This document shows, piece after piece, positions 1-42,779 of a stretch of 42,779 nt of DNA. The notes beneath the pieces were generated by a model that did no database searches, was not told where the DNA came from, and saw only the letters and a list, made by a program, of their open reading frames with translations. The position numbers and the translations under genes are program-made. The DNA comes from a virus (taxonomy: Duplodnaviria > Caudoviricetes): positions 1-42,779 of IMG/VR virus record IMGVR_UViG_3300011334_000550, one strand, 5' to 3'. Within the stretch, counting starts at the first letter, position 1; each line of letters opens with the position of its first letter.

Positions 1-463
1 TGCCTCCAAACATTAAAGATACTCCTTGCCATAAAAGTGATGACATTACACCTCTTCTTTCTCTAATGATTTGATAGGTTGTTGAATTAGTTTCTTTGTC
101 AATTAACTTTACTAGTACTTTACCTTGAGACACAGTTAACTTTTTAATTTCTGATTCAAAGGAACTAATTAGTTCTTTTTCTGACTTGGCAATAAATGTG
201 TTTTTCTCTTTTTTTGTTTTATAAAAAGCAAGTTGTGCATCCATTTCAGCTAATTTCATTTTAACATAAATTGAATATGGATAAACTTTTTTAACATTTG
301 CTTTTAGTACATTCCAATCTGTTTTTTCCTTAACTGTTTTAAATGTTCTGTCAGAAACTATGTCACAAGTTGGTAGAGTAATGTAGTAAGTAGAGTCTAA
401 TGGACTGTATTGAATGGCAAATGCTTTAATGCTTATAAATAAAGCTATGATTAATGTTTTCAT
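1..463 (-). CDS. DUF4294-like protein with N-terminal signal peptide (runs off the window; absent from ORF track)
   Basis: Manual translation from ATG 463: MKTLIIALFISIKAFA...NVKKVYPYS...IKKLTVSQGKVLVKLIDKETNSTTYQII...WQGVSLMFGG. Open to the window edge, with ATGA overlap with the upstream stop. Motifs resemble the Bacteroidota DUF4294 family as I recall it. Confidence 0.7.
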   Translation of the reverse strand, partial: MKTLIIALFISIKAFAIQYSPLDSTYYITLPTCDIVSDRTFKTVKEKTDWNVLKANVKKVYPYSIYVKMKLAEMDAQLAFYKTKKEKNTFIAKSEKELISSFESEIKKLTVSQGKVLVKLIDKETNSTTYQIIRERRGVMSSLLWQGVSLMFGG

Positions 464-741
464 TTTAATTCACTGTAATCAATCCAAACAGCATCTTCTT
501 CATTTAATCCTTTTGGAATTGGTTCATTCCAATATCCTTCTTGAATAGCCATGTAAAAAGGAAATAGTAGTTTTGGTGTTAAAGAGCCTTTTTGTTTGCC
601 AATTGCATGAAAGCCAAATCCTTCACAAATAAAAGAAACTGAGTAATCTTCTTCTAATCTGTTAAATTCTTCAATGATGTCAAAATCTCCTGGCTGGTCA
701 TCATTTTGTTTTAAACAATACTGTTTAGAAAAATCAGCCAT
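460..741 (-). CDS. hypothetical protein
   Basis: 93-aa ORF tightly packed between and overlapping its neighbours; no recognised motif. Confidence 0.7.
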   Translation of the reverse strand: MADFSKQYCLKQNDDQPGDFDIIEEFNRLEEDYSVSFICEGFGFHAIGKQKGSLTPKLLFPFYMAIQEGYWNEPIPKGLNEEDAVWIDYSELK

Positions 742-985
742 TGATTAGTTTGTTTAACTGTTCATAGCTTAATGCTCCAGAGTATCTTTTAATTTCTTTT
801 CCATCTTCTAAAACAACAGTAGTTGGAATGGATGTTACTTTGTATTGTTCTGTAAGAGTGACATCATAGTCTGTGTCAATTTTTTCTACTGGAATGATTT
901 TTGTTTTTTTCAATTGTTCTACAATTGGAGTCATGCCTTGACATGCGGTGCACCATTGTGCTGTAAAATAGAGTACTTGTTTCAT
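734..985 (-). CDS. thioredoxin
   Basis: YFTAQWCTAC active site, SIPT cis-Pro motif, 83 aa. Confidence 0.92.
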   Translation of the reverse strand: MKQVLYFTAQWCTACQGMTPIVEQLKKTKIIPVEKIDTDYDVTLTEQYKVTSIPTTVVLEDGKEIKRYSGALSYEQLNKLING

Positions 986-1012
986 TTGGTTTTTATTTAT
1001 GGTTTGTTTTAA

Positions 1013-1510
1013 TTATTGTTTTTGTAACATAAATCCATTATTCATATTACCTATTACGTATCCGTTTCCTTCAATGTTGACTTTGAAATATTGTAACCAT
1101 ATTTTATTTTTTTGTCCTTCTTTCCCTTTTTTATCTTCACCTTCAATAAATAGTTGAGTTGGTTTATATTCTTTTATAAAATCATTAGTAGCGTAAATGA
1201 CAGTTGATATTATTTTGAAAAAATGTTTTATATTTGTTTTAAATGCTTCGATACTATTTTTATTAACAATAAATTCGGCTTCAAAACCCGCAGCATCTTG
1301 TTTAAATTTATGAAACATAACCTCAATTAAATTATCTTTATCGTCTTTAAATTCAGTTTGTATAGTATTTCCGTTCAAGCCAAATGTTGGAAAATTCTGT
1401 TCGTTCCAATTAAAATTACTAATATAAGGTTGAACTAATTGTCCTATTTCTAGGAGTTTTTGTTCTTGTTCATTAAGATTTTGTTTCCAGTTGTTATATG
1501 ATCTACCCAT
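1013..1510 (-). CDS. hypothetical protein, possible internal head protein
   Basis: 165-aa ORF; N-terminus has LNE and LLE motifs resembling prohead-protease sites. Confidence 0.6.
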   Translation of the reverse strand: MGRSYNNWKQNLNEQEQKLLEIGQLVQPYISNFNWNEQNFPTFGLNGNTIQTEFKDDKDNLIEVMFHKFKQDAAGFEAEFIVNKNSIEAFKTNIKHFFKIISTVIYATNDFIKEYKPTQLFIEGEDKKGKEGQKNKIWLQYFKVNIEGNGYVIGNMNNGFMLQKQ

Positions 1511-1526
1511 GATTTTCTTGTAATAT

Positions 1527-2426
1527 TTATTTACTGTTCTCTTTTAAGATCTTTTTAACATGATCTACTACTGTTTCCCAACTTACTGGTCCTGTTTCAT
1601 CTGCATAAAATACAGGATCAGGACAATCTAATTTGATAAATGCTTCAATGCGTTCTACTGATGAAGCTGACTTATAATCTGAAAACCATTGTGAAGCATC
1701 AATAATTTCACCTGCATCATTTTCATATGCTAGTTCATGATAAATGGGTTTATATGAAGTATTAGTGCGTTTATACACTTCATCAAAGTCTAATCCTAAC
1801 TGTTTACAGCATTTTTTTCCATCTTTTAAAATGTCAAATTTATTTCCATCAATGTAAGGAGTAAACATGTTTACATTTTCAGCTCCCCAATTTCCAATTA
1901 TGAAAGCATCAAAGTCAGCATCTCTAAAATCTTGTCTACAATCAGGATAAATAGAGTGATCACCTGCATGAATTCCCATTGCAATAACTACTTCTTGACC
2001 TATAGAACAATCATCAGTAATTGGTTTAGATGCAATTGATAAAGCAACAGCTTGAATAATGCTACTAAATATTTTGTTGCGATTAGGAACAACTGTGTCT
2101 TTCATATTTTCATCTGCATAATGTCCTTCAGGAACATCTGCTCCACCTTCAACTAATGTAGAGTTGAGTAGTTGAGATAAACCATCTAGTTTGATTACTT
2201 GATGAGTAATTTTAAATGGGTAATCAAATGTTTTACTTTCTTCATCTACAATAAAATATTCATTAATGTACTTTACTAATTCAACTGCTCTTTCCAATTC
2301 AACTTTATGTTTTTGTCCATAGTCAAATGATAAAGCTGTTACTTTATAATCATTTGCTAGTAAATGTAATAGTAAAGTACTACTATCCATTCCACCTGAT
2401 AAACTTAATACGGCTTGTTTATTCAT
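1527..2426 (-). CDS. queC: 7-cyano-7-deazaguanine synthase QueC
   Basis: SGGMDS PP-loop, FDYGQKH, VPNRN and HAGDH..YPDCR motifs. Confidence 0.93.
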   Translation of the reverse strand: MNKQAVLSLSGGMDSSTLLLHLLANDYKVTALSFDYGQKHKVELERAVELVKYINEYFIVDEESKTFDYPFKITHQVIKLDGLSQLLNSTLVEGGADVPEGHYADENMKDTVVPNRNKIFSSIIQAVALSIASKPITDDCSIGQEVVIAMGIHAGDHSIYPDCRQDFRDADFDAFIIGNWGAENVNMFTPYIDGNKFDILKDGKKCCKQLGLDFDEVYKRTNTSYKPIYHELAYENDAGEIIDASQWFSDYKSASSVERIEAFIKLDCPDPVFYADETGPVSWETVVDHVKKILKENSK

Positions 2427-3213
2427 TAATATAATTTTTAAACTTATTTATGTTAAATATAATTAGTTTTTCTTTAGCATCCAAATTTTCATTAAAGAAT
2501 TCCTCAATTTTTTCTTTAGGTTTTTCAATAGATGTGATGTTTTCATCATAAGATACTCCTTTACATCCCCACACAACTGGATTGCTTGTGTCTAGTGTTT
2601 TGATAAACTCATATCCTTTACCATAGTACTTAAATTCATCTGGAACAGCACATCCTAACAAATGATGATGAATGTGATTATCTATAATCTTTTTTTTCTT
2701 TAATTGATTGATAAAATATATTCTTCCCATCATTTTAGATATTGATATGTTTTCATGTGGAAAAAAGTCTTGATATGCTGTTGAACTGTGGTTAAATGCT
2801 ATAGCTTCTACTCCTAAATCCATATATTGACCATATAATAAAGAACCAATTTTATAGTCTGTACATTGAATTACAGCCATTAATTTAGTATTTTCAGGTA
2901 GTATTTCTTTCATATTTGTCCAACGTTTAGCATTTCGTAAACTTAAAAGAGCATCATTCCACACATCAGGTATTACAAAAATGTCTGGTTGAAGTTCATT
3001 AACAAATTCAATTAATTGTTTTTCTGTAAATGAGTCACCTTCAAATAAGCCATTGTCAGCAATGATAAATCTACCTGCTGCTTTAGCGTCTAAATAATGT
3101 TGTTTGTACTGTTCAGATTTAAACCAATATGTTGGCAAACAGAAATCATAATCATTCCATTCTTTTCCTTTGTTTAAAAAACATAATGGAAGCTCATGTG
3201 ATACTTTTATCAT
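2419..3213 (-). CDS. TGT-fold protein, probable DpdA-type 7-deazaguanine transglycosylase/insertion enzyme
   Basis: IADNGLFE, IPDV, AVIQ, HLLG and DTS motifs in TGT/DpdA order; overlaps the queC start. Confidence 0.7.
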   Translation of the reverse strand: MIKVSHELPLCFLNKGKEWNDYDFCLPTYWFKSEQYKQHYLDAKAAGRFIIADNGLFEGDSFTEKQLIEFVNELQPDIFVIPDVWNDALLSLRNAKRWTNMKEILPENTKLMAVIQCTDYKIGSLLYGQYMDLGVEAIAFNHSSTAYQDFFPHENISISKMMGRIYFINQLKKKKIIDNHIHHHLLGCAVPDEFKYYGKGYEFIKTLDTSNPVVWGCKGVSYDENITSIEKPKEKIEEFFNENLDAKEKLIIFNINKFKNYINE

Positions 3214-3228
3214 AACTTTTATTTTGTA

Positions 3229-3260
3229 TAAATATATTAAATGTATTTTTAAAAGCCAAG
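3229..3260 (-). promoter_or_regulatory. Bacteroidota-type -33/-7 promoter overlapping an ATATTTATA box
   Basis: Minus strand CTTG-N20-TATATTTA upstream of ATG 3213. Confidence 0.65.
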
Positions 3261-4241
3261 TTAATATGTTTTAATGTCATCTTCTTCTTTTCTATTTGAT
3301 TTGAAAATAGGAGGAATAAATTGACGCCAAGGCTTTTGAGGTGGAGGAAGTGAAACAACTGGCTCAACTACAACTGGCTTTATTTCAATTGGTTTTACTT
3401 CAAATGGAGCTGCTTCATTGTACATTGCTAACTGTTGAGGCATTTTTACTTTGTTAAAGGCATTGTTAGCTGCTATAATTAAACTTACTGCTAATGGATC
3501 AAACACAAATATAATAACTAAAATAAACCAGTTTATAATTCTATCCATTGGAATGTCTAGTAGTTTACTAATGTATTTTAAAGGACCTAATTCACCTGAT
3601 GTTTCAGCTTTAGATTGAAATTCAAGTATTTGAGACTCTAAACTAAATACACTGTCACTTACTGTGTTGATTTTAACATCAAGTGTTGAGTCTTTTTTAA
3701 GGGTGCTTTCCAGTTGTTTTTCAAATGCTTTTCTGTTGCCACTGTTTGCTACATTAAGAATTTGGCCTGTTTGTTTGTCTTTATATTGAGTGATGCTTCC
3801 AATTGATAAGGCTTGTCTTAGTTCTGAGGTACTTTTTGCTGTTTCTACTTTTTCTTTAGAGTAGGATTCTTTAGTTTCTAAGTATCTTACTTTTTTAGAT
3901 TCTAAAGCAGCAATTCGTTTTTCTACAACAATGTTTTTTGAAGCAGTTTGTTCATAAGCTGAACTTAAAAAACCATAAATGCCTGCAGATGTAATTAGAA
4001 TTAGCACAAACACAGCTATTGTTAAGTATGTTTTTAGTAAAATGTTTGTTTTTGTCCAGTATTGGTAAAGATAAGAGGCAATTACCAATTTAGCTAATTC
4101 TAAAGACGCAGCCATTATTATAACTGCAAAACTAGCTCCTATAAATAATTTTGACAAACCTGTTACTGAGTAAAAGGCAGCAGTAGCACTCACGGCTAAT
4201 GCCGAGAATGCTATCAATGTTGGAAATAAATATTTTTTCAT
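3261..4241 (-). CDS. membrane protein with central coiled coil
   Basis: Three N-terminal hydrophobic helices, a coiled coil, then a further TM segment (WFILVIIFVFDPLAV). Confidence 0.8.
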   Translation of the reverse strand: MKKYLFPTLIAFSALAVSATAAFYSVTGLSKLFIGASFAVIIMAASLELAKLVIASYLYQYWTKTNILLKTYLTIAVFVLILITSAGIYGFLSSAYEQTASKNIVVEKRIAALESKKVRYLETKESYSKEKVETAKSTSELRQALSIGSITQYKDKQTGQILNVANSGNRKAFEKQLESTLKKDSTLDVKINTVSDSVFSLESQILEFQSKAETSGELGPLKYISKLLDIPMDRIINWFILVIIFVFDPLAVSLIIAANNAFNKVKMPQQLAMYNEAAPFEVKPIEIKPVVVEPVVSLPPPQKPWRQFIPPIFKSNRKEEDDIKTY

Positions 4242-4244
4242 ATT

Positions 4245-4508
4245 TTAAAATCGATCGTCTATTCCTGGCATTATTATTACACCTGGATCTTTTTCTCCTC
4301 TTGAGTTAAGAACTTTTGCTTGTATGGCAATGTCAAAGGCACTTCCGTTAATTTTTGTTTTGCCTCCCTGTTTAAGCATTTTCTTAAAGAAATTTATTTG
4401 TGACTCAGTCCAGTCAACACTTAAGTCAATAATTTCTTGCTTTTCTACTTCTTTACCATTTAAAGTAATAGTAACACCTTTTCGGATTGATTGTGGTTTT
4501 AACGACAT
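4245..4508 (-). CDS. hypothetical protein
   Basis: 87-aa ORF in operon context with its own promoter-like element. Confidence 0.75.
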   Translation of the reverse strand: MSLKPQSIRKGVTITLNGKEVEKQEIIDLSVDWTESQINFFKKMLKQGGKTKINGSAFDIAIQAKVLNSRGEKDPGVIIMPGIDDRF

Positions 4509-4520
4509 ATTTTTTTATTT

Positions 4521-4552
4521 TAAATATATGTTGAAAAATCTTGTCAGCCTAG
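4521..4552 (-). promoter_or_regulatory. variant -33/-7 promoter
   Basis: CTAG-N20-TATATTTA, same spacing as four other copies. Confidence 0.5.
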
Positions 4553-4556
4553 CAAA

Positions 4557-6416
4557 TTAAGCAATTTCACATCCTCCTGAAGAACAAGCCAATTCATCTT
4601 GTCTTGCTGTGTTGTCAATCATTTCAACAACTTTACTTAAGTCAATTTCATGTAGTTGTTTTACCATTTCTTCAAATTGTTCTTTTGTAATGTCTTCAAA
4701 AGGCGCTTGAGTGTATGTGTGGTCTGAATAAGGTAAAAAAGACAATGCTGTGAAGTATTCTCTGTTGTTGTACACCCATTCACCAATGTTGTCCCACTCA
4801 TCATTTTTAATAGTGACAGTAGCTGAAACGTTGTGTTGGTTTGCACCTTTTCTATAACCTGGCTTTATCCATTTTTGGTTTATTAACTTTATTCTTTCCA
4901 ATAAGTCAACAGCAGATTCATTTTTTCTTGTAATAGCACCTTCAGGTGCTTGTTGAGGTATTTTTACAATAGATTGAATTGTTGGTTTGAAAAAATCATC
5001 TTCTAACAATTCTGGATGGTAAATGTTTAAGTATGTGTATAAGGCTTCATTTTTACCTAAACGAATTCTACGAATGTAATATTCACTATGCCAAGCATGA
5101 ATGCCACTTGATGTTCCTAACACTAAAGATGTTGTTCCTGATGGTTTAACTGTAGTTACACGAGCTGCTTTGTTGATTCCTATAATGTTTGCTACTCTTT
5201 CATTTTCTTCACAAGCTACTTTAGCTGCTTCTTTCATGTTAAGTTTTAACACCGCTCCTGATGCTATGCCTGTCATTCCTATTCCTAATAGTGCTTCTTT
5301 TTCTGTTGTTTTTTTCCAAACATCTCTTAAATAGTGAAAGTCAGTGTAAGATGCTTGTAAAGTTCCTATAAATGAAGCCGCTTTTGACCTTGCGTTAAAT
5401 TCTTCTTGAGTTTCAATGTCAGAAGCATTTATTTCACAAAGATTACAAAACTGATTGGCTTTTAAGTTTATTTCAGCACATGGATTGGTACCTGCATCTT
5501 TATCATTTGTAAAGATAAAACCTGGTTCTCCACTGTTGCTTAACTCAATTTTTTTCCACAAATTTAAAAATGTTTCTTTGTCTATTTTACTGCGAAGTAA
5601 AACTGCTGAATTGTTTGCTCTGCCTCTTTGAGGATTTTCCTCCCACCAATTTCCAAATTTACAAGTCAACATGTCTTCATCATCTAGGTCAAATAAAGCA
5701 ATTAAAGCTGCTCTTCTAATTCCTCCTGACAGTACAGCATCTGCTAAGTGGCAAATGATGTCATGGCATTCTACAGATGTTAATTTTTCTCCATCATTTT
5801 TACGATCTAGTATTACTTGAACATGAGTTAAAGCTACTTTTAATGGTTCTGGTCCTGGAGCTTTTCCTCCTACAGTAATCAAATGTGCTCCTTTAGGTCT
5901 AATGTCTCTAAAGTCAAATTTAGGACAAGAATTAATAAGTCCAAAGTAAGATTTAATCAACATTCTAACTGCATCAGCCCATCCTTCAATGCTGTCTCCA
6001 ACTAAATATCTTTTAGATTTTAGTGGTTTTCTAATGTCAGGTAAATTTTCTACATGATGTGTTTGCACTGAATATCCTACTCCACAGCCTGAAAGTAACA
6101 AAAACATAATTTCAGAAAATGATCTGTGATCATCTATTGGTAAGTAAGAACAGTTAAATATTCTTGAATTGTTTATTTCAATTGGTTTACCTGCAAATTG
6201 TAAACTACGCATTGAGGGCAACACTTTTTTATCATAAACATATTTATATGCTTCTTTTATTTCCTTTTTTAAATTAGGAAATTTTTTCATGTGCATGTTT
6301 TTATTTCTGCTTACTAATTCTTCCCATGTTTCTCTTCTTTCTAACTCAGGAGAATATTTAGCGTATTTTAAATGGGTGGTGATTTCTGATAGAATCTGCG
6401 ATTCTTTGTTTAACAT
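4557..6416 (-). CDS. nrdJ: class II (adenosylcobalamin-dependent) ribonucleotide reductase
   Basis: FNCSY, GGIRRAA, TNPCAEI, CNLCE, VKPSGT and C-terminal CSSGGC; no small-subunit gene adjacent. Confidence 0.9.
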   Translation of the reverse strand: MLNKESQILSEITTHLKYAKYSPELERRETWEELVSRNKNMHMKKFPNLKKEIKEAYKYVYDKKVLPSMRSLQFAGKPIEINNSRIFNCSYLPIDDHRSFSEIMFLLLSGCGVGYSVQTHHVENLPDIRKPLKSKRYLVGDSIEGWADAVRMLIKSYFGLINSCPKFDFRDIRPKGAHLITVGGKAPGPEPLKVALTHVQVILDRKNDGEKLTSVECHDIICHLADAVLSGGIRRAALIALFDLDDEDMLTCKFGNWWEENPQRGRANNSAVLLRSKIDKETFLNLWKKIELSNSGEPGFIFTNDKDAGTNPCAEINLKANQFCNLCEINASDIETQEEFNARSKAASFIGTLQASYTDFHYLRDVWKKTTEKEALLGIGMTGIASGAVLKLNMKEAAKVACEENERVANIIGINKAARVTTVKPSGTTSLVLGTSSGIHAWHSEYYIRRIRLGKNEALYTYLNIYHPELLEDDFFKPTIQSIVKIPQQAPEGAITRKNESAVDLLERIKLINQKWIKPGYRKGANQHNVSATVTIKNDEWDNIGEWVYNNREYFTALSFLPYSDHTYTQAPFEDITKEQFEEMVKQLHEIDLSKVVEMIDNTARQDELACSSGGCEIA

Positions 6417-6427
6417 AATTTTTATTT

Positions 6428-7807
6428 TTACTTATTTAATTCAAAAAATTGTTTACTTAAATATTCACGGTCAAAATTGTCTATGTTTGAGCCAAAATTT
6501 GATGCTTTTACTTTGTCATTACTTATTAATTCTTCCTCTTCATCTTCTCCTAATTCACCTGTAATTTCCATGTGACCTGTAGATGTGTCTATTTTGGCGT
6601 TAAATGTCATGCCATCTGCTCCATATCTATTTTTCATAATGTGAAATCTACCAGTTCCATTAAGTTTATCTTTCTTTTGTCTTGACAAAGACATTGCAAA
6701 ATCTGCGATCATTATTTTATCGTAAGATCCTGCCGCTTTATCTCCTTCAATAATACTATCTTTTGCACCTGCTCTGTTGACCTGCGATACACTCCATATT
6801 GGTAATTTTAATTCACGAGCTAGTCCTTTTGTGCTCATATAAATATCATCTATTTCATCTTTTCGTTCACGATTTGTTCTTTTTGATGAAAGAAGATCAA
6901 CATAATCAATAACTATTAAGTCTGGTTTAAAGTCTAAGTCAATGCATTTTTTAATGTGGCTTTCTATTGTAGACAATGATGCTTTGCCCATTGGATATTC
7001 TTTAATGATTAAATTTCCTGGCAAGTCAGATGTTGCTTCTCCTACTTTTTCTTTGCTGTGTTTTAACTTGTCAACAGGTATTTCTGTAAAGAATGCATCA
7101 TATCGTCTTCCTATGTATCCTTCACCTAATTCTAATGTGTAGTGTATAACGTTAAAGCCACATTTTACTGCGTGTGCTCCTATAGCAATTAAGCTCCATG
7201 ATTTTCCTCCACCTGGATTGCCAAATATTAAGCCAAAGTCACCTTCACCTAAACCTCCTTGCAACACTTCATTGAATTTATTCCAAGGTGTTGGAATTGG
7301 TGTTCTATCTTCTTCTCTATAGCGTGACTCAGTGTCTTTATTGTATTCATGACCAATGTTTTTATCTTGGCCTGATCTTAAAGCGCTGTCTACTAATGTT
7401 CTAATAGAATCATAGTCTCCTGCTTTTAATAAGTCAACTGAGTTCAGTAGTGCTTTTTTTAACTGTTGATTTTTACAAAAATTAGCAAATTCTTGCTTAA
7501 TGTATGTTAAGTCACTTTCATCTGATGAACGATATGCTTCTTTTAACTGTTCTTTAATTGAAAGTTGAAGTACTTCATTTTCAATCTTTTTCATTTCTAC
7601 TTTCAAAACATCCATTGTAGGATTTGTGTGAAACTTTTGATAGTATTTTAACACTTCACCTACAACCCATTTATGTGCTGTGTTGTTGAAGTATTCTTCT
7701 GTTAAAACATCATTTATGTTTTGTAAAAATGGTTTGTCAGTTAATAATGCTGACAGTACTTTAATTTGGAATGAAATTCCATAACTTTCTATGCTTGATA
7801 GGGTCAT
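6428..7807 (-). CDS. replicative DnaB-family helicase (T4 gp41-like)
   Basis: Walker A GNPGGGKS, YTLEL, IVIDYVD, SQVNR, KNRYG. Confidence 0.93.
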   Translation of the reverse strand: MTLSSIESYGISFQIKVLSALLTDKPFLQNINDVLTEEYFNNTAHKWVVGEVLKYYQKFHTNPTMDVLKVEMKKIENEVLQLSIKEQLKEAYRSSDESDLTYIKQEFANFCKNQQLKKALLNSVDLLKAGDYDSIRTLVDSALRSGQDKNIGHEYNKDTESRYREEDRTPIPTPWNKFNEVLQGGLGEGDFGLIFGNPGGGKSWSLIAIGAHAVKCGFNVIHYTLELGEGYIGRRYDAFFTEIPVDKLKHSKEKVGEATSDLPGNLIIKEYPMGKASLSTIESHIKKCIDLDFKPDLIVIDYVDLLSSKRTNRERKDEIDDIYMSTKGLARELKLPIWSVSQVNRAGAKDSIIEGDKAAGSYDKIMIADFAMSLSRQKKDKLNGTGRFHIMKNRYGADGMTFNAKIDTSTGHMEITGELGEDEEEELISNDKVKASNFGSNIDNFDREYLSKQFFELNK

Positions 7808-7810
7808 AAC

Positions 7811-8857
7811 TTATTTTTTTGCTTTATTGTATCTATTGATTGGACTCCAAATGTCTTTTATCCAGTAGTCCACATTTTTTAACACATTTCCCAATCCATC
7901 TTTATGATAAAATTTAAGAAATGTTTCTACATTTAATTCATACGGAGATTCTTTAACATGATCTAATATATAATCCTTTTCTTGGTCATCCAACATAGGA
8001 TTACTTAAATCCATAATCTTGTAAGCCTTTCTTAAGTTGTCAAAATTTTCTAATGCCCTACAGTATATAATGTGCTCTTTAAATCTCTCAGCACATATTT
8101 TATAAATGTCATCTAATGTTAAGTTATTTTCTCCTAACATTTCAGGAAACAACTTGTCAAATTTTCCTTTTCCTAGTCCTTTTACTCCTCCTACTTTGTC
8201 AGAACTGTCTCCCATTAGTGTTTTATATAAAAGAAAGTTAAAAGGATGAACACCATATTTTTCTTTTACTACTTTAGGCGTAACAAATTCTTTTTCTACA
8301 GATCTGTACATAGTAATGTTTTCATCTACTAGTTGAAGAAAGTCATTGTCTGCTGATACTATAAATGTTTTGTTTTTCTTATTTTGAGTAAGATTTTTAC
8401 TTAAAAACGCTATAATGTCATCTGCTTCAACTCCATCTAGTGATAAGATTTTAACAGGCAAGCATTGTAAATAGTGAATGAGATGAATGATTTGATCTGT
8501 TTTAGACTCGTTTTCTTTTTCTTGAGATGAGAAAGATACTTTATTAACTCGCAGTACATTTCTTCCTGACTTATATTCTGGAAGTAAGTTTTTTCTGTTT
8601 ATAGAAGAACCTACTCCATCAAATACAATGTAAATTGATGTTGGTTTGAGTTGTTTTGCTAATGAACCTAATGAACGTAAAAATCCTCCTAAGCCTCCTA
8701 TGTGAGTACCTTCTGGATTTATGTAGTTTAACACTGCAAAATTTCTTAAAAAAAGATTTAAACCATCTATAATTAGAATTCTTTCTCCTTCATTAAAAGA
8801 CGGCATGTCATCCTCCTTAATGTCATTAAGAAGTTTAAGTAAATTTTCTTTGTCCAT
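7811..8857 (-). CDS. 5'-3' exonuclease / T4 RNase H-like flap nuclease
   Basis: IIDGLN, VFDG, YKSGR, EADDII, SADNDF, GDSSDKVGGVKGLG. Confidence 0.93.
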   Translation of the reverse strand: MDKENLLKLLNDIKEDDMPSFNEGERILIIDGLNLFLRNFAVLNYINPEGTHIGGLGGFLRSLGSLAKQLKPTSIYIVFDGVGSSINRKNLLPEYKSGRNVLRVNKVSFSSQEKENESKTDQIIHLIHYLQCLPVKILSLDGVEADDIIAFLSKNLTQNKKNKTFIVSADNDFLQLVDENITMYRSVEKEFVTPKVVKEKYGVHPFNFLLYKTLMGDSSDKVGGVKGLGKGKFDKLFPEMLGENNLTLDDIYKICAERFKEHIIYCRALENFDNLRKAYKIMDLSNPMLDDQEKDYILDHVKESPYELNVETFLKFYHKDGLGNVLKNVDYWIKDIWSPINRYNKAKK

Positions 8858-8859
8858 AA

Positions 8860-9951
8860 CTAGTCTTCAGATTCTACAATGTCAGAAACATCTACTTTTT
8901 CATTCCACTCACTGTTGTCTTCAATGGTTTTATAGTTTCCTTCTCCTAAAATGTTTGCCCATTCATGTGAATGTTCTTTTTTATATTTAGTGATGTCTTT
9001 AGGATCATCTGGAATAAAACCATGTACTGTGCTTATTACTGTGTTTTTAGTGGTAATTCCATTTACGTGGTTTTTGTCACAGGCCACTTTAGTTCTTAAA
9101 GCGAATTCAACATCTTTTCCATCTTTTTGTGCTTTGATTTTTGACGTTCCACTGTTAGTGACATTTCCAAAAGTTAAACATATTGAAGCATCATAAAAGA
9201 ATGTGTTGCCACCTTTATTAGTCATTCTAGGTTGACTAAACACATTTTCTGCTGGTGCTACTCCTGTTTTATTAATAATCAAGAATGTGTTTGTGTATTT
9301 GCTTTCTTCTTTTCTTGACAATACAACTCTTTGATTGATAAAATTTCCAAATTGAGTAGCTATTGCTCCTGCGTTCCACATTGGATTGTTTTTGCCTTGG
9401 TCAATGCTTAGTCTACATGGTATAGAACCTACTGAGTCCCATAAAAATAGTAAATCGTATGGTAAATTTCCTTTGTCCTGTTCATTTAACATGTCTAACA
9501 TAAATTCTGCTACATCTTCAATTGAGTTGAGTTTTCCTCTGTCTCTGTATATAAAGAATCCATCATAATCTACAGTTTTTCCTTCTGCGTCTTTAATTTC
9601 ATTCATTTCAAATCCCATCATTTTCCAATGTTCCCAACTGTGTTTCATTTCTGTAATCATTAAAACAGGCAACACACCCATTTTTTGAGCAGATACTACA
9701 GTCTCTATAGACGTGGTGGTTTTTCCTGTGTTGCTACCACCACGTACTATGTTGATGTGACCCATAGCTATTCCTGGAATGGACAAAGCATCTTGCATTG
9801 CTTTTGAAAAGGGAATCCATTTTTGTTCTTTGAACTTTACATTTCCACTTAATAGTTTTTTTTCTTTAAATTTATTAAGATCAAATTTACCTTTAAGCTC
9901 TTTAGAGACTGCTTCCATTAACGAAACTTCCTCGTTTGATTTTTTAGCCAT
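8860..9951 (-). CDS. uvsX: RecA/UvsX-like recombinase
   Basis: GGSNTGKTT Walker A, FLWDSVG Walker B, KGG..FFYDAS, KNHV. Confidence 0.85.
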   Translation of the reverse strand: MAKKSNEEVSLMEAVSKELKGKFDLNKFKEKKLLSGNVKFKEQKWIPFSKAMQDALSIPGIAMGHINIVRGGSNTGKTTTSIETVVSAQKMGVLPVLMITEMKHSWEHWKMMGFEMNEIKDAEGKTVDYDGFFIYRDRGKLNSIEDVAEFMLDMLNEQDKGNLPYDLLFLWDSVGSIPCRLSIDQGKNNPMWNAGAIATQFGNFINQRVVLSRKEESKYTNTFLIINKTGVAPAENVFSQPRMTNKGGNTFFYDASICLTFGNVTNSGTSKIKAQKDGKDVEFALRTKVACDKNHVNGITTKNTVISTVHGFIPDDPKDITKYKKEHSHEWANILGEGNYKTIEDNSEWNEKVDVSDIVESED

Positions 9952-9965
9952 GTTTTATTTTTAAT

Positions 9966-10829
9966 TTAAAAAGGTGAATTATTTTCTTCTTCTTCAAACA
10001 AAGCGTCAAATTTATCTGCTTTAAATGATTTTGGAGGTGTTTTTAATGTGTAGTTTGATTCTTTTTTAGGAGTAACTTTAACAACTACTTCTTCTTCATC
10101 TTTCCAAGGCAAATCATTTACTGGTGTTTTAACTTCTTCTTCCTCTACTTCATTTGCATCTTCTGGATTTAAAAAGTTTTGAAGAATTTCCTTTAATTTA
10201 TCAAACTCATGTTTACGTTGAAGTTCTAAAATGTCTGGCTGTTCAGCTAACCATGTTTTGATAATTGTTTTATCTGTGCCTAGTACTGATGTTTTAGGTT
10301 TGATGCGAATAGATGATTTTAAGCCTTGACGACCACCAATGTCTCCTGTTACTGTTTCTAAAGTGAAATCACGACCTTCATTTATGTCTGTGTAGTCACC
10401 ATAGTCTTCATCATCTGCAATGCCTAACAGTTGCATGTAAATTTCTTTACCAAATTCCCACAAACGAACGCCTTTGTCTTCTTCTCCACGTACAATAATA
10501 GGAGCAAACACTCTCATTTTTGGTTCAAGTTTTTTACTTAACTTCCAATTTTCTTTGTCGCTTGTTGTGCGAAGTTGTTTTACAAATTCTACAATTGGAT
10601 CTTTGTCTCCCCAATTTGTTAAAGCGTAAATGGGAAATTTTGAAATACCGTAGTGTACAAATACTTCTTTAAATGGGTTTTGTTTGTCTAAAATAGACGG
10701 TACGATTCTGATTTGGAATTTGCCTTCTGTTTTGGGCTTCCACAATGACTTGGTGTAGTCAACTTTTTCTTTGCTTTTTCCTTGCGACTGTAGCGCACTA
10801 AGCTTACTTTTGATTGAGTTTAAATCCAT
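9966..10829 (-). CDS. single-stranded DNA-binding protein (T4 gp32-like)
   Basis: WKP...IRIVP, GVRLWEFGK, D...GRDF, acidic C-terminal tail; next to uvsX. Confidence 0.85.
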   Translation of the reverse strand: MDLNSIKSKLSALQSQGKSKEKVDYTKSLWKPKTEGKFQIRIVPSILDKQNPFKEVFVHYGISKFPIYALTNWGDKDPIVEFVKQLRTTSDKENWKLSKKLEPKMRVFAPIIVRGEEDKGVRLWEFGKEIYMQLLGIADDEDYGDYTDINEGRDFTLETVTGDIGGRQGLKSSIRIKPKTSVLGTDKTIIKTWLAEQPDILELQRKHEFDKLKEILQNFLNPEDANEVEEEEVKTPVNDLPWKDEEEVVVKVTPKKESNYTLKTPPKSFKADKFDALFEEEENNSPF

Positions 10830-10860
10830 CTTGTTTTTATTTATTGATTATTAATTTACT

Positions 10861-10892
10861 TAAATATACTACTTTTTTATTATTAGGCCAAA
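10861..10892 (-). promoter_or_regulatory. Bacteroidota-type -33/-7 promoter
   Basis: TTTG-N20-TATATTTA upstream of the SSB gene. Confidence 0.7.
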
Positions 10893-10977
10893 TTTAGCTT
10901 ATAAAGCTATAAAACATGCCTTTCTTTTTGTAGTGTTGAACTAGTATTACAAATCTGTTTATTATAAATATTAAACT

Positions 10978-11628
10978 TTATTTTCCTTTAACCCAATTAA
11001 GTATTTTTTGTATAAGAGTATCTTTAACTTTATCAGGCCATGGATCACCATTTTTATTAACTATTAAGTTAATGGGTATATTTTTATCTTGAGCAAATTT
11101 AATAATTTCCGCTCTAATAGGTGCAAATGTTCTATAATCATATTCCTCATCAAAATCATATTCACCACTTAAATCTTTTTTATGTGGTTTTTTATATTCA
11201 ACAAGGATATCAACACTTTTTATATAGGTTAAAATTGATATTGTAAATAGTTTATTTGATACAGCTCTTTCTTCTGCTTCAAATTCTTCTTGTTCTTTTT
11301 CAAATCTTCCAGACCCACCGATCTGTGCATATGGTTGAATTTTATATTTATTACTCAATTTATCACCATCAACAGTAAATCTGACTTGAGGTCTTTGTCC
11401 AAATGTTGACACATCAAATCCTATATTATGATTATTGTGAAATCGCTTATCTCTAGTAAATGAAACTGCGTAAATAGGATTGGCTCTTGTACTGTCAGCT
11501 GCTTCTGTGGATTGTAATTGGTTTGATTGTAATATTTTAAATCCATTATTAAATGTAGTATAATGATATATGTCTCCTACCTGTTTTCCTTCAGTGATCT
11601 CTTTCAATAAATCAATCAATTTAATCAT
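10978..11628 (-). CDS. putative internal head protein with ADP-ribosyltransferase-like motifs
   Basis: MIKLIDLLKEITE leader; IYHYT, VSFTR and EAEE in ART-fold order. Confidence 0.55.
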   Translation of the reverse strand: MIKLIDLLKEITEGKQVGDIYHYTTFNNGFKILQSNQLQSTEAADSTRANPIYAVSFTRDKRFHNNHNIGFDVSTFGQRPQVRFTVDGDKLSNKYKIQPYAQIGGSGRFEKEQEEFEAEERAVSNKLFTISILTYIKSVDILVEYKKPHKKDLSGEYDFDEEYDYRTFAPIRAEIIKFAQDKNIPINLIVNKNGDPWPDKVKDTLIQKILNWVKGK

Positions 11629-11642
11629 ACTTATAAATATTA
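11617..11642 (-). repeat. 26-bp direct repeat, copy 1 (stop + ATATTTATA box + start of MIKL leader)
   Basis: Plus-strand caatttaatcatacttataaatatta, identical to 12822-12847. Confidence 0.9.
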
Positions 11643-12833
11643 TGTAAAAATATCTCCACTAATATTGGGGTAAGCTTTTCTTATTAATATTTTATTATTA
11701 TTAAATCTTTTAGCTAAAGGAGTATTGTTTAAACTTACATTTTTTAATTTTAAATTTTTAGGAAGATCTTCTATACCAGTATCTGATAACCATAAATTTC
11801 CTCCTATTTTTATATTGTCTGGGAGGCGTTTAAGATTTGGATTATCTACTAATGAAAGAAGATTTTTAATATCAAGACCATCAGGAAGTGATTTGATATT
11901 TTTATTTATTAAAATTAAACTACCAATATTTAATTCATCTTTAGATAGAGGGATGTTTTTAATTATTTTCTTTTCTATTTGTTTATCTCTATTGTTAGAT
12001 TTTAATGCTGTAAAATTAATTGATCTTTCTTCACCTTCCTCAGTATCATCAGCATATAGATCTGGGGTTAATGAGTATATTCCAGATTTAGGATGATATT
12101 TCTCAACTATTTTATTTATAAAAACTTCAAATGATTTAGGCGCAGTTCCATAAACCACACGTTCAGGATAATATATTATGTCCTTTTTATTTCTTATATT
12201 TATAAAAGGTTTGATAAACATTCTAGCTTGAGGATTACTTATGTTTAAATCATTTGCACCTATTAAATATGCTATTATAGTACCTTGTTCAATATCACAA
12301 TTGATATATCGAGCATTATTACCGGTATATAAATTCATACATGAATCCCAGCCTCTATCTGTAGATGCACCCCCTCTGTCGTATGGACTTTTAGATATTA
12401 CAATTAATTGATTTTTATCTTTAGAAGCTTCTCTATTAACATCATTGTTAAATTTTTGTAATAGTTCGGGATTAAATTTTTGTAGTATTTTTCCTATTTT
12501 AACTTCTCTGTCATATTTATCTATTGCTGTTCCTTTAATGTAATCTTTTACTTTAAAATTATTATCTTGTAGTGCTTTGATTATTTCAGGATTTGATTTA
12601 GACACATTAATTTCTTCGTCTTTTTCATCTTTTTCTCTAATGAATTTAAAATATAATCTGTCTCCAGTTTTATTAGATTTTATATATTCAGATGTATTTT
12701 TTAATTCATTAAAAATTTTATTTTGATATTGAACTACTTTATCAGACTTTTGTATAGAATATAATTCTTTAGCTTTAGATATAGGTAAAGCCTCATTTAT
12801 TATATCTTTTAATAAATCTACCAATTTAATCAT
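11640..12833 (-). CDS. putative internal head protein with WxSCM domain and C-terminal leucine-rich repeats
   Basis: MIKLVDLLKDIINE leader; RGWDSCMNL; LPDGL/LPDNI/LPKNL repeats. Confidence 0.6.
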   Translation of the reverse strand: MIKLVDLLKDIINEALPISKAKELYSIQKSDKVVQYQNKIFNELKNTSEYIKSNKTGDRLYFKFIREKDEKDEEINVSKSNPEIIKALQDNNFKVKDYIKGTAIDKYDREVKIGKILQKFNPELLQKFNNDVNREASKDKNQLIVISKSPYDRGGASTDRGWDSCMNLYTGNNARYINCDIEQGTIIAYLIGANDLNISNPQARMFIKPFINIRNKKDIIYYPERVVYGTAPKSFEVFINKIVEKYHPKSGIYSLTPDLYADDTEEGEERSINFTALKSNNRDKQIEKKIIKNIPLSKDELNIGSLILINKNIKSLPDGLDIKNLLSLVDNPNLKRLPDNIKIGGNLWLSDTGIEDLPKNLKLKNVSLNNTPLAKRFNNNKILIRKAYPNISGDIFT

Positions 12834-12847
12834 ACTTATAAATATTA
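12822..12847 (-). repeat. 26-bp direct repeat, copy 2
   Basis: Identical to 11617-11642. Confidence 0.9.
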
Positions 12848-13303
12848 AAGATCTACTATCTTATAAATTTTTGTGTTTAATTGCTTTACATCTCCATGTT
12901 GAGTTAGCAAAACACAGTTTTTATAGTTTTGCCATTCTATTTTAAAGGTTGGATCAACTTCACCACCATTTAACTTTTTGATTAAATCATTCAATGCGTT
13001 GATTGTGTATAGAGTGTTGCTTTCTTTTTTTCTGTGTACTAATATTGTGTTGGCTGGAATTGAGTTGACGTTGCCTTGCTCTACATTGTATGTTACAACG
13101 TACTCATTTGTGGTTTTAACAAAAAGTACAAATATCTTCTTGTACATTATGTTGTAGGTGGATGATAAATTAACTATCAGTTCATCTATTTCATTTTGTT
13201 GGGTGAATGTAGCAAATAACCTGTTGTTCATAAAATCGTTGTCTGTTGTAAAGTCGTAACGATTATAAATATCAATTTGGGGCTCAAAAGCGATGTTTTC
13301 CAT
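12845..13303 (-). CDS. hypothetical protein (true start may be ATG 13231, MNNRLFATF)
   Basis: ORF directly downstream of polA; an ATATTTATA box at 13264-13272 lies just upstream of the internal ATG. Confidence 0.75.
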   Translation of the reverse strand: MENIAFEPQIDIYNRYDFTTDNDFMNNRLFATFTQQNEIDELIVNLSSTYNIMYKKIFVLFVKTTNEYVVTYNVEQGNVNSIPANTILVHRKKESNTLYTINALNDLIKKLNGGEVDPTFKIEWQNYKNCVLLTQHGDVKQLNTKIYKIVDL

Positions 13304-13306
13304 ATG

Positions 13307-14590
13307 TTAGTGTAACAGAGCCATTGCTCCGTAGTTTTTACCTTTTGTTAGTTTAATTTTTAACTTATATTTGTTGAATACTTGCTTGATGTTTTCAAGT
13401 ATGTTTTCTTCTTGTTTATAGTCTAACAGTATAGAATCGTAAGTGTACAGCACAATTTGCGTTTCTTTACCTTTTAGTATTTTTATAATGTCCCATATTA
13501 TGCAAACATTAGTTGACGTTTCCAAATTTTGAAGCGTATAGTTAAACAACTTTTGTGGATTTATGTCTTTCAAGTCAGTGGTAAATTTGTGTCCTGAAAT
13601 TGGACATTCAACATAGCCATTTGTTGTGTAATTTTCCCACAGTTTGTTTATGTGTTCTTCAATTAGTTGAAAGTAAGGAATGTGTTGATATTTTTTGTAT
13701 ATTCCTCCATATAGTTGTTTGAACATTAAAATCTTTGCTTCATTTACTTCTATGTTTGCCTCTTTTGCAAAGTACTCATATGGTGTGACATTAGCAAAGT
13801 CATATTTTACCAATTGGGCTGCTAATGTTGGGTGATATGAGCTTATGTCTATTTCAACAAAGCAATTGTTTTTAGGAACAAATGCCTTTCTACTGCCATT
13901 GTCTTTGTTTAACGCAGCAAAGTTGACGCCATTGAAGCTGTTGGAAGGTCTTCCTGTTGTGGTGTGTAAATTATATTGAGTATAAACCACATTATTGTGC
14001 ATAAAAAACGCTTCATTGTTGATTTCAAAATGCTTATCGAAAATGTATTTGTCTGTTTTTAAACCATTTTTTTCAATTGAAAAAAACACACTTGTTAGTT
14101 TATTTAAAAACTTTACATTGTTTGGTTTTATGCAAACTTCTTTTACTTTATTGTATATAAGTTCACATTTTTCATAATGTTTTACTGTAGGAATAAGAAT
14201 GTTTACGTTTTTTAAATTTTCATGTTTTTGATAGAAGAAATAATGAGCTGAAGTTGATGGTTCTACACATTCTGGCGAATTAAAGGAAATGTCTATTAAA
14301 TTGGTTAAAGGAAAGTAATATACAAATGATTTTCTATCACGCACATATATTTCACTGTATTGTGCAAGTAAAGCGCTTATAGGCGCTTTATTCAGCGATA
14401 AAACCTCAGTATGATGAAGACATAATAAATATCCTTTATCATTGTTTAACGGTTTTAAATACAGTAAAGATATGTCATTTAATGAAGGGTGACAATTGTC
14501 ACTAAAATAAATGGGTTCAATAAAAACTCTATTATAGTCTTTATTTAATAACTCATTTAGCTGTTCATTTGTTTCTACAATGTAAAACAT
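13307..14590 (-). CDS. compact, divergent family A DNA polymerase
   Basis: TTTGRPSN, motif A EIDISSYHP, motif B AKILMFKQLYG, motif C LYTYDSILLD. Confidence 0.8.
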   Translation of the reverse strand: MFYIVETNEQLNELLNKDYNRVFIEPIYFSDNCHPSLNDISLLYLKPLNNDKGYLLCLHHTEVLSLNKAPISALLAQYSEIYVRDRKSFVYYFPLTNLIDISFNSPECVEPSTSAHYFFYQKHENLKNVNILIPTVKHYEKCELIYNKVKEVCIKPNNVKFLNKLTSVFFSIEKNGLKTDKYIFDKHFEINNEAFFMHNNVVYTQYNLHTTTGRPSNSFNGVNFAALNKDNGSRKAFVPKNNCFVEIDISSYHPTLAAQLVKYDFANVTPYEYFAKEANIEVNEAKILMFKQLYGGIYKKYQHIPYFQLIEEHINKLWENYTTNGYVECPISGHKFTTDLKDINPQKLFNYTLQNLETSTNVCIIWDIIKILKGKETQIVLYTYDSILLDYKQEENILENIKQVFNKYKLKIKLTKGKNYGAMALLH

Positions 14591-14612
14591 AACCTTTTTA
14601 AAATTTATATTC

Positions 14613-14644
14613 TTAAGATACTAAAAATATCTTGGAAGGCCAAG
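14613..14644 (-). promoter_or_regulatory. Bacteroidota-type -33/-7 promoter opening the replication block
   Basis: CTTG-N20-TATCTTAA upstream of polA. Confidence 0.6.
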
Positions 14645-14648
14645 TTTT

Positions 14649-14694
14649 AAAAAAAAGTAAAAGCACCCTAGATAGCGAATCTGTTGGGTGCTTT
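14649..14694 (-). terminator. intrinsic terminator-like hairpin ending the structural gene block
   Basis: AAAGCACCC...GGGTGCTTT stem followed by TACTTTTTTTT. Confidence 0.75.
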
Positions 14695-14731
14695 CATAGC
14701 CGAAGCTATAACGGTCCTAATCCGTATGTCT
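14649..14731 (-). ncRNA. candidate structured RNA antisense to 23S rRNA helix 69 and adjacent nucleotides
   Basis: UUAGGACCGUUAUAG is the perfect complement of 23S 1914-1928; C(UUCG)G hairpin; second hairpin displays UUCGCUA, complementary to 23S 1931-1937. Confidence 0.6.
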
Positions 14732-15370
14732 TTATTCTACTCCAGCATTTATTTTATCTCCTATTTTATTATATGCTTGGACTAAATTTAGTAAATTTTC
14801 ATTGTTTTCTCCATCTAATTTTTTTAATGTAACTAAATCATTTAAAATTAAAAAGAATAAATCCTCAAATTCGTCACTGTGTAGTATATCTTTAGGATAT
14901 TGTTTAGCTATATTCCATATTTTTTGTCCTAATTCTGTGCAAAATTGAACTATACCTTCTAATTTCCACTTTTCAGTAGAAAAGTCCTCCTCAGAGTTGG
15001 TCATTAATATGTTTTTAACATTAAATTTTCTATATTGTAAATATTCTGTTTTTAATTTTTCTAACTCATTTAATACTAATGGAGGCAATTCTTTAGGTAA
15101 GAAAGTTGCTTGAACCATTCCAAATGGTACTTCAATTTCTTTTTTACTGCCTAATAATTTTACTTTGTATGTTTTCTTCTTGTTGTCAATGTCAATAATA
15201 GTTCCAGCACCGTGTTTAATTACTGCTACATTAGAACCAATGTCTATACCTTTTGAAGCATCATTTGGATCAAAATTTTCTATAGAATTTAATAAATCAT
15301 CTAAATAATCTTCTGAAATTATTTTATGAATTTCTTCTTTAATAAGTTGTTTTAACTGTGATTTTTTCAT
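14732..15370 (-). CDS. putative internal head protein with SH3/KOW-like segment (start reassigned to ATG 15370, 212 aa)
   Basis: MKKSQLKQLIKEEIHKIISE leader after an A-rich spacer; IGSNVAVIKHGAGTIIDI; the longer called ORF overlaps the upstream gene. Confidence 0.75.
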   Translation of the reverse strand: MKKSQLKQLIKEEIHKIISEDYLDDLLNSIENFDPNDASKGIDIGSNVAVIKHGAGTIIDIDNKKKTYKVKLLGSKKEIEVPFGMVQATFLPKELPPLVLNELEKLKTEYLQYRKFNVKNILMTNSEEDFSTEKWKLEGIVQFCTELGQKIWNIAKQYPKDILHSDEFEDLFFLILNDLVTLKKLDGENNENLLNLVQAYNKIGDKINAGVE

Positions 15371-15401
15371 TTTTATTATTTTGCAAAATTTAGTGTGTCT
15401 T

Positions 15402-16292
15402 TTAATATCCTCCTCCACCTGACATTCCTCCACCTGTTGATGGTAGTGTGTTTGAAGTAGAAGATGGTTTTGAAGTGTCTTTAAATGATGGAGATGAGTA
15501 AGAAAATACATTAATAGGAGACAAATAAGCATGAGGTTCTAAAACGTGAGTTGCTCCAGCCATGTATCCTTTGTCAGGATGAATGTGATAAAATCCTATG
15601 TACATTTTATTGTCTTGAGTAGTTTTTAATTCATTTCCTTTAGTGTATAAATTGGACGCTTCAGGATATTTATAGTATTTAGTAAAATCCATTTTTAAAA
15701 ATTCTGCTAAATTTTGAATTCTTAATTTATTAGAAATTCTTTCAACAACATTTTGATTGTTTTTAGCAACTTGTTCTCTGTTACCTTTAAGTGTCCATGT
15801 TAAAGTAAAAGGTTGATACAATTGCCAAAGAATTGATGAATCTTTTTTTACTAGTTTATCGTATGTATCTTTATTTATTTCTAAGTAAATAGTTTGGTTT
15901 GTTTTTTTACAAAAATATCTTCTCATTCCTCCATTTGTGTAGTCTAAAGAGTTAGGGGGATTTGGGGATGATGATGGAAGATAAATTATTAAGTTAACAT
16001 CTATGTTTTTTAAATTTATATAATTAGATATTTCTGTTGATGCTTCAGATAAATTAAATTCAACTAAATTATTTTTTTCTAAAATAACATCTTGTCCTTC
16101 ACCTGCTGGTTGAGGAATTAGTAAAATATTAGGTTTATCAGAAGGTGACTTTCCAGTAAATACTTCTCCATTTGAAATTTTATAATAGTATCCTATGTAT
16201 AGTGTTTTATCTGTGGAAAGAACATATATGTCACTTGGTGGATTTCCATTTGTGTATAAATTTGTTTTAATTTGTGATTTTGGATAATACAT
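15402..16292 (-). CDS. hypothetical protein, probably baseplate-associated, with a duplicated NLYTxG domain
   Basis: Follows the hub gene; NLYTNG...YIGYY and NLYTKG...YIGFY repeat. Confidence 0.65.
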   Translation of the reverse strand: MYYPKSQIKTNLYTNGNPPSDIYVLSTDKTLYIGYYYKISNGEVFTGKSPSDKPNILLIPQPAGEGQDVILEKNNLVEFNLSEASTEISNYINLKNIDVNLIIYLPSSSPNPPNSLDYTNGGMRRYFCKKTNQTIYLEINKDTYDKLVKKDSSILWQLYQPFTLTWTLKGNREQVAKNNQNVVERISNKLRIQNLAEFLKMDFTKYYKYPEASNLYTKGNELKTTQDNKMYIGFYHIHPDKGYMAGATHVLEPHAYLSPINVFSYSSPSFKDTSKPSSTSNTLPSTGGGMSGGGGY

Positions 16293-16296
16293 TTTT

Positions 16297-19200
16297 TTAT
16301 GGTCTAAAGCCTCCTAAATATCTAAAGCAAAATGTTTTTGTTGGATTTTTTTTCGTAATTTTCGACCAACTTTTAACAGTATAATTTTGTTGTATGGTTC
16401 CTTTTCTACTACCATTATATCCACTAGATGTATTTGAAATTACATCATATGTTCCATCAACATTTGTAGTGTCTATTACTACACCTACATGGCCTGATAC
16501 TGTAGCAGAAAATCTTTCAGTTATAATAATGTCTCCTGGTTTAGCATCTTTTAATGAATATTGATCCCATAATGAAGGATTGTTAGTAAAAAATGCATAT
16601 AAACCAGATGTTCCTACACTTCCAGGAAACTTAGCAATAGGCCATGTTGAAGGAACAGAAGATTGTTTTTGAGTAATAGAGTATCCTGTAGCTCTGTAGA
16701 ATATTAAAGAAACAGCTGCTGCACATCCCATATTGCCACTGTCTACAATATTTTTTGGTGGTGCAGGTGGTGGTGGTGCTGGATCATAAATATCAAAAGT
16801 GACAGCATCTAGGTTACATTTAGCTGACGTAACTATGTTTCCTATCCATTTTGTAATTCCTCCTCTATAGTCACCATTTGGATGTGAACTTACAGTAGAA
16901 ATTCCACATGATGTTACTAGTCCTGAAGATGTTTTAGCTGGTGTTTCTTTTTTTGCTAGTAGTGGTGCAGTATCTTTAGAAGGAATAACGTCTTTTTTAA
17001 CTACTACTGGATCTTTAACTGCAGATGATGCTTCTGCTTGTTTAGAAATACAATATGAATCTATTTTAGTTAGCCATTTATTGTCTGTTACTTCATGTGT
17101 TAAATTTTTAATTAAAAATTCTACAGTTTCTGGATAGTTTGAAGGTAAAAAATCAGTGTTAACTGTAAATTTTTCATTTATTTTCATACCTGATAGCCCA
17201 TCCATTGTTAAAGATAGGTTAAAAGGTATAAAACCATCTCTTGTATTAGATGGAGGAGGTGTAGGTTCATCAGCTTTTCTTGCTTTTAGTTCTTTTAATT
17301 TTTGTTCTAAATCTATAAGTTCTTTTAAAGATGTTTTATGTAAATTAATATCATCAATGTTATATTCAACACCATCCTTACTATGATAAAATTCAGCTGT
17401 GTAGCTCATATCATATAGAAATTTTTCAAATTCTTCATTTCTAATTTTTAAAAGTTCTTCTGTTTCTGCAATTGTTGATTTATCTTCTTCTTTAAGTAAC
17501 TTTTTAGGATCAATTATATTTACTACTATTTTTTTATATCTGTCTACTAGTCCTTTATTTATTCTAGACAATGCTGTGTTTTCTTCTCCAACTACGGATT
17601 TATTTGCTGCTGCGCCTACTGTTATCATAGTTGAAAAGGCAGGTGTAAGTTCTGTTTTAAAAGTAAAGTCTTTTATAAAACCAGCAGATGAGCCACTGTA
17701 TCCAAACAATTGAAATTTAGCAAGATCTGTTGAAATTTTTTGAGATGAATCTTGATGGGCATATGGAAAAAGAAATACATTATTATTCATAAATTCTAAT
17801 ACTGTGTCTCTATTTTTTAAAGGATTTTTGTCTATGATTTTAACCATGTTAAGTGTTTCATCAATAAAAACATCTAAATTGTTTAATCCTCCTAAACCTT
17901 CACTTATTCCATCTAATATCTTTTGCAAAAAATCAATTAATAATACATCTCCTTGTTCGTCTTTATTATTGTCTATAATTTCTAAAATAAATCTACTATT
18001 AACAAATACATTCATTATTTTACCATAACTTCCTATTGTTTTAAGGTTGTCACTTATGTATTTTCCTCCATCTTGAGGTAAAGTAGGTGGAAATTGTCCT
18101 TTATCTGTTGGAGCAAAAATATATGGAAATTTTAATGTATCACTAAATTCTTCATTTCCTGGGTTATAACTAAGATCTATTGTTCTGTTAACAACACAAA
18201 TTTTTGGGTCAAAACTTACTTGTCTATTATAAGCATTTATAATGTTAGTTTCTACATCATAGTCAAATCTTAATCCTGGTTTAGCTGGTGCATTAGCATC
18301 TACTCCTTTTTGTTGAAAAACAATAACATCTTGTAAAAATTGAAGAAATGTTCCTAATCTTACATATGTAAAAGGATCTGTTGCATCTAGACCAACACCA
18401 TTTGACATAGCATTATCCCAATTGATATTAATAAAATCTCTTTGGGTTTGAATCTTAAAATCATTAAGATTCATATTCATATTAATTGGAGGTGATTTTA
18501 GAGCATTTAACTTTTGTAAATAAGGAACACTTGACCATCTATCTGATGTATTAATACCTTGTTTATGTATAGAAAATACAAAACCAGCTGTTTTATCTGT
18601 ATCAGCGATTAATTTTGAATATATAAGATTAGCAAGTATCTGACCACCTGTTTGGTTATATGATGTAGCTTGCTCTGCAGTAGATATTTCTATTAAAGGC
18701 ATAGATAAAAAATCTCCAATAGCTGATTTTCCACGTGATAGGATGAATTGTTGTTGGATAGTAATATTTTCTGATTCTAAATTTATTTTTTGTTTTTTAG
18801 TTTGAATTGGGGACTTTGAAGCTACATTTACTTTTAAAGACTCAATTATGTCTCCAATGCTAGCTAAGTTAACTTCTATGTCGTAACTTCCATCTTTGTT
18901 TACAGACCAATGAAAATTAGTAACTTTAGCAAACATTGCATCATAATTTCCTTGAGAATCTAATCTGTTTTGATGAATTCTTTGTAAAAAATCATCATAA
19001 TTAAAATGTTTAAACTTTTCTCCTTTATCAGGAGGAGGATTTTTTATATTTCCACTACCTCTTAAAAAATCATCTGCTAAACTCCAGTTGTTTGTTGTTA
19101 AAGGATCATACTTATTATCATTATCTAAATATATAGCATTTCCCCATTCTAAAAGAACTTGAAATCCTAAACGTAAATATAAAACATCTATTATTTCAAA

Positions 19201-19656
19201 TTGAACTTTATTGTGGGCTCTTATTTTAACAACTGCTCGTCTTAATGAACCTCTGTTTTCATGATTGACAGTCATAGAAGTAATGCCCATCATTGGATTA
19301 ATGCCAAAGTCTGTTCCTCCTATGCCGTAGGCGTAGTTTCCTCCATCAAATGTATTAACAGGACTTACTCCACTTCTAAGTAACGCAGATGGTTCATCTG
19401 TTCCATTAAATAAAGTGTACTTTTTAGCTAAGTTATTTTCTGTTAGATTTAGTGCTTGAATAGAAGGATTATTGATTTTACTAACATCAGGTATGTTAAC
19501 AGAAGATAAAAGTTTAATCCATCCTGTGTTTGCATTTAGTACTAGTATTTCTTCATTAGTTCTTGTAGCTCCAGCATAACCTGAGCCGTAGGTTTTTTGT
19601 CTTCTATTTATTTGACCTATTATTTGTTCTGGTAAACCTTCTCCAAAAATGTTCAT
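16297..19656 (-). CDS. baseplate hub-like protein with C-terminal NlpC/P60/CHAP-type cell-wall hydrolase
   Basis: Position in the baseplate cluster; LRLGFQVLLEWG and NYDAM..KVTNF hub-type motifs; C-terminal GCAAAVS...PGDIII...GHVGVV. Confidence 0.7.
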   Translation of the reverse strand: MNIFGEGLPEQIIGQINRRQKTYGSGYAGATRTNEEILVLNANTGWIKLLSSVNIPDVSKINNPSIQALNLTENNLAKKYTLFNGTDEPSALLRSGVSPVNTFDGGNYAYGIGGTDFGINPMMGITSMTVNHENRGSLRRAVVKIRAHNKVQFEIIDVLYLRLGFQVLLEWGNAIYLDNDNKYDPLTTNNWSLADDFLRGSGNIKNPPPDKGEKFKHFNYDDFLQRIHQNRLDSQGNYDAMFAKVTNFHWSVNKDGSYDIEVNLASIGDIIESLKVNVASKSPIQTKKQKINLESENITIQQQFILSRGKSAIGDFLSMPLIEISTAEQATSYNQTGGQILANLIYSKLIADTDKTAGFVFSIHKQGINTSDRWSSVPYLQKLNALKSPPINMNMNLNDFKIQTQRDFININWDNAMSNGVGLDATDPFTYVRLGTFLQFLQDVIVFQQKGVDANAPAKPGLRFDYDVETNIINAYNRQVSFDPKICVVNRTIDLSYNPGNEEFSDTLKFPYIFAPTDKGQFPPTLPQDGGKYISDNLKTIGSYGKIMNVFVNSRFILEIIDNNKDEQGDVLLIDFLQKILDGISEGLGGLNNLDVFIDETLNMVKIIDKNPLKNRDTVLEFMNNNVFLFPYAHQDSSQKISTDLAKFQLFGYSGSSAGFIKDFTFKTELTPAFSTMITVGAAANKSVVGEENTALSRINKGLVDRYKKIVVNIIDPKKLLKEEDKSTIAETEELLKIRNEEFEKFLYDMSYTAEFYHSKDGVEYNIDDINLHKTSLKELIDLEQKLKELKARKADEPTPPPSNTRDGFIPFNLSLTMDGLSGMKINEKFTVNTDFLPSNYPETVEFLIKNLTHEVTDNKWLTKIDSYCISKQAEASSAVKDPVVVKKDVIPSKDTAPLLAKKETPAKTSSGLVTSCGISTVSSHPNGDYRGGITKWIGNIVTSAKCNLDAVTFDIYDPAPPPPAPPKNIVDSGNMGCAAAVSLIFYRATGYSITQKQSSVPSTWPIAKFPGSVGTSGLYAFFTNNPSLWDQYSLKDAKPGDIIITERFSATVSGHVGVVIDTTNVDGTYDVISNTSSGYNGSRKGTIQQNYTVKSWSKITKKNPTKTFCFRYLGGFRP

Positions 19657-19657
19657 A

Positions 19658-19984
19658 TCATAAACCGTTTAAAAATTTAAAACTATTTAACACTGCTATG
19701 TAATTAGCAGGTATTCTTATTTGTAGTCCTTCAGGTATAACTAAAGAATCTTGTGGTAAGTCTGAAGGTAATGTTGTTCCTGCTATTGCTGTGTTTGCTG
19801 TTGATATAATCCACCATAGTGAACTGTCTTTATAGTATACATTTGCTAAAACATCAAATCTGTCGCCTTGACTTGTGTATACATAAATATCGTCACTTGT
19901 AGTAGGAATTTCAGGATAGCGTACAGTTTGATAAACTTGTTTTTTATCAATTGTAATAGTGGATATGTTTTGATAACGGTTCAT
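19658..19984 (-). CDS. LysM-like baseplate wedge protein (gp53/tail X-like)
   Basis: GDRFDVLANVYYKDSSLWWIISTAN...G.QIRIP. Confidence 0.85.
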   Translation of the reverse strand: MNRYQNISTITIDKKQVYQTVRYPEIPTTSDDIYVYTSQGDRFDVLANVYYKDSSLWWIISTANTAIAGTTLPSDLPQDSLVIPEGLQIRIPANYIAVLNSFKFLNGL

Positions 19985-19990
19985 TGTTTC

Positions 19991-21988
19991 TTATTTTTGA
20001 ATGGAAGCAGTGAAAGCATATGAAGATGAAAGTGGACTTATTGCTATAAATGGACTTTTGTCCCATATTCCTAATTCTGGAACAAAAGTGTGAATTGGAA
20101 TAAATTGAAATCCTTTAACTTTTATTAGGTGTGGAAGTTGACTTGTAGTGTCATCATCATCTCCTTTACTACCTATGCCTATTTCCCAAGTAGCATTATC
20201 TTCATTCATTTCATAAGAAAAACCAGTTATAATACCAGGTTGTTGAAAAAAATATCCTCCTATAGTTAATTTAACTATGTTTCCTCTCATGTATCCTTTA
20301 CTACTATAATCTGGGGCGCAAATTGAAGCTAAATAACTTAATTTTTTATACATTGGAATAAGTTCAGCTTTTGATTGGGCAGCTACTGTCCAAGATAATG
20401 AAACTTTTCTGTCAAATCCACTATAAGTGTAAAAATTTTCTCCTCTTCCTACATATCTTTCACCTTTCCACTCTGCTGAAAAGGAATCACTTATGCTGTC
20501 TAAAAAAGCTCTAAATTGAATAGTATCGGTTGCTGTTGGAACATTATTTGATATTTTTTCTATTTTAAAAGGAATTAAATCTTTATTTTTATCATTTATG
20601 TCACTAGCATTTATTTTGTCATATGAGTTAAAGGATGCTGCTCCTACAGGGATTGTTGATCCATTTCCTGCTCCCTGATCATAAAATTGTAAATTTTTGC
20701 CATTTCTATTTCCTGGATCTCCTAATTTTGCTTCTATATTTTTTTCAGTATAATCTGGGGCCATAGCTATTTCAGGAAAATTTTTACTTCTTAATAATGC
20801 TCTAAAATCACCTGGTGTAGTTAGACCTATTTTACCTATATAAATTGATGAACCTGAAGGTTTTGCAGTTTTATCTCTAACATCAGGGATATTTAAAATT
20901 TCTGTATAAAGATATGTTTGGGGTTCATTTGAAGAAATTTGATCAAAAATTGTTCCTCTTTTATCTTTAGATGTAAATTCTTTAGCTTTTGTTTCTAAAG
21001 AAATGATAGAAGTTCTTCTATCAAAATATATCTTATCTTGTTCATATTGTTCATATGGGGGTGTACCTAATGGAAAAGAGCTAACTATGTCTAATGATAC
21101 ACCTAGTGGAATTTGTTTTTCTTCAATAGATCTAAGTAAGGGAGTGGTAAAAACTGAATACTTAGATTTTCCTTGTGAAGTAAAAAAACCTGAGTTTTTT
21201 AATTCTATATTATTTTTACCTGTTCTTACACTATTTTTTCCATTACCAGTAGCAAATTTAATATTAGTTTTTCCAATTCCTAAAATAGATCCAGGGCCTC
21301 CAGGATATGATAAAATGTCTGATTGGATTTTTTCTGAGATTAAAAGATCATTGTATAATTCTAACAGTCTATTTCGTTTATTTGTAGTGATAGTAGTTAA
21401 TGTAATAAATGAATTTGATGAAGCCTCAAGATCTGATGATGTAAAAGAGGTAAAAGCAGGTAGTGATGTTTTTGTTTCTGTTGTTGGTTTAAGTTCACGT
21501 TTATTTGTATCTGTTACTGCAAAAAAGTATCCTCCCAATGATGTAGGATCTGTTGCTCCTGCTCCTACTCTAAAATTTTCAAATGGGTTTAGTCCTTGTT
21601 TGTTAGTGTGCAATCCAAAAGCAACGTCTCCTGCTTGAGCTAAAGTGCCTATAGGAGTGTATACTCCTTCATTTAACTTTCCACTAGCTTGAGTTTTTAC
21701 TGCTGTTCTAGAAAGTAAATTTTGTTTTGCTATAAATAAAAGACCACTAGGGTTTCTTACGTCAAAAAAATATTTTGACAGTCTTTCAACATCTTTAACA
21801 GAGTTAACAACTGCTTTAAGACCTCCTCTTACAACAAAATCTTGATTTAAATAGCCTAATCCACTTGACTCTTTGTCAAGAGCAGGAATGTCAGATTGAA
21901 CGTAAGGTTGGTTGCTGCTGCCACCAGCAACTCTATCTCTACCAAACTTAAGATCTCTTAGATTAGTTGTAAGATCTATTAGTGGCAT
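19991..21988 (-). CDS. tail tube initiator / baseplate protein (gp48/gp54-like C-terminal domain)
   Basis: FRAFLDSISDSFSAEW...YVGRGE.FYTYSGFDRKVSLSW...LTIG; lies between the tape measure and LysM genes. Confidence 0.7.
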   Translation of the reverse strand: MPLIDLTTNLRDLKFGRDRVAGGSSNQPYVQSDIPALDKESSGLGYLNQDFVVRGGLKAVVNSVKDVERLSKYFFDVRNPSGLLFIAKQNLLSRTAVKTQASGKLNEGVYTPIGTLAQAGDVAFGLHTNKQGLNPFENFRVGAGATDPTSLGGYFFAVTDTNKRELKPTTETKTSLPAFTSFTSSDLEASSNSFITLTTITTNKRNRLLELYNDLLISEKIQSDILSYPGGPGSILGIGKTNIKFATGNGKNSVRTGKNNIELKNSGFFTSQGKSKYSVFTTPLLRSIEEKQIPLGVSLDIVSSFPLGTPPYEQYEQDKIYFDRRTSIISLETKAKEFTSKDKRGTIFDQISSNEPQTYLYTEILNIPDVRDKTAKPSGSSIYIGKIGLTTPGDFRALLRSKNFPEIAMAPDYTEKNIEAKLGDPGNRNGKNLQFYDQGAGNGSTIPVGAASFNSYDKINASDINDKNKDLIPFKIEKISNNVPTATDTIQFRAFLDSISDSFSAEWKGERYVGRGENFYTYSGFDRKVSLSWTVAAQSKAELIPMYKKLSYLASICAPDYSSKGYMRGNIVKLTIGGYFFQQPGIITGFSYEMNEDNATWEIGIGSKGDDDDTTSQLPHLIKVKGFQFIPIHTFVPELGIWDKSPFIAISPLSSSYAFTASIQK

Positions 21989-21991
21989 AGC

Positions 21992-22264
21992 CTATTGAGG
22001 TAAGTTGTTAAGGTATTGAGTTGGTGTTGCTCCGTTTAAGTCTAACTGTGATGGTTGAGGTAAAATATTATTTGTACCATCATTGTATGCTTGATAAGCA
22101 GCATTTACTGTTGAAAAGTCAGATCCATCTACTGAATATCCTGGAGCTGCTCCATCTGCGTGCAATTTAGATAATGCTGTTGCTCCTTGATTAGTAGGAG
22201 GTGTTACTCCATTTCCATAAGAAAATGTAGAGCCGTTAGTTGTAAGTTGATTTAAAAGTCCCAT
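21992..22264 (-). CDS. small putative virion protein
   Basis: 90 aa, MGLLNQLTTNGS start, ATATTTATA box upstream. Confidence 0.7.
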   Translation of the reverse strand: MGLLNQLTTNGSTFSYGNGVTPPTNQGATALSKLHADGAAPGYSVDGSDFSTVNAAYQAYNDGTNNILPQPSQLDLNGATPTQYLNNLPQ

Positions 22265-22290
22265 GGTATGTATTTTTGTTATAAATATGA

Positions 22291-22779
22291 CTAAATATAT
22301 GGTTTATTATATATATCTTTTCCACTTTCAATAAATGTTAAATATGTGCCATTTGGGCTAAAACTTTGAGTAAATTTTGAAGGTGATGTTGATGGTTCAG
22401 CAAAATGTCCTCTTATTGGTGAAGTGTGTGTGGTTGTTAAAGGATATACTGTTGGATCATTAAGTGGATTAGTAGGAAATCCTCCATTTACTCCAGTATG
22501 TTCAGTGTCTAAATTTGTAATAGCTAAAATTCTTGGAATGTTTAAGTCATTTGACAAGTCACTGTTGTCTACAAGTAAGTTGTTTATGTGACTTAAGTAA
22601 GTGTCACCATTTCTTGCAAAGTTGTATATTTGATGAAAAGGCACAATTGGGCCTCCAGGATTGCTAAAAATGTTTGGTGTGCCTGTTACAGTAGCAGGAT
22701 ACTGTGTTGTTAAGTCTGGATTAAGTAAACTTCCTAACATTGTTGAACCTTGAAGTGTATATTTAGTTAATAGTCCCAT
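22291..22779 (-). CDS. putative virion protein, related N-terminus to 21992-22264
   Basis: 162 aa, MGLLTKYTLQGS start. Confidence 0.7.
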   Translation of the reverse strand: MGLLTKYTLQGSTMLGSLLNPDLTTQYPATVTGTPNIFSNPGGPIVPFHQIYNFARNGDTYLSHINNLLVDNSDLSNDLNIPRILAITNLDTEHTGVNGGFPTNPLNDPTVYPLTTTHTSPIRGHFAEPSTSPSKFTQSFSPNGTYLTFIESGKDIYNKPYI

Positions 22780-22782
22780 AGT

Positions 22783-25308
22783 TTATGCTGTTGTGTAATA
22801 TTGATTTTGTATTTGACTTATTCCAGATGTTGGTGTTGTAGGATTAACAGTGACATACACTGGTGTTGGAGATTGTTGTGTAAATTGGTTTGAGGAAGTA
22901 TTAGTTGCTCCACCATTACCTCTAAATGATGCATTACCAACAGCTACCATTTTTTGAGGAGTTACATATATGTTGTCTTCTTTAGCCGGTTTATACATTG
23001 TTCCTTTTGAAGTAATAGTTCTGTCTGGACCTTGTCCTTCTGCTGGAAAGTTTCCATCACCCATCATTTTACTATACATGCCCATTCCTATTGCTGTTGC
23101 CCCGGCCATTGCTGCTATAGCTAATATTGGTCCTATATAAGGAATTTTAGCTACATTTTCACCTACAGATACAACATAACCATACATACTTTTTAAAAAG
23201 TTTTTAGCCGCAATAGCTCCATTTCTTAACATCACCAATCCTCTTTTTTGTTCCATTGTAAGTCCTATTCCTGTTAAAATATTATAAGCACCTTGTAAAG
23301 CTACCATAGTTTTTTGAACTACCATTATTGTTTTTGCTATAGCATAAAATGAAGCTATTGCTACTACTATAGGAGAAATATATTTAAGTACTGTTCCAAA
23401 TCCTCCAGCTATTGTTCCTACAACACCTGAAATAACAGACAAAACAGGCAGTAAGGCATCCATAATAGGAGAGATTATAGCCATTATTGGCTCTGCTATA
23501 GACACAAATATTTCTTTCATTTTTTCAACAGCCATTGTTAATCTTTCTTGGGCACTTTGTTGTTTCATTAAGTTATCATAACCAGTTTCAGCTATTTGTT
23601 TTTCAGACATTCCTTGAGCACGAGCTGTACTTAATGCAGCTTGAGCATCAGCTAATTTGTCGCCTGATAGATTTTTTAGTGCTTCTTGATCTGTTAAAGT
23701 AGTAGCTAATTCATCACGTCCCATTCCAACAGCTGCAGCTATTGCCTCTTGTTGAATGCGATTCATTTTTCCAAATTCAGCTGCTGTTCCAAAGTTTTTA
23801 GCTAATTCTCTAGACAATCCTTCTGTGTCATTAGTTAAAGCATATAAACGAGCTTGTTCTAAATTTAAATCTTTTCCTGTTATTAATTCTGCAGACAATT
23901 CATTGTTAATAGAAGATTCAAAGTCTAATAATGAACCTGCTATTTTGTCAACTTGTGATAAACTCATTCCTAAAGCTTTTGCTTGAGCTGCTGCTGCTCC
24001 TAATTTTTCACCACTACCCCCTAATGAAAGTTTAATTGCGTCTGATGCTTTTGCAACATCTCGCATTATGTCTTTTTCATTTAGTAAAACTTTATTGTTT
24101 AAACCAGTTACTTTAGCAGCATGTAGTAAACTTGAAACGTTTTCATTTAAGTTTTTTCCTGTAGCTAAACTTGTTTTTTCAATTCCTAATAATTCCTCAT
24201 TAGTGAAACCTGCTTGTTCTCTTAATTTAGTCATGGCTATTAAGTCTCTTTCACTTGCCATAGCATTAGAACCTAAAGCTTTACCAATAGCCATCATAGA
24301 TTCTTGTAGTGCCCTTGTGTTTAAAGCAGCATCACCAGATAAATTACCTATTTGTGTAAGTTCTTCTCTTACATTTGCAGCTTCATTATATGTCATGTTG
24401 AAACCTTTAGCTAACTCTCCTGCTCCTTTATCAACACTTATTAAAGTATCAACTATTTGTGTTATAGCAAAATCTAATAGATTTGTTAAGGTTAGTTGTG
24501 CTTTTAATGCATTTCCTATATTTTTATATTTAGAAGTTTGGGTTTCAAGTTCTATATTTTGAGATTTTAATAATAAATTACTTTTTAAAAGTTCTTTTTT
24601 TCTATCTCTTTCAACTTGAGATAAATATTGATAAGGTCTTTGTAAACTTTTTAATTCATTATTATTTTCAGCTATTGCATCCTTATTAAGAAGAATTTGT
24701 TTTCGAGCGTTTTTAGTTTTCTCAATTGCATCATTAAATGGTTGAGATAAATCACCAAAACCTATTTTTGATAGAGCTTTTGTTACTCCCCCAACACCTG
24801 TTCCTAATAAACCTATTTCTTTATTAACTTGTTTTTGAATTTCAACTGTTCTTTCAATAGATTTATTAAATTTTTCTTCTGCGTCTATTGCTTGGTTAAG
24901 TTCATCCAGATTTTTTCCTGTAAGATTTCCCATGTTTTTAATGGTTATTAATTCATTAAATTTTGTTTTGGCTTGTCTTTGTAGGTTCTTAAGTTGTTTT
25001 TCACTTAAGTCGGATTCTCCTTTTCTATAATCTGAAACTTTTTGTGCTATACTCGCAATTCCATTAAGAGATTTTTTAGCATCTGAAAGGTAATTTTTTT
25101 GATTTGCTAATTCATTAACACTATCTTTAAATGAATTATATACATAATTCAAATCTGATGACATCTCACGAACTTCAGCACCTAAGCCAGAAAGTAATGC
25201 TTTAGCTTTTTCTAAATCCTTAATATCAAATGGAGTTAATGGATTTTTTCTAAGCTCAGCTCTAAGTTCATTTATTTTCTGATTTATGTCATTAATATCG
25301 TCAGTCAT
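22783..25308 (-). CDS. tape measure protein
   Basis: 841 aa, Ala/Leu/Lys-rich and helical, with C-terminal hydrophobic stretches; directly downstream of the chaperone pair. Confidence 0.85.
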   Translation of the reverse strand: MTDDINDINQKINELRAELRKNPLTPFDIKDLEKAKALLSGLGAEVREMSSDLNYVYNSFKDSVNELANQKNYLSDAKKSLNGIASIAQKVSDYRKGESDLSEKQLKNLQRQAKTKFNELITIKNMGNLTGKNLDELNQAIDAEEKFNKSIERTVEIQKQVNKEIGLLGTGVGGVTKALSKIGFGDLSQPFNDAIEKTKNARKQILLNKDAIAENNNELKSLQRPYQYLSQVERDRKKELLKSNLLLKSQNIELETQTSKYKNIGNALKAQLTLTNLLDFAITQIVDTLISVDKGAGELAKGFNMTYNEAANVREELTQIGNLSGDAALNTRALQESMMAIGKALGSNAMASERDLIAMTKLREQAGFTNEELLGIEKTSLATGKNLNENVSSLLHAAKVTGLNNKVLLNEKDIMRDVAKASDAIKLSLGGSGEKLGAAAAQAKALGMSLSQVDKIAGSLLDFESSINNELSAELITGKDLNLEQARLYALTNDTEGLSRELAKNFGTAAEFGKMNRIQQEAIAAAVGMGRDELATTLTDQEALKNLSGDKLADAQAALSTARAQGMSEKQIAETGYDNLMKQQSAQERLTMAVEKMKEIFVSIAEPIMAIISPIMDALLPVLSVISGVVGTIAGGFGTVLKYISPIVVAIASFYAIAKTIMVVQKTMVALQGAYNILTGIGLTMEQKRGLVMLRNGAIAAKNFLKSMYGYVVSVGENVAKIPYIGPILAIAAMAGATAIGMGMYSKMMGDGNFPAEGQGPDRTITSKGTMYKPAKEDNIYVTPQKMVAVGNASFRGNGGATNTSSNQFTQQSPTPVYVTVNPTTPTSGISQIQNQYYTTA

Positions 25309-25340
25309 TCTATAAAATGTTTATTTATTATAAATATTAA

Positions 25341-25656
25341 CTATTTATACTTTGTTGATTTACCTGAAGGAGTAACAGGTTTTGAAACACTATTCCAATT
25401 TTCACGGCTAATTTTACCAGAAGAATCCATTAGTGTGGATTTGTTAGAACCTCCATTAGAAGCATTTTCAGATGCTTCAGATTCTTTTTTGTAAAAATCA
25501 TTGATTTGGTTAAATGTAAATTGACGTAACCAGCGTGGCATGTTGTAAATTGTATTCCAGTCATATCCACCTTTACCATGAAATACTATTTCATGTATTT
25601 GGGTAAATAGGTTAGATCTTGCAATAGGTGCTGTGTTAGAAGTCAGGCCAAAAAAA
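25341..25656 (-). CDS. C-terminal tail-assembly chaperone segment (gp51/gpT-like), probably reached by frameshift
   Basis: IHEIVFHGKGGYDWNTIYNMPRWLR motif; no ATG before this block; overlaps the upstream gene in the +1 frame. Confidence 0.65.
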
Positions 25657-26373
25657 CTTAATCCCAACTGGAATATCGACTCCAACTGAGTCCCTGTCGG
25701 GAAAAAAAGTCAGATCTACATCTGGTTGTGTTTCTTTAATATGTTTTCTTAACTCTCGTGAGTCTCGAGCTAACAAGTGTTTGTCTACAAACTCTCGAAT
25801 TGTTTTTACTTCTCGATCTCCTCCAACAGATGTAATCATATATTTTAAACGTGTAGAAAGTTCAGGTGAAGCGTTTTTATTTATTTTTTTAAGACTGTCT
25901 AATTCTGTTGTAATTTTTTTCTCATCACCATGAGTTAATATTTTATAAGTGATGTTTACACCTGTAGATGGTAAAGTAAAGTCAAATTCATTAACACCTT
26001 TATTTTTTAATTCAAATGGTTTATTTTCAATTGTTGATAAATCTACAGTATGTTCTTCTCCATTGTAGTCAAATGAATAGTCTTTACCATATCCTAAAAT
26101 GCGAGCAGCTACCATTATAGCATTTTTATCTCCTACAATTAAGTCACTGTAGTTGATTTTAGACACAATTAAAGCTTGCATTACTTTGTCTAATACTGTG
26201 CCTTTTTGAATGTAAGACTGATTGGTTAAAATGTCCTCTTCCTTAGCTGTCATGTATTTCATGGTAATTTTACCACTTGACAAGATGTTGTCTTCAGGAT
26301 AAACTAAGCCTTTTGATGGCAATTCAATTTCTTCTGTTGGAAAGTCATATTTGACTTCATTGGTATTTTCCAT
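25636..26373 (-). CDS. baseplate hub/tail assembly chaperone (T4 gp26-like)
   Basis: IELPSKG, MTAKEEDIL, GDKNAIMVAARILGYG, duplicated LPS module, FFWPD end. Confidence 0.82.
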   Translation of the reverse strand: MENTNEVKYDFPTEEIELPSKGLVYPEDNILSSGKITMKYMTAKEEDILTNQSYIQKGTVLDKVMQALIVSKINYSDLIVGDKNAIMVAARILGYGKDYSFDYNGEEHTVDLSTIENKPFELKNKGVNEFDFTLPSTGVNITYKILTHGDEKKITTELDSLKKINKNASPELSTRLKYMITSVGGDREVKTIREFVDKHLLARDSRELRKHIKETQPDVDLTFFPDRDSVGVDIPVGIKFFWPDF

Positions 26374-26405
26374 AGATTTTATTAATGTAACTTATTGTTC
26401 ATATA

Positions 26406-26437
26406 TAAATATACGAAAAAAAAAGAAACCCACCAAG
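26406..26437 (-). promoter_or_regulatory. -33/-7 promoter overlapping an ATATTTATA box and a terminator
   Basis: CTTG-N20-TATATTTA. Confidence 0.55.
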
Positions 26438-26452
26438 TTTAAGTGAGTTCTT
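26416..26452 (-). terminator. intrinsic terminator after the endonuclease gene
   Basis: GAACTCAC/GTGGGTTT stem (with G-U pairs) followed by C and T9. Confidence 0.55.
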
Positions 26453-27269
26453 GTTTAAGTGTTTCTATTATTTGTTGTGGGTTATTGTTAATGTCTGTTT
26501 CCCAAAATCTAAGTAATTTAAAACCGTTGTCTTTAGCCCATTGGTTTTTTTGTTTGTCACGTTTAATATTCTTTTCTTGAGTTTTACATATTGGACCATT
26601 AGGATATTTAAGAGGATTACAATGATAAAAATCACCATCTACTTCAATCAACATATTATATTTAGGTAAATAAAAATCATAAAATGCTTTTATAGGTTTA
26701 GTATAATATGAATGGATATTTTCAATATTTTGTTCAAGTAATATATTTTGGAATGTTATTTCTAATTTGGAAGTATGTATTTTATCTTCTTTTATGATTC
26801 GTTTCATTGCTGAATCGCTCATTTTTAATTTAGTTTTTTCTGATTGTATTCTGCCTACTCCAAATCCTTTAGGTTTTGGTTTGGGTACACCTAAAGCTCC
26901 TTTAGATATTTTTTTACCTTGTTCTACCCAATCTTTATTTTTAATAGCATCTATTATATAATCATATTCACCTGAAGCAAATTTTGCTTTACGTGTTGCA
27001 ATAATTTTAGCTACACGTTTGGGGTTTTTAGGATCTCCAAAATGTCCTTCTTTTCGAGTATTATGTCCAACTATAAATTTATAAAAATCCCCATATTCAG
27101 GAGCATATTTGGTTTTATTACCACACCCACACTTACATAATGGATTTATTCCATTATATTTTACTTGAATAAGATATTCAAGAAATCTTAGTTTATGATA
27201 AAAAGAAGTATGTTTACTTAACTTTTGTTGTTTATCGGTTTCATAATTACATAGTTGACATTTAAGCAT
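26439..27269 (-). mobile_element. free-standing putative homing endonuclease (Zn-finger/NUMOD-like N-terminus, DUF559/Vsr-like nuclease domain)
   Basis: CQLC..H..H, CKCGC, SEKTKLKMS, SKLE, YDFYLP...IEVDGDFYH, RDKQK...GFKLLRFWE; inserted between the tube and chaperone genes. Confidence 0.75.
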
Positions 27270-27272
27270 AAA

Positions 27273-27311
27273 AAATCCTCCTCATTTATTATAAATATGC
27301 GAGGAGGATTT
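27273..27311 (-). promoter_or_regulatory. hairpin sequestering the endonuclease initiation region, with an ATATTTATA box in its loop
   Basis: Perfect 11-bp inverted repeat AAATCCTCCTC/GAGGAGGATTT ending 3 nt before the ATG. Confidence 0.8.
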
Positions 27312-27340
27312 AAGATCGACTTGGATTGTGCTTCTCTAAT

Positions 27341-27829
27341 CTAAAAATTGAGAATGCAATAATCCATTGATAAGTTAACTGTTAATTCTTGAGCTGCTGC
27401 TTCATCATCCCAACTGTAGTCTCCAAATTTTGCAGATTTAATAAATGCTCCTTTAATAACCCATTCAGATACAATGTCTCCTACTGGTCCTAAAATGTTG
27501 ATTGTTACGTCTTTCTTGTAAAAATCAGAGTAACCATCGCGGCCTGTAACAGACTCATGATGTAAACGTACCCATTCCATTACTGATTGAGCGCCTGATG
27601 GTGTAATAGGATCAAACAATGTCATTTCAATGTCATCCCACTTAGCTTTACCTTTAATTTTACGGTAAACGTTAATGTGATTTAAGACAATTTCCTCCAT
27701 TGTTACACCCACAGCTCCAATCTTTTTAATTGTGTAAGCTGGAATTCCATCCACATACATAATAAAGCGATTTTTTACTTTAGGTTCAAATGCGGTGAAA
27801 AATATTTCGTTGGGACTTAGTACTGCCAT
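27341..27829 (-). CDS. gp19: tail tube protein (T4 gp19-like)
   Basis: FEPKVKNRF, KGKAKWDDI, WVR, YKKD, W.IKGAF, DYCILNF; follows the sheath gene. Confidence 0.92.
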   Translation of the reverse strand: MAVLSPNEIFFTAFEPKVKNRFIMYVDGIPAYTIKKIGAVGVTMEEIVLNHINVYRKIKGKAKWDDIEMTLFDPITPSGAQSVMEWVRLHHESVTGRDGYSDFYKKDVTINILGPVGDIVSEWVIKGAFIKSAKFGDYSWDDEAAAQELTVNLSMDYCILNF

Positions 27830-27875
27830 TTTATTTTATGTTTTTGTTTATTATAAATATTATATTTTTAAAAAA

Positions 27876-29621
27876 TTATGCTCCAAAAGTAGCTCCTGTT
27901 GGTGTGATGTTGAAGTCTAAGTAAATGAATTCAGCTGTTTTAGTTGGTTGAACAAATATTTTACCTACCAATTCATTTCTGTCAATTACATCAGGTGTGT
28001 TGTTTGTTTCATCCATAATTACTTTGAAAGCATACAATCCTTGTCTTTGTTGAACAGATGTTAAGTAAGGATTTGTTTGGCTTAAAAATTGATTTCTTGT
28101 AGCAATAGTGTTTTGTTCAAATACTAAATTAAGAGCTATTTGAGAAATGTATGATTTTAAAGCAATCAACAAACGTCTAACATTTACTCTGTCTAAAGCA
28201 CTAGCTCTAGTTTGTAGTGTTTTTTGTCCATATACTACTATGCCTGTTCCTGGGAAGGTTGCAATTGGATTTACTTTTCCATTGTATAAAGTGTCTCTGT
28301 TTGCAGCTGAGAGTTTTTGTTCAACTCTAACTACTTGTGACAGTCCTCCTCTGTTTATTCCTGCAGGTGCAAACCAAGGCTCAGCTACTGAGTCGTTGTA
28401 AGCATATACTCCTCCAATTACTGTTGAAGCAGGTACCCAAACTAATTCTCCTGTAGAAGGATCTACTACTTGGCACCAAGGCCAGTATTCAGCAGCATAT
28501 GATGTGTTGCGAGTAGAAGCTTGAGCTGTTACAGCACTTACTACTTTACCATAAGCTACAGGATCAACTACATATATGTTGTCTCCTCTATTTTGTGTAT
28601 TTGTAATAATAGATGTTACTTGTGCAGTATAATCTGCATCATATAAACCTGGTGTTAACAATACATTAAATTTAAAATCATCAGTATTTGATAAGAGATT
28701 AATCATGTTAGTATAATTTCCTCCACTTAGTCCTTGTGTATCTGTAGAAGAAATATTATGATAGAATTTAGCTCCTGTGGTTAATCCACCTGCTGCTTTA
28801 ACATTACCTGTTGCTCCACCAAATGATCCACTTGTGTTTATTAAAGGAAGAGAAGCAGTATATGCATCTTTAGCTATTCCATTATTGTCAAAATAATTTA
28901 ATGTTGTGATATTTACACTTTTTACTCTTATGTAATTTGATCTATTAGCATATGAGCCTGTAGTATCAATTTGTATTGTAGCATTATTATAATTTTGAAC
29001 TTGATCACCAATTACACGAGAAATAAAATTTGGTGAATTTGGATCTAAAGATAACATTGTAAATGTCTCTAACACAGTAGGTGTAAGAGCATTATCATCA
29101 CCTCTTCTAATTAATAGATCAAATGTTCCAGAACTAGAGTTTGTATTTACAATCTGCCATCTTACATTATCTTTAGATCCACTTATTAAAGCGCCTGCTG
29201 TTTGTGAACCTGTATTATTCATGATTACACCTTTAGAAAATGTTTCTAAAGTAAATACTTCATTTAATGAACCTGAATCTTTAATAGCTGTTCCTGAACC
29301 TGTAAGGGTAGAGGCAGCTGTGTAAGATCCGCTTACTACTCGAGCTACTAGTAAAGATGTTCCACCATTAACAAAGTAGTTGTAAGCAGCAATTGAAGTA
29401 AAAAATGTAAATGTTTTACTATCTGTAGCACTTCCACTTTCAAATGTTGTACCAAATGTATTAACATATTCGCTAAATGTAGTAACAATTGTTGGAATTT
29501 CAACTGGACCTTTAACTGTTGGTCCAATGATTGCTGCTCCAGCTGTTACAGGTCTACGAGATACAAAAGATGAATCGTTTTCTCTTGCTAAGACTCCAGG
29601 TGATATTAATGTTTCTGCCAT
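27876..29621 (-). CDS. gp18: tail sheath protein (T4 gp18-like)
   Basis: SPGVLAREND, WFAPAGINRG, NPI..FPG.G.VVYGQKTL, RVNVRRL, VFEQN, PTKTAEFI. Confidence 0.96.
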   Translation of the reverse strand: MAETLISPGVLARENDSSFVSRRPVTAGAAIIGPTVKGPVEIPTIVTTFSEYVNTFGTTFESGSATDSKTFTFFTSIAAYNYFVNGGTSLLVARVVSGSYTAASTLTGSGTAIKDSGSLNEVFTLETFSKGVIMNNTGSQTAGALISGSKDNVRWQIVNTNSSSGTFDLLIRRGDDNALTPTVLETFTMLSLDPNSPNFISRVIGDQVQNYNNATIQIDTTGSYANRSNYIRVKSVNITTLNYFDNNGIAKDAYTASLPLINTSGSFGGATGNVKAAGGLTTGAKFYHNISSTDTQGLSGGNYTNMINLLSNTDDFKFNVLLTPGLYDADYTAQVTSIITNTQNRGDNIYVVDPVAYGKVVSAVTAQASTRNTSYAAEYWPWCQVVDPSTGELVWVPASTVIGGVYAYNDSVAEPWFAPAGINRGGLSQVVRVEQKLSAANRDTLYNGKVNPIATFPGTGIVVYGQKTLQTRASALDRVNVRRLLIALKSYISQIALNLVFEQNTIATRNQFLSQTNPYLTSVQQRQGLYAFKVIMDETNNTPDVIDRNELVGKIFVQPTKTAEFIYLDFNITPTGATFGA

Positions 29622-29671
29622 TGTTTATTATGTTTTATTTTGTTATAAATATGATGAAACATATTAAAATA

Positions 29672-29920
29672 CTAAGCGCTTATAAATTCTCCCTTTTCAA
29701 GATTTATTGAACCATCGCCGTATTTTTTCTGTAAAGTTTCACCAATTGTGGTTTCTTCTTGACGTATTTTTTTAAGTTCTACTATTAAATATTCTTTTTG
29801 CAAATTAAATTCTTGAATTCTTAATTCAATTATTCCAAACTGTTCAATTAGTTGAAGTCTTTTTTCTTGAACTTCTTTTAATTGTGTAATTTCTTCTGCT
29901 GTTAAAACTTTTGTTGTCAT
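29672..29920 (-). CDS. small coiled-coil protein
   Basis: 82 aa, heptad pattern, KYGDGSINLEKGEF end; ATATTTATA box upstream. Confidence 0.75.
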   Translation of the reverse strand: MTTKVLTAEEITQLKEVQEKRLQLIEQFGIIELRIQEFNLQKEYLIVELKKIRQEETTIGETLQKKYGDGSINLEKGEFISA

Positions 29921-29945
29921 AAATTTTATTTTGTTATAAATATTA

Positions 29946-30800
29946 TTAAAGTTGGGCGGGTGGAATTGTTTCTGATGTAAATGTAATTTTAACTTTGTCT
30001 GGTAATTTTTTTAATGCTGTTATGTCTTTTTGTAATATGTCAGGAATTATATATCCGTTTAGTTTTATGTTAAATGTACTACTTACTGCTCTTTCTTCTT
30101 TATCTGATATTTCTGTTTTTATAGCAAACGAATCAATCATCGCTCTAAATTGAAAACGTGCGGGGTCACCCCAATATGAATCAGATGCATATCCAATTGC
30201 TTCAACAATTTTATTTAGTTGATCCATGTAATAAGTGTTGATGGCACAACTGTAGGTTAAGGTTATGTAATCAGGTACTACAACTGCATAATTTACCTTT
30301 TGAGGAACAACATTGTTTAACACATTAAAGTTGTCATATGCATTTTTAGAACTGTATTTTTTTCTGTGTAAAGCTAAATTGTTGGGATTGTTGGCGTCTA
30401 ATTTATTAGCTATAGATCTTACCTTATCAATACTGTCTCTTTTAAACATTATTATAGGCATCATAATTCTACCTTGAACATCTCTATAGTATCCGTCTTT
30501 TTGAAAGGATTTCCATTTTTCAGGTGAACCATATATTATAGGCACTTCAATTCTTTCACCATTTTGTATTACAGAAGGTTTAATAACATTTGTAAAGTAG
30601 TAGAAAATAGATTCATCAATGTCTTGAATTCCTATAGAAAATGGTTTGGTAGTGTCTCCTTTAAAAGAAAGTTGATCTCCTCTATTTTTTCCATTTGCTA
30701 AATTAGGATTTCCTAATCCGGTTTGTTCATAAGGAACTTGTTGATCAACAAGAAGTTCCTTTTGTGTTTTTGGAATTGGTTTTCTACCTCTGGTTGCCAT
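29946..30800 (-). CDS. tail terminator / sheath stabiliser (T4 gp15-like)
   Basis: VPIIYGSPEKW, P.I...R, PDYITLTY...DQLNKIVEAI; position before the sheath gene. Confidence 0.75.
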   Translation of the reverse strand: MATRGRKPIPKTQKELLVDQQVPYEQTGLGNPNLANGKNRGDQLSFKGDTTKPFSIGIQDIDESIFYYFTNVIKPSVIQNGERIEVPIIYGSPEKWKSFQKDGYYRDVQGRIMMPIIMFKRDSIDKVRSIANKLDANNPNNLALHRKKYSSKNAYDNFNVLNNVVPQKVNYAVVVPDYITLTYSCAINTYYMDQLNKIVEAIGYASDSYWGDPARFQFRAMIDSFAIKTEISDKEERAVSSTFNIKLNGYIIPDILQKDITALKKLPDKVKITFTSETIPPAQL

Positions 30801-31309
30801 TACAATCTTGATTTAATTAAATTTAACCTATCTGAAGGAACATAATGACATTCACATGCTACACTAACATTGTATCCAAAATTTTCTAGTCCTGGATTTA
30901 GTGGGTTTATGGAATTTGGAAAGTCAGGATCTTTGCCTGCAAAAAATTGTGTAATATTTGTATTATCTACTTCCCAATAACTTTCTTGATATAATATAAC
31001 ATCTCCTACTTCAGGATGTGTGTTTGCATCAACTAAATCATCTCTTAAAAAAGCGAAAGTCATTGGCCAATCAAAACCTACACCTAATTCGCTTGTAGGA
31101 CTTGTATTGTCACCAACAGTTATTAAAGCATTTAGTAAAACTGGTCCGTCAAAAAATCTTCCTCCAGACGCTTCACCGTATAAATTTACTGTTGTTTTTT
31201 GCAAAATGTATTTGTAAAAAGAACACTGTTGAGAAATAACGTTGCCCATTACTTCTCTGTTCATTCCTCTTATAAATGAGATGTCTCTACTAGATCCAAA
31301 AAGTGCCAT
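30800..31309 (-). CDS. neck / head-closure protein (T4 gp14-like)
   Basis: NLYGE and PEVGDVI..YWEV motifs; between the gp13- and gp15-like genes. Confidence 0.72.
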   Translation of the reverse strand: MALFGSSRDISFIRGMNREVMGNVISQQCSFYKYILQKTTVNLYGEASGGRFFDGPVLLNALITVGDNTSPTSELGVGFDWPMTFAFLRDDLVDANTHPEVGDVILYQESYWEVDNTNITQFFAGKDPDFPNSINPLNPGLENFGYNVSVACECHYVPSDRLNLIKSRL

Positions 31310-31320
31310 ATTTTACGTTT

Positions 31321-32457
31321 TTAGCCTATAAATATAGTCATAGGAGATTTTCCAAGTTCAATCATAGCAGCATCTCCTTCTGCTTGTCTTCTTACTAGTA
31401 AAGATTGACGAGAAGTTTCATCCATGTATAATCTTAATCTTTCTATTAAAGCTGTTTTTTCTGCTGTTGCAGCTGATATTAAGTCTGATTGATTAAGTGA
31501 AATTTCCTTTCCTGGAATTGGAATTTGAGCGTATTTTCCTCTAACATATCCTAACATTTCTTTACACAAAGATAATGTGTATTCAAATATCCATTGTCTG
31601 CCTATAGAATTTATTTGAGAATATGAGGGATTTGTAAAGTTAGCATTTGAAACATTAGTTACTGATGATCCTGCCTGAGTTATAATTGAATTTGTTCTTT
31701 CTTCAAGGCTAATGTAGTGAAACCAAATGTAGTTTCCAGTGTAGTCTGGAATTGGAAATATTCTTAATTTATTGTTTACTAGTTCAAATGAATAATCTGA
31801 CAATGCAACTTGATTTTGCAATTCAATTGCTTGAGTTGTTTGAATTAGTAAACTTGTAGGATACATAAAGTAACCTGGAACTCCATTAGCAAAAGATGCT
31901 CCTCCAACTGCAGGAACTCCTCCAAGTCCTGAAAATAAGTTTAATCCATAAAGTTGATTAACAGCAGGAGTTGGTTGGTAAAATACTCTTTTTATTTCTA
32001 TTCCCCCAGTTATGTTGTTGTCTAAAGCCCATTGGGTTAAATTGTAATCTTGAATGCTTGCTGTAGTTGCTATTGAGCCACTGTGATAATCTACATATCC
32101 TCCTACTCCTGCTTCTGAGCCATATTGCTCTGTCAATTTAATTACATTAGCCATACTTGGAATGACAGTAGCATGGTTCATGTTAGAAGAGGTAGGAGAT
32201 CCAGCTATGTTTAATAAATTATCTCTTACTTGATAAGCGTACAATTCATTTCCATATGTTGTAATTGCCTCTTCAAAAGCTGTGTAGAAGTTTAAATCTT
32301 GCAATTCAACTTCCATTATAGGATATCCTAAACGTCTAGCACAAAAAGTAGTTACTTTATCTGCGTCAGTTTGAAATTGATAGTCATTATCATAAAATCC
32401 AAAAGGAGTATTACCTGGAAAAAATGAACTAGAACCGGGATATATAGGTACATTCAT
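31321..32457 (-). CDS. neck / head-tail adaptor (T4 gp13-like)
   Basis: RRLGYPIMEVEL, WIFEYTLSLCKEMLGYVRGKY..IP.P...LN. Confidence 0.85.
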   Translation of the reverse strand: MNVPIYPGSSSFFPGNTPFGFYDNDYQFQTDADKVTTFCARRLGYPIMEVELQDLNFYTAFEEAITTYGNELYAYQVRDNLLNIAGSPTSSNMNHATVIPSMANVIKLTEQYGSEAGVGGYVDYHSGSIATTASIQDYNLTQWALDNNITGGIEIKRVFYQPTPAVNQLYGLNLFSGLGGVPAVGGASFANGVPGYFMYPTSLLIQTTQAIELQNQVALSDYSFELVNNKLRIFPIPDYTGNYIWFHYISLEERTNSIITQAGSSVTNVSNANFTNPSYSQINSIGRQWIFEYTLSLCKEMLGYVRGKYAQIPIPGKEISLNQSDLISAATAEKTALIERLRLYMDETSRQSLLVRRQAEGDAAMIELGKSPMTIFIG

Positions 32458-32500
32458 GAATTATGATTTATTATAAATATGACAAAGATTAAAGTAATTC

Positions 32501-33907
32501 TTAGTTGAAGCAAGGATCTGCAACTAATCCAAATGTTGGATATGTAATAGGATCTACAATTGACGGAGCATTTTTAGCTATGCCATTTGGTGATTGGTTT
32601 ATGTATCTAATGCCAGAGTTGCCTCCTTTATCTGAGTTAGGAGTTAGCATGAGTAATTGTCCTTTTCTTGTTAAACTACAGTCTGATGTATTTACAAATT
32701 TTGCTGTTTTTTCAAAAGTGTCTTGAAAAGTAATTGTGTATGCTGTACCTGATGTACTAGACTGTATTGTTGTTTTTTGTTTTGGACTTCCACTAAAAAA
32801 TTTATTCATTGTTAAAGTAGTACCAGCAGGTGCTAGCACTATATTCCATGCTATTTTATCCATGTTTATTAGGGTTGTTGCTAGTGCTATTAATAAAGTA
32901 CTTCCTGTAGTTGTAACTTTTCCAGAAGTGTATGTTAAGGTACCTGTGTTATAGCGAAATTCTGCTGAGTCAGATATTGTTACATCTCCTGCTATTTCAA
33001 GATTATTTCTTAATTGAGTAGTAGATATTCCAGTAATAGTTCCTCCTGTTATTTTAATGTTTGTAGTTCCTGCTATTATTGTAGTAGTGCCTCCCATTGT
33101 AATACCATTACCAGCATTTATTGTATTTCCATTTATTGTTGTGGTTGTGGTTGTTGTTCCAAGAGTTAACATTCCTGATAAATTAAGATTTGATGTTAAT
33201 GTGATAGTTATTGCACTGGTAAAACGAATACTAAACCATGTCATACCTGATGTGTTTAAGGTAGTAGCAGCAGCAGAAATAAATAATTGCGAACCAGCTG
33301 TTGTAATGGCTCCTGAAACCCATGTCATTGTATTGTTGTTAAAAGCCACATTTCCTGAAACAGTACAATCGCCAACAAATTGAAATGGATTTCTAATAGG
33401 ATTTGTACTCGAGCCTGACCATGTGCCACCACCAAGTTTTATAATACAAGTTCCAACTGCTGTACCTCCATTATTTGTTATTCCTCCATTACATGTTATG
33501 CTATTGGTACTAAGATTTGTATTTGTTGTTGTGGTTACAAGACCTGTGACAGTCCAATTATCTCCAAGTACAGCTGCTCCAGCCCACACAGTCAATGCAC
33601 CCGGCCATGTTTTTCCATTTGATGTGATTGTTGCAAATGCTGTAATACTAAGTGTTCCTGTGCCTGTTATAGTCATTGCAGCAACAAGTGTAACACTACC
33701 ACCAACGCTTAAAGTAGCATTCATGGTTAATGTGTTTGTGTAGTTTGTAAAGTCTATGGATGTGCAAGCAGCAGCAACATTGACAGTTAATTGACCTGAG
33801 AGCATTGATGATTGTACGTTGTCACCAAGTATAGGTACAATGCCTTCTATCCATGTTGCTGTGTTATTCCAGTTACCTCCTCCAATTGCTATTGTTCTAA
33901 TGGCCAT
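32501..33907 (-). CDS. Thr/Gly-rich beta-solenoid fibre/spike-like protein
   Basis: GGNWNNTATW..G.VP..GD N-terminus; internally repeated beta-rich units. Confidence 0.65.
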   Translation of the reverse strand: MAIRTIAIGGGNWNNTATWIEGIVPILGDNVQSSMLSGQLTVNVAAACTSIDFTNYTNTLTMNATLSVGGSVTLVAAMTITGTGTLSITAFATITSNGKTWPGALTVWAGAAVLGDNWTVTGLVTTTTNTNLSTNSITCNGGITNNGGTAVGTCIIKLGGGTWSGSSTNPIRNPFQFVGDCTVSGNVAFNNNTMTWVSGAITTAGSQLFISAAATTLNTSGMTWFSIRFTSAITITLTSNLNLSGMLTLGTTTTTTTINGNTINAGNGITMGGTTTIIAGTTNIKITGGTITGISTTQLRNNLEIAGDVTISDSAEFRYNTGTLTYTSGKVTTTGSTLLIALATTLINMDKIAWNIVLAPAGTTLTMNKFFSGSPKQKTTIQSSTSGTAYTITFQDTFEKTAKFVNTSDCSLTRKGQLLMLTPNSDKGGNSGIRYINQSPNGIAKNAPSIVDPITYPTFGLVADPCFN

Positions 33908-33910
33908 TGT

Positions 33911-34330
33911 TTAATAGTCTCCTGCGAATGCGGTAGCATCAAATTGATCTGAGGCACCAGTGTATAGTGATTGTACAACAGACATGATTTGACCACTTAA
34001 CATGATAATAGGTTGATCAAAAGTAAAAATTGAAGTTGCTCCAACTGCTGTAATTGATCGAGTTGCTGTTGCTGTTGCTACTTCTCCTATAAGTCTATGA
34101 TTGGTTCCAGCAGTGTCAGAAAGAAATATTCTGTGTACCAAAGCAGATGTTATACCTGCAACTGCTTGAGAATTTCTAAATCTTACTCCATCTACTCTAG
34201 CACCAGCTGCTCCTGCAGTTACTAAAGTTACTAATGCTCCTGATCCATCAGATGCTGTGTTTGCTGCTGCAATTCTTGCTGGCTTAATGTTTCCTTGAAG
34301 AACAAATATTGGTGTGGTGTTTGCTGACAT
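33911..34330 (-). CDS. putative virion protein
   Basis: 139 aa, Ala/Thr-rich, within the fibre cluster. Confidence 0.65.
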   Translation of the reverse strand: MSANTTPIFVLQGNIKPARIAAANTASDGSGALVTLVTAGAAGARVDGVRFRNSQAVAGITSALVHRIFLSDTAGTNHRLIGEVATATATRSITAVGATSIFTFDQPIIMLSGQIMSVVQSLYTGASDQFDATAFAGDY

Positions 34331-34333
34331 TGT

Positions 34334-34585
34334 TTATTGGTTTTGTATGGTGTTAATATATTCTGTTAGTTCTTGATTTGTGCTTTGTGTAATTGTAATT
34401 GTCATCATGTTGTTGATGACAGTTCTCACAATTTTAATTTGTTGAATGCCTATTGCAGTTGACGCAAATGTGGTTTCAAAGCTTTCATATGTTCCATCAT
34501 GCATGTCTTCACAAGCACAAGTGTAAGTTGTTGGACTGCTTTTACTTTTAATTATGTGTCCGTCTAAAGCTGTGTATGTCATCAT
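34334..34585 (-). CDS. hypothetical protein
   Basis: 83-aa ORF exactly filling the gap in the operon. Confidence 0.6.
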   Translation of the reverse strand: MMTYTALDGHIIKSKSSPTTYTCACEDMHDGTYESFETTFASTAIGIQQIKIVRTVINNMMTITITQSTNQELTEYINTIQNQ

Positions 34586-34586
34586 C

Positions 34587-35054
34587 TTATGTAAAATTAT
34601 AATAGTTAAATAGACTTACTGCTGCAGATATGTTTCCAGCTGTTGGTGCAAAGGAAGCACTATCTGCATATGATGCACTTAATGCTTTATTTCCGTTGGT
34701 AAATATTGAACCTGTTACAAATGAAGCTGTTGTTGCAAATGATGCAGTTAAAGCATAAGATGATGTTCCTAATAAAGAACCTGTAAATCCATCTGTTGAG
34801 ATTGTTGAGCCTGTTATAGTTAAACTTCCTGTTATAACAGCACTTCCAGTATATGGAAATGATGAAGCATTTGCTACATATGAAGCAGTTAAAGCAAATG
34901 ATGAACTTAATGCTTGTAAAGCATAAGATGAGGTTAAAGCATTTATTGCCCAACTTGCAGTACCTAATAATGAACCTGTTATACCATTTGATACATCTAA
35001 TGAGTATAAGGATGCTGCTGATCCTGATGTAATGACCTTCTTCCAATTTGGCAT
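34587..35054 (-). CDS. short fibre-adaptor-like protein with TGSLLGT repeats
   Basis: MPNWKKVITSGS start, two TGSLLGT[AS]S units, xAxxAS repeats. Confidence 0.7.
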   Translation of the reverse strand: MPNWKKVITSGSAASLYSLDVSNGITGSLLGTASWAINALTSSYALQALSSSFALTASYVANASSFPYTGSAVITGSLTITGSTISTDGFTGSLLGTSSYALTASFATTASFVTGSIFTNGNKALSASYADSASFAPTAGNISAAVSLFNYYNFT

Positions 35055-35067
35055 ATAATATATTTTT

Positions 35068-35133
35068 AATTGTGGTTAGATACATGCACTTTATGCCAGT
35101 GTATATGCCTACTTCCTTTTCAGGCCAACAATT
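35068..35133 (-). ncRNA. candidate three-way-junction cis-regulatory RNA in a 5' leader
   Basis: P1 AAUUGU(U)GG/CCACAAUU; P2 CCU-GAAA-AGG; P3 UAGGcAUAUaCACU/AGUGcAUGUaUCUA; lies between a promoter-like box and the ATG. Confidence 0.55.
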
Positions 35134-35155
35134 TGTTTGATGATAAATATTAACT

Positions 35156-35395
35156 TTATATTGATTGTTGCTTTTTACTTTTCTTTTCTTCTTTTTCTAT
35201 AATGTGTTGTAAATCTTGTTGTTTTTTAACTTCTTCTTGTTTTAAAATTTCTTGAATTTGAATCAACTCATTTTCAAGTTTAGATTGTAAGTTAGCTAAA
35301 AATTTAGCATCTGTGCCTTTAATGGAAATGATGTCTAAAGATTGTCTTAGCAGTTGAATTTCATTTACTGTTAAATCAATTGAAAAAATGTTCAT
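35156..35395 (-). CDS. small helical protein, possible fibre chaperone
   Basis: DLTVNEIQLLRQSL...IKG, similar to the adjacent gene. Confidence 0.7.
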   Translation of the reverse strand: MNIFSIDLTVNEIQLLRQSLDIISIKGTDAKFLANLQSKLENELIQIQEILKQEEVKKQQDLQHIIEKEEKKSKKQQSI

Positions 35396-35400
35396 AACTG

Positions 35401-35610
35401 TTATTTTTGTTGATTAGTATATTGGTTTTGTAGTTTAATCACTGTGTTATATAGTATTTCTACATGCTCTCCTTTAAATGTTGAGTTGCGTAATGTAATT
35501 AATATAAGTTGAATTTCTTCAACAGTCAAGTTATCTTTACTAAGAAGTGAAGAAGTAGATTTCTCTACTTCTAAGTTATTAATAATTAAATTATTTGCGG
35601 TAAAAGCCAT
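35401..35610 (-). CDS. small helical protein, possible fibre chaperone (start reassigned to ATG 35610)
   Basis: NLTVEEIQLILITL...FKG, paralogous pattern to 35156-35395. Confidence 0.65.
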   Translation of the reverse strand: MAFTANNLIINNLEVEKSTSSLLSKDNLTVEEIQLILITLRNSTFKGEHVEILYNTVIKLQNQYTNQQK

Positions 35611-35629
35611 AACTATTTTTTTGTATATT

Positions 35630-36538
35630 TTATGAATATATGTAAACATCACCTGTTAAACTGTTAATAAACATGTTGCCTGATCCATTTGATGAGCCAC
35701 CCCATGTTGGGTTGGTTGGAATAGCTGCTGAAGCTGATACACGAGCTGTTACTACAAATTCATCTGGTGTTAGAGATGTTGAAGTTCCTACTACATCATA
35801 TGCTACAGCAAAACGACCATATGCTCCAGCTGAAGCTGCTTCTAAGTAAAAAGCTGAACCAGAACCTGCTGCATTATATTGAGTAACCAAACCAGAATCT
35901 GCCAATACTGATGAACCACTGTTGATTAAAATAAATTTATCTTTAATGTTTAAATTATCTGCATTGGTAAAAGAAGCAGTACCTGCTACTGATAAATTAC
36001 CTGTAACAGTAGCATCTCCTGACACAGTTAATGTTGCTAAGGATGTTGTTCCAGTTGCTGTTAATCCAGCTAATGTTCCAACTGAGGTTAGTGAAGAACC
36101 TGTAACATTTGAAGCTAATGTTGCTCCAGACAATGTTCCAGCTGGTGCAATAACTGCAGCTGTTGTAATACCTGTTGTTAAACCTTTAGCATTAATGGTA
36201 ATTACTGGAATTGCTGTACTACCACCAGTTGTTCCTGCTGATGCTACTGTGGCTAATGCTGATACTCCTGCTGATGTAATAGTTACATCTCCAGATACTG
36301 TGCTAAATATTGAGCTAGAAAAGAATGGTAATAATGATCCTGAATTGACAGTGAAAGTTCTTGCAACACTTCCATCATATGTGCCCGCAGCTGATAATCC
36401 ACTTCCTGCTGTTAAAGCATTTGCAGAAGCTGCTACTACTCCAGTTAAAGCGCTACCATCTCCTTTAAAGAATGATGCTGTTACTGTCAATAGCTCTGCG
36501 TTACTTCCTGAGACTATTACTTTTTTCCAATTTGCCAT
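35630..36538 (-). CDS. fibre/appendage structural protein
   Basis: MANWKKVIVSGS start; Ser/Gly/Thr/Ala-rich; SSLTSVGTL and V.G.L.V.GT fibre-type motifs. Confidence 0.7.
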   Translation of the reverse strand: MANWKKVIVSGSNAELLTVTASFFKGDGSALTGVVAASANALTAGSGLSAAGTYDGSVARTFTVNSGSLLPFFSSSIFSTVSGDVTITSAGVSALATVASAGTTGGSTAIPVITINAKGLTTGITTAAVIAPAGTLSGATLASNVTGSSLTSVGTLAGLTATGTTSLATLTVSGDATVTGNLSVAGTASFTNADNLNIKDKFILINSGSSVLADSGLVTQYNAAGSGSAFYLEAASAGAYGRFAVAYDVVGTSTSLTPDEFVVTARVSASAAIPTNPTWGGSSNGSGNMFINSLTGDVYIYS

Positions 36539-36568
36539 TATTTATTTTTATTATACATATTAAAGTTC

Positions 36569-37132
36569 TTATTCAATTCCAACATAAAATGAGGATGATG
36601 TAAAGTATATTGCTCCATTTGGAGCAGTTCCTGTTAAAATAACAGATGATGTTGCTAAAACAACTACTCCACTTTGAGATATTTGCAGTAAATTGTTGTT
36701 GGAGGAGTTAAATATTTGTAAAGGAATTTGTGCTGATGAAGTTACTTGTATGCCGTCTATTACCTTTAATGTTGTTGTAGCGTTTCTTACTAAAAAGAAA
36801 TCACTGGTTGTGTATGATGGTAATGATGTAAATGAACCTTGTCCTATTAAAAATAAAGATCCTGTTATTCCAGCTGAACCTGTATATGGAAAACTGGAAC
36901 CTTGTGAACCTGAGGGGCCTTGAGAACCTGAAGGGCCTTGTGATCCTGAGGGGCCTTGACTTCCTATTGAACCCATAGGTCCTGTTGATATTTGAACAAC
37001 AGATGTTATAGGCTGAGTTACATCAACATTAGCATTAGCATTACTATCTACTACTGTTATAGTTCTGTTATTGTCTTGTAAAACCACCTGATTGTTGTCA
37101 GGAATAATATTTATTGGTCCTATATTAGACAT
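36569..37132 (-). CDS. virion protein with a short collagen-like segment
   Basis: GPMGSIGSQ(GPSGSQ)3; FPYTGSAGITGSL module. Confidence 0.72.
   Translation of the reverse strand: MSNIGPINIIPDNNQVVLQDNNRTITVVDSNANANVDVTQPITSVVQISTGPMGSIGSQGPSGSQGPSGSQGPSGSQGSSFPYTGSAGITGSLFLIGQGSFTSLPSYTTSDFFLVRNATTTLKVIDGIQVTSSAQIPLQIFNSSNNNLLQISQSGVVVLATSSVILTGTAPNGAIYFTSSSFYVGIE
36899..36960 (-). repeat. 18-bp tandem coding repeat (GPSGSQ)
   Basis: About 3.5 imperfect copies of ccttgwgawcctgarggg on the plus strand. Confidence 0.85.
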
Positions 37133-37512
37133 TATTGGGTTACTTCTTTAGATAATTTTACTTGGCCTTCTAAAATCCTTGTAACTATGCTTCCTGATCT
37201 TATTTCTAAATCATATACTCCTGTGTCAAAGGTTAATAGGGAAGATGAAGCAGCTGAAACATATATTGCTATTGAGCCAGATGTAGGAGGTGTGGTTCCA
37301 TTTGAACCACTAAAATTTAATCCTGTTCCATCAGTATTTAATGAGCTACTTAAAGTAATATACACTGTAGATGAGGCAACAGATGGACGAATTTGCATTT
37401 TTCCACTGTAGCTTGTAAGGTTAATAGGATTTCCACTAGAGTCTTTATATTGAAGTTCTAAATTTAATGTTGAACCTTGTTCTATAGTAAATGAATATCT
37501 ACCTGCAGCCAT
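37132..37512 (-). CDS. Ig-like/BppU-N-like virion protein
   Basis: IEQGST, PINLTSYSGKMQIR, GVYDLEI...RILEG.V.LS.EVT. Confidence 0.7.
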   Translation of the reverse strand: MAAGRYSFTIEQGSTLNLELQYKDSSGNPINLTSYSGKMQIRPSVASSTVYITLSSSLNTDGTGLNFSGSNGTTPPTSGSIAIYVSAASSSLLTFDTGVYDLEIRSGSIVTRILEGQVKLSKEVTQ

Positions 37513-37550
37513 TTTTATATCAGTTGTTTGTTATAAATATGTGAGGATTT

Positions 37551-38234
37551 TTAATCTCTAAATTCTTCGTATACTTTTAAAATTTCTTCTACAATTTCAT
37601 GTCTGTGATTTTTCTTTAAAGTAATAATTTTTACACCTTTAATTCTTTCTTCAAGACGTGGAAAAAATCCAATGCCAGAATCTTTTTTACTTTTTAAATC
37701 TACTTGCGCTAAATCACCACAAAAAACTATTTTACCGCCCTTGCCTAAACGACCTAACATCATTTCAGTTTGTTGACCTGTTATGTTTTGACATTCATCT
37801 ACTATAACAAAAGAATTTGGAAATGTTCTACCTCTCATAAAAGCAAAAGGCACAATTTCAATTTGGTTGTCTACAACCATTTTGTCAATTTTTTCTTTAT
37901 CATATAGTAAATAAAGATTTGCATATACTGGAGCTAACCAAGGATCCATTTTTTCTTTTAAGTCGCCAGGTAAAAACCCAATGTCTTCTTTTGACACAGT
38001 AGCTCGAGTAATTATAATTTTACTCATTTCTTTTTTAAAAACCATGTCTAAAGCTATTTGACATGCTACTAAAGTTTTACCTGAACCTGCCATTCCCTTA
38101 ATTAAAGTAACAGGATTGTCTAATATAATTTGTTTGGCTTCTTTTTGCTCCTCATTGAGAGATAATTTAAATTTTATTTCTCCTTTTAGTTTTTTTGTGT
38201 TTTGGAAGACTTCTTCATTTGTATTGTGAGACAT
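37551..38234 (-). CDS. phoH: PhoH-family ATPase
   Basis: GMAGSGKT, IGFLPGDLKEKMDPW, FMRGRTF, VDECQN, GDLAQVD, RH. Confidence 0.96.
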   Translation of the reverse strand: MSHNTNEEVFQNTKKLKGEIKFKLSLNEEQKEAKQIILDNPVTLIKGMAGSGKTLVACQIALDMVFKKEMSKIIITRATVSKEDIGFLPGDLKEKMDPWLAPVYANLYLLYDKEKIDKMVVDNQIEIVPFAFMRGRTFPNSFVIVDECQNITGQQTEMMLGRLGKGGKIVFCGDLAQVDLKSKKDSGIGFFPRLEERIKGVKIITLKKNHRHEIVEEILKVYEEFRD

Positions 38235-38370
38235 ATTTTTATAAGATAAGTATTGTAATTCAACTAAAAAAAACGTTTTATTAACGAATTTGCTTATAAC
38301 ATGGAGTTTTACATAACGTGTTTAATTAAATAAAATAAACATTAATAATACATTGATAAATATACTAAAG

Positions 38371-38403
38371 AAAAAAAGGACGCCTAATTTAGGCGTCCCT
38401 TTT
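38371..38403 (-). terminator. intrinsic terminator after the major capsid gene
   Basis: GGACGCCTAA/TTAGGCGTCC inverted repeat followed by T7. Confidence 0.9.
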
Positions 38404-38424
38404 AAAAATTATTCTAATTTATTA

Positions 38425-40128
38425 TTATAGGGTGTTTAGACCTGAAACATAAATCTTTCCGTAGAATTCCGGACGTAACATCTTCTTAGCGTAACGAGTC
38501 ATCAAACCTTTACGAGGTGTGAAAGTAGCTGGATCGTAGATAAGTGGTGTCATGATTAATGGAATGTATGGAGCAAATACAGCACCTGATTCAAGGAACT
38601 GTTTTCCGCGGAAGCCCATCAAAATAACGTTTTCAGTCATATAAGGATTCTTATAAACTGTGTAACGACTATTGATAGCTCCAACTTTTTGTACGCCCAT
38701 TGCATATTCCATGTTAGCAGCATCACCATTTGTGTTTGCAGCAAATCCTGGAATTGATTCTAAAACTGTAGCAACAGTTGGAGAACATACTAAGAAATTT
38801 GCACCACCACGAAGTGTTAATTGGTGAATTTTGTTGCTTACTTTTTGCATCTTTGTGCCTAAAGTTTGGAACCAACCACCTTGTGTGTTGTAGAATCCAG
38901 AAGTAGAAGCTACGAAAGCTGTGCCTGTAGCATTGATTACTGAGTTGTTGTTTACGTCCCAATATTCAGTTGCAGCTGCTGCGTCTTCAATCAACATGTC
39001 AAGAATTTCAAGATCAATTTCCATTGAAATGTATTCACTCATGATATTTGTCAATTCAGCTTCAGCATCGATATTCTGATAAGCGTTCAAATCTTGTGCA
39101 AATTCAGGTGTCCATACTGCTTTCAACTTTTTAGTTTTAGCTGTGATGGCTTGAGATTGCATTTTGATGTTGATTTCAGGAATAACAATTGTAGTTTGAC
39201 TTTGAGCATTTGGAACTGAAGGTGTTCCTGTTGTGTCTTCAAAGTCACCACGTGTGTTGTCAGCTGTTGACTTGTTGTAGAAAACAGTTAAAATTGATGT
39301 TATAGCCTGTGCTGCTAAAGTTGCTGATGCTGTGTAAAATAAAGCAATTGAGTTTGCAGTGTAATTGTAAGTAGTTAATTCTTGAATTTGGTTTGCTGCA
39401 GTAAATATAGAAGCAGATGTTCCTACAAAAGCACGAACGCCATCTGGATCAAAGTTAGTTAATGCAGAAGCAGTTACTGTAATTTTGTAAATTCTGTTAC
39501 CTATAGCAGAAGCTGAATAAGCAGCGTCAAAATTACATTCTGCCCAAGAAGCAGTAACAACAGTAGCTGTTCCAGATGCAACAGTTGGAAGTGTTCCACC
39601 ATTTGCTGAACCGGTAATTAAAATTGAAGATGAAAATTGATTTGTTGTGTAAGCAAAACGGCCCGCACCATACAAACCACCTACCGGAGATGGAGTTGCG
39701 AATGGAAATTGACCAGTTGCATTACGTGTTCCATATAAAGAACCACCACTTGCAAAAGGATTTGCTGTTGTTCCATATTGGAAATCTAGGAAAAACACTA
39801 GACCTGAAGGTAAGTTCATAGGTTGAACTGAAACGAACTCTTTTGCTGCGATTCCACCAAATACTTTACGTACTAACGGAAGAGCAATGCCAGCCCAGTT
39901 TTCAGATTGACCTACTGTAAAAGTACCACCTTGGCCTGTTGCACTAGATTCTACTACTAATTGTTTTGCTTGGTTTTCAAGTAAGATAGACATGTTGTTT
40001 TTGTCTACTTCTGAATTGAAGCCTTCAAGTAAGCCTGTTTTAGACCACTTGGACGCTAATTTCCCTGCATCACTTTGAAGTGATTTCCATGGATTTGCGG
40101 ATTCGAGTAATGTTTGAATTGAACTCAT
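38425..40128 (-). CDS. gp23: major capsid protein (T4 gp23-like)
   Basis: LLENQ, VSVQPMNLPSGLVF, AKTKKLKAVWTPEFAQDLNAY, EIDLEI, APYIPL, FTPRKGLMTRY. Confidence 0.96.
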   Translation of the reverse strand: MSSIQTLLESANPWKSLQSDAGKLASKWSKTGLLEGFNSEVDKNNMSILLENQAKQLVVESSATGQGGTFTVGQSENWAGIALPLVRKVFGGIAAKEFVSVQPMNLPSGLVFFLDFQYGTTANPFASGGSLYGTRNATGQFPFATPSPVGGLYGAGRFAYTTNQFSSSILITGSANGGTLPTVASGTATVVTASWAECNFDAAYSASAIGNRIYKITVTASALTNFDPDGVRAFVGTSASIFTAANQIQELTTYNYTANSIALFYTASATLAAQAITSILTVFYNKSTADNTRGDFEDTTGTPSVPNAQSQTTIVIPEINIKMQSQAITAKTKKLKAVWTPEFAQDLNAYQNIDAEAELTNIMSEYISMEIDLEILDMLIEDAAAATEYWDVNNNSVINATGTAFVASTSGFYNTQGGWFQTLGTKMQKVSNKIHQLTLRGGANFLVCSPTVATVLESIPGFAANTNGDAANMEYAMGVQKVGAINSRYTVYKNPYMTENVILMGFRGKQFLESGAVFAPYIPLIMTPLIYDPATFTPRKGLMTRYAKKMLRPEFYGKIYVSGLNTL

Positions 40129-40162
40129 TTTTTTGTTTGTTTTTTTTTTAAATTAATTGTTT

Positions 40163-41203
40163 TTACTTTTTTAGTCCTGCCAATTCACGCATACGTGCAA
40201 AGGCATCATTTTCAATAATTGGTTTTTTAATAGCATTGCCTAAAGATTTAGATGCTGAACTTAGTGATTCTTTAAGTGGGGATTTAGTAAAAGATACTTT
40301 TAGTCCTTCTGTTAAAGTCTCATAAACTAGTTGAGCTTCTTTTTTAGTTTTTGCTTTGTCAAACGCTGTTAAAACTTTTATTTTTTGTGATTCGGTTAAT
40401 GATTTGTTTCTGAAGATTTTGTTTGTGTAAAGAAGTTTAGCATTTAACAAGTTGATTTCGTTTAATTCAGATTTAAGATGTTTGATAACACCATATGCTT
40501 CTTCAAGCTCTTTATAACCTGTAAGTTTAGCTGCATCTTTAGCTGAGTATTCTTCATCATCTACTGAAGATGTGTCAGTTTTATATTCATCTTTTTCTTT
40601 AGTAAAGATAGAATTTTTAGATTTTGGAGATAAATCTTTTGCTGATTTCTTATAAGCTTCTTCCATTTCTTCTCCATCATTCATTTCTGCTAAAAGTTCA
40701 TCTAAATCAACTTCTTCTTCATCAGCTGGTTCATCATCTGCCATTTCTTCAGCACCTTCTTCATCTTCCATACCTTCATGACCAGCTTCCAATTCCTTGT
40801 TAGCTACCATGTCTTTAATAACATCTTCAATGAATGATTTAAGATCGTCTTCAGACATATCTTCAAGACTCATTTCTTCGTCTTTTTCATCTTTTTCTTC
40901 ATCTTTTTTAGCTTCATAAAGTTCCTCTTCCATTTTTGGAGATTCTTCAAGTTCAGCTAAAAGTTCGTCTAAAGAAATTTCATCTAGACCTTCATTGTTG
41001 TCATCTGCTTCACCATACATCATTTCATCCATGTCTTTATTCATGTCTCCCTCTTCCATTTCTGAAATTTTTTGAGAAAGTTTTTCTTTTAAAAACGGAG
41101 TGAATGATTCTGTTAATGCAGCTTTTGCATTTGCAATTGCTGTTTCTTTTACAGCTTTAGCATCTGCGATTGCTTCTCTAAGCAAGTCTCTGTTGTTTGC
41201 CAT
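40163..41203 (-). CDS. prohead scaffolding/core protein (T4 gp22-like; start reassigned to ATG 41203)
   Basis: Acidic helical protein with many LxE sites, between the protease and MCP genes; MANNRDLLREAIADAK. Confidence 0.8.
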   Translation of the reverse strand: MANNRDLLREAIADAKAVKETAIANAKAALTESFTPFLKEKLSQKISEMEEGDMNKDMDEMMYGEADDNNEGLDEISLDELLAELEESPKMEEELYEAKKDEEKDEKDEEMSLEDMSEDDLKSFIEDVIKDMVANKELEAGHEGMEDEEGAEEMADDEPADEEEVDLDELLAEMNDGEEMEEAYKKSAKDLSPKSKNSIFTKEKDEYKTDTSSVDDEEYSAKDAAKLTGYKELEEAYGVIKHLKSELNEINLLNAKLLYTNKIFRNKSLTESQKIKVLTAFDKAKTKKEAQLVYETLTEGLKVSFTKSPLKESLSSASKSLGNAIKKPIIENDAFARMRELAGLKK

Positions 41204-41340
41204 TTTTTTCCTAAATTTATTTTTTTGTTGGAAATACACTTAATGTGAACGAATGTTCAAAGCGTAATAAATATTGTTTTTGCCATGCCTCATAAATTGG
41301 GCACATTTGTTATACGTATGTGATTATTTGTTAAAAATGC

Positions 41341-41372
41341 AAAAAAGCGTTCCTGTTTTAAGGAAACGCTTT
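41341..41372 (-). terminator. intrinsic terminator after the protease gene
   Basis: AAAGCGTT(T)CCT/AGGAACGCTTT stem running into T6. Confidence 0.8.
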
Positions 41373-41409
41373 GGTTTAAATATGTTATATAAAGGGAGGT
41401 TAAAATTTA

Positions 41410-42009
41410 TTAAAATATTGGACAAGTTCCATTAGCACACAATATATCTGTAATAATACTGTTTACTTTACTATATGGATTGATTGGTGTTGACAGTCCT
41501 TCACGTAGTGGAGTCATATATGAACCTGGATTTGAAGGAGTAGAAACAAAGTCCCAACACAATAAGTCAAAGTCATCTTGCACTTCTAACACTTCACCTA
41601 CTTGTTTTAAACTTCCCATTCCACGAGATGACACTCCTACTTTAATTCCTGCTCCTATAAGTGCTTTTAATATATTTCCTGATGGTGTAGGTAAAAGTTC
41701 AATTGAACCCATTACGTTGTCTCCATCCCACCATAGTTTGCTAATGTTGTGAGATACATTTTTTAAGTTGATTACTTGAGAATCTGGGTGGTCTAGTTCA
41801 CCACATGCTCTTCTTTCTTTTACAAGAACATTGTATTTTTCTAATTCACGTTCCCACAATTCTTTTGAATAGTATCTTCCGTTGCCGTTTTTAACTTCAA
41901 CAGTTGCTAAAATGCCTTCAACTAATGGATTTCCACTTGTGCTCTTACCTTCAGTAAGAGTTATTGGTGACACATTAAATGGAAGAGTTTCTATTAGTAG
42001 TGATTTCAT
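41410..42009 (-). CDS. gp21: prohead core protease (T4 gp21-like)
   Basis: NGNGRYY, GELDHP, VSH, TPSG, GVSSRGMGS, DFVSTPS. Confidence 0.96.
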   Translation of the reverse strand: MKSLLIETLPFNVSPITLTEGKSTSGNPLVEGILATVEVKNGNGRYYSKELWERELEKYNVLVKERRACGELDHPDSQVINLKNVSHNISKLWWDGDNVMGSIELLPTPSGNILKALIGAGIKVGVSSRGMGSLKQVGEVLEVQDDFDLLCWDFVSTPSNPGSYMTPLREGLSTPINPYSKVNSIITDILCANGTCPIF

Positions 42010-42021
42010 GTTAATTTTGAA

Positions 42022-42779
42022 TTAGTAGCCATTCATATGTAAATCGTTAATTTCGCTCCAAGCATCATTACTTACTGCTATTATATCTTTAGTTCCATCA
42101 TCATATTCAACACTATATGATTTATCTCCATTTTGAACGTATGTTCTAACAACTTTTCCGTTTATTTCAATATACTCAGATCCGCTAATATTGCTTCTTT
42201 TTAATTCTTCTTTAATTAATTTAGCAATTACAGAGCGAAGTTTAGATTCTGCTAGTGAGTCTTTAGTATATGGTGGAAGTTCTCTTTCATCCCAACCTAT
42301 ATAACTACCAAATTTCAAAGCCTCTTCATAATATTCTTGAGCTTTTTCTAAATTTCCTTCTTCAAATGCTTTTTTACCTTTATCATAGTAATTTTCAGCA
42401 CCATATGCCATGTTTTTATCTTCATCAGCATCTCCATCTGAAGGATCAGTGTCAAAATATGGATTTTCTCCTGTTACTATTTCTTGCAACTTCATTTTCT
42501 TTTCAGCACCAGGCATTTTCATTTTTTTAACACCAGCTGAACTTTGAGGAGTTGTTGTCATTTCTTTAACTTTTTTAGGCATAGAATCTTTTGCTTCTTG
42601 ATCACCTAATGAGTTTTTAACGTTTGCTTTTACTTTTATTTCTTTGTCAATGTCACCATATCCACTTGATTTATGTTTGCCTTTTGCTTCTTTAGGCTCG
42701 CCTAAACCAGGAGCTTCAGTTGTGTAACCAACTCCTTTAATGCCAAATTCACCATTTTTAGTGTAAAACAATGGATCTT
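42022..42779 (-). CDS. hypothetical head-associated protein (5' end outside the window)
   Basis: Open frame to the edge; LQE, LAE and KLRSVIAKLIKEEL motifs like the leader peptides elsewhere. Confidence 0.65.
   Translation of the reverse strand, partial: DPLFYTKNGEFGIKGVGYTTEAPGLGEPKEAKGKHKSSGYGDIDKEIKVKANVKNSLGDQEAKDSMPKKVKEMTTTPQSSAGVKKMKMPGAEKKMKLQEIVTGENPYFDTDPSDGDADEDKNMAYGAENYYDKGKKAFEEGNLEKAQEYYEEALKFGSYIGWDERELPPYTKDSLAESKLRSVIAKLIKEELKRSNISGSEYIEINGKVVRTYVQNGDKSYSVEYDDGTKDIIAVSNDAWSEINDLHMNGY

Follow-up and report, generated by a model that had tools for sequence, protein, structure and literature searches.

The window analyzed here is a linear phage fragment of 42.8 kb (42,779 nt; 31.5% G+C) that is estimated to be about 26% complete and carries its main genes on the minus strand. 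It encodes a T4-type capsid protein, a prohead protease, a sheath protein, PhoH, gp32, a RecA-like protein, an exonuclease, and a helicase, with a ribonucleotide reductase and QueC as further genes. The ribonucleotide reductase has B12-dependent-type domains (4557-6416), and QueC with its adjoining ORF (1527-3213, minus strand) suggests 7-deazaguanine DNA modification. A DUF559-type endonuclease ORF is inserted in the tail block (26439-27269, minus strand). Because the capsid protein is closest to that of Flavobacterium phage immuto (56.5% identity, the best match among 50,697 phage records), we infer that the host belongs to the Bacteroidota.

A gap of 141 nt separates the last gene of the structural block from the first gene of the replication block. 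From the letters of the window, an earlier sequence-only reading had proposed that this gap holds a structured RNA with two parts complementary to helix 69 of 23S rRNA and the nucleotides next to it, and the sequence, coordinates, and strand of this element are as that reading gave them (Table 1). The accessory ORF ahead of the element has no PHROG match, and a longer call of it has no Pfam match; this mechanical call (14732-15532, minus strand) overlaps the upstream gene by 131 nt, and the true start is probably at 15367. The 427-aa ORF on the other side has no relative in Pfam, PHROG, or PDB. The promoter-like motif ahead of it is also found in relatives without the element and is, therefore, treated as a separate feature.

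Table 1. Features at and around the element in the window
Feature	Coordinates	Strand	Description
Whole element	14649..14731	-	
5' leader	14721..14731	-	Retained in close relatives under any upstream gene; ACGG predicted to pair with CCGU of segment 1
Segment 1	14711..14720	-	Complementary to 23S 1919-1928, which comprises the 3' strand of helix 69 and the nucleotides that follow; first 8 nt almost invariant in the family
Hairpin 1	14696..14710 (C(UUCG)G hairpin, 14709-14696)	-	UUCG loop in this copy; differs between family members, although it is a degenerate antisense of 23S 1904-1918
Hairpin 2	14660..14694	-	Covarying terminator-type stem that presents segment 2
Segment 2	14671..14679	-	Apex of hairpin 2; complement of 23S 1929-1937, with CGCUA(C/U) as the core in the family
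U-rich tail	14649..14662 (U-run, 14656-14649)	-	Putative intrinsic termination site and RNA 3' end
Accessory ORF, about 211 aa	14732..15367	-	Stop codon at 14734-14732, 11 nt ahead of segment 1; swapped or absent in relatives
Promoter-like motif	14615..14643	-	Lies before the next gene block; putative function
427-aa ORF of unknown family	13307..14590	-	First gene of the block running to gp32, RecA-like protein, exonuclease, helicase, ribonucleotide reductase, and QueC

The 15-mer at 14706-14720 matches the E. coli 23S gene exactly, and its extension to 22 nt has two mismatches to Bacteroidota 23S, both as first described. E. coli and four Bacteroidota share an identical target in their 23S genes, and among the sampled bacteria it hardly varies; one planctomycete and two archaea have a different one. 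We take the 15-mer target to be 1914-1928 in E. coli numbering, as placed by landmarks; the 10-mer target begins at position 1911 of an E. coli 23S record of 2,892 nt. A lone 15-mer is weak evidence, as the sequence-only reading had itself warned, and 2 of 60 simulated windows contained a match to 23S of at least 15 nt. The two segments stand in permuted order relative to the target, so a single continuous duplex with 23S cannot form, and separate helices would be required.

The predicted fold of the element is better than that of shuffled sequences (z -3.3; 1 of 200 shuffles as good). The C(UUCG)G hairpin proposed from the sequence holds, but the free toehold of about 10 nt beside it does not, as CCGU is predicted to pair upstream and leave a 7-nt loop. 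Similarly, a second hairpin does carry the complement of 23S 1929-1937, although its predicted apex is UCGCU (5 nt) rather than UUCGCUA. The RNA polarity antisense to 23S also holds, while the UUCG loop that had served as an argument for it is not typical of the family, only 5 of 60 representatives having C(UUCG)G. Segment 2 is predicted to be mostly unpaired (mean probability 0.89-0.92 over 5 nt) and segment 1 partly so (0.14-0.66). For naked RNA, with the cost of unfolding ignored, segment 1 has a duplex energy of -16.1 kcal/mol, segment 2 one of -13.5, and the 22-nt extension one of -30.7, and in a scan of naked duplexes the target was ahead of the best unrelated window by just 3 kcal/mol. 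The layout is that of an intrinsic terminator, with a GC-containing hairpin and then a U-run, 3' of a gene on the same strand; a simple terminator scan of the window did not flag hairpin 2. The element lies outside Rfam 15, in agreement with the first impression that it was no described family; the Rfam search of the window gave three weak matches with E up to 5, all of them away from 14649-14731.

The sequence-only reading had made its proposal depend on homologues in related phages, and pattern searches of IMG/VR and metagenomes did reveal a family of hundreds with variable stems. A two-segment pattern matched 120 loci in 14 of the 64 parts of IMG/VR, which corresponds to approximately 590 overall; 109 of the 120 were distinct, and all except three of these looked real. 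With a looser pattern, about 2,100 metagenome stretches were found, and 87 of 114 distinct sampled matches passed a hairpin test. Subtype A, to which the window belongs, consists of hairpin 1, hairpin 2, and a U-run, and in subtype B a 3' pseudoknot, both sides of which vary together by eye, takes the place of the U-run. Seven loci (L008, L026, L033, L080, L082, L117, and L859) were assigned to subtype B, several with segment 1 extended 5' to match 1929-1933. Three others (L123, L191, and L231) have segment 1 and the helix 69 extension followed by a different nested hairpin and a U-run, without segment 2.

The carriers are many large lake and sea phages, with one copy each. Of 120 bacterial or archaeal matches sampled from GTDB genomes, 32 were ordinary 23S genes and a few were variant 23S; the others were chance matches, apart from a single copy that looked true, carried by a 15-kb contig of a Paludibacter MAG. 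With at most one true copy in this sample, the element is essentially phage-specific. Four actinobacterial MAGs (L290, L315, L358, and L372) have 23S genes that give way to non-rRNA sequence a few bases past the target, probably at introns near 1931-1933. In INPHARED, blastn with four element variants identified a 735-kb uncultured phage (LR756501/LR756503) as the sole carrier; matches in Yoloswag and SCTP-2 were judged chance on inspection. Phages immuto, Mel-JY01, and RM378 gave no match to the covariance model, and LR756508 and LR756511 gave weak partial matches only. Close relatives of the window were fetched with the downstream 427-aa protein as the query, a choice blind to the element, and 6 of 12 carry it behind differing upstream genes; one relative (L252) was dropped for lack of an upstream region, and another (L243) was dropped as a row because it is probably the same phage as the window. 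A further relative (L245, upstream of position 297) keeps the first leader bases without the rest of the element, which looks like loss by deletion. Among related contigs, mostly fragments, five of 50 gave strong matches, as did one of four near-complete capsid relatives. The element is thus accessory in its phages.

The sequence-only reading had also suggested testing whether the stems covary while the antisense segments stay invariant, and this is the pattern observed. In a 36-sequence alignment, all 10 pairs of hairpin 2 show two-sided changes, with 108 such cells compared to 45.6 in shuffles (0 of 500 as high), and its covariation exceeds every slid control. The structure used for this count was set by hand, a choice that favours it over the slid controls; RNAalifold on a MAFFT alignment recovered only 4 pairs, with stem registers shifting, hence the hand-set structure. 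Hairpin 1 is looser (62% paired) because its register shifts. As the initial search had fixed both segments, each was then freed in turn. Once segment 2 was free, no 7-mer outside T-runs was commoner than TCGCTAC, which occurred in 17 of 110 distinct matches. When the 3' half of segment 1 was freed, the exact 8-mer was present in 37 of 44 matches that bore the hairpin, four had one G-U-compatible change, and three were unrelated; with the 5' half free, the exact segment was present in 29 of 35. The first half-free set for segment 1 included 23 earlier loci by hand, nine of which were unconfirmed as matches of that scan. The starts of the two segments lie 36-57 nt apart across the family. The segments do not diverge like their flanks, as they might have under the first proposal's own doubts: in 60 representatives, fixed bases are confined to the segments that match the target, and the rest turns over.

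The family-fixed parts are two segments complementary to 23S 1921-1928 and 1930-1936, in permuted order, and bases beyond those that were searched for also follow the target. In an independent metagenome sample, G stands opposite C1920 in 40 of 43 elements (9 of 27 chance matches), U opposite A1936 in 42 of 43 (9 of 27), and a pyrimidine opposite G1929 in 38 of 43 (17 of 27). Among 49 elements of the viral set, 44 have C opposite G1930, even though this base is set against an A within the hairpin in 27; at this position, two of the scans had admitted C or T only. For the 16 nt that follow segment 1, which were never searched for, the three best-pairing of 1,461 windows across Bacteroidota 16S and 23S begin at 23S 1907, 1904, and 1910, and the 27 chance matches show no such peak at helix 69 for this stretch. 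Part of this antisense signal could be self-pairing, since the complement of a hairpin is itself a hairpin, but a 5-mer complementary to the helix 69 loop is present in 18 of 60 representatives (1.7 expected); the representatives are related, so that position counts are not independent trials. The chance of two matches to adjacent targets is roughly estimated at 1e-5. Judging from these comparisons of sequence, we regard the match to 23S as something other than chance.

Variation within the segments is less telling. Variants at positions 6-8 of segment 1 are G-U-compatible in 5 of 5 cases, yet these are also the sole transitions possible there, which makes this a weak test, and mismatching variants occur at positions 1, 3, 5, 9, and 10. 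An archaeal or eukaryote-type version with the hairpin was found in 0 of 119 pattern matches. The planctomycete-type ninth base occurs in about 15 of 25 matches, all from one subtype-B pseudoknot clade, and the next base in this clade does not follow planctomycete 23S. Separately, one viral contig (L141:293-321) has a contiguous, non-permuted 29-nt antisense piece of the same 23S region, 96.6% identical to E. coli 23S, near a degenerate tRNA-like stretch; it is possibly another family or the source of the element.

The reading that we favour, with a little more belief than doubt, is that a single-copy phage 3'-end RNA pairs with helix 69 and the bases that follow (23S 1919-1937) on free or immature 50S subunits and so blocks joining of the 30S. 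The element would be made as the terminator-ended tail of whichever mRNA precedes it and would act in trans, probably once processed. Segment 1 would begin its pairing at 1925-1928 and then invade the 3' strand of helix 69, the loop of hairpin 2 would take 1929-1937, and hairpin 1 could lengthen the pairing into the helix 69 loop. A clamp on the 50S that prevents joining is proposed because the target region is exposed only off the 70S. The clamped subunit would leave the translating pool and be exposed to a nuclease cut just after 1942, with host shut-off and a supply of nucleotides as the possible outcome; this last step is the least certain. One study describes free or exposed subunits as substrates for decay and an RNase E cut after 1942 as the start of 23S decay (PMC4931109). 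According to one review, MazF-mt6 cleaves helix/loop 70 in the 50S and not in the 70S (PMC5408214), and, according to another, a PNA against helix 69 inhibits growth of E. coli (Kulik 2017, as cited in PMC7038079).

Blanket inactivation of the 50S is costly to a phage, which needs ribosomes. A more specific version, which we hold to be rather unlikely as it stands, is that large aquatic phages carry a natural antisense RNA aimed at the ribosome itself, which opens helix 69/70 of free 50S subunits and positions the RNase E-type nuclease of the host at 1942, so that idle ribosomes are turned into nucleotides for the phage ribonucleotide reductase. Small RNAs can direct RNase E to cut a few bases downstream of a duplex. 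The predicted pairing ends at 1937, 5 nt ahead of the RNase E cut, and the element follows a ribonucleotide reductase gene in one lineage; together these favour harvest over protection of the subunit, not strongly.

Where the element sits bears on whether it acts on its own transcript or away from it. Segment 1 starts 3-40 nt past a same-strand stop codon in 37 of 49 representatives, and the upstream ORF is on the strand of the element in 64 of 72, after three loci (L012, L029, and L112) judged chance by eye had been dropped. The element is usually terminator-ended, no promoter motif is consistently found upstream, and most copies have no promoter of their own. A late-promoter-like motif follows the element in 16 of 37 cases and is present in the 60 nt before it in 8 of 37. 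The missing promoter would suit a cis-acting tether equally well, and the position and strand also speak for one. In this reading, the element stays on its mRNA and keeps hold of a 50S, either one that has just left the stop codon close by or one already free, so that the same phage message can use it again; plant-virus 3' elements that bind the large subunit are a precedent. We nevertheless think this unlikely. The upstream genes are unrelated (nrdA in 11 of 60, most of the others without a Pfam family), the element is not at the terminator of the window phage's major capsid gene, and any pairing with helix 69 would need to be reversed for the subunits to join. In addition, there is one copy per genome: the covariance model matched 33 of 43 records, themselves chosen for pattern matches, with a weak second match in one, although this model (R1) misses most of the pseudoknot subtype. 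Single-copy records include complete genomes of 163-360 kb and even the 735-kb record, and the window has one copy. The tether specific to late structural mRNA that the sequence-only reading had suggested is weakened by the same unrelated upstream genes. For a single mobile copy attached to differing transcripts, a trans-acting RNA is a better fit than a gene-specific signal. No bipartite mRNA target was found in the window or in genome G011. Nor was there an intergenic match to the 3' tail of 16S of at least 11 nt in the window, G011, or G065. Only 5-9% of the sequence words were present in seven RNA runs, the assembled contigs of four RNA runs did not cover it, and a homologue was found on one 252-nt contig in one of four RNA libraries, which could be DNA; contigs of this kind cannot show RNA ends.

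The same pairing could instead preserve ribosomes by covering the nuclease-sensitive face of the free 50S against starvation decay or against defence RNases that cut helix/loop 70, a role that we consider improbable. The patchy presence of the element among relatives would fit, as counter-defence genes often show such a distribution. The target also lies next to two cut sites, that of RNase E after 1942 and that of MazF in helix/loop 70 (PMC4931109; PMC5408214). However, the pairing stops at 1937 and leaves 1938-1943 uncovered, and a bound 50S would be unable to translate until released.

Slightly less probable still is that no ribosome is contacted at present and that the element is a terminator with a conserved protein-binding or structural signal, perhaps derived from a captured scrap of antisense 23S. 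The degenerate antisense extension could reflect such ancestry, the viral contig with the contiguous 29-nt piece might represent a scrap of this kind, and the G-U and host-covariation tests are not decisive. Yet the restriction of fixed bases to segments that match adjacent target bases, and the low estimate for two such matches by chance, are not what this explanation predicts, and generic terminator signals would be multi-copy.

The sequence-only reading had also raised the possibility of a guide for a dedicated phage enzyme. G1929 is indeed flanked by the two antisense segments, and a nuclease or modifying enzyme might be brought to helix 69/70 in this way, but we consider this very unlikely: the segments lie in separate elements and in permuted order, not nested as in the pocket of an H/ACA-type guide, there is no conserved neighbour, and no protein family was present in 4 of 4 carriers and 0 of 4 non-carriers, a small sample in which distant homologues may escape. 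Three of the 4 carriers and none of the 4 non-carriers encode PHROG 624 (L869:316-789), which is probably a coincidence. A phage bS21 is encoded by 6 of 21 carriers and by 1 of 9 non-carriers as we sorted them (7 of 30 records in all), with no strict link to the element. A site acting as DNA, either a target or decoy for an I-CeuI-type (LAGLIDADG) homing endonuclease or an attachment site for integration into the 23S gene, deserves almost no credence and is largely refuted by the permuted, split layout: the plus strand of the window does have 15 nt of 23S sequence that overlap the I-CeuI site, but the halves are swapped with about 30 variable bases between them, the fixed core is only 8 + 6 nt, and the stems covary and end in a U-run.

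If the pairing is real, an RNA of 80 nt gives phages control of host ribosomes without any protein, at a site common to E. coli and the Bacteroidota. Such a finding would be relevant to the start of 23S decay and to the ways in which large phages shut off starved hosts or feed on them. In Rfam and in our full-text literature searches, subscription papers aside, we found no natural RNA, whether from a phage or from a host, described as pairing with the core of bacterial 23S at which the subunits join. The motif was not found in four supplements of Fremin 2023 (PMC10690425), although the IMG/VR-based viral catalogue of that study, which extends beyond these supplements, could hold the element unannotated.

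Several known systems share some of these properties. Bacterial small RNAs derived from 3' UTRs, such as CpxQ and MicL, base-pair with mRNAs. Like them, the element shares the terminator of an mRNA, needs no promoter of its own, and has a short exposed seed that is conserved ahead of this terminator; unlike theirs, its fixed bases match 23S rRNA, and a second seed lies in the terminator loop. Loop-presenting antisense RNAs (CopA/CopT, RNA I/RNA II, and OxyS-fhlA) similarly place recognition bases in hairpin loops and make a two-point contact, but their targets are plasmid or messenger RNAs, whereas the proposed target here is host rRNA in trans. The TURBS of caliciviruses and the 3' CITEs of plant viruses, including the T-shaped structure of TCV, are ribosome-binding viral elements that are eukaryotic, cis-acting, and tied to a gene. 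They resemble the element in being viral, in lying close to a stop codon or 3' end, and in touching rRNA or a ribosomal subunit, a contact that is only proposed for the element, and we know of none that pairs with helix 69. Closer to hand are the PeSLs, terminator-promoter cassettes that occur in sets in each genome of T4-like phages; they too are stem-loops with a promoter-like motif behind them, at sites of accessory-gene turnover, and the main text of the paper that describes them does not contain the words rRNA, 23S, or ribosome (PMC4122927). A promoter-like motif does follow the element in its relatives, but it did not score as sigma-70. Since the element is single-copy and has fixed anti-23S segments, PeSLs explain only its terminator-promoter layout. 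The nearest parallel in target is the PNA against helix 69, for which the inhibition of growth shows that this helix can be reached (Kulik 2017, as cited in the review PMC7038079). That molecule is man-made, and the phage element would be its natural counterpart.
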